A stretch of DNA of 64,000 bases from an uncultured Candidatus Saccharibacteria bacterium (GTDB lineage Bacteria > Patescibacteriota > Minisyncoccia > Minisyncoccales > GWA2-38-27). The notes beneath the pieces were generated by a model that saw nothing but the letters and a program-made list of their open reading frames with translations, was not told the origin of the DNA and did no database searches. Location of the stretch: positions 22,349 to 86,348 of the forward strand of contig CAYMZK010000002.1 of assembly GCA_964394985.1 (NCBI GenBank). Direction: 5' to 3'. Every line of letters begins with the position of its first letter. Position 1 is the stretch's first letter. The position numbers and the translations under genes are program-made. Below are positions 1 through 64,000 of the stretch, one piece after another.

Positions 1-102
1 ATAATTATTATTGGTTGTATTGGCGGAATAATTCTTCATGACTTATACACAGATGATGAATGGTTTAGAGTAGTTGTGAAAAAAAATGTTGCACGAAAAT
101 GA
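1..102 (+). CDS. 3' end of an unidentified CDS entering from upstream of the window (...IIIIGCIGGIILHDLYTDDEWFRVVVKKNVARK*)
   Basis: Frame 1 is open from base 1 to TGA at 100-102 and is followed by a hairpin terminator. Confidence 0.3.
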   Translation: MIIIGCIGGIILHDLYTDDEWFRVVVKKNVARK

Positions 103-155
103 CATTGCATGGTACAATATAATATATAGGAAGTAGCCAGCCTATTAAAAAGAAA

Positions 156-188
156 TAAAAATTGCTCCGCCAAGCGGAGCAATTTTTT
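156..188. terminator. Bidirectional rho-independent terminator
   Basis: A-run, then stem ATTGCTCCGC/GCGGAGCAAT, then T6. It lies between the convergent upstream CDS and rny. Confidence 0.65.
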
Positions 189-189
189 A

Positions 190-1722
190 TTATCTAGCGT
201 ATTCTATAATTCTATTTTCTCTAATCACTGTCACTTTTATTTCTCCGGGATATCTTAATTCTTCTTGAATCTTTACCGCGATGTCTCTACTTAGTTTTTT
301 AGCGTCATAATCATTAATTATTTCTGGATCAACAAAAACCCTAACCTCTCTTCCAGCTTGAATGGCATAAACCTTATCCACTCCCTTAAAAGTTTTAGCA
401 ATTCCTTCAAGCTCTTCTAATCTCTTAATATATTGTTCTAAAGTATCTTTTCTGGCTCCCGGCCTAGCTCCAGATATTTGATCAGCAACTTGAACAATTA
501 CAGCTTCTAAGGTTTCGGCTGGATGTTCTTCATGGTGAGCCTTCATAGCATCTATCACATCTTCTCCAAGATTAAACTTTTCTAAAATTCTAATACCAAT
601 ATCGGTATGAGATCCTTGCACCTGGTGATCAACTGCTTTACCAATATCATGAAGAAGACCAGCTTTTTTAGCAACTTTAGTATCTGCTTTTAATTCTCCA
701 GCAATTGCTTCAGCTAAGAAGGCGACCTCAATAGAGTGAAGTAAAACATTTTGACCGTAACTAGTTCTAAATCTCAATCTTCCTAAAAGTTGAACTAATT
801 TTGGATCTAAATCAACAATGCCTGTTTCATAAATTGCTCTTTCTCCAGACTCTTTAATTTGTTGAACAATTTCAGACTCCACCTTGTTAACAATTTCTTC
901 AATTCTAGCTGGCTGGATTCTCCCGTCTTGAACTAACCTTTCTAAAGCTAGTTTTGCTATTTGCCTCCTAACTGGATCAAAGCCAGAAATAGTTACAGCT
1001 TCTGGAGTTTCATCAACAATAATTTCCACCCCAGTAAGCTTTTCTAAAGTTCTAATATTTCTTCCTTCTTTCCCAATAATCCTTCCCTTTAATTCATCAG
1101 AAGGGATTACTACCGTCGTAGTTGTTAAATCTTGAGCTTGAGACATAGCAAACTTTTGAATAGCCATAGCTAATATCTCTTTAGCTCTTTCTTCATATTT
1201 TTCTAAACCAGCCTGTTCTAATTTTTGCATCTTCCCTAAAAGATCTACCTTATACTCCTGTTCTAGATTTTTCAAAAGCTCTTTTTTAGCTTCTTCTTTT
1301 GGAAGACGAGCTATTTTTTCTAGCCTTCTCGTTGACTCTTCTCTTAGCTTCTCTAGATTTTCTTTAATCTCTTTTAATTTTTTAACTCGATCATTAAAAT
1401 CTTCTTCTTTTTTATCCAAAAAAGATACTTTTTCAGTTAAAGTATTTTCTCTTTTGATTAGTAGTTTTTGAGCGTTAAATAGTTCTCTTCTTTGACTTTC
1501 TACGTCTTTATTTGCTTTTTTTATTATCTCAGTAGCTTTAGTATTCGCCTTTGAGATTGTTTCTTCAGCCTCTTTTTTGACTTGAGCAATTTTCTTTTGA
1601 AGAGTAACCTCGATCTTGTCTGCCTTCTTTCTGGCTATTGACTGACGAGCAATATAGCCTAAAACTGCCCCCAAGGCTAAGGCAATAAAGCCCGTAGGGA
1701 CTATCCAAATTAATAAATTCAT
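190..1722 (-). CDS. rny: Ribonuclease Y
   Basis: 510 aa with an N-terminal TM helix, a long K/E coiled coil, a KH domain (GKEGRNIRTLE) and an HD domain (LLHDIGKA). Confidence 0.95.
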   Translation of the reverse strand: MNLLIWIVPTGFIALALGAVLGYIARQSIARKKADKIEVTLQKKIAQVKKEAEETISKANTKATEIIKKANKDVESQRRELFNAQKLLIKRENTLTEKVSFLDKKEEDFNDRVKKLKEIKENLEKLREESTRRLEKIARLPKEEAKKELLKNLEQEYKVDLLGKMQKLEQAGLEKYEERAKEILAMAIQKFAMSQAQDLTTTTVVIPSDELKGRIIGKEGRNIRTLEKLTGVEIIVDETPEAVTISGFDPVRRQIAKLALERLVQDGRIQPARIEEIVNKVESEIVQQIKESGERAIYETGIVDLDPKLVQLLGRLRFRTSYGQNVLLHSIEVAFLAEAIAGELKADTKVAKKAGLLHDIGKAVDHQVQGSHTDIGIRILEKFNLGEDVIDAMKAHHEEHPAETLEAVIVQVADQISGARPGARKDTLEQYIKRLEELEGIAKTFKGVDKVYAIQAGREVRVFVDPEIINDYDAKKLSRDIAVKIQEELRYPGEIKVTVIRENRIIEYAR

Positions 1723-1814
1723 AATTTTCTAGAAATTGGTCTTTCATGCCAAAATTTAAATTAATACTATATATTAACTATAGCACAAAAAAATAGAGAT
1801 TACAAGTTTAGAGA

Positions 1815-2405
1815 TTATTTCTTTAAGGTTGGTCTAGCTTCTATAACCTCGTCAATTAAGCCATACTCCTTAGCTTCGTCAGCGGTTAAATAAAAGTCTC
1901 GGTCGGTATCTTTTTCTATTTGGTCTAATGGCTTATTAGTTGCTTCAGATAAAATATTATTAAGCTTATTCTTAATCTTAACGATTTGCTTAGCAGTAAT
2001 TTCAATTTCTGATGCTTGTCCTTGAGCTCCACCAGCTACTTGATGAAGAAGTACTTCGGAATTAGGTAAAGCAAATCTTTTTCCTTTTTCTCCGGCTGCT
2101 AACAGTACCGCTCCCATCGATCCAGCCAAACCAAAACAAATGGTAGCTACCGGACACTTAACATACTTCATTGTGTCATAAATAGCTAAGCCAGCCGTGA
2201 CTGATCCTCCTGGAGTATTTATGTATAGTTGAATATCTTTTTCTGGATCCTTGCTAGCCAAAAACAACATTTGAGCAATAATGCTATTAGCATTAGCATC
2301 AGTTACTGGGCCAGTAAGAAAAATAATTCTATCTTGCAATAGGCGAGAATAGATATCATAAGCCCTTTCTCCATATCTTGTTTTTTCTAATACACTTGGA
2401 ATCAT
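1815..2405 (-). CDS. clpP: ATP-dependent Clp protease proteolytic subunit
   Basis: 196 aa with the typical ClpP sequence (RIIFLTGPV..., [18 protein letters not shown]). Located downstream of tig. Confidence 0.95.
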
Positions 2406-2406
2406 A

Positions 2407-3540
2407 TTATTCTTCTAATAATTTAAATATTTTATTAATTGATTCTTCGTCTTTTACTTCAATATCGTTTTCTTTTCCAATCTCTCTAAGAATTAAATAT
2501 CTTTTAACTTTCTTTTCAGCTTCTTCTTTTAGGCTCTTTAAAATTTCTTCTTCAGACTTTTTAACGCTTTTTAAGTAATCTTCAAAAGACATTTTTAACC
2601 CTTGCTCTATTTGTTTCTTTAGTTGTTCTAACATTTGCCTTTGTTCGTTTTCTACTAGGGTTGCTGGTATCTCTGTTTTAGTTTCTTTCATTATATTCTC
2701 TAATATTTCATTTCTAGCCTTAATTACTTCTGACTCATTCTTTTCTCTTTCAATCCCTTCTTTAACGCTATTTTTCAAAGAATCAACATTAGAAAATTTC
2801 CCTAAAGATTTGGCAAATTCATTGTTTATCTCTGGTAATTCCATGTCTTGGACTGAAACCATCTTAACATCAACGACAAACTTCTTTCCATTACTATCCA
2901 ATTCAATACCTTTCTTTTCATCTCCAGCCCTCATGCCAACTAACTGGTCTTCAAATCCAGGAAGCATTCTACCCTCTCCAAGAATAAAGTTATCTTTTAA
3001 AGGATTAGCATCCTTACCAGATAAAATGTATTCTATTTGAACAAAATCTCCTTTTTGAGCTGGTTCGTTTTTAATTGTCATTTTTGCTCTAGTCTTTCTC
3101 AACCAATTCATTGCTTGTTCAATTTCTTTATCATCTACGGTAACTGACTTCTTTTCTGTTTTGCTAGCTATCTTTTTATAGTCTGGCAAATCTATTTCGG
3201 GCAAAACAGCAGTTCTAGCAGTATAGATAAAATCTTCGCCTTTTTTCAGATTTTTAACTTCAATGTTTGGATAAAAGATGGCTTCGATTTTATGCTCAGC
3301 AATAGCTTTTTTGTAAGATTCATTTACCGCTAAGTCGGCTGCTTCCATTAAAACTCTTTGCTCGCCAACTGTTTCTTCTACTACATTTAATGGAGCTTTT
3401 CCTTTACGAAAGCCTTTAACTTCTAAATCAACTCCAAGCTTTTCAAGGGTTTTGCTTATATAAGAGTTGAATTCGGTAGAATCAACTTTAATTTCTAATT
3501 CTATTTCTGTTTTTGTTTGTTTTGTTATTTTACTAATCAT
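2407..3540 (-). CDS. tig: Trigger factor
   Basis: 377 aa with the N-terminal ribosome-binding signature GFRKGKAP. The tig-clpP gene order is conserved. Confidence 0.9.
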
Positions 3541-3543
3541 ATT

Positions 3544-5517
3544 TTAAACTAAGAATGCAACAATAATTAATGCTACAATATTTAATACTTTTATCATTGG
3601 ATTAATGGCTGGACCAGCCGTGTCTTTGTAAGGGTCACCAACCGTATCTCCGGTAACAGCTGCTTGGTGGGCGACTGACCCCTTCCCACCATGAGCTCCT
3701 TCTTCAATATATTTTTTAGCATTATCCCAAGCAGCTCCACCAGTTGTCATTGACAAGGCGACAAAAAGACCTGTAACAATACTTCCGATTAATAATCCTC
3801 CTAAAGCTTCGGGGCCAAGAGTAAAGCCAACAATAATCGGGGCTAGAACCGGGATTAAAGCTGGGATAATCATTTCTTTAATTGAAGCTTTAGTAACGAT
3901 ATCAACACATTTACCATATTCAGCTCTAGTCGTTCCTTCCATTAATCCAGGTATTTCTTTAAATTGCCTTCTAACTTCAGTCACTACTTTGCCAGCCGCC
4001 TTTCCAACCGCACTCATTGCGTAACTAGCGAATAAGTAAGGAAGAAGCCCGCCAATAAAAAGCCCGGTAATAATTTTAGGATTTTCTAACAAAAACCTTA
4101 CTTGCCCGCCTCCATCTAACAGCTCTTGAGCATAGGCAGAAAATAGAACTAAAGCTGCTAGACCGGCTGAAGCAATAGCGTAAGCTTTGGTAACCGCTTT
4201 TGTAGTGTTGCCGACAGCGTCTAGAGCATCAGTTACTTCTCTAACGTTTTCTGGCAATTCTGACATTTCAGCGATACCACCGGCGTTGTCGGTAATTGGA
4301 CCATAAGCGTCAACTCCAACCGCAATACCAGCCATTGAAAGCATTGCCATAACCGCAATGGCAATACCATAAATACCAGCCAAAGAATAACTAAAAATAA
4401 TCCCTAAAGAAATTATAATAATCGGCAAAGCCGTTGATTGTAATCCTACCGCAATGCCAGTAATTATATTAGTAGCATGACCAGTTTCAGAAGAATTAGC
4501 AATACTTCTTACTGGCTTGTACTTTTTAGATGTATAATATTCAGTAATTAAAAACATACCACCAACAACTAAAAGCCCGATAATAGCTGACCAATAGAGG
4601 TTGCGTGGGTTTTCAATATTAAGAGCATTAATTACAGGATAAAAACCAATAGCTGATAATAATGCTGAGGCAATTATTCCTTTATACAATGCCCCCATAA
4701 TGCTTTTCTTTTGACCTAAGCGAACAAAGAAACTTCCAATAATTGAAGCGATAATAGAAATTGCTCCTAGAAACAAAGGCAAAAGAGTTATTGACACATT
4801 ACCCGGAAAAATTAAGTTTCCTAAAATCATTGTAGCAATAATAGTTACTGTATAGGTTTCAAAAATATCAGCAGCCATCCCGGCACAGTCACCAACATTA
4901 TCTCCCACCTGATCGGCGATAACCGCCGGGTTTCGAGGGTCATCTTCAGGAATGCCTTGTTCTACTTTTCCAACTAAATCAGCGCCGACATCAGCAGCCT
5001 TAGTATAAATTCCTCCACCCACTCTAGCAAAAACTGAAATTAAACTGGCTCCAAATCCTAATGCGATTAAAGCCTCTAATTCTTCGGTAGCAAAATAAAA
5101 ACCGGAAACAGCTAACAGCCCCAAACTAACCACCAACAAGCCGGTGACTAATCCTCCCTTAAAGGATAAATCTAAAGCTGGTGCCAAGCCCTTAGTAGCC
5201 GCTTGGGTAACTCTTACATTCGCTCTAGTTGAAACAATCATTCCAATAAAGCCGGATAAAGCTGACAAAATAGCACCGATTAAAAACCCTAAAGCAGTTA
5301 AATGTCCTAAAGTAATCCAAAGTAAAACAAAAAGAAAAATAGAAACAATGCTTACTGTTTTATACTGTCTTTTTAAGTAAGCGATAGCTCCTTCTTGAAT
5401 TGCCCGAGAAATACCGATCATTCTCTCTGAGCCAGAAGGCTGATCTTTAATCTTTTTAATCAAGTAACCGACAAATAATATTGTAATTATAGATACATAT
5501 ATAGGTAAGTACATCAT
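3544..5517 (-). CDS. hppA: Membrane-bound proton/sodium-translocating pyrophosphatase
   Basis: 657 aa polytopic membrane protein with motifs [19 protein letters not shown] and [17 protein letters not shown]. Confidence 0.95.
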
Positions 5518-5546
5518 ATAACTGAATTTTTAATTTTTAATTTTTA

Positions 5547-6740
5547 TTATTTCTCTTCTTTCTTTGCCTCGCCAGAGCTTTTGGCGTCGGCGGATTCTAC
5601 TTCTTTAATTTCTTTTTTTAATTCTTTTTCTGCTTCGTCAGCATTAGCAGCAGTTCTAACATCTATCTTCCAACCAGTTAGTTTGGCTGCCAATCTAACA
5701 TTTTGTCCGTCTTTGCCAATAGCTAATGATAACTGATCTTCCGGAACAATGCAAAGAGCAGTATTCTTTGGAAGAATTCTCACTTCTTCAATTTTGGCAG
5801 GAGAAAGAGCATTAGTTAAATATTCAGCTGGATCTTCTGACCACTCTATAATATCTATTTTTTCTCCGCCAAGCTCATTAATAATAGCCATTACTCTGGT
5901 TCCTCTTTGACCAACAGCACTTCCGATTGGATCAATCCCTTCTTCTTTTGATTCTACAGCTATTTTAGATCTTGAACCGGCCTCTCTAGCAATGGATTTA
6001 ATCTCAACTTGACCCTGAGAAATTTCTGGAACTTCTAATTCAAATAACTTGCTAATTAATTTAGGATAAGCTCTAGACAAAAGAACGATTGGGCCTTTCG
6101 GAGTTTCATCTACTTTAAGGATATAAAACTTTAATCTTTGTCCTGTTTTGTAAAACTCTCCATAAACTTGCTCTTCTCTAGGCATTAATCCTAAGGTTTT
6201 GCCAATATCTACATAAACATTTCTACTCTCAACCCTCTGAACAATTCCAGAAGCAATTTCTCCTTCTTTTGTCTTGTATTCTTCTAACACCATCTCTCTT
6301 TCAGCTTCTCTAATCTTTTGCAAAATAACTTGTTTGGCAGTTTGAGCCGCAATTCTTCCGTAGTCTTCTTTGGGCTTTAAGGGAATCTCTATTTCATCGC
6401 CAATCTTAGCGTTTTTGGCCTCTTCAAGCATTATATGTTTTTCCGGATTAAATCTTGCTTTTTCACTTCCTTCCGGCATTTCCAGCTCTCCTTTTTCTAG
6501 TTTTTCTAGTTCCTCATCGGAATAAATCATGCTTTCATCTACTACTTGCTTTACTTGCCAAAACTTAACTCCGCCTGACTTTTGATCAAGCTTGGCTTTA
6601 ATAATTTGGCCCTTTTCGCCATAATCTTTTTTATAAGCAGCAGCAATAGCTGCTTCAATGCTTTCTGCTATTCTTTCAGCAGATATACCTTTTTCCTCGG
6701 CAATTTGAGAAATAGCGGAAGCAAAATTCTTTAAATCCAT
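5547..6740 (-). CDS. nusA: Transcription termination/antitermination factor NusA
   Basis: 397 aa with NusA N-terminal, S1 and tandem KH regions (GSAVGQRGTRV, AIGKDGQNVRLA). Confidence 0.93.
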   Translation of the reverse strand: MDLKNFASAISQIAEEKGISAERIAESIEAAIAAAYKKDYGEKGQIIKAKLDQKSGGVKFWQVKQVVDESMIYSDEELEKLEKGELEMPEGSEKARFNPEKHIMLEEAKNAKIGDEIEIPLKPKEDYGRIAAQTAKQVILQKIREAEREMVLEEYKTKEGEIASGIVQRVESRNVYVDIGKTLGLMPREEQVYGEFYKTGQRLKFYILKVDETPKGPIVLLSRAYPKLISKLFELEVPEISQGQVEIKSIAREAGSRSKIAVESKEEGIDPIGSAVGQRGTRVMAIINELGGEKIDIIEWSEDPAEYLTNALSPAKIEEVRILPKNTALCIVPEDQLSLAIGKDGQNVRLAAKLTGWKIDVRTAANADEAEKELKKEIKEVESADAKSSGEAKKEEK

Positions 6741-6888
6741 ATTGATTATAATTATTTAATAAAAATGTCCGTTTTCCAACGGACACCTACTCATTCTTTC
6801 TTAATTTCATATTAACAAAAAAGAAACACCCTGTCAACATGTCAGTGGGCACATTCAACTTACAAGCGCAACACTTGAAGGAAAAAGA

Positions 6889-7000
6889 CTCCTGACCCCT
6901 TTTTTACCCCTTTTAGACCTTACGGTACAGAGCTCCCGCTACACAACACGTTTAGAGCTCTTAATTGAAATAAAATTTATGAAGGTTCAACCTTCATACG
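6889..7000. repeat. Degenerate copy of the composite junction repeat (CTCCTGACCCC motif plus ATGAAGGTTCAACCTTCAT palindrome)
   Basis: Both motifs recur in the 34-47.7 kb repeats and at the kinase-locus junctions. Confidence 0.5.
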
Positions 7001-7098
7001 GTCGTTTTCAACAAAGCCCATGATTAATTTCACGGGCTTCTTTTTTTACCCAATTCCGCCCAAACAAAACCCAGTCCAAAACTCCGGAGCCAGGCTCC

Positions 7099-7917
7099 TT
7101 AGCTTAGGAATTGTATTAGATCTTCAACTTTTTCTGTATCGATTCTTTGATCGAATGATTTTACGTTGACTTCGTCTTTTTGGGGAGTGCCTTCTTTAAG
7201 AGAAGTACTTACGATTAGACCGTCTGCATATTCCAATAACTCTTTTGCATTTTCTTTGTCCGCACCACTTCCAATTAGAATATGGAAGTCACCGATACTT
7301 GTCCGTACAGCTGACAACTCTTTCATGTCTGGAGCTTCTCCAGTCCATCTTCCTGTTACTATTAAGGCGTCTGATCCACGCTCAATTGCTTCCTTCGCCG
7401 ATTCTTCTATTGGTCTTTTATTCAAAAGTTCTGAATGCTTTACTTGAATATCCGTGAATAAAGCTATATCTTCAGCGTTAATTTCTTTCTGATATTCTAA
7501 AACAGCCTTCGGATCACCCGTAACAACCCCGCAATCAGTTTTTACCTTATCAACAAAAACAGGAATTCTTATAAATTTCGCCCCTATTTTTTTTGCGATG
7601 AAAAGACCTGCTCTATAATCATTCCATAAAACATTCACGCCAATTGGAAGTTTTGTTTCTTGTTTTATTCTCTTCCCTAGAGAAATCATCATATCAACTA
7701 TTTCTGGAGTAGTATTTTCTTGATGAGGGATATCATAATTATTTTCAATTATGATTGCATCCACTCCGCCGTTTTCAAAAGATTTCAAATCTTTTAAAGC
7801 GTTCTCTAATATAACGTCTTCTCCTGGAAAATCTGGATAACCTAAAAGTGGTGCAAAATGGATTACACCTATCGCCACTTTTTTATTATTAAAAATTTTA
7901 TTAAATTTTGTATTCAT
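7099..7917 (-). CDS. BtpA/SgcQ-family TIM-barrel protein
   Basis: 272 aa. The N-terminal VAIGVIHFAPLLGYP...GGVDAIIIEN pattern is typical of the BtpA family. Confidence 0.7.
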   Translation of the reverse strand: MNTKFNKIFNNKKVAIGVIHFAPLLGYPDFPGEDVILENALKDLKSFENGGVDAIIIENNYDIPHQENTTPEIVDMMISLGKRIKQETKLPIGVNVLWNDYRAGLFIAKKIGAKFIRIPVFVDKVKTDCGVVTGDPKAVLEYQKEINAEDIALFTDIQVKHSELLNKRPIEESAKEAIERGSDALIVTGRWTGEAPDMKELSAVRTSIGDFHILIGSGADKENAKELLEYADGLIVSTSLKEGTPQKDEVNVKSFDQRIDTEKVEDLIQFLS

Positions 7918-7959
7918 ATTTTAATTATAACAGATAAAATGAGTTCTATGAAAAAAGAG

Positions 7960-7992
7960 GGGAATGGTCGACATCTGTCGACCATTCCCTTT
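7960..7992 (-). terminator. Rho-independent terminator after the TrpD-like gene
   Basis: GGGAATGGTCGAC/GTCGACCATTCCC stem, followed by a T-run on the minus strand. Confidence 0.75.
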
Positions 7993-7995
7993 TGC

Positions 7996-9114
7996 CTAAC
8001 CAGGAAGTGATTCTTTTACTGCGATTATCTTCGCCTTGACTGCACCAGACTTCATAACTTCCTCTGCCATACTGAAACATTTTTTCCAATCTTCCGATCT
8101 TCCGGCGAGACGGAAAAGAAGAGCTGCATTGGCAGAAACCATCTGCCTAACATAACAATTTGATGTCAGGTCTAGAATAGTTTCGGAAAAGACTCCCTTG
8201 CTTATCCCTGACGGTGGAGAAACAGACTCTGGACAAATCGGAGACAGGCCGAAATCTTCGGCCGAGAGATGAAACTCTCTTATCTCTCCATCTTTGAGCT
8301 CAGCTACTTGGGTTCCACCTTCGCAGATAGAGACTTCGTCAATTCCTTCCTCTCGGGCTCCGTCTATAAAGCCCCGGACAAAAAGTCCATGCTTCAAATA
8401 GGTAATCCCTTTTTCGTTGAGAATCTTGTAAGCCTCAGCTACAACTCGCGGAGAGATCAGGTGATTAACACCCAAAACTCGTCGAGTCATTAGGACCGGA
8501 GACAACGGATTAGTTATCGGACCAATGATGTCGTTCATGTGCGGAAGCATTGCGATCTTGTGAGTCTGAAGATGGATTCTCTTGAACCGAGTATCAAGAG
8601 CCTCGGTATACACGAACCCCAACTCTTCGAGACAACGCTCTGCGTTTTCCTTAGAAGGATAAGCATTTATCCCACACATGGTTATGAAGTCCGAGCTTCC
8701 GTGTCTTCCTCCGTCAGCATTAGCCGGCGATCCATGCTTGCACATCGGAATTCCCGCCGTTGCTGCAATAAACGCAGCTATTGTCGAAACGTTAGCCGTC
8801 ACGACAAGATCTCCGCCCATGCCACAGTTATCCATAGCATAGTCCACTTTCGGATTAAGGAAACCGGATTTCGATTCTCCGATATCCGCTTCGAAGATAG
8901 CTGCACAAACACCTGCGATTTGACTTGCTCCATTCAGAGAAAGATAAGTCGCTTTGTTGTGCAGAGCCGAGAGAAGTGCGATGCTCTGAATTTTTGCTAA
9001 CTCATCTCCATTACATCCCACCAGTGCCATCAACCCCAATTCGTAAGCTTCTTCAAAACTTAGTGCGAGGTTTCTGTACGCATGATCTTTCAAGCAGTGT
9101 TTTACGTTCAACAT
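7996..9114 (-). CDS. Glycosyl transferase family 3 protein (anthranilate phosphoribosyltransferase TrpD-like)
   Basis: Motifs DNCGMGGD and KHGS...GSSD resemble TrpD/nucleoside phosphorylase family signatures. The ORF track starts at 9138, but the Met at 9114 follows a strong GGAG Shine-Dalgarno site. Confidence 0.7.
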   Translation of the reverse strand: MLNVKHCLKDHAYRNLALSFEEAYELGLMALVGCNGDELAKIQSIALLSALHNKATYLSLNGASQIAGVCAAIFEADIGESKSGFLNPKVDYAMDNCGMGGDLVVTANVSTIAAFIAATAGIPMCKHGSPANADGGRHGSSDFITMCGINAYPSKENAERCLEELGFVYTEALDTRFKRIHLQTHKIAMLPHMNDIIGPITNPLSPVLMTRRVLGVNHLISPRVVAEAYKILNEKGITYLKHGLFVRGFIDGAREEGIDEVSICEGGTQVAELKDGEIREFHLSAEDFGLSPICPESVSPPSGISKGVFSETILDLTSNCYVRQMVSANAALLFRLAGRSEDWKKCFSMAEEVMKSGAVKAKIIAVKESLPG

Positions 9115-9184
9115 TTTAATCTCCTTTATATCTTGCATTCCTGGTTAGTTTTCAAAGAACAATTGAGAGTTTTTTTATCAACGC

Positions 9185-9440
9185 AATAAAAAAACTTCTC
9201 GTCTCTATTATCTAAAAAATAGATAACAGGGACGAGAAGTCTTCCCGTGGTACCACCCTGGTTTCGCGCAAAGTAAATAAATTTACCGCCCGACACTTAC
9301 TGACTCAATTAAGAAACAGTTATCCTCTGATTACGGAGGAAGCCGAGTTGCCACCCTGTCTGCCGGCAGGCAGATAACAGCAGAAACCATCTCCTCGGGC
9401 CCAACCATCCAAAGCCCTTTGGATGACCCGATTCACAGAT
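9185..9440 (-). promoter_or_regulatory. T-box riboswitch leader (specifier not assigned)
   Basis: Minus strand reads AGGGTGGTACCACGG, which is the T-box consensus with one common variant. It overlaps a terminator CTTCTCGTC...GACGAGAAG plus T7 (9188-9239). The putative promoter is TTGACA-18-TAAAAT at about 9465-9495. Confidence 0.7.
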
Positions 9441-9560
9441 TTTAATAATTTTCAATGTTAATTTAATTTTAGCAAAAAAACAAGCCTCTTGTCAACCCGT
9501 TGACACTGTTGACAATTTTCTTGACAAAAAAATTTATTCAATATACACTTAAATTATAGT

Positions 9561-9641
9561 ATGAGAAAAAAAGAATTATCAATAGAAATAATTCATCATC
9601 ATAGGCTATCTTATGTTGTTAGCAATTTTCTGATGATTTAA
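9561..9641 (+). promoter_or_regulatory. Candidate 26-codon leader peptide MRKKELSIEIIHHHRLSYVVSNFLMI with three consecutive His codons
   Basis: The ORF is followed by mutually exclusive pairings 9615-9623/9673-9681 and 9670-9675/9682-9687 plus T6, directly upstream of the M20 peptidase start. Confidence 0.3.
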
Positions 9642-9697
9642 AATATACTTAAATAATAAATCATTTCAATCAGCTAACAACAGCTGATTTTTTAATC

Positions 9698-10804
9698 ATG
9701 AATTTAATTGACTTAACAAAAAAACTTATCAACATTCCTAGCTTTGTAGATGAAACCAATAACGAAAGCGAGGTTGGAGATTTTATAATAAATTATCTCC
9801 AAAGCTTTTCTTTTTTAAAGATTTCAAAACAAGAAGTAGAAAAAAAACGCTTTAATATTATTGCAAAAGATAAATACCCTACAAAAGTTCTAATTACCTG
9901 TCACATGGATACTGTTAGGCCTGGTTCTCAATGGAAAGCAAGTCCTCTTAAGCCGGAAATAAAAAATAACAAAATTTACGGACTAGGGTCATGCGATATG
10001 AAGGGAGGGATAGCTTGCATCCTAGATGCTTTAAAGTCTGTACCCAACACAAAGGGACTAGCCCTTCTTTTTTACTGTGATGAAGAGTATGACTTTAAAG
10101 GAGTTAAAAAGTTTATTAAAGAATATTCATATAAGCCAGATATAATAATTTCTCCAGAAGCAACAAATTTAAAAATTATCGACGGCTTTAAGGGAGTTAT
10201 AGAGATATATTTTAAAGTAAGGGGCAAATCGGGACACCCAGCCAGACCAAATGAAGGAACTAACAGCATCGAGAAAAACCAAAAGATTATAAATAGAATT
10301 AAAAGAGAGGTTAATCGCTACAAAGATCCTTTGTTGGGACCTTCTCTTTTTAATATCAGTTATATTTTAGGGGGTCTTCAAATAAAATCAAAAAATAAAG
10401 TTTCTGTAAGCAATAGAGGAAACAACATTCCCGACATTGCCGAAACTGTTATAGAAATAAGAACCTCTGATAATAAGCTAAACGCTAAAAAAATTATCAG
10501 TATTATAAAAGAAGAGACAATTAAAAATAGCCTATCAATTGAGAAAATTGAAATTCGGAGTGATTTAAAGCCAATGAAAACTAGTCGGGAAAAAAATAAA
10601 TTAATTGAAGGCGTAAAATTTGGAAATTTAAAAAAACAGGGCTATTTTGACGGAGAGATAATATCAAAAAAATTCTCTGCACCATTTATTTGCTTTGGAC
10701 CAATCGGAGGAAATGCTCACAATTCAGAAGAGTGGGTTGATATATCAAGCTTGAAGAAAACTAGAAATATTTATAAAGAAATAATAGAAAAAAATTGCAA
10801 ATAA
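9698..10804 (+). CDS. M20-family metallopeptidase (ArgE/DapE-like deacylase)
   Basis: 368 aa with a typical M20 N-terminus (LINIPSF...E) and motifs HMDTV, CDMKGG and DEEY. Confidence 0.8.
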   Translation: MNLIDLTKKLINIPSFVDETNNESEVGDFIINYLQSFSFLKISKQEVEKKRFNIIAKDKYPTKVLITCHMDTVRPGSQWKASPLKPEIKNNKIYGLGSCDMKGGIACILDALKSVPNTKGLALLFYCDEEYDFKGVKKFIKEYSYKPDIIISPEATNLKIIDGFKGVIEIYFKVRGKSGHPARPNEGTNSIEKNQKIINRIKREVNRYKDPLLGPSLFNISYILGGLQIKSKNKVSVSNRGNNIPDIAETVIEIRTSDNKLNAKKIISIIKEETIKNSLSIEKIEIRSDLKPMKTSREKNKLIEGVKFGNLKKQGYFDGEIISKKFSAPFICFGPIGGNAHNSEEWVDISSLKKTRNIYKEIIEKNCK

Positions 10805-10826
10805 CCTATGTCGAAAGGAGGCATAA

Positions 10827-11354
10827 ATGCTCATTAAAAATCTATCAAGCAAAGCAGAAGCTCAAGCTACAGCAAAACTTTACTGTCAGATATGGAAAGA
10901 ACCACCGTGGAATGAAGATTTTTGGGATCCTAACGAAGTCGTTAAAGACATTCAAAAACAAATCACAAAACTAAATGCTATTTTTCTAATAGCTATTAAT
11001 GGGGCTAGCGAGGTTCTTAGTTTTACTTGGGGATATCAAGTAAACATTAATGAACTTTCAAAGATTTCAGGCGTTGAAACTGAAATTTGGCAAAAAATTG
11101 TCGGCAACAGTAATGTTTTTTATATCGATGAGTTCGGAACTCAAAAAAAACATCGGAAACAGGGGATCGGCACAAAACTAGCTAAAGAGCTATTAAAACA
11201 ACTGTCCAAGACAGATATGGATCTTGTAACATTACGAACAGACAAGTCAGCTGTCCCTGCAAGGACAGTATACTCCCAGCTAGGATTTAAAGAAATTGGC
11301 ATTCAAGACGCCAAATACAAAAACAGAACATATTGGCTTAAATTCTGCAAATAA
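10827..11354 (+). CDS. GNAT-family N-acetyltransferase
   Basis: 175 aa with acetyl-CoA motif HRKQGIGTKLAKELL. A strong SD (AAAGGAGG) precedes the start. Confidence 0.8.
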   Translation: MLIKNLSSKAEAQATAKLYCQIWKEPPWNEDFWDPNEVVKDIQKQITKLNAIFLIAINGASEVLSFTWGYQVNINELSKISGVETEIWQKIVGNSNVFYIDEFGTQKKHRKQGIGTKLAKELLKQLSKTDMDLVTLRTDKSAVPARTVYSQLGFKEIGIQDAKYKNRTYWLKFCK

Positions 11355-11388
11355 AAAAAGAGGCGGTGTGTAAAAACACCGCTTTTTT
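11353..11388 (+). terminator. Rho-independent terminator
   Basis: GCGGTGT/ACACCGC stem flanked by an A-run and T6. Confidence 0.7.
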
Positions 11389-11411
11389 AAATTAAATTGC
11401 AATGAGCAACG

Positions 11412-11485
11412 GGGGCACGACGGGATTCGAACCCGCGACAACTGGAACCACAATCCAGCACTCTAGCCACTGAGTTACGTGCCCC
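11412..11485 (-). tRNA. tRNA-His (anticodon GTG) with encoded G-1
   Basis: Cloverleaf read manually: acceptor GGGCACG/CGTGCCC, anticodon stem CTGGA/TCCAG, loop TTGTGGT, T-loop TTCGAAT, extra 5' G, discriminator C. Confidence 0.9.
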
Positions 11486-11494
11486 TAATTGACA

Positions 11495-12880
11495 TCACTT
11501 AAGAACTGCCTTTATTCTACTCACCAGCAAAGATTTGTCAATAGCTTCTTGCGATCTATTTTTCATATCACGCAAAGAAACTTGACCACCCTTTTGCTCT
11601 TCAGCGCCCAAAATTATTACCAGGGGCACTTCTTTTTGTGCAGCATAAATGATTTGCTTCTTAAGACTACTTTCACCAAGATACACTTCTGTATTGATCC
11701 CCTCGGAACGAAGTTGACTTGCTATTCGAAAATATTCCGGAACAAGATCAGGATCAATTGTCGCGATCAAAACATCTACCAACGAACCTTTTAATCTCAG
11801 CTTTTCCAATTGAAGCATGGCTGAGAATAAACGATCAACCCCTACCGAAGCGCCAGTTCCAGGAATGTTGCTTCCAGGAATAAATCGATCTGTTAATCCA
11901 TCAAATCGACCACCAGAATAAACGCTACCAATCTCGGGAAGAGCAGTTAATACTGTTTCAAAAACAGGACCAGTATAATAACCTAACCCTCGAGCTACAG
12001 AAAGATCCACTTTCCAGTTTCCAGACGGAATTCCAATAGCTTTAAGATTATCAGCCATCATACTAAGCTCTACGATACCATCTTCGCCAATCTGAACACC
12101 CCTAACTACTTCTTCCGCCTTTAGCAAAACTTCATCACAACACCCATCAATCGTGATAAAAGATAGAATCTTATCAACATTTTCAGGAGAAAGATTGGGA
12201 GCAGGATCCCATTTATTGCATGGGGGTCGAGCAAGTTCCTGAGTCAATTCTTCCAAGCTAATTTTTTCTTTCTTGTCAATAATCCTTATTAGCTCGTCTC
12301 TTTTTTCAGGATCTTCGAGGTCAACAACCTGATTAAGAGCCTCGAAAATCTTTCGATTATTAAACTTGACTAAGAAATCCGAGAAGCCTAGAGCAGTCAT
12401 TACCCTAAACATTATCTCTACAATCTCAGTATCAGCTAATATAGACTTTGATCCGATAATATCTGCATCGAATTGAACAAACTCACGGAATCTTCCAGCC
12501 TGTGCTTTCTCGCCTCGCCAAACCTTCCCAATCTGATACCTCTTGAAAGGTTTTTTAATATCTTGCGGATAAGCAGAAACTACCCGCGACAGAGGGACCG
12601 TAAGATCGAAGCGCAAAGCTAAGTCAATGTCACATTTTTTCGCTGCATCCGAAATATTGTCTAGCCCGCTGACAACTAGTGTTCTATACAAGCTCATATC
12701 GAATGCCTTCTTGTTACCTGTTAACACGTCCAATCTTTCAACAGCAGGAGTATCCAAAGGATCGAAACCAAAGCGCTGATAAACTCCTTCAATTTTCCGA
12801 ATCATCTCCTGCCTAGCAATCATTACTGGCGGAAGATAATCAAGAAAGCCTCCTACTTTTTCAGGCTTAATCCTATTCAT
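11495..12880 (-). CDS. hisS: Histidyl-tRNA synthetase
   Basis: 461 aa class II aaRS with motifs FREFVQFDADIIG and YSGGRFDGL plus a C-terminal anticodon-binding domain. tRNA-His lies 10 nt downstream. Confidence 0.85.
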   Translation of the reverse strand: MNRIKPEKVGGFLDYLPPVMIARQEMIRKIEGVYQRFGFDPLDTPAVERLDVLTGNKKAFDMSLYRTLVVSGLDNISDAAKKCDIDLALRFDLTVPLSRVVSAYPQDIKKPFKRYQIGKVWRGEKAQAGRFREFVQFDADIIGSKSILADTEIVEIMFRVMTALGFSDFLVKFNNRKIFEALNQVVDLEDPEKRDELIRIIDKKEKISLEELTQELARPPCNKWDPAPNLSPENVDKILSFITIDGCCDEVLLKAEEVVRGVQIGEDGIVELSMMADNLKAIGIPSGNWKVDLSVARGLGYYTGPVFETVLTALPEIGSVYSGGRFDGLTDRFIPGSNIPGTGASVGVDRLFSAMLQLEKLRLKGSLVDVLIATIDPDLVPEYFRIASQLRSEGINTEVYLGESSLKKQIIYAAQKEVPLVIILGAEEQKGGQVSLRDMKNRSQEAIDKSLLVSRIKAVLK

Positions 12881-12891
12881 CGCTACCTCCT

Positions 12892-13908
12892 TTAAGAAAG
12901 AAATTTGAGATCTTCTGTTAGTATATCAATAATTCTTTCAGAATCATCTGAAAAATCGTTCTGATCGGAGGCAACAGCAATGCTTGTAGCTGGACTTGAA
13001 TGAATTACATCTCTTATAAGTAGCTCTTTATTGTTAACACTTTCTATTTCTCGATAGATTCTTCGAGAAAGCCTAATACAAGAAACACTAAAAGCTACTA
13101 AGTCCTTTTTGCTTCCTCTTAAAGAGGCCCACTCTTTTGGTTTTCCATAAAGAAAGATGTATGGCATAGACATGCTGGCACGATCATACAGATAAAGCGG
13201 AAAGTGGCTTTGGCCCATTTTTGCACCAACAACCCTGCCACAATTAGGAACAAATGGCAAAAAATCATGTGTCGGCACCCAATCAAGCAAGCTTTCTCTC
13301 GAGCCGCCTATTTGATAAAAAAGATCTCCACTATAAATCTTTTTTAGCAAAGCTTCTGCTTCAGGAAATAAAACCCCCAAAACAATTGTGATTATATTTT
13401 TTTCTGGGAGATTGTTTAAGATGAATTGCAAGGTCTTTCCAGTAAAGGCACCGTCTTCAATAATTATTATCGGTTTTTGTCTGACGGATTGCAACTGCCT
13501 ACTCAACGAACAGTGACCAGGCCTTGGACCAATTCCGATAATCTCCCCTTCAAAATTTACAAGCCTATTCAAGTAAGCACAATCTCCATCAGCCTCGTAG
13601 GCGATAAGCGGAGAAGTACTCACAATCACTGATTCTGGATGTTTTTGTTTAGCACTATGCGCATGTGCAACAAGATCATCACACATGTCTCCAAAATTCA
13701 GAACCGTAACGCCAACATTATCACCATCGAGATTGCTCTTTATAAGATCTATTAACTCCGCCTCTATCTTTTCAATAAAATCTTCTTCCGGTATCTTTAA
13801 ACCAATCCTCTTAAATGATCTTAAACACTTTTTTAGGGTAGTAGTTACAATGTATTTTTGGCAATGATGATCAGTCACACTATCTTCTTTTTTTTCTTTA
13901 CTAACCAT
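12892..13908 (-). CDS. Phosphoribosyltransferase-domain protein
   Basis: 338 aa with the type I PRT PRPP-binding signature IIIIEDGAFTGKT. A TTGACA/TATAAA-like promoter lies upstream at about 13990. Confidence 0.5.
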   Translation of the reverse strand: MVSKEKKEDSVTDHHCQKYIVTTTLKKCLRSFKRIGLKIPEEDFIEKIEAELIDLIKSNLDGDNVGVTVLNFGDMCDDLVAHAHSAKQKHPESVIVSTSPLIAYEADGDCAYLNRLVNFEGEIIGIGPRPGHCSLSRQLQSVRQKPIIIIEDGAFTGKTLQFILNNLPEKNIITIVLGVLFPEAEALLKKIYSGDLFYQIGGSRESLLDWVPTHDFLPFVPNCGRVVGAKMGQSHFPLYLYDRASMSMPYIFLYGKPKEWASLRGSKKDLVAFSVSCIRLSRRIYREIESVNNKELLIRDVIHSSPATSIAVASDQNDFSDDSERIIDILTEDLKFLS

Positions 13909-14302
13909 CTCGTTCTCCTTAATAAATAGTTCCTTTTTAAATTGTGAAAGAACACGTCGCTCTTTCTTGTACTTATATTTATATAAATAAAAATCAATGT
14001 CAACCCTTTTAAGGAAAACCCTCCGAAAACGCCCGCAAAACTCGCAGGCTTTTTATTTGTGCTCCACCTGGTGGATCACAATAATGAAAGCACAATATAT
14101 GACATCCCTCGCTAGGTTGCTCGGCTAAGCCGAGCAACCTAATTACAAACGCAAGAAATTAACTGAGCGTATAATATATATCTAGACATAGACATTTGTA
14201 ATATTTTTTAAAATATGTTACAGTCGAATTAGTTCTTTTTTTAAAAATTAGTACGCGATTGAGGGCATTTTACCCCTCTAAACCAAAATAGGAGGAAAAA
14301 CC

Positions 14303-14494
14303 CTCCGAAAACGCCCGCAAAACTCGCGGGCTTTTTATTTAAGTTCTTTTTTAATAAGCTCTATCATTTTAAAGGGAGGATAATCGGCCTTAAGAATAAA
14401 CTTTTGTCCCTCAACAAACTTTCCCTTGTTTTTTAGTTCATCAATAGAATAGTTTGTTGTTACTAAAACTTTAGTGTTTTTATTTTTAGAACTC
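14303..14494. repeat. About 192-bp direct duplicate of the terminator plus 3' end of the response-regulator gene (partner 17124-17315)
   Basis: The two stretches read as near-identical. The terminator core also recurs at 14028-14070. Confidence 0.85.
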
Positions 14495-14586
14495 TTTTTA
14501 AAAGGATTAGAACAATTAAATTATTCCAGAAAAAAGATTAATAATTTTAACATTAACGAGCTAGGTGTTGCACTTACTTGTTGAAC

Positions 14587-14769
14587 CTAGATGTTGTACA
14601 TCTCTTTAATTTCATAATAGATTATCTGTTCTAATCTAATTCTAGCTTGCTTGGAAAGCCCTAATGATTCAGTTATCTTTATCCATCTAGTATATTTATC
14701 TTGTAATATTAATGGTTTAGGTATGAAGAAGCTGTGGCCTCTCCATGCCTTTGTGGTACGATTAGTCAT
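14587..14769 (-). CDS. Hypothetical 60-aa protein, possibly the N-terminal HTH fragment of a transposase
   Basis: The ARIRLEQIIYY segment resembles N-termini of IS481-like transposases. This is weak and based on recollection only. Confidence 0.2.
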   Translation of the reverse strand: MTNRTTKAWRGHSFFIPKPLILQDKYTRWIKITESLGLSKQARIRLEQIIYYEIKEMYNI

Positions 14770-14770
14770 A

Positions 14771-14850
14771 AGATGAGATTACATAGGTTATTTATTGTTC
14801 TTTTACCCTCATTTTACCAGATTTTGGTAAAATAGGGGTGTTACCTATGT
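14771..14850. repeat. Long imperfect palindrome
   Basis: AGATGAGATTACATAGGT pairs with ACCTATGTATCTCATCT. Inner pairing is TTTTACC/GGTAAAA. Confidence 0.6.
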
Positions 14851-14858
14851 ATCTCATC

Positions 14859-15722
14859 TTATTCAATTTTAAATAAAAGAATGGAGAAGCGGCAATGACC
14901 AAAAAGCTCTTGAATTAAATTAATTTTACCAGTTTTTTGCCTATAAAACTCAAACCCTTCTTTCTTAATTTTTTTTATTATTTTATTAGGTCTCTTTTGA
15001 GTAGTTAATAACAAAAAACCTTTTTTATTGAGTTTATTTTTTATAATTTTTAAATATTTTTCTGTTTCGTCACAATATTTTTTATTATCAAAAATATTTG
15101 AGGTATAAATCAAATCATAAAAATTGTTCTCAAATAAATCTAAGTTTTCGTCAAACAAACCCTGATATATATTTATTTTATAAAGATTTTTTCTTAATTT
15201 TTTATAATTTTCTTTTTCTAAATATAAAAGATATTTTTTATTATTTTGCACAAAGCTATGTTTGTACCAAAATTTTGAATTTTTAAGACAATTTATAAAA
15301 TTATTATTATTACAATTATTAAAAACATGACAAAGAAGTAATTTGGTAATTGGATTTATTTCTTTTTCAATTCTAGAATAAATATCTAGATTATTTTCTA
15401 TTTTACTATTTTTAAGAATACTCTTTAATTCTTCTACTGATAGTTTTTTTATTAATGCCGATTTTAAATCAACGGTTATGTTAGATAATAGCCTCACATC
15501 ACAAAGATTTATTTTAGAAATATCTTTAAAATTAACCAAACAATTAAATGCAAAATCTCCTCCTCCACTTATAGAGTATATCTTCTTAATATTTTCGCCC
15601 TTAAGTTTTGATAAAAAATCGCTATTTTTTTCGTTCGTAAAAAACCAAGCTCGCTCGTTTTTTTTAAAGAAAATATCTTTAATGTTTATTTTTTGACATA
15701 TCTGTTTTATTTTTTTATTCAT
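14859..15722 (-). CDS. Hypothetical protein, possibly a DUF3419/BtaA-like SAM-binding fold
   Basis: 287 aa, extremely AT-rich, with a SISGGGDFAFNCL glycine-rich motif. Confidence 0.3.
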   Translation of the reverse strand: MNKKIKQICQKINIKDIFFKKNERAWFFTNEKNSDFLSKLKGENIKKIYSISGGGDFAFNCLVNFKDISKINLCDVRLLSNITVDLKSALIKKLSVEELKSILKNSKIENNLDIYSRIEKEINPITKLLLCHVFNNCNNNNFINCLKNSKFWYKHSFVQNNKKYLLYLEKENYKKLRKNLYKINIYQGLFDENLDLFENNFYDLIYTSNIFDNKKYCDETEKYLKIIKNKLNKKGFLLLTTQKRPNKIIKKIKKEGFEFYRQKTGKINLIQELFGHCRFSILLFKIE

Positions 15723-16501
15723 AATTCAATTACCGGCCTAAAAGTTAAAATTGTGCTCCAAAAATCCAAAGGCTCCCAACCAAAACATCCGGGCAATTTA
15801 CTTCCACCAGCTAACTGCTTGTCTTTTCCAAATTTATCTTCAAGCCATTCCCATGTGTTTGTTTTTCTCCACGCCGGATAAAAAGTGTTTGCTAAATAAT
15901 TATATTCTATAAAATACGGCAGGCGTATATTTTTTTTATTGTTTATTTTTAAAAATTCCAAAATGGCCGGCTTCAATTCATTTATCTCATGAACATTAAG
16001 GCAAAATCTTGAACCAAAACCCTTCTCTGTTAAGATTTCCTTTAAATATTCTTCACTGTGTATTTGCTTGTTCCATTTTTTAAAATATTCTTTAGAAGAA
16101 AATCCTAGTTTGTCTAAAAATCGCACATCAGCAGATCTTACCCACGGAACTTTTTTCCTCGGTCTATTTCTAACATCAATTAGAATCCACTTACCAGTTA
16201 AATTTAGAGCATTTTCGTTTATTTTCCCTTCTTTTATTTTTTTGTAAAAAACTCTATGTAGTCTATTTCTCTTCTTCCTCCAAAAAGAGACATCTGGAAC
16301 TTCTCTTAAAGATATCTTAGGCATATAATGAACATTAAACAAATTTTGTTGCCAATAAAAAAGATTATTTTCATCAATCCAGTTCGGCATTTTAGGTGCT
16401 TCTTTAAAATTTAAACTAAAGAGAGAGTTAATCATTTTTTTTTCTCTTTCATATATTTCTTTTTTATTTAAAAACCTCTCACAATTCATTCTCATCTCCA
16501 A
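15719..16501 (-). CDS. Hypothetical protein
   Basis: 260-aa ORF overlapping both neighbours by a few nt. No motif recognised. Confidence 0.5.
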   Translation of the reverse strand: MEMRMNCERFLNKKEIYEREKKMINSLFSLNFKEAPKMPNWIDENNLFYWQQNLFNVHYMPKISLREVPDVSFWRKKRNRLHRVFYKKIKEGKINENALNLTGKWILIDVRNRPRKKVPWVRSADVRFLDKLGFSSKEYFKKWNKQIHSEEYLKEILTEKGFGSRFCLNVHEINELKPAILEFLKINNKKNIRLPYFIEYNYLANTFYPAWRKTNTWEWLEDKFGKDKQLAGGSKLPGCFGWEPLDFWSTILTFRPVIEL

Positions 16502-17036
16502 TTAAAAAGATTTTGGGATTTGATAAAATCCCCTTAACAAAGTCATTGTTTTTCTTGTTTTTAAACTCTTTTTTTGAAAAAATATGATAATTAATATCTC
16601 TATTAACTAGTTTTTCTAACTGACAAATTTTTTCAATTAACAAATCTTCGTTTGGTTTACCAATAATCATTAAATCAATATCTGAAAAAGAATCTTCTTT
16701 ATTTTTTGCATAAGATCCAAAAATAAAAGCAATTTCTATTTTGTTAATTTTCTTCAATAATTCTTTTAGCCTCCCCTTAATCCCGACTGTTTTAAAAAAA
16801 ATGCTCTTAATTTCTTTATATAGAGGGTGGTTTTTGTTTATTTTAAAAAAACGACTATTTCCCTTAAATTCACTTTGCAAAATATCTTTTTTAACCAAAT
16901 CATTAATGTCTTTTTGGAAAACACCAGCTTTTTTATTTATTATCCTTCCAATCTCTCTCAAATAGTATTCTTTTCCCGGATCATTTAAAAAAAGCTCTAA
17001 AATTAAAGTTTGATTTTTAGTAAATTTTAATGGCAT
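16479..17036 (-). CDS. wHTH plus nucleotidyltransferase-domain protein (MNT-like)
   Basis: FIFGSYAKNKEDSFSDIDLMIIG matches the GSx(n)DxD polymerase-beta-type NTase motif. Confidence 0.7.
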   Translation of the reverse strand: MPLKFTKNQTLILELFLNDPGKEYYLREIGRIINKKAGVFQKDINDLVKKDILQSEFKGNSRFFKINKNHPLYKEIKSIFFKTVGIKGRLKELLKKINKIEIAFIFGSYAKNKEDSFSDIDLMIIGKPNEDLLIEKICQLEKLVNRDINYHIFSKKEFKNKKNNDFVKGILSNPKIFLIGDENEL

Positions 17037-17156
17037 AAATAGGGTGTTTATTATCTACATACAATTGTATGCTAAAAAAATACACCTGTCAATCTCCTGC
17101 ATAAAATATTAGGGGGCGCATCGCCTCCGAAAAAGCCCGCAAAACTCGCGGGCTTT

Positions 17157-17522
17157 TTATTTAAGTTCTTTTTTAATAAGCTCTATCATTTTAAAGGGAG
17201 GATAATCGGCCTTAAGAATAAACTTTTGTCCCTCAACAAACTTTCCCTTGTTTTTTAGTTCATCAATAGAATAGTTTGTTGTTACTAAAACTTTAGTGTT
17301 TTTATTTTTAGAACTTTTTTTAATTTCTTTTAAAATAGTTAGCCCGTCAATATCTGGCAAGATATAATCTAAAAGAATTAAATCAAACTTATCTTTTTTT
17401 ATTTCTTCTAAAGCTTCTTCTCCGCCTCTAGTATTAACAACTTCAAAGTCGGCTTGCTTCATAGCAATAGTATATACTTCTGCAGTATTTGGATCGTCTT
17501 CTATAAACAATATCTTTACCAT
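17157..17522 (-). CDS. Single-domain response regulator (CheY-like receiver)
   Basis: 121 aa with ILFIEDD...DLILLDYILPDIDG...K. Confidence 0.85.
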   Translation of the reverse strand: MVKILFIEDDPNTAEVYTIAMKQADFEVVNTRGGEEALEEIKKDKFDLILLDYILPDIDGLTILKEIKKSSKNKNTKVLVTTNYSIDELKNKGKFVEGQKFILKADYPPFKMIELIKKELK

Positions 17523-17631
17523 AATCCCTTTATTTCAGTATACTCTTCTTAATTTTAAACACAAGCAACTATTTCAATTCAATAAAGAAAGTAGTCCCTT
17601 TTCCTTTTAGACTTTGCTTCTTTAATCAATT

Positions 17632-17889
17632 TTATTTTCTAGTAGAGATTGGTAAAAATTTTTCTATTAGCAGGTCTACATCTTTATTCTTTTCCCAAAC
17701 TTTTTTCATGCTAAAATACATTTTCAATATACTAATATGCGGTTTTTGTTTTATTTTATAAATTTTTACCCATTCATCCTGGTTTTGTATTAAAATATTT
17801 AAACACTCTGAAAATTTATAAATTCTTTCTTTTTCTTCCTTGTAATTATAATTAACATTTAGGTAATTATAAAATATAATATGAAGCAA
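17632..17889 (-). CDS. Hypothetical protein inside the insertion scar
   Basis: ORF only, very AT-rich. Confidence 0.2.
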   Translation of the reverse strand: MLHIIFYNYLNVNYNYKEEKERIYKFSECLNILIQNQDEWVKIYKIKQKPHISILKMYFSMKKVWEKNKDVDLLIEKFLPISTRK

Positions 17890-17908
17890 CTCGTGCGGGG
17901 AAAAGCGG

Positions 17909-18004
17909 GAAAAGGGGTCAGGAGCCTTTTTTGTATGTTTATGCTATTAAAAATTATTTTTCAAAAGTGGATTGTCTCTTTTTATGATAATTTTCACGAA
18001 GACA
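17909..18004. repeat. Junction repeat unit (AAAAGGGGTCAGGAGCC...CACGAAGACA); second copy at 18524-18624
   Basis: The two copies are near-identical. Each abuts a copy of the kinase 3' end. Confidence 0.85.
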
Positions 18005-18503
18005 ATTCAATAAAGAAGGTGGTTCCTTTACCTTTGCCCTCAGATTCCGCCCAAATTTTACCATTATGAGCTTTTATAATATGTCCGGTTACATAAACGC
18101 CAATCCCCCTACCAAGACCATGAACCTTGCTAGCTTCTTTTCCTCTTTTAAAGGCAGATTTAAATAGCACCTTTGCTTTTTCCGGATCTAATCCAATCCC
18201 CGTATCTTTAACCGAAAGTAGCGCTCCTTTACTTTTAGCTTTTTGTAAGGTTACCGAAACACTTCCTTCTTTAGTGTATTTGATAGCATTATCAATAATG
18301 TTAAACAAAGCTACTTTTAATTTTTCTGGGTCAGCTTTAATTTCTGGAACACTGCCAATCTTCTTATAGGTTAAATCTATGCCTCTATTTTTTGCCTCAA
18401 AATGAAGTTCTTCCATTACTTCTTCAATTAAGTCTTCAAATTTAATTCCAGATTGTAAACTAACGACCTCTTTGCCCATCTGAAATTGAGAAATATCCAA
18501 CAA
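17994..18503 (-). pseudogene. Duplicated 3' fragment (HATPase_c domain) of the histidine kinase gene at 27770-29386
   Basis: The 169-aa translation is identical to the kinase C-terminus except for the last residues (ELSS* versus ELK*). The antisense ORFs 18127-18369 and 27900-28142 also translate identically. Confidence 0.9.
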
Positions 18504-18761
18504 AGCGTTAACTACTCTAATTGAAAAGGGGTCAGGAGCCTTTTTTGTATGTTCATGCTATTAAAAATTATTTTTCAAAAGTGGATTGTCTCTTTCTCTT
18601 TTTATGATAATTTTCACGAAGACAGTTCAATAAAGAAAGTGGTTCCTTTACCTTTGCCCTCAGATTCCGCCCAAATTTTACCATTATGTTCTTGCACTAT
18701 TTTTTTAATTTTTTAAATAAATCCAACATCTTAAGTTGAACCTGATTTTAAATTAGCAAGA

Positions 18762-19363
18762 TTAGCAAGGCATTATAATATCTCCCTTAATTGAAGAATA
18801 TTTGTTTTTACATATATTTTCTTGTTTGGTTTTTAATAATACATTTTTAAAATAGCATTTGATTCCTTTCCCTTCTTGAATTATTCCGCTATTTTGCAAA
18901 TGATAATAAAGGTGTGGCTCTGAAGTGTTTCCCGAATTGCCGCAAAGCCCAACAACTTGGTCTGTTTTAACTTTATCTCCTACTTTCACTTTTATGTTTC
19001 CTTGTTTCAAATGAGCAAAAACTGAAAATTCACTTTTGTGATGTTTAATAATTACTGCGCTTCCTATTGCTGAATACGGATTCATTGAACCAGGTATATT
19101 ATTTTTCACGCCATCAATAACTTCCACCACAAAACCGCTTACTGGAGCTAAGATTTTTTTCCAAAAGAATAAAAATCCTGATTTCTTTTACCTTTTCCTC
19201 TATACCTTTTATTTTTACTATTTAAAGCATCAAAGTCAAAAGCAAATTTCTGATTAGGTGCTTCGTGGTGAGCATTTGGTCTTTCCGTGTCTCCTCCCAA
19301 AAAACAGCCCAAGTCCTCTCAAATGGCAAATATAAAATTGTTTTGTTTCTTTTTTGCAACCAT
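18762..19363 (-). pseudogene. M23/LytM-family peptidase, disrupted by at least two frameshifts
   Basis: The C-terminal part is intact (GNSGNTSEPHLYYH). The upstream parts MVAKKKQNNFI / PFERTWAVFW / GGDTERPNAHHEAPNQKFAFDFDA lie in three different frames, and one shift is at a T6 run. Confidence 0.7.
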
Positions 19364-19369
19364 GTTTTA

Positions 19370-20590
19370 TTAGATTTTTGCAATACCTTGCTTGAGTAGA
19401 TTAATATCTTTAGTAACGCAAATCCTCGACCAAGACCCCTCTTCTTCAGGATTCATACCAAAAACATCACATGGATAGATTGCTAGACCCTTTTTAATAA
19501 ATTCGAGAATCATTTCATCTGGCGACAGCGTTTTATAGTATCGAAAATACACGCTATTACCACAGTTTGGATGAATAACATCAACTACATTATCGTTATC
19601 TATTAACGCGTTGCATACTTCGCTGTTACTCACCTGCTGCAACTTTTTATTTGTATCAACGGTGTAGTAATAATTATCGATTTCTTCATTTGAAAACCAC
19701 TTTAGGTCTTCAAATTTTATTCCAGTGCGAGCATAGTAACGAAGAGCTATATCCACAAGAAAAATAAAATCTGCATTAATATTTCCAGAAAAATTTCTGA
19801 CAAGCTGGCTGTTAGAGAGATGCTCAATCAATCTACGGTCTCCGATATAATATCCCGTTCTCATACCTGTCATGCCGGGCATATCTTTTGATAAACCATA
19901 AAGTTTTGCATAATTTTGATATGACCCCTGTATGTGCGGAATGTGAGAAAAACAATAATCTTTATAGACCGTATCAAAATATATCTCATCACTAATAATA
20001 AACAAATTGCTTTCCTTGGATATAGCTAAAAGGTCTTTTGTCCAGTTTTCCGAGTAAATCTGGCACGTTGGGTTGTTAGGATTGGAAAAAAGTATAGCAG
20101 CAGTATTTTCGGTTATATTTTCTGATATTTGGTCTATAGTCACTTGATAATTATTCTCCCTTTTCGAATAAATCAGTTTTGGTATGCCTCCAGCATACTC
20201 TACTGAAGAATGAAAAATTGTATAATCTGGACTAAACAAAATTACTTCTCTTCTGTTCTTATTTTCTGGCAAATTAAGAACAGCTTCTATGGTTGGAAAA
20301 ATAATAGAACTAACGCCGCTACCGACAAATACTTCACTTTTGTCAGAGGAAATTCCCGTTATATTTTTTTCATAATCTAAGACTAGTTGTTTAAACCTTC
20401 TAATACCTCCGAAATCCGAATACGTTAGTGTGTGATGTTTAAACATCAGATCAATTGCTCTTTTGTATATCTTGGGCATTTTAAAAAACTTGGTGTCATA
20501 ATCCATGCTCTCAAGCCTAAGTAACTTCTTCCCATATTTTACGAAGAGGTCCTCATAGAAAAACATTCTTTTATACTTTAATTGTCTCAT
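19370..20590 (-). CDS. PLP-dependent aminotransferase (class I/II fold)
   Basis: YGLSKDMPGMTGMRTGYYIG contains the PLP-lysine region. The start was chosen at the TAATG overlap with the upstream stop. Confidence 0.75.
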   Translation of the reverse strand: MRQLKYKRMFFYEDLFVKYGKKLLRLESMDYDTKFFKMPKIYKRAIDLMFKHHTLTYSDFGGIRRFKQLVLDYEKNITGISSDKSEVFVGSGVSSIIFPTIEAVLNLPENKNRREVILFSPDYTIFHSSVEYAGGIPKLIYSKRENNYQVTIDQISENITENTAAILFSNPNNPTCQIYSENWTKDLLAISKESNLFIISDEIYFDTVYKDYCFSHIPHIQGSYQNYAKLYGLSKDMPGMTGMRTGYYIGDRRLIEHLSNSQLVRNFSGNINADFIFLVDIALRYYARTGIKFEDLKWFSNEEIDNYYYTVDTNKKLQQVSNSEVCNALIDNDNVVDVIHPNCGNSVYFRYYKTLSPDEMILEFIKKGLAIYPCDVFGMNPEEEGSWSRICVTKDINLLKQGIAKI

Positions 20591-21312
20591 TATATCTTTG
20601 TGGCATATAAAAAAGACCAATCCTCTCCATAGCTCGGTATGTAAACAGACGATTCTTTGATATCGGGAAAGTAATCTGATAGCGATTTCTTTAGAATATG
20701 TATTGCTGGTATATATTTGTTATCAACCTCTGTGGAACCAGCTTGTAAGATCACCCACCCTCCTATATTTAGATTTCTATGAATTTCGCGTAGCAACTTG
20801 TAATAGAAAGCTTTAAAATCATCTATCTCCTTTGTACCAACAGGAGTATCAGTAAGATCACATAAGATTGCATCGAATTTAGAATTATTATTTTTGAGAT
20901 ACAATAAGGCGTCACTAACTATAAAATTGATACTCTTATATGTCCGATCATTAGAGTGTATATATTGACCGGTAAGTTTTATAACATCTTCATCAATTTC
21001 AACAACTGTGATGTTAAGATGTGGGTGCTTTTTTGTCACGTGCATAGCGATGTATCCATCACCTCCGCCAAGAATCAAGATATTTTTATTATTGCCGTCC
21101 AATGGAAATAAAAAATGTGTATCATATAACTTATGATCTGTCTCGGCTGTTTGCATGCATCCATCTATAATCAAACATTTCCCAAACTCTAGCGTGTCTA
21201 AAATTTCTATTTGTTGGTATTTGCTTTTCTTATCACAAAGCGTTTCCAGTACATGAACAGGCATTGTGCTGCCGGTGGAAAAGACAGGAAGATTTATAAT
21301 CTTATTTTTCAT
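20590..21312 (-). CDS. Spermidine synthase-like aminopropyltransferase (stand-alone paralog)
   Basis: Motifs [19 protein letters not shown] and CDLTDTPVG. Confidence 0.7.
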
Positions 21313-22573
21313 GATTATTTATCGAAAAGTTATTATGCAATAATTCTTTAACAAACCCCGGCAACGCAAACGATGCTCTGTGTATTTCTTCGTTATAATA
21401 ATGCAACTTATTTCGCTCTGAAAATTCTTTAGCATATTCGTAATTATAATTTTTTGCAGGATCTATAGCGTGTTTGGCACAAAGACAAAAACTCCATAAA
21501 CCAGAGGGATATGTTGGGATTGGAGCTAAAAATAGAGAAACCGTCTTAAACTTTTTGCGCAAATTTAAGTATGTATTCCTTAAAACGCTTGGATTATACC
21601 AAGAAGACCCATTTTGGAGTACTAAGATTCCATCATTTTTTAATACTCGATAAATATCTTTATAAAATTCACTGGTAAAAATACTAAGTGATGGGCCTAA
21701 TGGGTCTGTGCTATCCACGATAATTGTGTCATAAGTATCGTTGGTTAATTTTACATATTTTGCGGCATCTTGAATAATTAACTTTACCCTTTTATCGGCC
21801 AAAGAATCTGACCAAAAAGGAAGATGTGCTATGCTCGCTTTAATTACATCTTCATCAATTTCAACAACTGTGATTCTATTTATAAATTTGTGTTTTAGAA
21901 GCTGAACAACCACTCCTCCGTCGCCACCACCAACCACTAAAATATTTTGAGGGCTAGCGTGAGTTATTACCGGAATATGAGAAATCATTTCATGGTAAAT
22001 AAACTCATCTCTCTCACTTGTCATGATTGCACCATCAAGAACAAGTGTTTTGCCATATTCAAATGTATCGTAGACTTCAACAATTTGATATTCTGATTTT
22101 TTTTTGAATAGCGGAAATCCCTTATGCCTTAATGAATACAATACATTATTATGCCTTTCTGTAACCCAGCGATCATTCCTTAAGATTGACTTAGAAGAAA
22201 AACCGTCATTTAAGTGTTTTAAACGTTGGTCTCCTCGCGATATTTCCATTGTTAAAACATCGCCGGCGCGTAAGACAACTTTTAGGTAATCAAAAGCATC
22301 CCAAGGATTGACGTTTTCTCCGCAAGTGAAAATATCAACTGCCGCGTATTTATATTCAGGCCACGTATGTATAGACAGGTGACTCTCTTTTATAACCACC
22401 ATGCCTGATACACCAAGTGGAGGGAAGTGATGGAACATTGAATTTACAACGGTGGCATTTGCTATCTCGGCAGCTTTAGCCATAACGCTCTCGATATAAG
22501 CAACATTGCACAATTTTTCCTCTGAGCAATCATATAATTCAATTAAAATGTGTTTGCCTAACTTTTCTTGCAT
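21302..22573 (-). CDS. Fusion of S-adenosylmethionine decarboxylase proenzyme (SpeH/SpeD-type) and spermidine synthase (SpeE-type)
   Basis: N-terminal [27 protein letters not shown] is the pyruvoyl AdoMetDC signature. C-terminal motifs are [18 protein letters not shown] and VDSTDPLGP. The start was moved to Met23 (MQEKLGKH), 4 nt after the upstream stop. Confidence 0.8.
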
Positions 22574-22577
22574 AAAA

Positions 22578-23498
22578 TTATGTGAATTTAGATGTGATTG
22601 GTCGAGACTGCAAAATATAAATATTATTTTCTTTGGCACACCACTCTATATCCATCGGTCCCCGGAAAATTTTCTCAACTTTTTTTGCGATTTTTGACAA
22701 GGATATTATCTGTTCGCCCGTGAGTTTTTGTTCTTTCCATTTACGATTGGGTACTTTGCGCAATCTTCCGTTAAAGAATCTCAATTTGTGCTTTTGTGCG
22801 TTAAAATAAACTTCCAGAATGATGTTACCGTTTTTCTCTACAAGATATCTGTCCGGAGTTGCCTGTCCTTGAACTAAGCGTTCACCTATTCCATGAACAG
22901 CCTCTATAATAAGTTCTTTGGAGTCTTCTTTATAAATATTCTCTGTAAAACAAACGCCGGAAACACTCGCATCAATCGCTTCCTGTATCAAGACAGCCAT
23001 TTTGATTTTCTTGATATCCTCAGGTCTTTTTAAATACTTGATTATTCTTTCAGAAAATACAGAAGCCCACACTTTTTTAATGTACCTCTCTATATCTTTA
23101 TATTCGACACCGATAAAGCTTTCAAATTCTCCAGCCCAAGACTTTGTCAAAGCATCTTCTGTGTTGGCAGATGATCTAACCGCCCAGCTTTTGACACCAA
23201 TATTTTTAAGTCCCACTAATTCGTCTTTTAGTTTGCTGTCAATTTTTTGGTTTTCTATTTTACTTCTAATTTTTGCCAGCACCTCAGGCAGCCCGTTATC
23301 TTGGCTGGCAAAGATTAACTCAATTTCATCTTTTAAATCGGCCCTGCCAATATGTTGTACAAAAAAATCCGAGTCTAGAGCAAAGCTTTTCGGAATAAGA
23401 ATGTCGTTTTTTGACATTTCAATAAAGGGCGCGCTTTTTCCACCAACTTTGTCACGAGAAAGAGAAGCGCTTTTTTTATTTAAAGAATATATTTTCAT
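22578..23498 (-). CDS. PEP/pyruvate-binding (PPDK_N, ATP-grasp) domain protein
   Basis: Motifs VGGKSA and [22 protein letters not shown]. The start at MKIYSL lies 1 nt after the upstream stop. Confidence 0.75.
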
Positions 23499-23499
23499 A

Positions 23500-24675
23500 T
23501 TATGATATTTTCTTAGCAATCCCATTACGGGCATCTAATAAAATTCGTTCTCCGTCTTTAAAAAATTTTGTTGCCGTCTTAGTGCCCACAAGGCAAGGTA
23601 TTTTATACTCTCTACTCACTAAGGCGGCGTGGGACATTAACCCACCTTCATCTGTAATTATTCCGCTCACTTTTGAAAAACCAATGGTCAAATCAGGAGA
23701 TGTCATTGGAGCGATTATTATATCTCCTTTTTTTAAAGAAGAAAAGAATTTTTCGTAATCACTCTTGCTAAATAATAGCGACGCGATTTTTGCTCTGCCT
23801 TTAATTTTGCCAGGGTACGCAACTGTTCCGCCAATCTCTTTTTTCTTCGTGTTCTCGTTTTTCTCAATGGCATTTATCTGTTTAAGGCTCAAGTTTTCAA
23901 GAAAGGTCTTGCCATTTTTTACTAAAACCTTGATCCCAAAGATTTTGCTTCTTGCATTTAGCTTATGCGTATCAATTTTGACATTCATAGACAATAACTT
24001 TCTCAATTCATCTAAAGACATGTTGGATATTTGAGATACCGCATAGTTAGTCCTTACGGCGGTTTCCTTTAAGAGTATTTCGGTATCCTCTAATAAATTT
24101 TCTATGATTTTTTTTGCTTCAAATCTTATTTTTGAAATACTATTGACCAAATCAAAGTCATCCTCATACTTTTGCAGACCGTATTCTTTGATTTTTGTTT
24201 TTTTTGACGACAATATCTCAGCCAACAAAACATCCGTGGATTTTCTAGAATTAACTCTTTTGGAGACAATTTTCTTGATATTATTCTCGACATGTTTTAA
24301 CAAATGAGGTTCTGTAAATCGATATATCTCAATGTATTCGCCATAGAGTTTAATTAAATCATTATACAAGCTAAAAATACCATCATTTGATAACTCTTTT
24401 ATGTTTAAACTAACAAATGTTTTATGAAAAATGTTTATCTTTTTTTTGATTACCGAAAAGTCTTTTTTTGTTTCCAATAATGCTTCTGGGTTTTTAATTA
24501 AATTATTAGTCAGGATCAGCGCCTTTTTGATTTCTCTGTTTGTCGCATAAGCAGAGAGCACACCGCCATGATATATTAAATACCCACTATCAAAAAAATA
24601 GTGTTTTCCTGTTGTCTCTGTTGCCCACAGGTAGTCTAAGTAATTTTCTCTCCATAGAAAGATGCCGCTTTTCAT
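23500..24675 (-). CDS. Protein with a C-terminal PEP-utilising-enzyme mobile (phosphohistidine swivel) domain
   Basis: The C-terminus reads MTSPDLTIGFSKVSGIITDEGGLMSHAALVSREYKIPCLVG. No motif was recognised in the N-terminal ~290 aa. Confidence 0.75.
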   Translation of the reverse strand: MKSGIFLWRENYLDYLWATETTGKHYFFDSGYLIYHGGVLSAYATNREIKKALILTNNLIKNPEALLETKKDFSVIKKKINIFHKTFVSLNIKELSNDGIFSLYNDLIKLYGEYIEIYRFTEPHLLKHVENNIKKIVSKRVNSRKSTDVLLAEILSSKKTKIKEYGLQKYEDDFDLVNSISKIRFEAKKIIENLLEDTEILLKETAVRTNYAVSQISNMSLDELRKLLSMNVKIDTHKLNARSKIFGIKVLVKNGKTFLENLSLKQINAIEKNENTKKKEIGGTVAYPGKIKGRAKIASLLFSKSDYEKFFSSLKKGDIIIAPMTSPDLTIGFSKVSGIITDEGGLMSHAALVSREYKIPCLVGTKTATKFFKDGERILLDARNGIAKKIS

Positions 24676-25799
24676 ATCGTTTTATAGAATTTAAACAATA
24701 ATTTTTTGTTTCGTATCATGTGCATTAACTCAAAACTGTAATCAATAAAACTGTTTTTAATTTTTTCTTGTTTTTCTTTCGTAATACTAACATTTAAAAA
24801 TATTTTAAGCAAATACTTTGATTCGTTTATTTTAATAATGTCGACTTTGATAAAAAATTCTCCCCCCAAGATCAGATTCACTATCTTTTTTATTTCATCA
24901 ACCTCGATTCTATATCCCTCATGAAGATCAACGGTTAATTTTAATCTTCTGTCCACCCATATTCGAGGGTGAGATAATCCGCATTTACATTTATCGTACG
25001 ATATTCTACACCTGTCTCCAGACAGATATTTGATTATTTGAGTACCTTCCGGATTAGTGTTTAGGGTAGTGATTACTAATTCCCCCCATTCATTTTTACC
25101 CAAATCTTGTCTTGTTATTGGATCAACAATATCTAGCTTAATTTTTTTTCCATTAAAATGGTACCCATCATGCTGGCTGCATTCGGTGCCAATCACAGCC
25201 TCAGTTAGACCATAAGCGTCATAGACTTCACCGCCATAAATAGCCTCTATTGATTTTCTGTCTTTGTCACTTAATTTTTCTCCGGTCGTTTCAATTATAC
25301 GAAAATTATAATTAACAACAGCGTCCTTAATTTCTAATAACACCGAAGGTAAAGAGGATATTATCGTGGGTCTGATTGTTTCAATTATTTCTTTAATTTT
25401 TTGCAAAGGTAAATCGTTATCAACTGGAACTACTATATTGCCCGCCTTTATATGGCCAATATTTGTTATATAACCAACGCCCCAAAAGGAATGATCCATT
25501 AAAACTATAACTGTTTCATTTTTTATGGCTTTTTCCACGCTACAAAACCATTTTATATAGTCAGAAAAATACTCAATATCGCTGTCGCTATAATAGATTG
25601 CCTTTGGGTTCGAAGTAGTTCCGCTAGTAAAAAATACAGTGCTCCCGTTGACCTTCTGATCAGCGTATACTGATTGGATTTCTGAAGAATCAATAAAGGG
25701 TAATCTATTAAAATTAAAATTCTTTACCTTTTTATATCTATCAGAATAGAAGGGTTTCCTTTTTGCGGTAGCAATAACTTTTTTTAGATTATCTTTCAT
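24672..25799 (-). CDS. Adenylate-forming enzyme (phenylacetate-CoA ligase / F390 synthetase / CapK-like)
   Basis: Motifs FFTSGTTSNPK, YGLTE and YLSGDRCRISYDKCKCG. The start is uncertain (Met42 or Met47 of the ORF). ATGA overlap with the downstream gene. Confidence 0.75.
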   Translation of the reverse strand: MKDNLKKVIATAKRKPFYSDRYKKVKNFNFNRLPFIDSSEIQSVYADQKVNGSTVFFTSGTTSNPKAIYYSDSDIEYFSDYIKWFCSVEKAIKNETVIVLMDHSFWGVGYITNIGHIKAGNIVVPVDNDLPLQKIKEIIETIRPTIISSLPSVLLEIKDAVVNYNFRIIETTGEKLSDKDRKSIEAIYGGEVYDAYGLTEAVIGTECSQHDGYHFNGKKIKLDIVDPITRQDLGKNEWGELVITTLNTNPEGTQIIKYLSGDRCRISYDKCKCGLSHPRIWVDRRLKLTVDLHEGYRIEVDEIKKIVNLILGGEFFIKVDIIKINESKYLLKIFLNVSITKEKQEKIKNSFIDYSFELMHMIRNKKLLFKFYKTI

Positions 25800-27009
25800 A
25801 GCTCCTTTGATCATCGACTGATAGAAGTATTTTAGTTCCCCTATAAGAAGATTTAAAGTTCTTAACCTCAAACTTAATAAATCCTTGTGCACATACATCT
25901 GAAAAATCCAACGACATGTTTTGCAAATTTTGGGCAATCTCTTTCAGTGAAGTCTGGTCCATTTTTTTATCTGTTCCAATATTGAATATGATGTTGTCTC
26001 GACCAGGATCACCGTCAAATATACTAACCTTGCATTCCTTAATGTGCACACTCATTTTTTTAAAAGACTCTATAATCTGGTATGGGAAAACAGTAACGGC
26101 ACCGGAAAGGTTAAATACGTTCTTTTCTCGACCATCTAGAAAAACCTGTGGCAGCGCGGTACCACATTCGCAACTTATATTTTTAATCCGCCCTAAGTCG
26201 CCCATGGAATATCTATAAATTGGAACAATATCAGAATCGTAAACTGTAAATAATAAAGCATGATCCTTATTTGTATCTATTTTAACATAGTCGGGGTTAT
26301 AGTGATACCCTCTCGAAAACTCACATTTATACCCTATAAAAGCTTCGGAAGAAGCATAAGTAGAAAAAGATTTTGCCCCGATTATATTATAAATCTTATC
26401 TCGAATATGGTCGGGCATAAATTCCCCAGACGTAATAACTTTTTCTAATTTTAATTTTAACTCATTCTTTTCCAGGAGAAAAATAAACATGCTCATAAAA
26501 CTTGGTGTTGTTATAATTGTATCTATTTGGTGCTTCTTTATTATAGAAAATAAAGCAATAATTTCGTGCTCATCTTTTAGTAAACCCAGGGGGAAGGCCG
26601 TACTGCCAATTAGCTTTACCGCTTCATATGTAGAAGGTCCTGCCACCCAAGGTCCAAAAGGAAGCAATATTGCTACCTTATTGCGTTTCTTAAGCCCAAT
26701 CTTTTTATAACAGTTGGCTCGATATAAGGCTCTTTTATAAATTTCCTTGATAGAAAGTGGTATCATTTTTGGCTGACCAGTAGTTCCCCCCGAAAAGTAA
26801 AAGAAAGATGCTTTATGTTTGGTATTGCTTAAAAAATCTTTGACATTAGCCCTATCAAAGAGATCTTTATTGGAGGATAAAAGTCTCAACCCATTCTTTC
26901 TAATTTTATTTCTATAATAGGAGGTCTTTAGAACCTTCACTAGCATTTTTAGATTATTAAATCTTTTCTTGCTTACGTTTATAACCTTATTATTTTTTGT
27001 GTCTAACAT
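25789..27009 (-). CDS. Adenylate-forming enzyme (PaaK/F390 synthetase-like), second paralog
   Basis: Motifs FYFSGGTTGQPK and YSMGDLGRIKNISCECG. Confidence 0.75.
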   Translation of the reverse strand: MLDTKNNKVINVSKKRFNNLKMLVKVLKTSYYRNKIRKNGLRLLSSNKDLFDRANVKDFLSNTKHKASFFYFSGGTTGQPKMIPLSIKEIYKRALYRANCYKKIGLKKRNKVAILLPFGPWVAGPSTYEAVKLIGSTAFPLGLLKDEHEIIALFSIIKKHQIDTIITTPSFMSMFIFLLEKNELKLKLEKVITSGEFMPDHIRDKIYNIIGAKSFSTYASSEAFIGYKCEFSRGYHYNPDYVKIDTNKDHALLFTVYDSDIVPIYRYSMGDLGRIKNISCECGTALPQVFLDGREKNVFNLSGAVTVFPYQIIESFKKMSVHIKECKVSIFDGDPGRDNIIFNIGTDKKMDQTSLKEIAQNLQNMSLDFSDVCAQGFIKFEVKNFKSSYRGTKILLSVDDQRSYER

Positions 27010-27189
27010 AAAAATTGCAAAGATTATTTACATCTGTTATTATTAGTATGTACAATTTTATTCATTTAGTCAAAGAAAATTAGGGAAGGGAGTTCCTTAC
27101 TGTCGCCCACGCATAGTTGGTATGGGGCAAGAGGGAAATAGCAGAAATAGCAGAAATAGAGTCAGCCACCATTCTTTCGCCCACCCACT

Positions 27190-27768
27190 CTACGGAGAGT
27201 ATGAACTTTTATGTTTTATTGATCTTAACATCAGTTCTGGTTTACCAATATTTAATTCTTTTCCTAGTTTTATATCTAATAATTTAAGAAAGTTTCTAAT
27301 TTCTTCTTTAGCTCTACTTATGTCTTTTTCTTTAACAACCAACCTTTCAACTTCTAAAAATATTCCTAGGTTTTTTACATCCTCAAGAACAATCTCATAT
27401 TTATCTGTTAAAAAAGTGTGTTTCTTGTTTTCTATTTTAATCAATTTTTTAAATCCTAAATATTTTAATATTTGCATGCCTTGCTTAAAACTAGATAATT
27501 CTACTTCGTGTCCATCAGAATATAACCAAATTCCAGCGCTATCAAAACGATCAATTTTATAAGCAAGGAAGTTCTTTTTATTCTTTTTTCTCAATCTAAA
27601 ACATTTATCCAAGTTACCGGATTTATTAGGCTTAAGATCGTTTCTCAGGGGATCATAAAAATAGATATCCAAAACCTCTTTAGATCCTAAAAATTTAAAC
27701 TCCTTTAAGGCTTTTAATGCTTTTGATTTTTTATCTAAAACTTTAACCAAGATCTCTACTTCTTTCAT
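27190..27768 (-). CDS. CYTH-domain protein (class IV adenylate cyclase / triphosphatase fold)
   Basis: N-terminal KEVEILVKV resembles the CyaB-type EVEIK start. The start codon lies 1 nt after the kinase stop. Confidence 0.55.
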   Translation of the reverse strand: MKEVEILVKVLDKKSKALKALKEFKFLGSKEVLDIYFYDPLRNDLKPNKSGNLDKCFRLRKKNKKNFLAYKIDRFDSAGIWLYSDGHEVELSSFKQGMQILKYLGFKKLIKIENKKHTFLTDKYEIVLEDVKNLGIFLEVERLVVKEKDISRAKEEIRNFLKLLDIKLGKELNIGKPELMLRSIKHKSSYSP

Positions 27769-27769
27769 G

Positions 27770-29386
27770 TTATTTCAATTCAATAAAGAAGGTGGTTCCT
27801 TTACCTTTGCCCTCAGATTCCGCCCAAATTTTACCATTATGAGCTTTTATAATATGTCCGGTTACATAAACGCCAATCCCCCTACCAAGACCATGAACCT
27901 TGCTAGCTTCTTTTCCTCTTTTAAAGGCAGATTTAAATAGCACCTTTGCTTTTTCCGGATCTAATCCAATCCCCGTATCTTTAACCGAAAGTAGCGCTCC
28001 TTTACTTTTAGCTTTTTGTAAGGTTACCGAAACACTTCCTTCTTTAGTGTATTTGATAGCATTATCAATAATGTTAAACAAAGCTACTTTTAATTTTTCT
28101 GGGTCAGCTTTAATTTCTGGAACACTGCCAATCTTCTTATAGGTTAAATCTATGCCTCTATTTTTTGCCTCAAAATGAAGTTCTTCCATTACTTCTTCAA
28201 TTAAGTCTTCAAATTTAATTCCAGATTGTAAACTAACGACCTCTTTGCCCATCTGAAATTGAGAAATATCCAACAAAGCGTTAACTACTCTAATTAATCT
28301 TCTAGTTGAAATTTGAAATTTTGTTAATGGTTCTTTTAATTTTTTTGGAATTTTTCCATAAGTTCCACCAAACATTAAATCAAGATAGCCAATCATAGAT
28401 GTTAGGGGAGTCCGCAAATGATGTTGGGTGGCCATAATAAACTGGGTTTTGGCTTCAGTAATCTTTTCAATTTCCTTTCTCGCTTTCTTCTCCAACTTAT
28501 ACGCCCTCTGAACCTTCTCATTCAAAACCTGCAACTGCTCTCTATGCTCCACCTCTTTAATTACGCTTCTAATCAATAATATTCCAAATAAAACAACTGC
28601 AATCAATAATCCTCCATTTATAAAATAGTCTTTTAATTCTTCCGATAATAAAACTCTAGCTAGCAAGAAAATCCAAATTGCAAAAGTAAGCAACTCCGTT
28701 GCAATAACTTTAATATCAAACAAATGATGCCTTAGAGCAGCATAGCTAATAAAAATAACATATAGTATTACTAGATAGTTTCCAAACGGATATATATTAC
28801 TAGAAAATATTTGAGGAAAAAAGTTAGTCACGCCCCCACCAAAACCAAATAAAATTGCTACTAGCAAGTAGTTAATTTGACCCTTTTTTGTTCCCGAAGC
28901 ATTTTTTCTAGAAGAAAATAATATGTATGTAGTGCGAAAAATATAAAGTATAAAAAAGGCAAAAAAAGAATAATAAATTGAGCCAGGCTCAATCCAATAA
29001 TTAAAGTTTGTAATAGGGGGCACCCCTTTTACAAATAAATCTGTAAATAAATTAAAAACAACCAAAAAAGTAAAAGCAAAAAGGTAGCCAACTACAATAA
29101 ATAATTTTTCTTTTTCATTTTTATTTAACACCGAAACAACAAAATGATAAAAAAATATAGGTATAAAGATTGCTCCTATATTTAATATCTTGTTCCAAAA
29201 AAAAGCTAAATTATAATTAGGAGACGAGACCTCCATGCCTAAAGAAAATGCCCAAATTCCAATAGCCAAAGTAGTTAAAAACCACAATATATTTATTTTT
29301 TCTTTATAATTTTTAAAAAGCACAAATAGACCCATAAAGATACTGGCTCCGGCTGTAAGAAATGAAGATATGACAAATAAAGACAT
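27770..29386 (-). CDS. Sensor histidine kinase with a multi-TM N-terminal domain
   Basis: 538 aa with about 7 TM helices, an H-box (ATQHHLRTPLTSM) and an HATPase_c domain (DNAIKYT, DTGIGL, GLGRGIG). Confidence 0.9.
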   Translation of the reverse strand: MSLFVISSFLTAGASIFMGLFVLFKNYKEKINILWFLTTLAIGIWAFSLGMEVSSPNYNLAFFWNKILNIGAIFIPIFFYHFVVSVLNKNEKEKLFIVVGYLFAFTFLVVFNLFTDLFVKGVPPITNFNYWIEPGSIYYSFFAFFILYIFRTTYILFSSRKNASGTKKGQINYLLVAILFGFGGGVTNFFPQIFSSNIYPFGNYLVILYVIFISYAALRHHLFDIKVIATELLTFAIWIFLLARVLLSEELKDYFINGGLLIAVVLFGILLIRSVIKEVEHREQLQVLNEKVQRAYKLEKKARKEIEKITEAKTQFIMATQHHLRTPLTSMIGYLDLMFGGTYGKIPKKLKEPLTKFQISTRRLIRVVNALLDISQFQMGKEVVSLQSGIKFEDLIEEVMEELHFEAKNRGIDLTYKKIGSVPEIKADPEKLKVALFNIIDNAIKYTKEGSVSVTLQKAKSKGALLSVKDTGIGLDPEKAKVLFKSAFKRGKEASKVHGLGRGIGVYVTGHIIKAHNGKIWAESEGKGKGTTFFIELK

Positions 29387-30537
29387 TATTTTTCTATTTC
29401 CTTTTTAATATATGCTAAAGTTTCTTTTACGCTGGGCGGGCATTTATCTAAATTTTTCATTCCTTTCTTTTTAGCAAAACATTTTGTGCAATTTCCAATA
29501 CATATAATTTTTTCGTTTTTCGGCAAATCTAATCCATCTGCCTTGCCAATTACTACATTTATTTTTTTATTCCCCAAAAAAATTTTTCTTATAATCTTTA
29601 AATGTTTAAGGGGGTGTTTTTTTATTAATTTCCCGGATTCATTAATTGCAGTTATACATCTTGAACAACCAGTGGTGGGCCATGCATATATATTTTTACC
29701 AAATTTTTCGAATCGTCTAGCCAAAGAAAAATTTTTTATTTTAAAACCTTTTACTGACTCAAGTAATTCTTTTGAGGGATAATTTCCAACTTTAATTTTA
29801 TTTGCGATAAAAATATGATTTATTCCCCTGAAATCTAAATTTATTAAATACGAGATTACAGAATCTAATTCCACCATATCATTTCCTGCGATTAATAAGT
29901 TTGTTTTTTTACTATTACCATGATGTGGGCCATTTCCCTCCATTGAAATTATCCCGTCAACTATATTTAAATCTGGTTTTATAGTTTTAGCTAAATGTGC
30001 AATCATTTCCTCTAAATCGTTCTTATGCATTTTTATTCTATCAGCCATAGAAACTAAACCCATTTGATTCTTTAAAGAAAATGTCACAGTGGTTTCCATG
30101 TGTGTTTTTAATTTTGCGAAGTTTATATGGCCATCAAATTCTTTAATTCTTTTGGGGATAAGAAAAGTGAAGTCCTCTATCTCAACTAGCTCTTTTTCTT
30201 CTTTATCTAGATTTACAAGCTCTACATTTTTCATTTTATAAAGAAAATCAAAACCACCTTTTTTAATTATATCACTAAAAGAGAAAATTTTATCTTGAGT
30301 TCCCAGTAAAGCACCGTGGCCAACAAAGACTTTGTCTGCTCCTAACTCTAACAAAGTTTCAATTAATATTTTTAATAATTCCGGGTCTGTATTCTCGCCA
30401 GAAATAACAGGAGGCCTTCCGGAAAAATTTGGTTTAATAAAAATCTTCCCGCTAGGAGAGAAATTTAAATCTTTAATTATTTTCTTAAAACTATTTTTAG
30501 CCTTATCTTTGTTGCTTTTTAAAACTAAAACTGACAT
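29386..30537 (-). CDS. DUF362-domain protein with a Cys-rich C-terminus
   Basis: 383 aa. The IFIKPNFSG...TDPELL pattern is typical of DUF362, and C-terminal Cys clusters are present. Confidence 0.6.
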   Translation of the reverse strand: MSVLVLKSNKDKAKNSFKKIIKDLNFSPSGKIFIKPNFSGRPPVISGENTDPELLKILIETLLELGADKVFVGHGALLGTQDKIFSFSDIIKKGGFDFLYKMKNVELVNLDKEEKELVEIEDFTFLIPKRIKEFDGHINFAKLKTHMETTVTFSLKNQMGLVSMADRIKMHKNDLEEMIAHLAKTIKPDLNIVDGIISMEGNGPHHGNSKKTNLLIAGNDMVELDSVISYLINLDFRGINHIFIANKIKVGNYPSKELLESVKGFKIKNFSLARRFEKFGKNIYAWPTTGCSRCITAINESGKLIKKHPLKHLKIIRKIFLGNKKINVVIGKADGLDLPKNEKIICIGNCTKCFAKKKGMKNLDKCPPSVKETLAYIKKEIEK

Positions 30538-30684
30538 TTAATTTTCTGCTTGATTTCTTTATTTCATTATACCTCAATATCAATTTAATTTAAATGAAAA
30601 ATGTTTAAAATAACTAATCGCATTGACCCCGAAATAAACCAGTGCTAATATAAAAATAGATTAAGTTAAATAAATTTAATTAAA

Positions 30685-31764
30685 ATGATAATTGAGGGAT
30701 CAGATAAAAATTATGAGATTTTTTTAGAAATGATTCAGTTTGAGATAACTGGAAGATGTAATATGCAATGCAAGCATTGCAGAGCATGGAAAGAACCGAA
30801 AAATGATATGACCTTAGAAATGATAAATAAGGTTTTAGATTTTGCTATTCCAGAAGCTGGAAAAGAAATTCGTTTTACAATATCTGGAGGTTAACCGTTG
30901 TTGCATCCAAATTTTTTTAAAATTCTTAATTTAATAAAAAACAAAGTAGATGCTGCCACTAACACAAAAATGGATCACACAGTCATAACTACTAATGGAT
31001 CTCTTGTTAATAAGGAGATAATCGAAGTTTTAGAAAAAATAAATTTGGGAGAACTATTTTTACAAGTAAGCATTGATAGTCCTAATAAAAAAGAACATGA
31101 CAGCTTTCGACAATCGCCCGGAGCATTTGAAAAAGCTATTAACGCTATTAAATTAACGGCTGATTCTAGCTTAACATTAATGATACGAACAACAATAATT
31201 CCAGATCAACTTTATAATATGGAAAATATGGTAAGGTTGGCTGATAATTATGGAGTGAAAAGAGTAAGCTTTGGACCTGTAATTCCTTCTGGAAAAGCTC
31301 AAGTTGATAAGTCTTTAATACTAGACAAAAAACAAAAAAAGAAATTTATAGAAAATATATTATCGTTAAAAGAAAAATATCCTGACATCAGTATTTCTAC
31401 CGAAGATCCGGTAAAATTTTCCATATGCTCAAAAGTATGGGATTACGGAGATTTTGACTACTCAAGAAATGATTTTATAGGAGGTTGTTCTGCAGGAATA
31501 ACAAATATTAATATTTTAGCTGACGGAACCATTACCCCTTGCTCGATGATGTTAAAACCAATAACAAATATTAAAGATAAAACCCCAAAAGAAATTTTAA
31601 AAAACTATACTTCTTCTAAAATTATTAAAAACTTGATTGAAAGAAACGTAAAGGGAAAATGTAAAACTTGTAACTTTAGCAGGTTGTGCGGAGGATGTCG
31701 AGCTACAGCACACGGGATTAGCGATGATTATTTAGCTGAAGATCCAACTTGCTGGAAGCAATAA
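30685..31764 (+). pseudogene. Radical SAM/SPASM-domain enzyme interrupted by an in-frame TAA at 30892-30894
   Basis: Contains CNMQCKHC (CxxxCxxC). The stop replaces the Glu of the GGEP motif (TISGG*PLLHP). The C-terminus reads CKTCNFSRLCGGCRATA. Both track ORFs are in the same frame. Confidence 0.8.
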
Positions 31765-31772
31765 TTCAATTT

Positions 31773-33575
31773 TTAGTTTCTGTATTTTTCTGATATTGCT
31801 TTTTTAATTTTTTTAATAAAAGAGCTTTTGTCTAAAATTTCGATTTTTGAACTTTCTCTTGAACGAATCGCTAAATCATTACTTTTCTTCTCTTTTTCCC
31901 CAATTACAATTATGTAGGGGATTTTTTCTTTTACCGATTTTCTGATTTTATTTCCAACGGTTTCAGGCAAATCGTCCACTTCTGACCTTAGGTCATTGTC
32001 TTTAAATTCCTCGGCGAGTTGATGGCAAAATTTGTTATAATTTTCGTTTACTGGAATTAGCTTAATTTGAATAGGGCACAACCAAACAGGAAAAGCGCCA
32101 ATATAATGTTCTATCAATAATGCTATAAAACGCTCAAAAGATCCAAATAAAGCCCTGTGGATCATATATGGAGATTCATTTTTTCCTTCATTATTAACAA
32201 ACTCCATATTGAACCTTTCCGGTAAATTAAAATCAAACTGCAAAGTGGAACATTGCCATTCTCTGCCCATTACATCCTTTATTTTAAAATCTAATTTAGG
32301 CCCATAAAAAGCCGCTTCTCCTTTTTCTTCTATGTAATTTAATTTTTTATCATTAGCTACTCTTTTAAGAACTTTTTCGGTAAAACCCCATCCCTTGTCA
32401 GAACCTGCATATTTTCCTTTTTCTTTGGAATTACGAAGCGAAAGATACACATTAATATCATCCAGATTAAATCCGAAAGACTTAAAAACAAAAAGAATAA
32501 AATCAATAATTTTTTTAAGCTCTTCTTCAACTTGATCTTTTCTGCATATGATATGAGCATCGTCTTGAGTAAATCCCCTTACTCTCGTTAAGCCGGATAA
32601 CTCCCCCTTCTTCTCAAAACGATAAACAGTCCCACATTCAGCCCATCTAATAGGAAGGTCTCTATATGATTTTGGACTATCTTTATAAATTTGAATATGA
32701 AATGGGCAATTCATTGGTTTTAATAGATACTCCTCTAAATTATTATTCCTCTTCTTGTTCTGAATATCTTTTAAAGATCGACTTATTTCCATAGATGGAA
32801 ACATACTATCACTATAAAAATCCCAATGGCCAGAATTTTCCCATAATGATCTATTGCCAATATGAGGACTGCGTACTAAACTGTATCCATTATTTAAATG
32901 CTCTTTATGCCAAAAATCCTCTATTATTTTCCATAATATCGCTCCCTTAGGATGCCACAACGGAAGTCCGAGACCTACTTTATCGTCAATATGAAATAAG
33001 TCTAGTTCTTTTCCTATTTTTCTGTGATCTCTTTGTAAAGATTCTTCTTTTTTTTCTAAATAATTATTTAAATCTTTCTTTTTTTCAAATGCTAATCCAT
33101 AAATTCTTGTAAGCATTTTTCTTTTTTCATCTCCTTGCCAATAAGCGCCAGCAGTTTTTTCAATTTTAAAAGTATCTTTATTAAGCTCGCCAGTAAATTT
33201 GAGATGAGATTCTTCGCATAAATTATCAACTTCATCTATTTTACAATAACTAACCTTCTTTTTGCCTTTCTGTTTCAACTCATTAATCATCTCTTGTCCA
33301 TAAATTGCATTTCTTTCTTTTTCTTTTTTAAGAGCATCGTCAATATTCATACTAATTTTCTGAATTTTGATATTTTGATTAATCAAATTTTTCATTTCTT
33401 TTTCTATTTTACCTAAATCGTTTCCACTGATTTTTATTTTCCCAAAATCAAAATCACAATAAAAACCATTTTCATTGGTAAAGTTAATTACAAATTTAAC
33501 ACTTGGCCAAATTTTTTTTACTGCTAAACCTAAAATATGTGCAAGGGAGCATCTAATAATATTATTTTTGTTCAT
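31773..33575 (-). CDS. thrS: Threonyl-tRNA synthetase (lacks the N-terminal TGS domain)
   Basis: 600 aa with an N2 editing-type domain (RCSLAHILG..., TAGAYWQGD), a class II core and an anticodon-binding domain. Confidence 0.9.
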   Translation of the reverse strand: MNKNNIIRCSLAHILGLAVKKIWPSVKFVINFTNENGFYCDFDFGKIKISGNDLGKIEKEMKNLINQNIKIQKISMNIDDALKKEKERNAIYGQEMINELKQKGKKKVSYCKIDEVDNLCEESHLKFTGELNKDTFKIEKTAGAYWQGDEKRKMLTRIYGLAFEKKKDLNNYLEKKEESLQRDHRKIGKELDLFHIDDKVGLGLPLWHPKGAILWKIIEDFWHKEHLNNGYSLVRSPHIGNRSLWENSGHWDFYSDSMFPSMEISRSLKDIQNKKRNNNLEEYLLKPMNCPFHIQIYKDSPKSYRDLPIRWAECGTVYRFEKKGELSGLTRVRGFTQDDAHIICRKDQVEEELKKIIDFILFVFKSFGFNLDDINVYLSLRNSKEKGKYAGSDKGWGFTEKVLKRVANDKKLNYIEEKGEAAFYGPKLDFKIKDVMGREWQCSTLQFDFNLPERFNMEFVNNEGKNESPYMIHRALFGSFERFIALLIEHYIGAFPVWLCPIQIKLIPVNENYNKFCHQLAEEFKDNDLRSEVDDLPETVGNKIRKSVKEKIPYIIVIGEKEKKSNDLAIRSRESSKIEILDKSSFIKKIKKAISEKYRN

Positions 33576-33589
33576 ATTATTTAATAATT

Positions 33590-33800
33590 TAAATTAAAAA
33601 AACTCGTTCTAATAATTTAATTTCTTAATTAAATTGCTAGAACGAGTTTTCTCGCGGTTCCATCTAGCTTCCCCAACAAAAGGGCACTTAATTTATTTGA
33701 GCTTAGCTTTAGAGCTATTCCTAAAGTTTTAAATCAAAAGACTTAAAATATGATTGGTGATCATATCAATCACTCAATTATTTTTACAAAGTTTATTATA
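33590..33800 (-). promoter_or_regulatory. T-box leader upstream of thrS
   Basis: Minus strand reads GCTAGATGGAACCGCGAGAAAACTCGTTCTAGC, a T-box/antiterminator with a UGGA bulge. It overlaps terminator ACTCGTTCTA...TAGAACGAGT plus T7 (33596-33647). Confidence 0.6.
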
Positions 33801-33803
33801 AAA

Positions 33804-33896
33804 CTATTTATGTCCACCAGAACAAGTAGAACAGGTGTGCTTTCCTATTTCTAGTCTTATAACAGGCTTCTCTTTTTTTGCTTTTTTAGACTTCAT
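33804..33896 (-). CDS. Candidate 30-aa peptide MKSKKAKKEKPVIRLEIGKHTCSTCSGGHK
   Basis: Small ORF found manually. It has a basic N-terminus and a C-terminal HxCxxCxxxH motif. The SD is weak. Confidence 0.25.
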   Translation of the reverse strand: MKSKKAKKEKPVIRLEIGKHTCSTCSGGHK

Positions 33897-33954
33897 AATA
33901 TTTAAAACCTTAAAAGAAAAATGACCTTTTTCTACTTTAAAGATTAGCAAATTG

Positions 33955-34055
33955 AAGATATTTGTCAAGTGATTGCTGACTGGGTTCAGTTAACTAACGC
34001 ATATTTCGGGCAAATATATGAAGATTCTATATATGAAGGTTGAACCTTCATACAT
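33955..34055. repeat. Composite junction repeat, module 1 only (copy a)
   Basis: CTGGGTTCAGTTAACTAACGCATATTTCGGGCAAATATATGAAGATTCTATATATGAAGGTTGAACCTTCATACAT. Confidence 0.85.
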
Positions 34056-34073
34056 ATACACTAATTTTTAATC

Positions 34074-34706
34074 TTATTTTTCGCCTAAATGCGCAAAATC
34101 ATTAAATGTCCATAGATCCCAGCGACCGTCTTTGTGTTTTTCGCACATAGTTATGCCTGTATTTGTTATTCTAAATAATTCATTGAATTTATAATAAATC
34201 TCAGGGTCAACATCTTTCCCCAAAAACATAATATTTAATATTGTCATTCTTATGGGACCTCCGTGGCTTACAATTAATATGCTTTCTTCTTTTAAATTAT
34301 TTAAATGTTTAAAGAACTTATTAATTCTATTTTTAAATTCTGTATAATTTTCTTCATTGGAATAATGCCACAAAGGATCTTTAGCGTTTTTTCTCATTGC
34401 TTCTTTTATCTTCATCAATTCATCAGAATAAGCATATTTTCCTATTGTTTCTTTGGGCATTTTTCTTTCACCGATTAATTCAGAGAATATAATTTTCTTC
34501 TTGATTTTTTTGTTTATAGTCTCTGCTGTCTTTTTAGCTCTAGGGTGGGGACTGGATATTATAATATCTATAGGAATATCAGAAAATCTCTCAGCTAAAA
34601 TTTGAGCTTGTTGCTTTCCTTTTTCAGAAAGCAAGACATTGCCGTCTTGAAACAAGCTCTTTGCGTTATATTCGCTTTCTCCGTGTCTAACAAAATATAC
34701 TTTCAT
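34074..34706 (-). CDS. Histidine phosphatase family protein (phosphoglycerate mutase-like)
   Basis: N-terminal VYFVRHGESEYN contains the RHG motif. SHGG is also present. Confidence 0.85.
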   Translation of the reverse strand: MKVYFVRHGESEYNAKSLFQDGNVLLSEKGKQQAQILAERFSDIPIDIIISSPHPRAKKTAETINKKIKKKIIFSELIGERKMPKETIGKYAYSDELMKIKEAMRKNAKDPLWHYSNEENYTEFKNRINKFFKHLNNLKEESILIVSHGGPIRMTILNIMFLGKDVDPEIYYKFNELFRITNTGITMCEKHKDGRWDLWTFNDFAHLGEK

Positions 34707-35290
34707 TGTTTTTTAATCTTTAAAAATGGGTTTTCTATATCAAAAGTTATTTCTTTAATTTCATTATTTATAATCTCTGGCGGCATATTATACTTTTTAC
34801 TATAAAGCAAACCTACTGCACAAAACCAAGCTTTAGAATAATCAAAACCTAATTTTTCAGAAACTACTTTTACTTCTTTTTCTGATTTGCCTTCTACTTC
34901 TACAAAAGGCTCTAAAAATGGCCATTCGTCTATACATATTTCTACATTATCTAAATTCCATAACTCTCTTTTGTTTTCTTGATAGGCCTTTCTTTCACAG
35001 CCAATTGTCTCTAAGAAATCTATTGCCTTATTAAAATCATTAACTATTAATTCTATTTCTTTTTGATCTTCTATTTTATTTCCCTTTATGGCTTTATAAG
35101 TCATTGTTATTTTATCACCCTCGTCTCTAATTCTCACCCAACTATGTTTGCATGGAGGATTAGGAAGATTAAAAACAACTCTTTTCTGTAAAAATTCGGG
35201 CTTTATTAATTTAGCTCCCATGTCTTTCAGTTTTTTTCTTATTTCATCTTTATCTATATTTAAAAATGTTGCTTCGTATTCTATTGCCAT
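34703..35290 (-). CDS. CYTH-like domain protein
   Basis: 195 aa. The N-terminal IEYEATFL resembles the ExExK-type CYTH start. ATGA-type overlap with the downstream gene. Confidence 0.5.
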   Translation of the reverse strand: MAIEYEATFLNIDKDEIRKKLKDMGAKLIKPEFLQKRVVFNLPNPPCKHSWVRIRDEGDKITMTYKAIKGNKIEDQKEIELIVNDFNKAIDFLETIGCERKAYQENKRELWNLDNVEICIDEWPFLEPFVEVEGKSEKEVKVVSEKLGFDYSKAWFCAVGLLYSKKYNMPPEIINNEIKEITFDIENPFLKIKKQ

Positions 35291-35301
35291 AAATTTAAGT
35301 T

Positions 35302-35382
35302 ATTTGTCATTAATTAATCCTAGCAAAATTATATCTTAGAAACAAGAAAAAATGTGCTTAACCAGGTTAAGCACATTTTATA
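35302..35382. repeat. 81-bp repeat carrying a palindromic hairpin, -10-like box, SD and ATG-ACA-AAT-AA (partner 41396-41476)
   Basis: Both copies share the same sequence, TATTTGTCATTAATTAATCCTAGCAAAATTATATCTTAGAAACAAGAAAAAATGTGCTTAACCAGGTTAAGCACATTTTATA. Confidence 0.9.
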
Positions 35383-35410
35383 CTGTTTTTCTTCTATCAA
35401 ATTAAATACT

Positions 35411-35626
35411 TTAAAATAATTGTTTAGTTATTTTTATCGCTTTGTCTAAAAAAACTTTAAAGTCTTTTTCTTTTTCATCCTCTTGTATATTTACTAAATC
35501 TAAATAATCCTTTGGAATATCTATTGGCCACTCATCTAATAATTCTTTTTGTTTATCATCTCCATAGATTCTTTTGTATAAGCTAGACCATTTCCAGTTT
35601 TCTGCCCTTTCTGACCTTTTCTGCAT
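35411..35626 (-). pseudogene. C-terminal fragment of a REP-associated/IS200-like Y1 transposase (RayT-like, COG1943-type)
   Basis: AENWKWSSLYKRIYG...LLDEWPIDIPKDYLDLVN matches the conserved C-terminal tail (W-x-WSS...WP...P..W...VN) of that family as I recall it. The catalytic N-terminal part is absent. Confidence 0.55.
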
Positions 35627-35664
35627 GTTTTTTAATAATTTGCTCCAACACTTTAACGCTTAAT

Positions 35665-36414
35665 TTATTTTGAGCATAAAATTACCATTCTTTTTGATTT
35701 TTTATTATATTTTTTGCCTTCTGTCGTATCTCCATAAACTTTAATAACATCATTAAAGCCTGCATTTTTTAGCATGTCCTTCATTTTATCCAACGAATAA
35801 AGTTTAGTTATGTATTGAGCGGAGTAATTCCCTCCTTTTTTATCTGTAATAGTTAAATTTACTATTTCTTGGCTATTTTTTTTATCAAAAACTCTTTTTT
35901 CTAAAACAGAGTAGTTTTTTGTTTTGTAGCAACGCTTTGAAAATGAATTTTTGAGTGCTAAGCTCTTATTTCTTATATCAAGCAAAAACTTTCCACCTTT
36001 TTTTAATGACCTTCTCGCCTCTTTTAAAGCTTTAAGGTTTTCTTCTTCTTTCTCAAAATAGCCAAAAGAAGTAAATATATTGATTACCGCATCAAATTGA
36101 TTTTTAAATGGAACTTTTCTCATGTCTCCTTCAATAATTCTTACATCTAAATTATTTTTCTTTGCCTCTTTTCTTAAAATATTAAGAGCTTTTCTGTTTA
36201 AATCAAAAGCTGTCATTTTATATCCAGCCGCAGCCAACGAAATAGTATGCCGCCCGTGCCCCGAACATAAATCCAAAATTTTAGATCCTTTTGGCAAATT
36301 TAAAACACGCTCAATAAAAGCGTTTTCTTTTTTAATATAATCTTTTTTAAATCTCGGATTTTCTTGATAAAGGTCAAGATACCATTTATCAAAAAACTCT
36401 TTATGCCATTTCAT
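35665..36414 (-). CDS. Class I SAM-dependent methyltransferase
   Basis: ILDLCSGHGRHTISLA...FDLN. The start was moved to MKWHKEFF. A hairpin terminator lies upstream at about 36436-36468. Confidence 0.8.
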   Translation of the reverse strand: MKWHKEFFDKWYLDLYQENPRFKKDYIKKENAFIERVLNLPKGSKILDLCSGHGRHTISLAAAGYKMTAFDLNRKALNILRKEAKKNNLDVRIIEGDMRKVPFKNQFDAVINIFTSFGYFEKEEENLKALKEARRSLKKGGKFLLDIRNKSLALKNSFSKRCYKTKNYSVLEKRVFDKKNSQEIVNLTITDKKGGNYSAQYITKLYSLDKMKDMLKNAGFNDVIKVYGDTTEGKKYNKKSKRMVILCSK

Positions 36415-36482
36415 AATAATTAAAATAAATGTGGCGCCTTGTTTTTTTGTAACAGGACGCCACGCTTTAAAAGAACAAAGAA

Positions 36483-37010
36483 CTAATCGTCCCACCAAAC
36501 TAAGTCGGTTTCTACTCCCAACATCGAATTCACCTCCTTTCTTATTATCTTAATACCTGAAACAACCTTACTAAAAGAACCTTTTGCCCTGTACAGCTCA
36601 TGAGTTCTGCTATCCCAACCATCGAGAGAAACTTTAATAATAATCTTTTCCGAAGAAAGGATTCTTAATTGTTTCTCTGTCATTTTGTTAAATAAAAGCC
36701 CGTTTGTTTGAAGACGCAAAGTATAACCGAACAACAAAGCTAATTCAATTATTTCAAAGATAGCTGAGCAAAGAAAAATCTCTCCACCAGTAAGTTGTAA
36801 ATATAGCTCTCTAACATCGGATTGCTTCTCCTTGAAAAAATCTAACACTCTTTTAACGTCATCTATCCTGATTTTATCTTGACCGAATTTTCTAGAGTCC
36901 CTAAAACAATATTTACAATAAGTATTACACCTATTTGTAAGATTAATTGTTAAACTGCTAAAAAACCTTTCAACCGGTAGGGGCTTTACTTTAATGCTTA
37001 ACCGTTCCAT
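36483..37010 (-). pseudogene. Truncated radical SAM enzyme (N-terminal half only)
   Basis: CNTYCKYC and GGEIFL are present. The ORF ends after 175 aa with no auxiliary-cluster region. Confidence 0.65.
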
Positions 37011-37089
37011 TGTTTCGCTTCCTTAATATTAGATGTATATTAGATGTAAATGTTCCAATAATGTTCTAAATTTATATTAAAGAAAATAA

Positions 37090-37266
37090 TAAATTTGTCA
37101 AATTTTTCACGGCTGAGTTCAGTTAACTAACGCATATTTCGGGCGAATATATGAAGATTCAATATATGAAGGTTGAACCTTCATATATAAAAAATGTGCT
37201 TAACCCGGTTAAGCACATTCTGGAATAACTTTTGTCAGCGACTAATCACTCCTGGCCCCATTTCCT
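37090..37266. repeat. Composite junction repeat, modules 1+2+3 (copy b)
   Basis: Aligns with copies at 38148-38324 and 46535-46797. Confidence 0.9.
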
Positions 37267-37276
37267 GTATTTCCCG

Positions 37277-37786
37277 CTAATGTTTTATATATAAATAGTA
37301 GGGAATTCCCTTGTTTTTCTCACTTGCCTTTAGCGGTTCTTCGTTTAAAAACGGCCAACAAGCTAGTATTATTCTTGTTTCTTTCTTCACCTCGCGATAT
37401 ATCTTTTCTTTTAATTCCTTATACATGTCAGGATGAAGAAAAGCATAAACTATATCAGCACCTGATAGATTATATTTAAATAAATTGCCATATTTAATTT
37501 TTACGTTACGATAAAATAGAGATCTAACTTTTGAATATAAATACAAAATTGGAGAAATTTCTATCCCCACACATTTTATTTTATATTTCCTTGATAAGTA
37601 AAATAATAAATCACCAGTCCCACTTCCTAAATCGTAAAGAACCATTCCTTCTCTCAAGCTTACTAAATTTTCAATTCGATTATAGTCTTTCTTTTTGGTT
37701 GGCAACCAAATTACTCCCCAAAAACCACCTAGAGAAAAGGAGAGAAGAGCTATAATTAGAATAAATAAAAAAACATTAACATTCAT
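37277..37786 (-). CDS. Small membrane-anchored class I SAM-dependent methyltransferase
   Basis: N-terminal TM helix followed by VLYDLGSGTGDLLFYLS...GIEISP. Confidence 0.7.
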   Translation of the reverse strand: MNVNVFLFILIIALLSFSLGGFWGVIWLPTKKKDYNRIENLVSLREGMVLYDLGSGTGDLLFYLSRKYKIKCVGIEISPILYLYSKVRSLFYRNVKIKYGNLFKYNLSGADIVYAFLHPDMYKELKEKIYREVKKETRIILACWPFLNEEPLKASEKNKGIPYYLYIKH

Positions 37787-37884
37787 TTTAAAAATTTAGA
37801 TATTAATTATTCAACGAACTAGACTTCATTATATTGTATTTTGTAGAATAATTAAGGCGAGAGGGATTTTCTCTCGCCTTTGTA

Positions 37885-38055
37885 CTACTTTGATTTAAGA
37901 TCCTTCCATGCATTATCTTTAGCCTCTTCATTAGTAAAACCGGCGCCCTTGCCTTTTTCTCCGGTTTTTGTATCCTCAACCTCAGAAGAATGAGTCGTTG
38001 GAGGAAGTAAAAGGTCTGCTATGGTTGTAGTGTCTTTTTCTTTATATCTTCCCAT
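37885..38055 (-). CDS. Hypothetical 56-aa protein (MGRYKEKDTTTIADLLLPPTTHSSEVEDTKTGEKGKGAGFTNEEAKDNAWKDLKSK)
   Basis: Found manually. A strong SD (GAGGTG) precedes it, and the terminator hairpin AAGGCGAGAG.../...CTCTCGCCTT follows at 37853-37880. Confidence 0.5.
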   Translation of the reverse strand: MGRYKEKDTTTIADLLLPPTTHSSEVEDTKTGEKGKGAGFTNEEAKDNAWKDLKSK

Positions 38056-38147
38056 TTTTTTCACCTCATTTCTTTCTTTACTAGAGATTTCATTTTTTAA
38101 CGTCGAGAACTATTCTCGACACTATCCTCATTTTATCAAATTCAAAC

Positions 38148-38324
38148 AACCTTATCAAATTTTTGTGTAGCTAAGTTCAGTTAACTAACGCATATTTCGG
38201 GCAAATATATGAAGATTCTATATATGAAGGTTGAACCTTCATACATGAAAAATGTGCTTAACCCGGTTAAGCACATTCTGGAATAACTTTTGTCAGCAAT
38301 TAATCGCTCTTGGCCCCTTTCCCC
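38148..38324. repeat. Composite junction repeat, modules 1+2+3 (copy c)
   Basis: Same architecture as copy b. It begins right after the stop of the HExxH gene. Confidence 0.9.
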
Positions 38325-38338
38325 AAATTCATTTCGGG

Positions 38339-39055
38339 CTATAGCGTTGCCTCCATTTCTTTTGTCATTTTATCTACCCATTCTTCGAGATTTGGATTTT
38401 CTTTCCATATTTTTTTACCACGTGCAATTAATTTTTTGTGATCTGGATAGCCAAGATTATCAATCTTACCATGTAGTTTAATAAAATCATCCGTATCCTG
38501 AATTACCGCATTAAAAACCTCGGCTAAGTCCCAGAATAATCCTTCTTCGGTGCTTAAATTTTTAAATTTATCTAAGAATTTCCTTTGAACGAAATCGTAG
38601 AAAATAAAGTGAAGCATTTCGTGAAAAATAGTAAAAAGTTGCATATTACGATTATCGTAAATAAAAATCTGGAACCCTCCCCAATCTAAAAAACGAGGAC
38701 AAAAATCAAAAATTGAGAAAACACCAGTAAATTCTTTTTTTGGCCAAGGATAATGATTAAAAATCTTATCAACTGTTTTAAAGAAATCTTCTTGGGTTTG
38801 GTCAAGATATTCCTGTGTTTTTTGATTAAGTTTTTTTAATTCAAGAGCGTGAGATTTATAATATTCTTTAATATATTTATTTAAAAAGCTCTTTGGGTTA
38901 TTAACTGATTCCATTTCTGAAAGATCTGTGTGATAAGGTAAGGCTCTTTCTTTCCAAAAATCACAACCACCAAATTCCGAGTTAGAATAAAATTCCCAAG
39001 CCAAATCTTGGTCTAATTTTTTATCAAATTTCAATTTTATAACTGGATTTAACAT
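38339..39055 (-). CDS. HExxH-motif protein (putative metallopeptidase), cassette 1
   Basis: 238 aa with HEMLH and GYPDHKKL. Paralog of 43493-44212. Confidence 0.7.
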   Translation of the reverse strand: MLNPVIKLKFDKKLDQDLAWEFYSNSEFGGCDFWKERALPYHTDLSEMESVNNPKSFLNKYIKEYYKSHALELKKLNQKTQEYLDQTQEDFFKTVDKIFNHYPWPKKEFTGVFSIFDFCPRFLDWGGFQIFIYDNRNMQLFTIFHEMLHFIFYDFVQRKFLDKFKNLSTEEGLFWDLAEVFNAVIQDTDDFIKLHGKIDNLGYPDHKKLIARGKKIWKENPNLEEWVDKMTKEMEATL

Positions 39056-39144
39056 ATTATTTTATATGAAAAAGCTCACTAGTATTATATCCTTTTTATA
39101 GAATAAATAATAGTGAGCTGGAGTTATTTTCAACATTTTTGCAC

Positions 39145-40542
39145 CTACTGAGCTTGTGTTTGCTTGAGAAGATCCCAAACAAGCCACTCTAGGGTCATTT
39201 TTGCGTGAACACAAAATCGTTCATCAAGGTCCCAAATAGACCCATTTTGTATTTCAGCCTGAAATGGACATCCACCGCCGCATATACCAAGAGCAGGACA
39301 ATTCTGACATTGAGGCATATTTAAAGGAGACCGCATGCTCCATTCACGAAAAGTTTCATCCTTGCTAATGTCGAAGAATCCATCATCAACATTAGTTGGA
39401 AAATACTTTCTTTCTGTGACAAAGCCATGACAGATACCGACATCACCATTGGGAGCAATAACGATCTGGTTTCCTCCAGTTGCCCCGCAATCAAACGGCC
39501 AAACATTCCTTTCGATAAAAGCATTGGCTTTACGCATAATACGATCTTCGTAAACACCTTTTTCTCTAAAGATTTGGAAGGCATCGATTATGAAACGAGC
39601 TGCCTTTTCGTTATAACCGTCAAGTATTTTTTCATCTCCACTAATCATGAGATTTAGACCCAAATTTGTTATAGCACATTCATCTAAAAGCACTCTTATA
39701 GTATTATCAAAATCAGAAATATTAACCTCTGAAAGAGTACACGATGCACCAATGTCCATTCCAAGATCTCTACAAATCCTAAACCCTCTTTTGATATCCT
39801 GATATACCGGTTCTCCATTTGTATAAGCACGATGAGAGTTTGTCGCCGATTCATTGCCGTCAATAGATATTGAAACTTGAACATTGTTACCCCTAAGAAC
39901 TTCGGCGATATGATCGGTTAAAAGAGTACCATTCGTAACTAAATTAAGTGTAGTTTTCTTGGGGAGCTTTTCTGCTTTTCTATATTCTCTTATTTTAACT
40001 AGCAATGCTTCAAAAACTGGCCAGTTCATAAGAAGCTCTCCCCCGTAAAAAACTATTGTCTTCTCTGCCTCAAATTGCTCGGAGTCTTTCTGAATTGCAC
40101 GACAAAAGAAATCAAGACCTTTAAGGGCAGTTTCTTTTGTCATATGATCTTCCTTATACCCCGAACTAATTTGGTTTTTTATGAAACAGTAGCTACATCG
40201 AAAGTTACATTTTTCCGTGAGAAGAAAATAAACCAAATGAGGATAAGGGTTTCCAAGAAGACCAAGAAAATATCTTATTACCTGATCGTCTTCCTCGGGA
40301 TTTTGAACTAAAATTTTCACATCTCTTAATACATCAATTATAGTTAAGAGATTTTCTTTTTTTTCAGAATCGGCAATAATCAAATCTTCCGGACAAGCAC
40401 CTCCTTTGAATTCGCTGATCATCGGAAGCAAATCTGTAGGGACATAAACCGGCATCATTCGAAGAGAATGATAGCACGCACTCAGAGACTGTCTTGTAAA
40501 AAAATGAGCAAATCTTGAAAGAAAAAATTTGTTCTTTTCCAT
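39145..40542 (-). CDS. Radical SAM/SPASM-domain peptide-maturase-like enzyme, cassette 1
   Basis: 465 aa with CNFRCSYC and C-terminal CQNCPALGICGGGCPF. A ~100-aa N-terminal extension begins ...LSRFAHFF. Confidence 0.85.
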   Translation of the reverse strand: MEKNKFFLSRFAHFFTRQSLSACYHSLRMMPVYVPTDLLPMISEFKGGACPEDLIIADSEKKENLLTIIDVLRDVKILVQNPEEDDQVIRYFLGLLGNPYPHLVYFLLTEKCNFRCSYCFIKNQISSGYKEDHMTKETALKGLDFFCRAIQKDSEQFEAEKTIVFYGGELLMNWPVFEALLVKIREYRKAEKLPKKTTLNLVTNGTLLTDHIAEVLRGNNVQVSISIDGNESATNSHRAYTNGEPVYQDIKRGFRICRDLGMDIGASCTLSEVNISDFDNTIRVLLDECAITNLGLNLMISGDEKILDGYNEKAARFIIDAFQIFREKGVYEDRIMRKANAFIERNVWPFDCGATGGNQIVIAPNGDVGICHGFVTERKYFPTNVDDGFFDISKDETFREWSMRSPLNMPQCQNCPALGICGGGCPFQAEIQNGSIWDLDERFCVHAKMTLEWLVWDLLKQTQAQ

Positions 40543-40582
40543 GGCAAGAACTCCTTTGCATTAGCATTTATTGTTTCCATGT

Positions 40583-40613
40583 AGGGGGAGGAAGATTTTT
40601 TCTTCCTCCCCCT
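40583..40613 (-). promoter_or_regulatory. Intercistronic hairpin between precursor and rSAM gene (cassette 1)
   Basis: AGGGGGAGGAAG/CTTCCTCCCCCT, a 12-bp stem with no U-tract. Confidence 0.6.
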
Positions 40614-40622
40614 TGACGCTCC

Positions 40623-40767
40623 TTACCAAGGAGATTTCGTGGACTTGGAATTGTACCTGCACGCACATTTGCACGCACATGTACCACACTTGGATGCATG
40701 GGCGATCTTCGCAGAATTTCCAAGAATCTTCGTAGCATCCTTAACTGTGGGTACTATAAGCCTTCAT
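40623..40767 (-). pseudogene. Cys-rich precursor-like peptide, cassette 1, with frame broken after codon 2 as assembled
   Basis: SD AGGAGA then ATG AAG G|CT TAT AGT... hits TAA after 8 codons. Removing one G gives MKLIVPTVKDATKILGNSAKIAHASKCGTCACKCACRYNSKSTKSPW (47 aa), which is homologous to the cassette 2 peptide. Confidence 0.6.
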
Positions 40768-40893
40768 AATTTTCTCCTTTCTTGCCTGCAACTATCTATT
40801 GTTTTCTCTACCGAAAGTTTACGTAAACTTCCTTTTGCAATATTGAAAAACAATAAACAGAAACAGGGCTTGTATGATTGTCAAAGGTCCATA

Positions 40894-40925
40894 ATTATAC
40901 TACTGAACAACTTGATTGCTGTCAA
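40894..40925 (-). promoter_or_regulatory. Sigma70-like promoter of cassette 1
   Basis: Minus strand reads TTGACA (40920-40925), a 17-nt spacer, then TAGTAT overlapping a perfect TATAAT. Confidence 0.5.
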
Positions 40926-40942
40926 GCGCTAGCGGGCTGAAT

Positions 40943-41404
40943 TCAACCTTCAAGTGCAACACTTAATTCTTTACTTAACCAAAAGAATTTTCCATCTTCT
41001 TTCCATTTAATAATAGCTTTTGGCAAAATAACGGGATAAACCTTTTCATTTAAAAATTTATCCTTAGACAGAAAGATAAAATCAATCTCATCTTCTTTGC
41101 TTTTGTCTTCAATATCATCAAACTCAACATAAAAGAAAAGATTAATATCGTGATGTTTCTCTCCATCTTCTTTAGTAAAAATATCTTCCATTCCTCCAAT
41201 TAAAGATACTTTTCTTATAGATATAATAAGCTCCTCATTTAATTCTCGAATCACAGCATCTTTTGCAGTTTCACCAAATTCAACATGACCACCAGCTAAA
41301 AAATAATAATCCTTACATTCATCTTTGTGTTTACAAACTAAAAACTTTCCGTCTTTTTCAACAACAGCCCTCACTCTTATCTCAAATTTTTTATTATTTG
41401 TCAT
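40943..41404 (-). CDS. NUDIX hydrolase
   Basis: Nudix box GGHVEFGETAKDAVIRELNEELII. Confidence 0.85.
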   Translation of the reverse strand: MTNNKKFEIRVRAVVEKDGKFLVCKHKDECKDYYFLAGGHVEFGETAKDAVIRELNEELIISIRKVSLIGGMEDIFTKEDGEKHHDINLFFYVEFDDIEDKSKEDEIDFIFLSKDKFLNEKVYPVILPKAIIKWKEDGKFFWLSKELSVALEG

Positions 41405-41476
41405 TAATTAATCCTAGCAAAATTATATCTTAGAAACAAGAAAAAATGTGCTTAACCAGGTTAAGCACATTTTATA
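41396..41476. repeat. 81-bp repeat (partner of 35302-35382) covering the 5' region and first codons of the NUDIX gene
   Basis: Identical sequence read in both places. Confidence 0.9.
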
Positions 41477-42197
41477 TCTCTTTAATTTGATTTTCGTCTA
41501 TATATGGATATTTCTTTTCCGCCAAGCTAGCTACTTCCGACATTATCTTGTCTGTTACTTTACGATAATCGTCATTAGTTAATTCTTTGTTTTCGTATTC
41601 TGAAAAATATATTGGCTTTCCAATTTTTATTTTCGCCTTAGCCCCCCTAAACTTAGGACGTTTATCATGACGAGACATAATATCATATGTACCAACAATT
41701 CCTACTGGAATTACCGGTACTTTTGCATTTAAGGCAAATTTAGCCACACCAGTAAATGGTTTTTGAATTTCTCCGTCTGCTGACCTAGTTCCTTCTGGAA
41801 AAATCCCAATCATTCTTCCTTGCCTTAGAGCAGAATAAACCTTACCAATTGTTTCGCTTTTATTATGAGCCTCACGATCAACTTTTATTTGACCGGTTAG
41901 ATTCATTACCGGCCTCCAAACTCTGCTCTTGTAAAATTTTTCAGCTGCTAAATAATGCACCTTTCTAGGAGAAGTAGCTGTAAAGCAAATAAAGTCAAAA
42001 TAGCTTTGATGGTTAGAAGCAATTATAACTGGACCTTCCTTGGGAATATTCTCTAATCCTTCCACCTTATCTATCCAAACTCTGTTAACTAAAGACCCTA
42101 GAGTTTTTTTGATTATAGAGTAACCATATTTAACAGATCTGGTTTCTTTAAAATCAGAGATTCCATTATTTTGTTTTGATTTTTTACTCCAAAACAT
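41472..42197 (-). CDS. 1-acyl-sn-glycerol-3-phosphate acyltransferase-like (PlsC family)
   Basis: NHQSYFDF (HX4D) and FPEGTRS. Promoter TTGACA-18-TATAAT lies at about 42215-42245. Confidence 0.8.
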   Translation of the reverse strand: MFWSKKSKQNNGISDFKETRSVKYGYSIIKKTLGSLVNRVWIDKVEGLENIPKEGPVIIASNHQSYFDFICFTATSPRKVHYLAAEKFYKSRVWRPVMNLTGQIKVDREAHNKSETIGKVYSALRQGRMIGIFPEGTRSADGEIQKPFTGVAKFALNAKVPVIPVGIVGTYDIMSRHDKRPKFRGAKAKIKIGKPIYFSEYENKELTNDDYRKVTDKIMSEVASLAEKKYPYIDENQIKEI

Positions 42198-42290
42198 ATA
42201 TTCTTATACTATAATTATAGCACAATAAATAGTATTTTGTCAAACAAGTTTCGGTACATTCTACTCCGAAGTGAAACATCAAGGTAACTT

Positions 42291-42370
42291 AAAAAGGTGT
42301 GCTTAACCCGATTAAGCACATTCTGGAATAACTTTTGTCAGCAATTAATCGCTCCTGGCCCCTTTCCCCT
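42291..42370. repeat. Composite junction repeat, modules 2+3 (copy f)
   Basis: GTGCTTAACCCGATTAAGCAC hairpin plus CTGGAATAACTTTTGTCAGCAATTAATCGCTCCTGGCCCC. Confidence 0.85.
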
Positions 42371-42675
42371 TTAACTTAATAAAGTCAAGGGTAAAAACAC
42401 TAGAGGTTCGTGTTCGATATAAAACTATCGATCGAATTCAAGCAGGAGAAATTATTTCCTTGGTTACTCATAACGAAAACATGGATGTAAAAGTAAAAGA
42501 TGTCCGGCACTATCGCAGTTTCGAACAAATGCTTCGGCAAGAACCATGGGAAAAAATAGCCCCAGAATCACATTCTAGAGAAGAAGTACTTTCTTTGTTA
42601 AAACAAATATATCCCTATCACAAAGAAAAGCTTGGCGTTGTAGTTTTCGAGTTTTCTCGTGCTAACAATAGTTAA
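42349..42675 (+). pseudogene. ASCH-domain gene lacking its 5' end (truncated by repeat copy f)
   Basis: The frame is open from 42349 and reads ...KSRVKTLEVRVRYKTIDRIQAGEIISL...YRSFEQML...GVVVFEF, but no usable start codon precedes the domain. Confidence 0.5.
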
Positions 42676-42720
42676 GACTTTTCTTAAATGTCCAGCCTCC
42701 TATATGGTGACTGGACTTTT

Positions 42721-43047
42721 TTATTTAATCAATTCTATTTTTATTCCAACAGCATTATATTTCTGTTGTTCTTTTTTTGAATAAAATTTATTAACCTCTT
42801 CAATCAATTCCTGTTTTGATTTACCACCAAATCTTTTCGCAGAAAAATCAGAAAAAAGCTCTTCAAAAGAGCTGTAAAGATAAATAGCTTTTACTTTTAC
42901 TAATACTTTCTTTGAAAAATCATCTTTACAAGTAAATTCAATCTGATCGCCAACATTAACTTTTTGGCGTTTTTGATCATATAATCTAGACTCTATGTCT
43001 TTTTTACCACTGATAACTTTTTTAAAGGGATATACGGCAAGTTTCAT
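42721..43047 (-). CDS. ASCH-domain protein
   Basis: 108 aa with FKKVISGKKDIESRLYD...VGDQIEF. Confidence 0.65.
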   Translation of the reverse strand: MKLAVYPFKKVISGKKDIESRLYDQKRQKVNVGDQIEFTCKDDFSKKVLVKVKAIYLYSSFEELFSDFSAKRFGGKSKQELIEEVNKFYSKKEQQKYNAVGIKIELIK

Positions 43048-43405
43048 TTTATGTTTTTCTATGTTTATTTTAAATTCTTTTTAGTGTTTATTTTATCATT
43101 ATACTTTTATCTGGCAAAAAATCCAAGAATAAACCTCAGGTAGGGCTAATATTTTGAATTAATCCTAATAGTTTATTTTCAAAGTAAATTTTTTAATAAA
43201 AAGGCAAAAAGGGGACGCGTCATTTTTGAACAAGGTTTTAGGTTTTTAGGTTTTTCTCTTTATTTTTCGGCTAATTCTTTGTTGTTTGCAATAATTTCTC
43301 TCATAAATATCTTTTTTAATTTTTTCTTAGTTTTTTTGTATTTTCTTCTACACGGTTTAATAATTTTTTTGCATATTTTTATATTTTATTTTCTCTTTTC
43401 TTTTC

Positions 43406-43439
43406 TTATTATACCCTAAAAACTATTTTAAAACAAAAA
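43406..43439. repeat. 34-bp direct repeat flanking cassette 2 (partner 46053-46086)
   Basis: TTATTATACCCTAAAAACTATTTTAAAACAAAAA occurs at both positions. Confidence 0.9.
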
Positions 43440-43492
43440 TAAAGAGCTAAGCTTCTTAAATTAAAACTCGCTCGGGATAAGTTTAAAGATAT

Positions 43493-44212
43493 CTATTTTT
43501 GGAGGTTCTTATCTTTGTTAATTTTAATAATAGATTTATCTAAAAATTTAGTAAAATCTTTATCGTCTCGCCAGATTTTCCTTAGTTCTTCTCTTAATCT
43601 TTTATGTTGAGGATATCCTTTATCTCCGACTAAAATAATCTTCTTGAATTCGGGTTCGTTCAATAAAAAGGTTAAAGCTTCTTTTAAAGCTTCTATTTGT
43701 TGATTATTAAGTCCTCTTTTTCTCAAATAATTTTTATAATAATACAAAAACTGAAGATGCAATAATTCATGACATATTGTTGTTATTGAAGATGGCAAGC
43801 TGTGCCACATCGATATCATAAACCAATTTTCTTTCTGGTTATAAGGACACATAAAACCTGTCGTTAAAAAACACCTAAAATTATTTCTATAAATAGGTTC
43901 TTCGGTAATATGAGAAAGGATATCAAAAAAATTCTTTTCGACCTTACTCCAAATATTCTCAAGCGTAATTAATTCTTGATTGATTACTAGTTTGCGATAT
44001 TCTTTTTTCGGGTGATTTCTTAAATACCTCTCTACTGTATTCTGAGCTTTTGAAAAATCTGATTTTAAGATCTTGGCCAGTAAATCATCCGGAATATGAA
44101 TAACTTGCTCTCGCCAATTAAGTCCGAGCATATCCTTGTTTTTGCTTTTCGCAATCAAAATCCAACTCCAGGCGTCTTTTTTAATGTTATATTTAAAGGT
44201 AACTTTTGACAT
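43493..44212 (-). CDS. HExxH-motif protein (putative metallopeptidase), cassette 2
   Basis: 239 aa with HELLH and GYPQHKRL. Paralog of 38339-39055. Confidence 0.7.
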   Translation of the reverse strand: MSKVTFKYNIKKDAWSWILIAKSKNKDMLGLNWREQVIHIPDDLLAKILKSDFSKAQNTVERYLRNHPKKEYRKLVINQELITLENIWSKVEKNFFDILSHITEEPIYRNNFRCFLTTGFMCPYNQKENWFMISMWHSLPSSITTICHELLHLQFLYYYKNYLRKRGLNNQQIEALKEALTFLLNEPEFKKIILVGDKGYPQHKRLREELRKIWRDDKDFTKFLDKSIIKINKDKNLQK

Positions 44213-44309
44213 AGAACTAATTTCTTATTTTTATTATAGAATAAAATTGAAATTATATAAAGAAAAAAGGGTGTCCTTGCTTTAATTTACTTAAAACTGG
44301 ATACCCCTT

Positions 44310-45712
44310 TTATAAGTTTTCTGATTTTTGGGTCTGTTCATAAAGATCCCAAACTAACCATCGAATAGTTTCTTTAGCATGCACACAAAAGGCCTCATCA
44401 ACTTCCCAAATACTATCTTTTTGGAGATAAGCATTGTGGGGACAACCTCCACCACAAACAGTAAGTGCTTCACAATCGTGACATCGAGACATATTAAGTG
44501 GAGAGCGCTTACTCCACTCTTGCCAAAAAGGATGTACATAGGGATCAAAACTACCATCTGGCTGTACGAAGAATTCCCCTGTACCACTGTAGGCATGACA
44601 AACACCAAATTTCCCATCTGGCCTAACAACAATTTGTCTTCCACAACCAGAGCAATCTCGATCATATAGTTCGCCATTCACAAATGCTTCAACTTTACGC
44701 ATAATCCGATGTTCATGTATTCCCCGCCTTCTCGCGACTTTAAAACAATCAATCATCGCCTGAGCAGCTTTAATAGAATACTCTGAATCTTTAACTCGAT
44801 ATTCACAACTATCTAATAAGGGATTGAAACCTACTTGATCAATACCTAATTCATCAAGAAACCATTCAAGAACCATCGGCAATTCATCAGCGTTTGCTTT
44901 AGAAATAGTACAAGAAATACAAGTTTTAGCACCTGCTTTTTTAAGAATGGAAATTCCTTTCATCACTTTCGAAAATGTTCCTTTGCGACTTTTCTTCCAA
45001 ATACGACACTTATCATTCACTAATTTGTAACCATCCAATGAAACATCGACTTCAATCTTATGATCTGCACAAAACGCAGCAATTTCAGGAGTTATAAGCG
45101 ATCCATTAGTATTAACGCTAGTTGATAGCCCAAGAGGCAACTGCTTACGTTTTTTAAGACGGTTTATTTCTTTCACAGCCGAATAAAAAACTTTAAGATT
45201 TAGCAATGGCTCTCCGCCATAAAATATAATCGACGGTTTCTGGGGATGAAAGTCTGGAAAATTATAAGCTCTTTTCAAGTAGGTAGCAAATTTTCGGATG
45301 GCAGATATTGCTATTACATCAGATATTGTATCACGTTGCATCTTTGAAGAACTATAAGATCCTTCAAAAAAACAATAGGTGCAATCAAAATTACAGTTGT
45401 CTGTCAGAATTAAATAGAGGGTATCAATACACGGACGCGAAAGAATAATTTTTTGTAATCTCTCTATTTTTCTTTCTTCTTTTTCAGTAACCGACACCAA
45501 AAGTTCACAGTTTTTTAATTCGTTGATTGAGCGAGCAACAATCGCTGGCTTTTCAGAAACACTATCAGACATGGAAGATAAAAAACTTTTAAAATAGACA
45601 ATAACTCAGGATTAAGAAAAAGGACTTGTCTATTTAAGGCGTGGAAAACTGCAATAACGTCATTTTTCTTCCAAAAATGAGCGAATCGAGAAAACTTTAA
45701 ATTGTTATTCAT
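44310..45712 (-). pseudogene. Radical SAM/SPASM-domain enzyme, cassette 2, with a -1 frame break in the N-terminal extension
   Basis: The main frame 44310-45572 carries CNFDCTYC and CHDCEALTVCGGGCPH. The conserved N-terminus MNNNLKFSRFAHFW... (start 45712, SD GGAGG) is in another frame, and the two frames meet at an A6/T6 run at 45579-45584. Confidence 0.8.
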
Positions 45713-45747
45713 TTTAAAACCTCCTTTGGAAACTAAACAGTTAAATA

Positions 45748-45781
45748 GGGGGCAGTTTCGCAAAAATACGAAACTACCCCC
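45748..45781 (-). promoter_or_regulatory. Intercistronic hairpin between precursor and rSAM gene (cassette 2)
   Basis: GGGGGTAGTTTCG/CGAAACTGCCCCC, a 13-bp stem with one G-U pair. It occupies the same position as in cassette 1 but has a different sequence. Confidence 0.6.
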
Positions 45782-45792
45782 TTGAGTCTAAG

Positions 45793-45921
45793 TCACTTAC
45801 AGGCTTGCGGACTACCGGTACACGAAGCACACGCTCCACACTTAAGATTCATGACTGGCTTTGTTCTTAGAGTGCCAAGAATCTTGCGATAGGCTTTCTT
45901 GTTTGGTACTACAAGTTTCAT
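45793..45921 (-). CDS. Cys-rich precursor-like peptide, cassette 2: MKLVVPNKKAYRKILGTLRTKPVMNLKCGACASCTGSPQACK (42 aa)
   Basis: Found manually, below the ORF-track cut-off. SD AAAGGAGG lies 7 nt before the ATG. It sits immediately upstream of the rSAM gene and is homologous to the cassette 1 peptide. Confidence 0.75.
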   Translation of the reverse strand: MKLVVPNKKAYRKILGTLRTKPVMNLKCGACASCTGSPQACK

Positions 45922-46005
45922 TAAATTCACCTCCTTTCTGTCTTTTCTAAAATTATTCAATTATTAAAGATCCTTTGCCGAAGAACATCCTCGGCTACTG
46001 ATTTT

Positions 46006-46034
46006 AATCTACCAAAACAAAACATCTCTGTCAA
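46006..46034 (-). promoter_or_regulatory. Sigma70-like promoter of cassette 2
   Basis: Minus strand reads TTGACA, a 17-nt spacer, then TAGATT. Confidence 0.5.
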
Positions 46035-46152
46035 GTTTTTTTGGTTATTTTTTTATTATACCCTAAAAACTATTTTAAAACAAAAAAACAGGCGTTAAAA
46101 GATTGATTTTATTATAAATTTTAATTTTGCGATAAACCTGGTTTCGTTCAGG

Positions 46153-46569
46153 CTATAAAATTTTTTCCATATAAACATCGTGGTAATTTTGATGCTTTTT
46201 TCTGTATTTTACCTTAAATCCAAACTTCTCATAAAATGGGACCAATCCCTTTTCTTCCATAACATCCAATGCCACTATTTTAAAGTTTTTCTTTTGAGCA
46301 ATCCCTAAAACGGCATTTATTAACTCGCCGCCGATTCCCCTACAACGATATGTCGACAGAACTGCTAAGCGAGCTATTTTCATTTTTGAGCCAACGGAAG
46401 CAAAACGAACAACCCCAATTAAATTATCATTTTCTTCTGCTACTAAAATTTTCTGCCCCTTCTTTATGTTTTCTTTAATTTCTTCTAATATTTTATGACA
46501 ATGATCATGACCTTCTTCTTTGTTAAGATAATTTTGTAAATAAGTCAAGCGTTGTATAACTGGGTTCAA
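46153..46569 (-). CDS. GNAT-family N-acetyltransferase
   Basis: 138 aa with RCRGIGGELINAVL. The TTG start and first ~10 codons coincide with the flank of repeat module 1. Confidence 0.7.
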   Translation of the reverse strand: MNPVIQRLTYLQNYLNKEEGHDHCHKILEEIKENIKKGQKILVAEENDNLIGVVRFASVGSKMKIARLAVLSTYRCRGIGGELINAVLGIAQKKNFKIVALDVMEEKGLVPFYEKFGFKVKYRKKHQNYHDVYMEKIL

Positions 46570-46797
46570 GGAATTAACGCATATTTCGGGCGAATATATG
46601 AAGATTCAATATATGAAGGTTGAACCTTCATATATAAAAAATGTGCTTAACCCGGTTAAGCACATTTTAGAATAACTTTTGTCAGCAATTAATCGCTCCT
46701 GACCCCATTTTCTCTGACCCCATTTTCTCAATTAATCGCTCCTGGCCCCATTTTCTCAATTAATCGCTCCTGACCCCATTTCCTGACCCCATTTTCT
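46535..46797. repeat. Composite junction repeat, modules 1+2+3 with tandemly expanded module 3 (copy d)
   Basis: Positions 46686-46797 hold three 26-28-bp units CAATTAATCGCTCCTGRCCCCATTTTCT interleaved with two 15-bp partial units CTGACCCCATTTTCT. Confidence 0.9.
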
Positions 46798-46848
46798 CCT
46801 TTTCTGATTTTCCTTCCACTTCTACAAATAGTTCTAAAAATGGATACA

Positions 46849-47268
46849 TTAAAAAATGCTAAAAAAATCTAAAAATATTCCAATAAGCAGGGCTAAAAGA
46901 GAAAGTAAAAAGATAACAGCTGAATTCCATCTTGATTTTGAAGTTAAGCTGGTTCTAACTAAATAGTGAAGGGCTAGTTTTTTTTGTGAATCAAGACAGC
47001 TTGCTTTGTCTACCGCCCCAACAAGATCATATTTTTCAATTAAATCAGTTCTTTTTTTTGCAACGCTGTAACGATGTCCAAAATAAAGAATAAATCCGAC
47101 TGTCCCAATATACCAGGCAATTTTTACCCACAAGGGATCATAAAAATTTAAAATAATAATTATCCGATAAGAAACCGTGGCTAGAATTCCCGCCCAAAAG
47201 AAAAATAAGCGAACCGGCTTGGGATTTGGTTCTATAACTTTTAACTCTTTCTTGGTTTTTATTTCCAT
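46849..47268 (-). CDS. Hypothetical membrane protein
   Basis: 139 aa with 3-4 predicted hydrophobic helices. Confidence 0.5.
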   Translation of the reverse strand: MEIKTKKELKVIEPNPKPVRLFFFWAGILATVSYRIIIILNFYDPLWVKIAWYIGTVGFILYFGHRYSVAKKRTDLIEKYDLVGAVDKASCLDSQKKLALHYLVRTSLTSKSRWNSAVIFLLSLLALLIGIFLDFFSIF

Positions 47269-47595
47269 AATATTTCATTATATCACAATAGTCTCAATAA
47301 AATAAAAAATAGTGTAAAAAAAAGGGGGTTGCGTTTGCAAAACCCCCTTCTGACTTATTTTATTGAGACTATTCCGACATAATAGTCGGTTGGTAATCCT
47401 CCCAACCATTTTTCATGCCAGGGTATGTTTTCTGGCTTGAAGCGTTTCAACCCATAAAACGGGTTGAGGACAAACCATGTAAAATCCTGATTTGTCCAGA
47501 AAAGCGGGAGGAGAGAAATTATTTGGACTTCTCTCATCCACGTCCATTCCACGCCTGCCAGAAAAGGAGCGTGGAAGATAAAAACTTCCAACTTG

Positions 47596-47683
47596 GTTAA
47601 ATTTGTCAATGATTTGTGTACTGGGTTCAAGGAATTAACGCATATTTCGGGCAAATATATGAAGACTCTATATATGAAGGTTG
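47596..47683. repeat. Composite junction repeat, truncated module 1 (copy e), overlapping the ABC transporter stop
   Basis: CTGGGTTCAAGGAATTAACGCATATTTCGGGCAAATATATGAAGACTCTATATATGAAGGTTG. The palindrome is cut after its first arm. Confidence 0.85.
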
Positions 47684-49389
47684 TAAAACTTATGATAAGC
47701 TCCTTGCTCCTCAAGTAGTTGCTCGTGAGTTCCTTGTTCAATTATCTTTCCTTTTTGTAAAACTAAAATCTTATCTGCTTTTCTAACAGTGCTTAAACGA
47801 TGAGCAATAATAAAAGTGGTTTTGTCTTTAGTTAATCTTTCTAGAGCTTGGCTAATCATTTTTTCCGAATGAACATCTAGCGAAGAAGTCGCTTCGTCTA
47901 GAATAAGGATTTTAGGATCTCTAATTATAGCTCTGGCAATAGCTAGTCTTTGTTTTTGACCAGCTGATAACTTAACTCCTCTTTCTCCAACCATTGTATT
48001 ATACTTATCTGGCAGTCTTTCAATAAAGTCATGAATATTGGCCATTTTGGCTGCTTCTACTATTTCTTTTTTGCTCGCATTTGGCTTTCCATACAAAATA
48101 TTATTACTTATGGTATCATTAAAAAGAATTATTTCTTGAGGAACATAGGCAATTAAACTTCTTAAGAATTTTAACTTTAAATCTTTAATATTTACTCCAT
48201 CTAACAAGATCTCTCCCTTTCTAGGAGTAAAATAAAGAGAGAGCAAATCAATAGTAGTAGTTTTTCCTTCTCCGCTTCCACCAACCAAAGCAACTTTTTG
48301 CCCAGCCAAAGCAGTAAAATTAAGACCATCTAAAACAGGACGCTTATGACTATAGCCAAATTCTACATTCTTATATTCTATCTTTCCTTTAACGTCTTCT
48401 ATAATCTTTCCTTCTTCTTTAGCTTCTTCGACTTCCATATCTAAAAATTCATTAGCTCTTTTGATGGCGGCCAGCCCTCTTTGAATTTCTAGCCATTGCC
48501 ATAGTAAAATAGCCAGGGGCATTCTAGTTAAATTTAGATAACCCAAAAACATTACTAAAACTCCATGAGAAATTACTCCTTGTCCTAATAGATAAATGGC
48601 ATAACCAAAAACAACAACAAAACCTAAAGAAAAGATAATTTCTTGAAATAAGACGGTGTTTTCCCAAATTAAAGAGTTTTTCTTTAGGGCGGGATTAACC
48701 TTGTCTAAATAAACACTTTTAATTTTAGATTTTTGAAATTCTTCAGAAGCCGAAGATTTAATTGTATGAATATTTAAAAAAGAGTCGTTTAAAATTCCGG
48801 CTGACTGATCAAAGCTTTTACTAACTTCTTTTTGACTGCCCGCCAAAAGAGGAGTTCTTTTAATGGCAATAATAACTGAAAGAATAAAAATAACTAAAAC
48901 CCCCAAAGATAATCTCCAGTTAATAGCAAGCATTATAACCAAACCAATTAAAAGGGTGACGAATCTGGGAGCAATCCAAAAGACAGTGTTACTAATAATA
49001 TTATTTAAATGGTCAGCGGCTCTAGTTATTCTAGAAACTAATTCACCAACCTTCTTTTCCCGATGAAAAGATAAAGGAAGATTAACCACATGAGACATAT
49101 GATCATAAACAAAATCAGTCAAAACATCTACTCCTAGATAAGCCCCCCTAACATAAACTATTCTTTTAAAAATTGCTGATAAAAAAGTAGTAATTGCCCA
49201 AATACCAAGCAGAGCAAGAACTAAAAAAGAAATTGAATCACTGGAAACAGTATCTACCAACCTTCCATAAAGATAAGGAACTATTCCTTCAAAAGCGGCA
49301 AAGCTCACAGCTAAAATTGCAGTCGCTACAACTGTTCTTTTATGCTTCTTTATATATCTCCAAATAATTTTAAAATCTAAAAGCATCAT
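47668..49389 (-). CDS. ABC transporter, fused permease/ATPase (exporter type, MsbA-like)
   Basis: 573 aa with a 6-TM domain, Walker A GGSGEGKTT, signature LSAGQKQRLAIARA and Walker B ILILDEATS. Confidence 0.9.
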   Translation of the reverse strand: MMLLDFKIIWRYIKKHKRTVVATAILAVSFAAFEGIVPYLYGRLVDTVSSDSISFLVLALLGIWAITTFLSAIFKRIVYVRGAYLGVDVLTDFVYDHMSHVVNLPLSFHREKKVGELVSRITRAADHLNNIISNTVFWIAPRFVTLLIGLVIMLAINWRLSLGVLVIFILSVIIAIKRTPLLAGSQKEVSKSFDQSAGILNDSFLNIHTIKSSASEEFQKSKIKSVYLDKVNPALKKNSLIWENTVLFQEIIFSLGFVVVFGYAIYLLGQGVISHGVLVMFLGYLNLTRMPLAILLWQWLEIQRGLAAIKRANEFLDMEVEEAKEEGKIIEDVKGKIEYKNVEFGYSHKRPVLDGLNFTALAGQKVALVGGSGEGKTTTIDLLSLYFTPRKGEILLDGVNIKDLKLKFLRSLIAYVPQEIILFNDTISNNILYGKPNASKKEIVEAAKMANIHDFIERLPDKYNTMVGERGVKLSAGQKQRLAIARAIIRDPKILILDEATSSLDVHSEKMISQALERLTKDKTTFIIAHRLSTVRKADKILVLQKGKIIEQGTHEQLLEEQGAYHKFYNLHI

Positions 49390-49514
49390 AAAGGTTATTC
49401 TACAATATTGAGAGGATTAAATCAACCCTTTTATCTTGATTACTTTTATACGAGAAGTATGACCAGTTTTTATAGTTACAAAAATTTTCATACACTCATT
49501 TTAAGCAATGACAA

Positions 49515-49545
49515 AAATAAAAGCAAGGGCTAAAACCCTTGCCTC
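49515..49545 (-). terminator. Rho-independent terminator after the DUF378 gene
   Basis: GCAAGGG/CCCTTGC stem followed by TTTTATTTTT on the minus strand. Confidence 0.65.
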
Positions 49546-49563
49546 TATAATATATAAATATAT

Positions 49564-49758
49564 TTATTGTTTTTTGCCAGCAGTATCAATAGCCACAACA
49601 ATGGCACCAATACCTACCAAGACATAAACAACTTTTGAAATAGCTGACATGTCTCCAAAAATAGCAGCAACTAAATCAAAACCAAACAGTCCAACTAGAC
49701 CCCAGTTTAATCCACCAATAATTACTAAAATTAATGATATAATTTTAATAGCTTTCAT
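49564..49758 (-). CDS. DUF378-family small membrane protein
   Basis: 64 aa with IIGGLNWGLVGLFGFDLVA. Confidence 0.75.
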   Translation of the reverse strand: MKAIKIISLILVIIGGLNWGLVGLFGFDLVAAIFGDMSAISKVVYVLVGIGAIVVAIDTAGKKQ

Positions 49759-49823
49759 AATATTATTACATAATATATTAATTAGTGACCTTTAGGGTAT
49801 TATAATACATTTTTTTATGAAGG

Positions 49824-50117
49824 TTAAGTGAAACTGTTAATAATCCCCCGTATTCTTTCTCCTTCTTTTTCAACTATTGGGCTATCATATTCAGCCCCAT
49901 GAGCTTTTTTGTAAACTGGTCGCTTCTGGTCTATGTGCAAATTAAACAAAAACCCGTCCTCTTCTTTTTTAAGATACAAATGGAAGCGCGGGTAACCGCT
50001 TCTCTCTAAGGGACGCACTAAAGAAATTTCATTTTCTGAAACTTCTCTTTGAAAAATATAGCCGATATCTCTAGCAAAATTAATAATATTTCCTTCTATT
50101 TTTAATTTAAATTTCAT
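49824..50117 (-). CDS. Hypothetical protein
   Basis: 97-aa ORF with a 4-nt overlap with the upstream amidohydrolase gene. Confidence 0.5.
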   Translation of the reverse strand: MKFKLKIEGNIINFARDIGYIFQREVSENEISLVRPLERSGYPRFHLYLKKEEDGFLFNLHIDQKRPVYKKAHGAEYDSPIVEKEGERIRGIINSFT

Positions 50118-51172
50118 ATCTTTAAAATTCTTTTTTTATAATTTTCGCCTAAAACATTAGCTAGAGAATCCTTGAAGCCTTCTTTAATTTTAGCGGATTT
50201 TAAGCCTTGGTACAAAAAAACAAGATTATGAGTCATATTATTATACAAAGCATCAGAACCAAAGATAATTCTTTTACTCGGAGCAATTTTAAAAACTTTT
50301 TTAATAATAGTCGGCGAAGCGCCAGAAGTATCAAAATAAACATTATTAAATTTTTGAATAATTGATTTTATTAAACGATAATCAGGCCTTAAAATAGCAT
50401 TATGGCCTAAATGAGCAATGACGATAGGAATATCATAATTATTAAATAATTCACTTTTCCCTTTATAGTCACAAAAACTCTTTAACAAAGCATTATCTCT
50501 GCTCCTTTTATACTCTGGATCATTAATATTGGAATAATCTGAATAACCTCCATGGAAAACAAGGTAAAGTTTTTCTTTTTCAATTGTTGAGTATATTTTA
50601 CGAAGCTTTTTGGCAATCTCTAAAGAATTATGGCTTGGCTGAGGTTTAAAGTTTTGGAGATTTGGGTGAAGCTTAATTCCAACAATTTTGTAGTTTTTGA
50701 TTAATTCTTTAATTTTCTTCTCTATTTTATCTAATTTTATCCGACAGACATCAATAGAGCCTAAAACAAAAAATCTTTGATGTTGAAAGTTTTTGCCAAT
50801 AGCTTCAGAAGAAATCCAAGGCTCAATCGGAAGCAAGCTTGATTTATCAATTAACGAAATATCCATTTCTTTTAAAATCCTTTCTTTATTGCTGCCAACA
50901 TATTTTTTTCTAATAATACTATGAACATATTTGGGGGTAATAAAAAAACCAAGCGTTAAAATAAATCTTTCTACTTTATTATACTCCAGAAACTCCAAGA
51001 TGCTTGGTTTTAAAAAATCTTCATTTTTAAAGCTTTTTTTCACTTCCTTTTTGTTATCCGCGACCCCTAAAACATCATAAGGATGAACATGAGAATCAAT
51101 AATCTCAAAACCTAACTCTTTTTTAATTTTTTTAATATCTTTTAAAATCTCTAAAATTCTTTCTTGTTTCAT
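50114..51172 (-). CDS. Amidohydrolase-family (TIM-barrel metal-dependent hydrolase) protein
   Basis: Motifs IIDSHVHPYD, VFHGG, AHLGH and FGSDA. Confidence 0.7.
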   Translation of the reverse strand: MKQERILEILKDIKKIKKELGFEIIDSHVHPYDVLGVADNKKEVKKSFKNEDFLKPSILEFLEYNKVERFILTLGFFITPKYVHSIIRKKYVGSNKERILKEMDISLIDKSSLLPIEPWISSEAIGKNFQHQRFFVLGSIDVCRIKLDKIEKKIKELIKNYKIVGIKLHPNLQNFKPQPSHNSLEIAKKLRKIYSTIEKEKLYLVFHGGYSDYSNINDPEYKRSRDNALLKSFCDYKGKSELFNNYDIPIVIAHLGHNAILRPDYRLIKSIIQKFNNVYFDTSGASPTIIKKVFKIAPSKRIIFGSDALYNNMTHNLVFLYQGLKSAKIKEGFKDSLANVLGENYKKRILKI

Positions 51173-51217
51173 ATAATTAAGTTTAACATTTTTAGGTTAA
51201 ATAAAAAAGAAGAGATT

Positions 51218-51406
51218 TTATCTCTTCTTTTTATCGCCGTTTAAAAACCAAGCTTTGCGAAAAACCCTTCCACATTTTTCGCATCCACTAAGTTGAGTAA
51301 AAAGAAACTTTGTAGAACCATTCTCTTGAAAAGCGTCTATTACTTCTTTAGGCGTAATACATTTATGAGAACTGCTACCGCTTCTTTTCTTCATCATTTT
51401 AGCCAT
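51218..51406 (-). CDS. Hypothetical small basic protein with a CxxC motif
   Basis: 62-aa ORF containing ...SGCEKCGRVF.... Confidence 0.4.
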   Translation of the reverse strand: MAKMMKKRSGSSSHKCITPKEVIDAFQENGSTKFLFTQLSGCEKCGRVFRKAWFLNGDKKKR

Positions 51407-51490
51407 AATAATCTCCCCGTTTAAAAGAACAAAAAATCAAAGAACTATATCTTTCTTTGATTTTAAATAAAGAAGAAAAGAAGTCAACAG

Positions 51491-52177
51491 CTAAAGCTGC
51501 CTAATTCTGTTAATAACGTAATTAGCCGGTTGATTATAATCTTCAATAACTTTAATTTCCTTGCTTGGCAAATTAAAAGGTTTGCCAATTTTTATCTTTA
51601 TCTTGTATTTTCTTAACAAAACACCTAAAAACTTCATTTTAATTACCGGTGTTTGAATCCTTACCGGAAGAATTTTAGTCCCCGTCTTAAAAGCTAAATA
51701 AGCAACTCCTCTCTTAGGCTTAGATGGCCCTTCTTTCCATTGTCTTTTTCCTTCTGGGAAAATGCCAACCACTCCTCCGTTATTAAGAATATCTACTGGA
51801 ATTTTTAAAGACTTATCTAGTCCTATTTTTCTTTTAACCGGAAACCCGCCAAAAGCCCAAATAATTGGCCAAAAAATAGGAATATAATAAATTTTTTTTA
51901 AAACGGCGTAATGAATAGGGAAGGATTTGGAAGCAAAAGGAAAAGAAGTCCCAATAAGAAAAGGATCAATCCAAGAAGTATGATTGCTAGCAACTATTAA
52001 GGGCCCTCTTATCTTCTCAAGATCAATATCTGATTCTACTTCTACTCTTAAGAAAAATCTTAAGATTAGCTTCATTGGACCCCAAAAAATATTATAGAAG
52101 AGATACGGAAGATTGAGTTTTCCCCAACCAAGGTCTCTTGACAATAACTTTTGTCCTTGATAATATTTATATGTCAT
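51491..52177 (-). CDS. PlsC-family acyltransferase
   Basis: NHTSWIDPF (HX4D) and FPEGKRQ. Confidence 0.75.
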   Translation of the reverse strand: MTYKYYQGQKLLSRDLGWGKLNLPYLFYNIFWGPMKLILRFFLRVEVESDIDLEKIRGPLIVASNHTSWIDPFLIGTSFPFASKSFPIHYAVLKKIYYIPIFWPIIWAFGGFPVKRKIGLDKSLKIPVDILNNGGVVGIFPEGKRQWKEGPSKPKRGVAYLAFKTGTKILPVRIQTPVIKMKFLGVLLRKYKIKIKIGKPFNLPSKEIKVIEDYNQPANYVINRIRQL

Positions 52178-52300
52178 GACACAATAAGATGGCCAAAATA
52201 TTTAGTCTCGTCCCCAATTTGAGCTAAAGATGGTCGTCTTTTTTGTTTATCTTGATTTTATTCGAATTTAATTTGATTATACCATATTACATTATTTTTT

Positions 52301-53722
52301 TCAAGTCACCCAGTATTTATTCTTAGTCATTTTATCTTTTTTCATTATAACCTGATCTCTTTCTTTTTGTGAAATTTTAGCTAGTTTATCTATTTCTTTT
52401 TCAGAAAATTTAGCTAATTCTTTTACCTTTTCTTCTAAAAATTCTTTATTGTTGTTTTTAGGATCATTTAAAACTTCGCCTAAAAGTATATCTAGCACTT
52501 TTCCCACTATTGGCCCAGATTTAACGTTTAATAACTTCATTACCTTTTTCCCGTCTATTTTAAGCATCTTAACCGAAATCGGATCTTTAGAACTCTTTTC
52601 TATTATATATTTCATATGACGCAGTTTATAGGGCTCTGCCTTGGGAACACCGGAACCAATTCTGTCAGCCATTCTAACCTGTAACAGTTCTTTAATGTTC
52701 TCTGGTCCCACCTTGCGAACTAAACGCCTGACAGAGGCCTCTGTGACCTCGTCAACATTATAATAAAACAGGTGATAGCGAACTAACTTCACAATCTTTT
52801 CTATTTCTTTTTTGGGAAACTTTAATCTTTCTAAAATCTTTTTAGTTATTCTAGCTCCGATCACTTCGTGTCCATAAAAAGTTGCCTTTTGACCAGCTCC
52901 TCTTTTGGATTTTGGTTTTCCAATATCATGTAACAAGGAGGCAATTCTAACTTCTTTGCTAAAGTCTTTTTTAGCAGCATACTTTAAAGAAAGCACCGAG
53001 TGCTCATAAACATCATAAATATGATGCTTAGATTGAGCTACTTTATATCCTTCTAATAATTCTGGAATTATATATTCTAATAACTTTAGCTTTCTTAACA
53101 TCTCTATCCCCTGATAAGCTCTTTCTGACATTATTATTTTAATAAGCTCGTCTCTAATTCTTTCTCTTGAAATAACTTTCATTAAAGAAGAATTTTTAAC
53201 TATTGCCCTAGCTGTTTCCTTTTCAATTTTAAAACCTAAAACAGAAGCAAATCTTACTGCCCTCATCATTCTTAAAGCATCTTCATTAAACCTTTTATTG
53301 GGGTCGCCAACGGCTCTAATTATTTTCTTTTTTAAATCCTTTTGGCCCTCAAACAGATCAACAATTTCTTTATCTTTTAGGGCTATAGCATTAACAGTAA
53401 AATCTCGACGAGACAAGTCTTCTTCTAGAGTTTTAGCCCATTTAATTTCATCGGGGTGTCTTTTGTCGCTATATTTAGCTTCTGTCCTAAAAGGAGTAAT
53501 CTCAACATCACCTTCAACAGTTACCGTTCCAAAATCATTATTACTAAAACTATTTGGAAATACTTTAATGATTTCTTCTGGGGTAGCGTTAGTAGTAATA
53601 TCCCAGTCTTTTGGCTGGACATCCATTAATAAATCTCTAACGCAACCACCAACCAAAAAAGCTTGGAACTTATTCTTTTCCAGTTTTTTTAAAATATCTC
53701 TAATTTTCTTAGGAAGAACCAT
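52301..53722 (-). CDS. cca: CCA-adding tRNA nucleotidyltransferase with an HD domain
   Basis: LVGGCVRDLLM...DWDITT head domain and LLHDIGKP. Confidence 0.88.
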   Translation of the reverse strand: MVLPKKIRDILKKLEKNKFQAFLVGGCVRDLLMDVQPKDWDITTNATPEEIIKVFPNSFSNNDFGTVTVEGDVEITPFRTEAKYSDKRHPDEIKWAKTLEEDLSRRDFTVNAIALKDKEIVDLFEGQKDLKKKIIRAVGDPNKRFNEDALRMMRAVRFASVLGFKIEKETARAIVKNSSLMKVISRERIRDELIKIIMSERAYQGIEMLRKLKLLEYIIPELLEGYKVAQSKHHIYDVYEHSVLSLKYAAKKDFSKEVRIASLLHDIGKPKSKRGAGQKATFYGHEVIGARITKKILERLKFPKKEIEKIVKLVRYHLFYYNVDEVTEASVRRLVRKVGPENIKELLQVRMADRIGSGVPKAEPYKLRHMKYIIEKSSKDPISVKMLKIDGKKVMKLLNVKSGPIVGKVLDILLGEVLNDPKNNNKEFLEEKVKELAKFSEKEIDKLAKISQKERDQVIMKKDKMTKNKYWVT

Positions 53723-53796
53723 TATCTAATCATATCTTAAAATAAGACGATTTTCAATTGATTTTTGCCAAATTTGTGCTAGAATAATAAAACAAT

Positions 53797-53873
53797 GCGC
53801 CTGTAGCTCAATTGGATAGAGTGTTAGGTTTCGGCCCTAAAGGTTGCAGGTTCGAGTCCTGCCAGGCGCACCA
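53797..53873 (+). tRNA. tRNA-Arg (anticodon TCG) with encoded CCA
   Basis: Cloverleaf read manually: acceptor GCGCCTG/CAGGCGC, anticodon stem TTAGG/CCTAA, loop TTTCGGC, T-arm GCAGG-TTCGAGT-CCTGC, then ACCA. Confidence 0.9.
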
Positions 53874-55202
53874 GTAAGGAATTTGCAAGGAGTTTCGGTT
53901 CGCCTCGCTTCGCTCGGCGATTATTTTGTACGGGATTTTGGGGGTAAAAACGAATTGGCGGTTTCGCAAAATATGGTTCGAGCCGATGTTTTTCAGAAAT
54001 GTTGTCATTTCGGATTTGTTTTGAGAGGAAAGTAGATTAGCGGCTTGATTCAAGGATTTTACGAACTCACGAGCCGGTTCGAGCCAAGACAATCCTTTTT
54101 GCTCAAAATCGGTGATTTTCTCGCTGAGCGACACTTTCTCGGAAAGCAAACTCTGTTTTTTGGCGGCGTATTCTTCTGTGGATAAAGCGTCTACCAAATA
54201 GATGTCGAGAAGTTTTGCTAACTTACTTTCCACGCTTGCCAGTTGTTCTTTCAAAACACTAACCTCGGTTTGTGCGTCCTCTCTCGCTTTATCCCGCTCT
54301 TGTTCCAACGCCGCCAAAACTTTTTCTGTGTCTTGGCTCGATAAAGAAACTTTTTGAAGAAATGTTTTTATCTGCTCGATCAATTCCTCCTCTCTCAAAT
54401 AATGTTTTTCTTGGCATAAACCTTTTTTCTTGGTGCAACGATAATAATTATGTCCTTTTTGAATTTCGGCAGTAATTGAGCAACCGCAAGAAGCACATTT
54501 TAACAAACCAAGAAAAGCAAAATTATGCTTTCTTACTTCTTGCACTTTTCCTCGCTTGCTTATTACCTCTTGGCATTTATCAAAAAGTTTCTTTGAAATT
54601 AACGGTTCGTGTTGTCCCTCGAAAATTTCCCGCTTCCAACGCATAAGCCCGATATAGAAAGGGTTAGTCAAAATTTTCTGAACATTGCTTACGGCAATTT
54701 TCTTGCCGAGATTACCACGCAGATTTTTATGTTCGCACCAATTTGCGAGAGATAAGAGCGTTTGGCTTCCGGTGGCGTACATTTCAAAAAGTTTCTTCAC
54801 TTTTAGGGATTTCTCTTTATCAATATCCACGCCTCTCGTTTTTGGATTATTGAGGTAGCCCACCGGAGCCCAACCGGGCCATACGCCGTTTCTAATTTTT
54901 TGTCGTAGTCCTCGCTTTACATTCTCTCGCAAATTATCTACGAAGTATTTGCTCTGTCCAAAAGCAATGTTCAGCATAAAAAGTCCTTGCGGTGTTGGCT
55001 CAAACCAAAAAGTGGGAAATTTTAGGGACTTAATCAAACCGCGATCTACAAAGTGGATAATTCTACCGCCATCTACGGAATTGCGAGCGAGGCGGTCTGG
55101 ATGCCAGCTCAAAATCCCTTCTGCTTTTCCTTTTTCCAAAAATGACAACATTTCTGAAAAATATCGGCTCGAACCACATTTTGTAAAAGAAAATTTTTTC
55201 AT
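53808..55202 (-). mobile_element. Large serine recombinase-family protein that appears N-terminally truncated; its 3' end overlaps the tRNA-Arg 3' half
   Basis: GILSWHPDRLARNSVDGGRII, FGQSKYFVDNLRENVKRG, a Zn-ribbon (CASCGCS...YYRC) and a coiled coil are present. The usual N-terminal catalytic-Ser segment (about 50-60 aa) is not encoded. Confidence 0.65.
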
Positions 55203-55350
55203 TTTTGTTTATTGCAGAAATTCTTGGGAATTTCTGTTTTTTGTTTTACTCTTGCATTTTCCCTTGATTTATTGTAATGTAATCCAGAAGACTAGGGCAT
55301 AGTGCTTAGTCAATCTGTACCTTGAAAACCTAATAAAGGAGGTAAAGAAA

Positions 55351-56439
55351 ATGGCGCACTGCCGAAAAACTCAGTTGAGTATATTTTTGACACATCGGTG
55401 CAACCTTCGATGTATTTATTGTTACGTTGGAGAGAAAGAACGAGATAAGTCAGTAATTGACTATGAGTTTGTCAAAAGAGGCATCGAGGATTTCTTTCAA
55501 AAGTATGATTCAAGGGAAATCCGTTTCTTTGCTACCGGAGAACCAACGCTTGAATTTGAGCTAATAAGAAAGATTAAAGACTGGACTTTCGAACAAGTGG
55601 GAGAGGATTGCAGATTTGAACTGCAGACGAACGGTTTTTTCTCAACTAAAATTGCTAAGTGGGTAGCTGAAAATATAGATATTGTTTGGATTTCCTGCGA
55701 TGGTCCACCAGAAATTCAGAATTATTATCGACCAACACCTGCAGGTCGACCAAGCTCAGATATTGTTGAGAAAAATATACAATATTTGGCTACGAAACCG
55801 ATCATGCTAGGGTGTCGGGCAACCGTAGGTAATCGGAATATGGAAAAACAGCGCGAGATGATTGAGTATTTTGCACATCTCGGTGTAAGAGCTGTAATGT
55901 CTGACCCCATGTTTTCTCCTGTTAGAAAATATTCTGGCCAGATTGTTGAATGTGAAGCCCTTGACCTACGGGAATATGCTGAACATTTTTTGGAAGCAAG
56001 AAGGTACGCAATTGAACAGGGTATATTCTATGGCAGTATATTAACTGTTAATTTTGATGAGGAAACAGAATATTTCTGTAGATCCTGTATTCCTTACCCG
56101 CATCTTACAGTTGATGGATATGTGTCAGCTTGTGATATGGCTTTTTCTGGCACAGATCCTACTATGAAAGACTTAATCTATGGTCGTTATATTTCGGAGG
56201 AAGACCGAATAGAATATGACCAAGAAAAGATTAGGTTGATTAAATCTCGAAGTGCTCAGAACATGCCTCATTGTCAGGGATGTTTAGCATTAAAGAATTG
56301 TGCAGGGGCCTGTTTGGGCGAAGCCTTGAATGAAACCGGAAGTATATTTGGGATCAAGCCACATGTTTGCGAAGTAATTCGTTACTTGGCTAAGAGGATG
56401 CCACTCAATCAGGGCTTGTATCCTTATCTTCATCCATGA
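55351..56439 (+). CDS. Radical SAM/SPASM-domain enzyme (no N-terminal extension)
   Basis: 362 aa with CNLRCIYC, ATGEPTL and C-terminal CQGCLALKNCAGACLGEA. SD AAAGGAGG. Confidence 0.85.
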   Translation: MAHCRKTQLSIFLTHRCNLRCIYCYVGEKERDKSVIDYEFVKRGIEDFFQKYDSREIRFFATGEPTLEFELIRKIKDWTFEQVGEDCRFELQTNGFFSTKIAKWVAENIDIVWISCDGPPEIQNYYRPTPAGRPSSDIVEKNIQYLATKPIMLGCRATVGNRNMEKQREMIEYFAHLGVRAVMSDPMFSPVRKYSGQIVECEALDLREYAEHFLEARRYAIEQGIFYGSILTVNFDEETEYFCRSCIPYPHLTVDGYVSACDMAFSGTDPTMKDLIYGRYISEEDRIEYDQEKIRLIKSRSAQNMPHCQGCLALKNCAGACLGEALNETGSIFGIKPHVCEVIRYLAKRMPLNQGLYPYLHP

Positions 56440-56476
56440 TAGAATAAAGGCATAAAACAAGAAAGGAGGCAAAACT

Positions 56477-57124
56477 ATGACAAAGAGATTGTATTCCGAG
56501 GACCCATACAAACAGTTCTTTGAGGCTGTTGTTGCAAAGATCGAGGGAAATAATGTCTGGCTCGATCAGACCTGTTTTTATCCTGAAAGCGGTGGACAGG
56601 TTGGAGATACAGGTACTTTAAATAACCAGAGAGTGACAGACACTCAGTTTGATTCAGAAAAAGATGTTGTTCATATTCTGGAATCCACACCAACTTTCAA
56701 AGTTGGTGATAAAATGGAAGGTCAGATTGACTGGGAAAGGCGTCACAGAATTATGCGTGTTCATGCCGCTTCTCATATTATGGAACATTTTTTGTTCCAA
56801 GTGTTTGGCCCCCTAAAACTAACTGGTTCACATCTTAATGAAAAGTATGACAAAAGCACTTACGAGTCAGATGAAAGGCTTGACCCTGAAAAGTTGGCAG
56901 AAGTTGAAAAAAAGGCAAATGAGTTTATCGCTCAAAGTCTGCTAATCGAGACTTCGCCAGACGAAAAAAGACCTCACTTCAGATACTGGAAGTGTGGACT
57001 AATTCAAATGCCCTGTGGCGGTACGCATCCAAAAAATACCAGCGAGATTGGTCCGATTAAATTAAAACGAGAAACTGGTGGTCGAGGACGAGAAAAGGTA
57101 ATAACATCTCTTCAGAAACCATAA
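56477..57124 (+). CDS. AlaX-type Ala-tRNA(Ala/Thr) trans-editing domain protein
   Basis: 215 aa with the HxxxH motif (HAASHIMEH) and CxxxH motif (MPCGGTHP) of the Thr/Ala-tRNA synthetase second additional domain. Confidence 0.8.
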   Translation: MTKRLYSEDPYKQFFEAVVAKIEGNNVWLDQTCFYPESGGQVGDTGTLNNQRVTDTQFDSEKDVVHILESTPTFKVGDKMEGQIDWERRHRIMRVHAASHIMEHFLFQVFGPLKLTGSHLNEKYDKSTYESDERLDPEKLAEVEKKANEFIAQSLLIETSPDEKRPHFRYWKCGLIQMPCGGTHPKNTSEIGPIKLKRETGGRGREKVITSLQKP

Positions 57125-57132
57125 CTTATTAC

Positions 57133-57172
57133 AAGCCCTTCGTGAAAAAAATTTTCACTTAGGGCTTTTTTC
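57133..57172 (+). terminator. Rho-independent terminator
   Basis: AAGCCCT...GTGAAAA/TTTTCAC...AGGGCTT stem followed by T6. Confidence 0.75.
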
Positions 57173-57392
57173 TTTCAAAGAGCAAAAGAATTCGCTGCCA
57201 AAGCAGTAAATTTTTCAAGATCATTTTCCTTGAAAAATTTACTGAAATGAGTTATTATTAACTCATAGAAAAACTTGAAATTGTCAAAGTTCAGGATTTC
57301 GGTTCGGAATTTCGTGGGGGGATTTCCTCGCCGCCGCAGGCGGCGAAATGCGTTCGGACTATTTTAAGAATACTGCTCAACCATCCTAAAAC

Positions 57393-58958
57393 TTAATTCC
57401 TTTGCACACCTACTATATCCCAAAAACCAGTTGCTTTTGATAAATGAACCGTAAGATATTTAGCCTCCTCTCCTTGGTTTAAATTTATAGTAACATGCAC
57501 ATAAGCAGATATTTCATTAAATAAATGAGCATGAACAATCAATATATTCATTGAAGAAAAAGAATAATTTTCTAGCTCTGTTTCAGAGCTTTTTATTTTA
57601 TTTTTAAATGATTCCGAGAAATAAGGATTATTTTCAACACTCTCATCAAAATTATCCATATTAATAAAATACCACTTTAGTCCTTTGCCAGTAGCGTCTT
57701 TTACATACCAAGATTTTGAATATTTAGTTTCTTCAAGATTCTCATAATACGATCCGTCTTCCCAAAAATCTCCATTTAAAATCTCATACTCAACCGATGT
57801 ATTCAAATTATAACTACCATCAGCATTCAAGTCATCAACATCTTGCTCAGTCGTCCTATCAACTTCAATACCATCCAATAAACAAAAAGGTGCTATTGAA
57901 AGAGGAACGCCATATTCATCAAGTAAATTACAAGATAAAGCGTGCTGGTGCGTGCCCACGATCTCCCATTTTCCATTTATTTTCTTGGCTATCCACTCAA
58001 CACCTATACCATATTCTTGACTACCCGCTAATCCCCGCATAAAGTCACCCTCTTTTTTTAATATCTTAACAACAATATCTGGATCATTTTCTGGATTTAG
58101 GATTGCCGAAATTTCCTTTAGAATATCGTCTTCAATGGTACTTTCCTGTAAAATCAAATTATTTATATTTATTTCTCCTAAGTTAACTATTTTCCCACCT
58201 GATACAAAGCGAGTGATTACTAAATATTCTGATCCGGACAAGGTTCCTCCTTTTACATGAAAAGATGTTTTTATAAATAAATCTTCTATTCCATCCTTAT
58301 TAAAATCTCCACGCCCAATCACAGAAACTTGATACATTGCACTATCGTCTTCTAATTTTATAGAAAAATCATTTTTCTTTTCTATAAACCTAATCGACTT
58401 ATTATATTCACGCCAGCTTAATCCTTCTGCTTTTGATCTATTATCTATGCCAATAATCGGTTCTACGGTTCCCGGGAAATCTTCAATCACATCCTTATCT
58501 AATATAAAATCGTCTATATAACTTATTTTAGAGCCAATAGCATCACCTAAATATTTAGGAATTACACAACTTTCTTTAAAAAAACCCTCATGCGCATTAC
58601 TAAGTGTACTTTCTGAACCGAAATCTTCTTTAACCGCCCAAAAATAATCCTCACAATTTCGAACCTTTCTTTCTTTTCTTGTTTCTTTATATCCCTTTAC
58701 CAAGATTAAGTCATTGTAGTGCCCGTTTTCTTTTAAGGTTTTTTTGTTGATTTCATAATCTTTATTTTTATCAAAGTTTACCATTTTTCCATCTTGAACC
58801 CATTTCACCGGATAAAGAGAAGTTTCATTATTTTTTGTGCTTTTAATTCTTAAGGTTTCAAAGTTTTGCCAAACAGCAAAGCCCGAAACTGAAATAGCTA
58901 AAATAGCTATAACTATTAAGATAACCCAGGATATTTTAGAAGATAATATTTTATTCAT
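57393..58958 (-). CDS. Hypothetical membrane-anchored/secreted protein with an FG-GAP-like segment
   Basis: 521 aa with an N-terminal TM helix and GRGDFNKDGIEDLFI. Confidence 0.5.
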   Translation of the reverse strand: MNKILSSKISWVILIVIAILAISVSGFAVWQNFETLRIKSTKNNETSLYPVKWVQDGKMVNFDKNKDYEINKKTLKENGHYNDLILVKGYKETRKERKVRNCEDYFWAVKEDFGSESTLSNAHEGFFKESCVIPKYLGDAIGSKISYIDDFILDKDVIEDFPGTVEPIIGIDNRSKAEGLSWREYNKSIRFIEKKNDFSIKLEDDSAMYQVSVIGRGDFNKDGIEDLFIKTSFHVKGGTLSGSEYLVITRFVSGGKIVNLGEININNLILQESTIEDDILKEISAILNPENDPDIVVKILKKEGDFMRGLAGSQEYGIGVEWIAKKINGKWEIVGTHQHALSCNLLDEYGVPLSIAPFCLLDGIEVDRTTEQDVDDLNADGSYNLNTSVEYEILNGDFWEDGSYYENLEETKYSKSWYVKDATGKGLKWYFINMDNFDESVENNPYFSESFKNKIKSSETELENYSFSSMNILIVHAHLFNEISAYVHVTINLNQGEEAKYLTVHLSKATGFWDIVGVQRN

Positions 58959-58959
58959 A

Positions 58960-59724
58960 TTAAAAGCATGAGGTAGATGAAGAATTACATGGATAAGCTG
59001 TTTCTTTCGCCGTTCCTTTATTATCTACGCAATAATAACTATTCTTTGAAACTAATTTAGCACAAGCCACCCACGTATTTGACTTGTTAGCTCCCCAAAT
59101 TATTTCAGAACTAATGTCTTGCAAGCCCTCTTTTGCATTTTTAGCATAATTGCTGTAATAAAAATTGTAATAACTGTCATCATTATCATAATGATACAAT
59201 TCCGCTCCAGCCCTCAACCCAGATAGCGTAGATTTAATTGATGCATCTTGTGATTTAGCTCTAGCGCTTAATAAAGACTCTTGAACTACTTCAAGGTTAT
59301 AAGAAAAATAAAAATCAACATCTCCTTGGCGCACCCACTCTCCTTTTTGTTTTTGATATCTTCCTTTCGCAACAATCATCAACGAGCCTGCCGAGCTAGT
59401 ATCAGTTAACGGAATCCCAAAATCTTTTTGAAGCTGTTCTTCGGAAGGATTAAGGGCTACTAAAAAATTTAAAACATCATCTTTTTGATCAAAATAAGCA
59501 TTCCCTTGCCAATCGCTAGCAATTAATTCAGGGTATTCATCCTTAATATCGCTTATTATATCCGGTAGTTCAGCGTCTTTTACGATAAGCTCTTTTTCAA
59601 AAACAAAAAATAGAAGAAAAAGAGCAACTCCAACAATAATAATTATCCCAAAAATAATCAATAAAATTGTCTTTATATTGTTACTAGAATTAGTATTTGG
59701 ATTAAAATTTTCAAGATTGTCCAT
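58960..59724 (-). CDS. Hypothetical membrane-anchored protein with a pilin-like C-terminal region
   Basis: 254 aa with an internal TM helix. The ARAKSQDASIKSTLSGLRAGAELYHYDN segment resembles the helix of type IV pilin-like proteins. Confidence 0.4.
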   Translation of the reverse strand: MDNLENFNPNTNSSNNIKTILLIIFGIIIIVGVALFLLFFVFEKELIVKDAELPDIISDIKDEYPELIASDWQGNAYFDQKDDVLNFLVALNPSEEQLQKDFGIPLTDTSSAGSLMIVAKGRYQKQKGEWVRQGDVDFYFSYNLEVVQESLLSARAKSQDASIKSTLSGLRAGAELYHYDNDDSYYNFYYSNYAKNAKEGLQDISSEIIWGANKSNTWVACAKLVSKNSYYCVDNKGTAKETAYPCNSSSTSCF

Positions 59725-59823
59725 AATTTTGTTTTAATTTCTAAAATTATTTTATTATATCATCAAAATTAGACAGTTGCCAAACGTCGTTTATCCGGCG
59801 GCCACTAGAAAGCATTCCGCCCA

Positions 59824-60192
59824 TTATTTTTGGCATTTTTTACAAAGCTTTGCTTCTGGATAAATTTTAAGCCTTGCTTCGGGAATATTTTTATCACAAT
59901 TCTCACACTTACCATACTTTCCCTTTTTTATCTTTTTTAAAGCCTCGTTAATAGATTGCAAACGAAGCTCTAAGTCGTGCTCTACCGGAAGTAAATTAGA
60001 ATAACGCTCTACTTGATCTGCAGCATCCTCTAAGAAGCTACCGCCAACAGCTCCACTTGATTCTGGAAATTTAGTATCCCAATCATCTTTTAATTTATCA
60101 TCTTTTTTAGCAAACTTCGTAAGTTCTACCTCTATTGCTTTCTTTTCTTTTTCAAGTTTTTTCTTAAGTTCTTCTTGTAATTTCTTGTTCAT
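59824..60192 (-). CDS. DksA/TraR-family C4 zinc-finger protein
   Basis: C-terminal CENCDKNIPEARL...LCKKCQ. Confidence 0.8.
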   Translation of the reverse strand: MNKKLQEELKKKLEKEKKAIEVELTKFAKKDDKLKDDWDTKFPESSGAVGGSFLEDAADQVERYSNLLPVEHDLELRLQSINEALKKIKKGKYGKCENCDKNIPEARLKIYPEAKLCKKCQK

Positions 60193-60204
60193 CTTTTTAT
60201 TTTT

Positions 60205-62475
60205 TTAATCTGTTAAATCTAGTTTATCCCAAGAGAAATTCCACGGATCAGTTTTTCCGGTCAAAGAAATATCTTCGTGAGAAACAATGTTTTCAAGAGG
60301 AATATTGTATTGTTTTTTAACTTTTTTTACAAGCTCTGATAGGGCTTTATATTGTATTTCATTAGGAGAATTATCTTTAGTATAGATCAGTTCTATCCCT
60401 ATAGAGATTGTATTAATGTTAGTTCTGCCATCGGGCATCCTACTTTTTCCAGCATGATAAGCAATGGCATTTTCTGGAGCTAACTTATAGACAGCTCCTT
60501 CTCGGTCAATCATATAATGAGTAGTTACATTATACCTTTTATATGTCTTTAAAAGCTCGTCTATGTCATAATCATCTCCACCGTTATTATTATAACTTGA
60601 GTGGAAAACAATCACATCTATTTCTCTATTTCCGGAAGGTAAACGATAACCGAAATCTACTATCCTTTCAATAATAGAAAGTTCGTATCCTTTCTCTTCT
60701 GGTGGCGCAACCTCTTCGTTTTCTTCGGTTGTTTTTTCGGGCGCTACGGCTTGTCTCTTTTGAACAACAAAATACCAATACCAAAAAGTACTTACTGCCG
60801 TTAAGGTTATAATCACCAAAATAACAATTAAAAATCTTAGCCAAAGCTTCTTTTGTGCCGAAGGTCTTTCTGGCAATTTCTTAGTAAATTCTTTTGGTTT
60901 TGGAGTTATTGGTTTTGATTGATCGACAGTGAGAGGGGAGCGCATTCGTTTCAGTAAATCTTGTCTTCTTAACTCTTTTTCCTCTCTTTCTTTTTCTTCT
61001 ATAATTTCTTCATCAGAAATCTCTTTATCCTCTTTTTTTATTTCTTCGGGTTCAACTGATTCGGGCTGAGTCTCGCCTCTTTTTAGGTCTTCAATTCTTT
61101 TTTTTGCTTCTTCTAAGCTTTTTTCTTTTTCTTCTACTGGTTCGCTGGAGACTTTATTAGAGATAATCGGTTCTTTTTGTTTTTCGGGAATTTCTTGTTT
61201 TGGCTCTTCTTTAGGTTTTTCCTCAATCTCTTTTTCTGTTTGTTCTTCTGGCTCTGGCTCCCCGCTAATTTCTTGATCTATTTCTTCTATCTCTTGAGTA
61301 ATTCTGTTCTTTTTCTGACTGATAGATTCTAACCTGTTTTCAACAACATCTAATTCAGAATCTATTCTGTCTTTTTCTTCTTCTAATTTCCATTTATTCG
61401 TTTCTATTTTTCTTCTTTTCTCTTCCACTTCCCATCTTTTTTTCTCTAATTCTCTTCTTTGATCTATTTCTTCTGCTTGAGATTCTTTTTCTTCAATGGC
61501 ATCTTTTTCTTGATTTATTTGCTTCTCTTCTTCTATGGCTTTCTGGAATTTTTCTTTAGCCTCTCTCAATTTCTGGCCCATTTCTATTCTTTTTTCACTA
61601 AAAGAACTTCTTAGCTCTTCGGTGTTTTTTAAGTCTTCTTCCAATTCTATTTTTCTTATTTTTAAATCTATCTTTTTTTGTTCTTCTATCGCTAATTCTC
61701 TTTCTTCAGATAGCTTTTCTTCTTCTAGATCGATAGAGGTGATCTTATCATCTATTTCTTGAAGCTGACTGTCTAGCTCTTTTAACTTTTCATCCCAGGG
61801 CCATCTCTTCTTTTCTAGTTCTTTTCTTTTATCTTCTATTCTCCAACGCTCTTTTTCTATTCTTTTCTTTTCAGCTGAAGAGCTGGCTGTTAGTTCTTTT
61901 TGTTCTAGTTTTTTTTGTTGTTCTTCAATTTTACTTTCTTGCGTGGCAATATTAGCAAAACCCATTTTAACTTCTTCTAATTTGGTGTTAATCGCTTCTC
62001 TTTGAGAATTTAGGGGAATCTTCTTTTCTAATAATTTTTTGGATCTTTCTTCAATTTCTCTTCTTTTTTCTTCCGATTCCTTTTTCTGATTATTTAAAGC
62101 TTCTGTTGGAGAAATAGGTTTTGGTTTAGGAATCTTAACTGGCTTGGGGGCCGGAGCTGATTCTTTTTTTGGTTCTTTTGACTGGACTAGATCTTCTTGA
62201 TTTTGATTTTCGGATTTAATATCTTGTTGTTTGTGAATTTCTTCTTTTCTCTTTTCTTCTTCTAGCTCTTTTAGTCTTTGGGCTTTTCTTATTCTTAATA
62301 ACTCTTCCTCCTCTCTTTTTATTTGATCGTCTTTCTGATTTTTAATTCGTTCCTCAATTTTCAACCTCTTCTCATGCTCAATATCTTTTTTTCCAAAAGA
62401 AGAATCATCACCTCCTTTTTTAAGACGAATGATGTCTTGTCTCATTGTACGAATGTTGTTTGGTTTTTTAGTCAT
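60205..62475 (-). CDS. N-acetylmuramoyl-L-alanine amidase (Amidase_2/PGRP fold) with a long E/K-rich coiled-coil N-terminus and a TM helix
   Basis: The C-terminal ~170 aa read VIVFHSS..., AYHAGKS, SIGIELIY, ISHEDI and KTDPWNF. Confidence 0.75.
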   Translation of the reverse strand: MTKKPNNIRTMRQDIIRLKKGGDDSSFGKKDIEHEKRLKIEERIKNQKDDQIKREEEELLRIRKAQRLKELEEEKRKEEIHKQQDIKSENQNQEDLVQSKEPKKESAPAPKPVKIPKPKPISPTEALNNQKKESEEKRREIEERSKKLLEKKIPLNSQREAINTKLEEVKMGFANIATQESKIEEQQKKLEQKELTASSSAEKKRIEKERWRIEDKRKELEKKRWPWDEKLKELDSQLQEIDDKITSIDLEEEKLSEERELAIEEQKKIDLKIRKIELEEDLKNTEELRSSFSEKRIEMGQKLREAKEKFQKAIEEEKQINQEKDAIEEKESQAEEIDQRRELEKKRWEVEEKRRKIETNKWKLEEEKDRIDSELDVVENRLESISQKKNRITQEIEEIDQEISGEPEPEEQTEKEIEEKPKEEPKQEIPEKQKEPIISNKVSSEPVEEKEKSLEEAKKRIEDLKRGETQPESVEPEEIKKEDKEISDEEIIEEKEREEKELRRQDLLKRMRSPLTVDQSKPITPKPKEFTKKLPERPSAQKKLWLRFLIVILVIITLTAVSTFWYWYFVVQKRQAVAPEKTTEENEEVAPPEEKGYELSIIERIVDFGYRLPSGNREIDVIVFHSSYNNNGGDDYDIDELLKTYKRYNVTTHYMIDREGAVYKLAPENAIAYHAGKSRMPDGRTNINTISIGIELIYTKDNSPNEIQYKALSELVKKVKKQYNIPLENIVSHEDISLTGKTDPWNFSWDKLDLTD

Positions 62476-62527
62476 GTTAGTTTATTATACATCGTAGAAG
62501 AAATTTAACCAAACCACTTTTCAACAC

Positions 62528-62560
62528 AAAAAAAGAACCCCTAACAGGGGATCTTTTTTT
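62528..62560. terminator. Bidirectional terminator-like hairpin after pnp
   Basis: A-run, CCCCT/AGGGG stem, then T7. Confidence 0.5.
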
Positions 62561-64000
62561 ATTTTTGTATAAACTTTAGATTGATTCTTCCTTGATCGTC
62601 TATTGAGATTACTTTTGCCTTTACTTTCTGTCCTTCCTTGACTACATCAGTAACTTTATCCACTCTTTTGTCTGAAAGCTTAGAAATATGAATCAATCCT
62701 TCTTTGCCGGGTAAAATTTCAACAAAAGCCCCAAAGTCCATAATCTTTTTTACTTCTCCTTCATAAATTTTACCTATTTCAGCTTCGGCGGTTATGTCTT
62801 GAATCATTTTTACTGCTTTCTCAACAGATTCTTTGTTTTCAGAAGTTACAAAAATATCTCCAGAATCTTGAATATCTATTTGAGCTCCAGTTTCATCAAT
62901 AATCTTATTAATAATCTTTCCGCCCGGACCAATAACTTCACCGATTTTGCTTGGATTAATTTTAATTATAATTATTCTTGGAGCATAAGAAGAAAGTTCA
63001 GCTGGACTAGAAATGGTTTTTTCCATAACATCTAAAATTGAATATCTGGCCTTTTTAGCTTCAACTAACGTTTTTTCAATTATTTCTCTAGTAATTCCTT
63101 CTATCTTAACATCCATTTGAATAGCCGTAATTCCTTCTCTGGTTCCAGCTACCTTAAAGTCCATATCGCCATGGTGATCTTCTGGTCCCTGAATATCTGT
63201 TAAGATTTTGTAGTTATTTTCACCTTTAATTAAGCCCATTGCAATTCCAGTAGCTAATCTTTTAATTGGCACGCCGGCAGCCATCAAGGCAAGAGCCGAA
63301 CTAGAAGTAGAAGCCATAGAACTAGAACCATTAGAAGAAACTATTTCTGAAACAATTCTAATAGTATATGGAAATTCTTCAGCTTTTGGTATTAGCGGAG
63401 TTAAGGCTTTTTCAGCCAACATTCCGTGGCCAATCTCTCTTCTTCCGGGCCCTCTCATTGGTTTAACATCACCGACACAATAAGGAGGAAAGTTGTAATG
63501 ATGCATAAATCTTTTTTCGCTAGTTCCTTCCATTGCTTCAATTAATTGTTGGTCTCCCGGCGATCCTAGGGTAAGAATAGACAAAGATTTGGTCATCCCT
63601 CGAGAAAATAGAGCTGATCCATGAGTTCTTGGTAATAGGTTTACTTCAGCTGAAATATCTCTTACTTCATCTAACTTTCTGCCATCAACTCTTTTATCTT
63701 CTTTTAATGCGCCTTGATGAACCAATCTATCAGCTTCCTCATCTAAAAACTTTTCGGCCTGTTTAAACTTATCTTCTTCCGGATATTTTTCTGTTAAATA
63801 ATTTTTTAAGTCTTTTTTTAGAGCAACTAGGTCGTTATTTCTCTTTTGCTTGTCTTTTTGAAAGAAAGCTTTTTGATATCTATCGCCTAAAAATTCTATA
63901 ATTTCTTTTTCTAGTTCTTCGTCTTTATCAATAGGGGGGAGATTGATTTTTTCTTTACTTTCAATTTCTTTTTGAAATTCAATAATTTCTTTAATGTTCT
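62559..64000 (-). CDS. pnp: Polynucleotide phosphorylase, C-terminal part (gene continues beyond the window end)
   Basis: Second RNase PH domain, KH (GPGGKIINKI) and S1 (GEVKKIMDFGAFVEI). I checked that the frame stays open from 63726 to 64000. Confidence 0.93.
   Translation of the reverse strand, partial: NIKEIIEFQKEIESKEKINLPPIDKDEELEKEIIEFLGDRYQKAFFQKDKQKRNNDLVALKKDLKNYLTEKYPEEDKFKQAEKFLDEEADRLVHQGALKEDKRVDGRKLDEVRDISAEVNLLPRTHGSALFSRGMTKSLSILTLGSPGDQQLIEAMEGTSEKRFMHHYNFPPYCVGDVKPMRGPGRREIGHGMLAEKALTPLIPKAEEFPYTIRIVSEIVSSNGSSSMASTSSSALALMAAGVPIKRLATGIAMGLIKGENNYKILTDIQGPEDHHGDMDFKVAGTREGITAIQMDVKIEGITREIIEKTLVEAKKARYSILDVMEKTISSPAELSSYAPRIIIIKINPSKIGEVIGPGGKIINKIIDETGAQIDIQDSGDIFVTSENKESVEKAVKMIQDITAEAEIGKIYEGEVKKIMDFGAFVEILPGKEGLIHISKLSDKRVDKVTDVVKEGQKVKAKVISIDDQGRINLKFIQK

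Follow-up and report, generated by a model that had tools for sequence, protein, structure and literature searches.

A 3.5-kb island at the 3′ end of a tRNA-Arg gene

The window analyzed here is a stretch of 64,000 nucleotides from contig CAYMZK010000002.1 of an uncultured Candidatus Saccharibacteria bacterium, the genome of which is a metagenome assembly of 16 contigs. At a tRNA-Arg gene in the window lie the remnant of a large serine recombinase (LSR) and two intact genes, for a radical SAM (rSAM)/SPASM enzyme and an AlaX-type tRNA deacylase. The features of this region are listed below in window coordinates; L139 and L142 are related loci, and G001 and G002 are genomes with an empty site.

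53797–53873, plus strand: tRNA-Arg(TCG) gene (ARAGORN, Rfam tRNA)
53808–55202, minus strand: LSR remnant, 464 codons open (Pfam)
53868–53869, no strand: left crossover core GC in the attL-like junction J1 (against the empty site of G001/G002 and J1 of L139)
53870–54010, plus strand: arm A, P′-type, homologous to arm A of L139
55154–55156, no strand: deletion junction (blastn against L139)
55351–56439, plus strand: radical SAM/SPASM enzyme, 362 aa, intact (PF04055)
56477–57124, plus strand: AlaX-M-type tRNA deacylase, 215 aa, intact (NF040865 AlaXM, 2e1b)
57133–57270, plus strand: AlaX terminator hairpin and two AT-rich hairpins, conserved in L139 and L142
57290–57376, plus strand: arm X′, P-type, diverged (aligned by eye with the X′ terminus of L139)

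The island comprises positions 53870–57376 (~3.5 kb) and abuts the 3′ end of tRNA-Arg. The corresponding site is empty in 9 of the 10 loci fetched from relatives, both same-genus genomes among them, and in these nine the CCA-adding enzyme gene, tRNA-Arg, (tRNA-Ala) and a DksA-like gene are adjacent. None of the 38 other genomes of the same family encodes the rSAM enzyme or the AlaX protein. The GC content is 39.9% in 53874–57370 and 33.0% in the remainder of the window, a level reached by just 2.3% of 1316 windows of 3.5 kb across the genome and in agreement with the GC content (0.40) of contigs carrying an intact relative of the element. The original prediction of a decayed integrative element at this tRNA, including a GC-rich segment noted by eye, is thus supported by the truncated recombinase, the compositional shift and the relatives without the insert; the predicted island stands, while its predicted ends do not, as the GC cores lie at 53868–53869 and 57375–57376 and the element ends at 57376.

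We considered whether the region might instead be ancestral DNA lost in the relatives, or a chimera of assembly or binning. The genome is a metagenome assembly, and the deletion junction coincides with a point at which the Logan contigs branch, with a 30-nt overlap between records 2 and 3. However, independently assembled contigs of the source run bridge both the left junction (record 1, 52500–54461) and the right one (record 8, from 57327) with no differences. Together with the empty sites, the GC shift and the same gene trio at another tRNA in L139, these contigs largely refute both explanations, which we regard as exceedingly improbable.

A truncated recombinase and its intact relative

The recombinase ORF is antisense to 66 nt of tRNA-Arg, in line with the prediction that it runs into the 3′ half of the tRNA, and 148 bp separate it from the divergent rSAM gene, close to the ~150 bp estimated earlier. 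The catalytic-serine segment had been proposed to be missing from its N-terminus, and it is: the Pfam Resolvase match begins at profile position 51 of 145 and covers only positions 51–145, and alignment A2 shows ~49 residues missing from the N-terminus of the ORF, among them the catalytic serine and the 'YARKS' motif present in 6 of 6 relatives. Its first ~21 codons are junction sequence rather than recombinase. The Recombinase domain (PF07508, 64.1 bits) and the zinc ribbon that follows it (PF13408, Zn_ribbon_recom, 33.8 bits) both score above their cut-offs. Judged by these alignments, the gene is a non-working remnant of a member of its family.

An intact relative was found on metagenome contigs, with LSR, rSAM and AlaX proteins 79%, 91% and 89% identical, respectively, to those of the window. 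It is represented by L139, L140 and L141, a single locus in three samples, in which the LSR is full-length with a complete N-terminus and the order is tRNA-Leu, LSR, rSAM, AlaX. The occurrence of the same gene order at a different tRNA indicates that the three genes travel together.

Comparison with this intact copy reveals the cause of the truncation. In blastn alignments, window positions 53849–55154 correspond to L139 positions 4963–6268 and window positions 55156–57289 to L139 positions 6721–8827, so that 452 bp of L139 (6269–6720) are missing from the window. This segment holds LSR codons 1 to ~57, the upstream region, the distal arm A′, the internal junction J2 and the arm X. With it the window copy lost the promoter and the catalytic N-terminus of the LSR together with A′, the internal site and X, and it is predicted to be unable to move on its own.

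Crossover junctions and element layout

The tRNA-Arg gene is identical to that of same-genus G001 through ...CCAGGCGC, after which the window continues with 'ACCA GTAAGG' and G001 with 'TCAAAAAAGG'. The native part of the tRNA accordingly ends at 53869, and the discriminator A and CCA (53870–53873) come from the element. Arm A also provides a terminator-like hairpin (53905–53920), its minus strand encodes the last LSR codons, and its inner 49 nt recur inverted at 55140–55188. At the other end, the right crossover core GC (57375–57376) closes arm X′. The X′ end, aligned with L139 by eye and not by blastn, reads ..GTTCG(G/A)ACTATTTT(A/C)AGA(A/T)A(C/G)T-GC. The attB of G001 is ..CCAGGC-GC-TCAAAAAAGG, and the flank past the right core begins with TCAA as in the empty site, an agreement limited to 4 nt. 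The GC core is common to J1 and to the right junction, J3. As aligned, the island ends are LSR-type hybrid sites with a GC core, not direct repeats.

An imperfect direct repeat near the two ends had been put forward as an att-like duplication. Aligning the two copies gave a shared core of only 15 nt, AGGA(G)TTTCGGTTCG, with a score of 23, no better than chance: controls with real sequence scored 23–26 in one set and had a mean of 21.6 and a maximum of 26 in another. The 10-mer TTTCGGTTCG occurs genome-wide at these two sites only, as a word chosen post hoc. We reject the repeat as a duplicated target; the two copies are parts of GC-rich hairpins in the two arms of the element. The perfect inverted repeat predicted as 15 bp at 57205–57243 is present, with 16 nt (57204–57219/57229–57244), and another AT-rich hairpin lies at 57250–57270. 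As element ends these right-side hairpins were rejected, being internal to the cargo in a stretch conserved in L139 and L142.

The intact form of the element has the layout tRNA, A – LSR – A′. X – rSAM – AlaX – X′, in which A/A′ and X/X′ are long inverted repeats. In all five loci printed, J1 consists of tRNA, core and A, J3 of X′, core and flank, and the reverse complement of J2 of X′, core and A, exact to the letter. The A′.X joint therefore reads, on the opposite strand, exactly as the circle junction X′.A, and the element carries an inverted internal copy of attP, which parts the recombinase module from the cargo module. In runs X1–X4, assembled contigs link 57367–57373 to 53868–53900; these X′.A joints may not be circles but the internal junctions of relatives.

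We propose that the element integrates by site-specific recombination at the last two acceptor-stem bases (GC) of tRNA-Arg(TCG). With arm A in place of the discriminator, and with the CCA and terminator hairpin that it adds, tRNA-Arg remains whole, and the LSR frame terminates antisense inside it. That the LSR catalyzes recombination at these sites (attP × attB), and the role of the internal site, we infer from the arrangement of the sites.

A family of small LSR elements

Of 201 genomes from the order, 76 carry an LSR of this family. Among 30 loci, 24 have a convergent tRNA no more than 150 nt from the 3′ end of the LSR, and inverted repeats flank the LSR in 24. The repeated arms are 66–188 nt long, inverted, and 74–100% identical (mostly 92–100%). 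The elements are small (3.5–10 kb), and no excision-factor gene was recognised in them. A second repeat pair adjoins the first in 5 loci collected earlier and in 7 of 12 newly fetched loci, counted as those with at least 4.5 kb of room, as well as in E3, the genome's own further copy. It is missing from the other five of the 12, in which the first pair is more diverged (91–99%), so that these loci may be decayed copies. In locus L116 the LSR segment is in the flipped orientation.

This layout could also mean that A-LSR-A′ is self-mobile alone and that the rSAM-AlaX segment (X...X′) is a separate, non-autonomous cassette with a palindromic site, which inserted into the LSR unit at its attR; as for the internal attP, it would then be a functionless scar of cointegration. 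The two modules are each delimited by inverted repeats of their own, the A′.X joint is a hybrid of the two, and the five loci with the LSR pair alone fit such an origin. When the window is compared with L139, the LSR shows a synonymous divergence of 1.34, as against 0.38 for rSAM and 0.67 for AlaX, and contigs of runs X2 and X3 match the cargo at ~97% identity along 2.1 kb but, of the LSR, only short pieces at or above the identity floor of 88%. On the other hand, no cargo cassette was found alone at a tRNA with X′/X ends (the arms of L142 are lost), the X′ and A ends resemble, by eye, quasi-symmetric halves of one attP, and the loci with one pair may be the decayed copies mentioned above. We consider an independent cassette somewhat unlikely, at odds of the order of one in several, and favor a single element made of two modules.

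The radical SAM/SPASM enzyme and the AlaX deacylase

The predicted assignments of both cargo genes were upheld by profile searches, cysteine conservation and alignment to 2e1b. The rSAM protein has the CxxxCxxC motif (C17/C21/C24) and a seven-cysteine SPASM motif (C246-x9-G256-x4-C261, C308-x2-C311-x5-C317-x3-C321, C340). The cluster and SPASM cysteines are invariant in 17 homologs, with C246 nearly so, and the family has conserved termini of its own (MAHCRK..., ...LYPYLHP). The AlaX protein matches PF07973 (tRNA_SAD) and PF01411 (C-terminal part; AlaRS-type). Its nearest solved chain is 2e1b (E 2e-35), with which the zinc motifs HAASH (HxxxH) and CGGTH (CxxxH) align. Against NF040865 AlaXM it scores 170.6 bits, under the cut-off of 300; by this measure it is a relative of AlaXM, not the equivalog. 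Relative to L139, dN/dS is 0.116 for rSAM and 0.094 for AlaX; both cargo genes are intact and, judging from these values (0.09–0.12), under purifying selection.

Of 59 genome loci with an rSAM homolog, 8 have an AlaX homolog no farther than 6 kb away and the other 51 have none nearby, so that the recurrent adjacency suggested for a search does exist. Loci with both genes span Patescibacteria, Anaerolineae, Chloroflexia, Nanoarchaeota and Chlamydiales. In L076 a LysE amino-acid exporter lies between the two genes. ArgRS paralogs adjoin rSAM homologs in 4 loci, all four genomes having two ArgRS genes, although the ArgRS baseline for this adjacency comes from a different threshold and a different clade; further neighbors are AMP-binding enzymes and SDRs. 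The rSAM gene is 5′-truncated beside a whole AlaX gene in 4 independent loci, and the opposite was never seen. No transporter or regulator gene was found in the window.

The cargo might also be read as a RiPP- or anSME-like maturase of peptides or proteins, with a substrate encoded elsewhere, accompanied by AlaX as an unrelated passenger that would only improve Ser/Gly-tRNA(Ala) editing. The best NCBIfam matches of rSAM (PapB, nif11-type and SCIFF maturases, anSME) and the folds nearest to its model (CteB and anSME, TM 0.73) all belong to peptide- or protein-modifying enzymes, and AlaX is closest to the AlaX-M protein 2e1b. However, all family scores are far under their cut-offs, which leads us to reject identity with a RiPP maturase (PapB, 115 against 340; SCIFF, 74 against 425) and with an anaerobic sulfatase-maturating enzyme (TIGR03942, 75.4 bits against 349.45). 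The rSAM model has no N-terminal RRE, its first strand beginning at residue 8. No credible or conserved small ORF lies beside the rSAM gene, as had been noted for precursor-like ORFs. The recurrence of AlaX in five phyla and the neighboring LysE, ArgRS paralogs, AMP-binding enzymes and SDRs also argue against a maturase. The host AlaRS retains its own editing signature, so that AlaX is not filling a gap, and none of the 38 relatives needs it. We therefore judge this reading unlikely.

Alternatively, an aminoacyl-tRNA synthetase would charge a tRNA, rSAM would modify the aminoacyl moiety and AlaX would release the product as a biosynthetic step. The neighbors of the rSAM family are indeed tRNA-centered (AlaX in 8 loci, ArgRS paralogs in 4), and in L087 a partial homolog lies beside a CCA-adding enzyme gene with tRNA-Arg, but this may be just another insertion at a tRNA end. 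AlaX outlives the truncated rSAM in four loci, which fits immunity better than a pathway step, and we know of no SPASM enzyme that acts on aminoacyl-tRNA. A pathway on tRNA-bound substrates thus appears improbable, more so than a maturase.

The reading that best fits the cargo is that the rSAM/SPASM enzyme would turn an amino acid into a non-canonical analogue and the AlaX-type deacylase would strip this analogue from mischarged tRNA, the two together forming a portable producer-plus-immunity module. PMC13149037 (Nat Chem 2026) describes AlaX-family deacylases as markers of non-canonical amino acid gene clusters, acting in self-resistance, and a radical SAM neighborhood appears in the legend of its Extended Data Fig. 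4B. For the pairing of rSAM with a tRNA-editing protein, earlier called unexplained, a published framework thus exists. Overall, we think it likely that window positions 53870–57376 represent a small, immobilised LSR-driven integrative element with rSAM and AlaX as producer-plus-immunity cargo.

Relation to known systems

Other integrative elements and prophages also depend on LSRs, such as XisF, serine integrases and the SCCmec Ccr recombinases, which have, like the window LSR, Resolvase, Recombinase and zinc-ribbon domains and a long C-terminal region. These systems also share with the element hybrid attL- and attR-like junctions with a short common core and without long target duplication, and a recombinase gene at the element edge. 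In contrast to them, the present family targets the very 3′ end of tRNA genes of many kinds, supplying CCA, and its elements have inverted arms, an internal inverted attP copy and a tiny size; the window copy moreover lacks the catalytic serine.

The yeast 2-micron plasmid carries two inverted repeats and FLP, a tyrosine recombinase. The predicted circle of the element would likewise have two identical inverted recombination regions and two unique segments, with the recombinase on one of them. Unlike the plasmid, the element has a serine recombinase, is integrative and lacks a replication gene; inversion is a prediction, and L116 is the one locus with its LSR segment flipped.

For rSAM, the resemblance to anSME, CteB and PapB extends to the CxxxCxxC motif, the seven-cysteine SPASM motif and the fold (TM 0.73), and with anSME also to the absence of an RRE and a length of ~365 aa. 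It differs from all three in scoring under every curated cut-off, in its own conserved termini and in neighbors that point to small-molecule or amino-acid chemistry.

The clusters with BesG/AlfB in PMC13149037 also place a free-standing AlaX-family protein next to an amino-acid-modifying enzyme, and the four-gene cluster described there has an exporter, as the homologous cluster L076 has LysE. Compared with these clusters, the module in the window has only two genes and resides on a mobile element in an episymbiont-sized genome. The radical SAM neighborhood of its Extended Data Fig. 4B is comparable at the level of the figure legend, and the family may differ.

Tycheposons of Prochlorococcus (bioRxiv 10.1101/2020.12.28.424599) are cargo-carrying elements at tRNA genes of streamlined genomes; their islands grow beside the tRNA, and decayed integrases remain. 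They are described as flanked by partial tRNA copies and mostly use tyrosine recombinases, 27 of 937 using a large serine recombinase. The present family, in contrast, always has an LSR, with twin inverted repeats and no tRNA fragment at the far end. No second tRNA-Arg fragment was found in 53.6–57.6 kb of the window or elsewhere in the genome close to the island. Lacking such a fragment and having an LSR, the island is not a tycheposon as described there.

Literature searches found no description of two adjacent inverted-repeat pairs with an internal inverted attP. As a tentative proposal, for which we hold modest expectations, the elements may form an undescribed class of miniature LSR elements in CPR bacteria that dock on the last bases of tRNAs, with the internal inverted attP dividing the recombinase module from swappable cargo. 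Such a circular two-site layout might allow inversion, integration in either orientation and cargo exchange; rSAM and AlaX would then be a portable pair of antimetabolite and tRNA-level immunity, and orphan AlaX genes that outlast a decayed rSAM might serve as community resistance genes.

Implications

For the compact LSR family described here, the att-type junctions are precisely defined, an intact copy serves as reference, and natural variants number in the dozens. Its targets are universally conserved tRNA ends, so the choice of site and the purpose of the internal attP can be tested by plasmid assays. The cargo provides a two-gene test case for tRNA deacylases as markers of non-canonical amino acid pathways. 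It involves an uncharacterised, widely distributed rSAM/SPASM family that also occurs with a LysE exporter and ArgRS paralogs, and its pattern of decay, in which the producer is lost and the deacylase kept, is that expected under immunity. The island also shows how genes are gained and lost at tRNA-linked sites in bacteria with 0.7-Mb genomes, for which few routes of gene transfer are known.

An insertion at tRNA-Arg

The genome studied here, G000 (709 kb in 16 contigs, GC about 33.5%), of which the window is C2:22349-86348, carries at tRNA-Arg(tcg) an island comprising a remnant of a large serine recombinase (LSR) and the genes for a radical SAM/SPASM enzyme (rSAM) and an AlaX-type tRNA deacylase.

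Features of the tRNA-Arg island (window coordinates)
53797-53873, + strand: tRNA-Arg(tcg), Rfam tRNA
53808-55202, - strand: LSR remnant ORF, 464 codons; Pfam Recombinase, Zn_ribbon_recom, partial Resolvase
55351-56439, divergent from the LSR ORF: radical SAM/SPASM gene, 362 aa
56477-57124, divergent from the LSR ORF: AlaX-type gene, 215 aa
57204-57244: perfect 16-nt hairpin

The original prediction, made by eye, called this segment GC-rich, and the computed GC content is 39.9% for 53874-57370 versus 33.0% for the remaining window, a value of at least 39.9% being reached in only 2.3% of 1316 genome-wide 3.5-kb windows. The perfect inverted repeat that it placed near 57205-57243 is real and corresponds to the 16-nt hairpin. 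An Rfam scan with E up to 1 returned the tRNA, one sub-threshold antisense match and nothing else; apart from LSR paralogs, blastn found no further copies of the island in G000.

The tRNA-Arg locus was retrieved from ten relatives: two share the genus of G000, and the other eight its family or order. Nine of the ten have, in this order, the CCA-adding enzyme, tRNA-Arg(tcg), tRNA-Ala (called in three), a DksA-like gene and a homolog of a 756-aa protein. At these nine loci, LSR, rSAM, AlaX and two proteins encoded to the right of the island, p521 and p254, have no match, save one antisense to the tRNA itself; the site is thus empty, and the island genes do not flank tRNA-Arg across relatives. 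The G000 locus is longer than theirs by 5.95 kb. Among 38 other genomes of the family, rSAM, AlaX and p521 were each found in none, and p254 has relatives elsewhere only for its C-terminal domain, in 18; the counted genomes include kin and hence are not independent. The tRNA-Arg of G000 is identical to that of the same-genus relative G001 up to ...CCAGGCGC, where G000 continues with ACCA-GTAAGG and G001 with TCAAAAAAGG. Because the identity stops there, the foreign DNA starts at the discriminator base and supplies the encoded CCA. Judged from these comparisons, the island is an insertion.

Truncation of the recombinase

An intact relative of the island was found on metagenome contigs with a GC of 0.40 (L139, L140 and L141), which represent a single locus sampled three times. 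There, tRNA-Leu is followed by a full-length LSR (79% identity to the window remnant), rSAM (91%) and AlaX (89%). Window positions 53849-55154 align to 4963-6268 of L139, and 55156-57289 to 6721-8827. Since the aligned blocks skip the stretch between them, the window lacks 452 bp, which in L139 encode the start of the LSR (codons 1 to about 57) and also include its upstream region and two repeat arms. The recombinase had been predicted to lack its N-terminal catalytic segment and to start about 150 bp from the divergent rSAM gene. Both points hold: the Resolvase match covers only profile positions 51-145 of 145, the 'YARKS' block retained in six of six aligned relatives is gone, the protein is not full-length against intact homologs, and the gap measures 148 bp. 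Junction sequence makes up the first ~21 codons of the ORF.

Over the other 421 aligned codons there is no stop, and dN/dS against L139 is 0.117, so the deletion is young relative to the divergence of the window and L139. A 49-nt inverted repeat in the window (53962-54010 and 55140-55188) is the leftover of an L139-type arm structure. Repair of the LSR by inversion between these repeats was considered and rejected: read by eye, the flipped frame has a stop (TAA, 53945-53947) and no N-terminal domain upstream.

Upstream of the rSAM gene, 55179-55247 has a copy at ~4x depth in the source sequencing run, on differently flanked contigs; a more abundant related element probably shares this sequence.

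Element ends

In the intact relative, two pairs of long inverted repeats, A/A' and X/X', bound the LSR and the cargo, respectively, giving left (J1), internal (J2) and right (J3) junctions. J1 of L139 reads tRNA..G-GCAC-CAGCGAGG, J3 reads ..CAAGATAGT-GCAC-tatatg, and the reverse complement of J2 reads ..CAAGATAGT-GCAC-CAGCGAGG; at the sequence level, the trio has the arrangement of attL, attR and an attP. Beyond J3 of L139 lies a LAGLIDADG ORF. In G000 that ORF lies directly behind tRNA-Leu(taa), which therefore represents an empty site for the L139 element.

In the window, ..GTTCGGACTATTTTAAGAATACT-GC-TCAACC at 57352-57382 matches the X' end of L139 in a by-eye alignment. The right core GC falls at 57375-57376 and is followed by TCAA, four bases shared with the empty site in G001 and G002, both of the same genus. 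From this by-eye alignment and 4-nt flank match, we place the element at 53870-57376. Logan contigs of four sequencing runs connect 57367-57373 with 53868-53900, which is the X'.A junction predicted in relatives; the joint may be the relatives' internal junction rather than a circle. Another joint, which skips 2077 in one run (X2), was set aside, as one side has only 20 letters, and stretches that no contig covered were left out of the interpretation.

The imperfect direct repeat originally proposed as att-like did not survive alignment: 53874-53961 compared with 57271-57392 and with 55189-59850, in both orientations, scored within the background of real sequence. Its two copies are the GC-rich hairpin portions of arms A and X'.

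The genes for p521 and p254 occupy 57393-59724 and separate the island from the DksA-like gene. In relatives this place holds either tRNA-Ala or nothing; the tRNA-Ala(ggc) and tRNA-Ala(tgc) of G000 are encoded at other sites. The two proteins were rejected as parts of the element, given their position past the right core, their host-like GC and the presence of the p254 C-terminal domain in the family; they may have resided at this variable tRNA-linked spot for longer and become adapted to the host. No match to p521 was found in Pfam or NCBIfam.

A recombinase family with an internal attP

G000 encodes two additional LSR copies, E2 and E3, 45-47% identical to the window LSR. Both have inverted repeats of 115-139 nt (E2: 115 nt) with 99-100% identity on both sides, and each adjoins a tRNA 3' end or fragment.

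Features of the other LSR loci in G000
C2:136888-138432: LSR copy E2, intact (locus L002/L103, C2:136031-138771)
C2:136090-136857: LAGLIDADG-type ORF, Pfam LAGLIDADG_1 and LAGLIDADG_3
C16:1-3829 and C1:1-1040: locus of LSR copy E3, intact; the contigs overlap by 55 nt inside the gene

Along the E2 locus, tRNA-Leu(taa) is followed by the LAGLIDADG ORF, then by an orphan tRNA 3' fragment that ends in CCA and differs from the 3' end of tRNA-Leu, and finally by E2. E3 adjoins tRNA-Gln. An XRE-type regulator and an HNH-like ORF (both assigned by eye) are part of its cargo, which lies between X and X' repeats of 87% identity. Partial copies resembling X occur close to tRNA-Asn (C6) and tRNA-Gly (C7).

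LSR homologs (E <= 1e-30) occur in 76 of 201 sampled genomes of the order, G000 counted, with up to seven matches per genome. Among the 30 best loci, 24 have a convergent tRNA, of many kinds, at most 150 nt from the LSR 3' end, and 24 have inverted repeats of 66-188 nt on both sides of the LSR. When longer flanks were included, the second pair, X/X' (105-486 nt, 93-100% identical), was seen to begin within a few bases of the distal arm and to surround 1-9 kb of cargo that varies between loci; it is present in 7 of 12 additional loci that left 4.5 kb or more of space for it, in the five loci of the first set and in E3. At all five loci for which the junctions were printed, the reverse complement of J2 equals X' + core + A exactly, so every element holds an inverted internal copy of its own attP. 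No description of this layout was found in the parts of the literature covered on LSRs, tRNA genes, Patescibacteria/CPR, attB and genomic islands.

Two explanations fit the internal attP. It could be a functional second site, allowing inversion or integration in either orientation; at one locus, L116 (G097:C13:2057-4799), the LSR segment is flipped. There, an N-terminally truncated LSR between 138-nt arms is directed away from the adjacent tRNA-Gly, opposite to the other loci, as if the inter-arm segment had flipped. Alternatively, an LSR cassette and a cargo cassette could have formed a cointegrate, with the internal attP as its scar. Comparing the window with L139, synonymous divergence amounts to 1.34 in the LSR but 0.38 and 0.67 in the cargo genes, which points to module exchange. 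The locus L142, considered as a free-standing cargo cassette, has no X/X' arms and is a copy that lost its LSR. A 2472-nt metagenome contig (L150) carries 178-nt perfect inverted repeats at 64-241 and 2295-2472 around an rSAM fragment and a whole AlaX gene; these could mark a cassette boundary or an assembly artefact.

The rSAM-AlaX pair

A profile search upheld the radical SAM/SPASM identity of the rSAM protein, which reached no curated NCBIfam cut-off. The CxxxCxxC motif and the complete SPASM cysteine set are invariant or nearly so in 17 homologs. The family comprises 334 database proteins (E <= 1e-5), each of about 364 aa, with a patchy distribution over Patescibacteria, Chloroflexi, Clostridia, Bacteroidia, Chlamydiae, Planctomycetes and archaea. 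The structural model (pLDDT 83.7) contains no RRE and is closest to the folds of CteB and anSME (TM 0.73). A precursor peptide gene beside rSAM was dismissed, in agreement with the initial reading: small ORFs in 55189-55360, 56400-56500 and 57110-57395 show no ATG-plus-RBS combination and no conservation in L139. For AlaX, the closest structure is that of the AlaX-M protein 2e1b, and both zinc motifs are retained. The host AlaRS carries its own editing signature; its open frame (C4:50058-51788) spans only 587 aa, with the catalytic core and tRNA_SAD. A typical bacterial AlaRS is much longer.

The adjacency of rSAM and AlaX, which the original prediction left unexplained, is recurrent. An AlaX homolog lies within 6 kb of the rSAM homolog at 8 of 59 genome loci, four in Patescibacteria with the same adjacent order and one each in Anaerolineae (between two tRNA-Phe copies), Chloroflexia, Nanoarchaeota and Chlamydiales. 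AlaX is also found next to rSAM at 9 of 12 metagenome loci, some of which duplicate genome loci. At the Chlamydiales locus, a LysE-type amino-acid exporter is encoded between the two. Other recurrent rSAM neighbours are SDRs (11 loci), SET-domain proteins (6), AMP-binding enzymes (5) and ArgRS (4), along with cl26 and cl27, which matched no Pfam family. All four genomes with an rSAM-adjacent ArgRS have two ArgRS genes; the ArgRS baseline figure of 1/101 is only a rough guide, because the 1e-20 threshold failed to detect numerous divergent ArgRS genes, that of the host among them. In L035/L144, L039, L088/L148 and L150, rSAM is 5'-truncated and AlaX whole, and the reverse was not seen.

Two further loci resemble the window. 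The Anaerolineae segment (L041:3383-8101), with GC below its flanks, is enclosed by two tRNA-Phe(gaa) copies. It encodes AlaX, two ORFs of unknown identity, the rSAM homolog and a membrane protein, and resembles an independent island, bounded by tRNAs and with a similar theme in its cargo. In Saccharibacteria, another class, L087:123-2337 has a neighbourhood of the same kind: a CCA-adding enzyme gene, tRNA-Arg(cct) and an opposite-strand partial rSAM homolog, 69% identical.

PMC13149037 shows that AlaX-family deacylases such as BesG and AlfB shield organisms that make non-canonical amino acids against mistranslation and are markers of the corresponding gene clusters; a figure legend there names a radical SAM neighbourhood. 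The rSAM-AlaX loci fit this scheme in the LysE exporter of one homologous cluster, the aminoacyl-tRNA synthetase paralogs beside other members and the deacylase kept after rSAM decay. Because of these features, we hypothesize, at roughly even odds, that the two genes are a producer-plus-immunity pair, in which rSAM would produce a non-canonical amino acid and AlaX would provide immunity against the resulting mistranslation.
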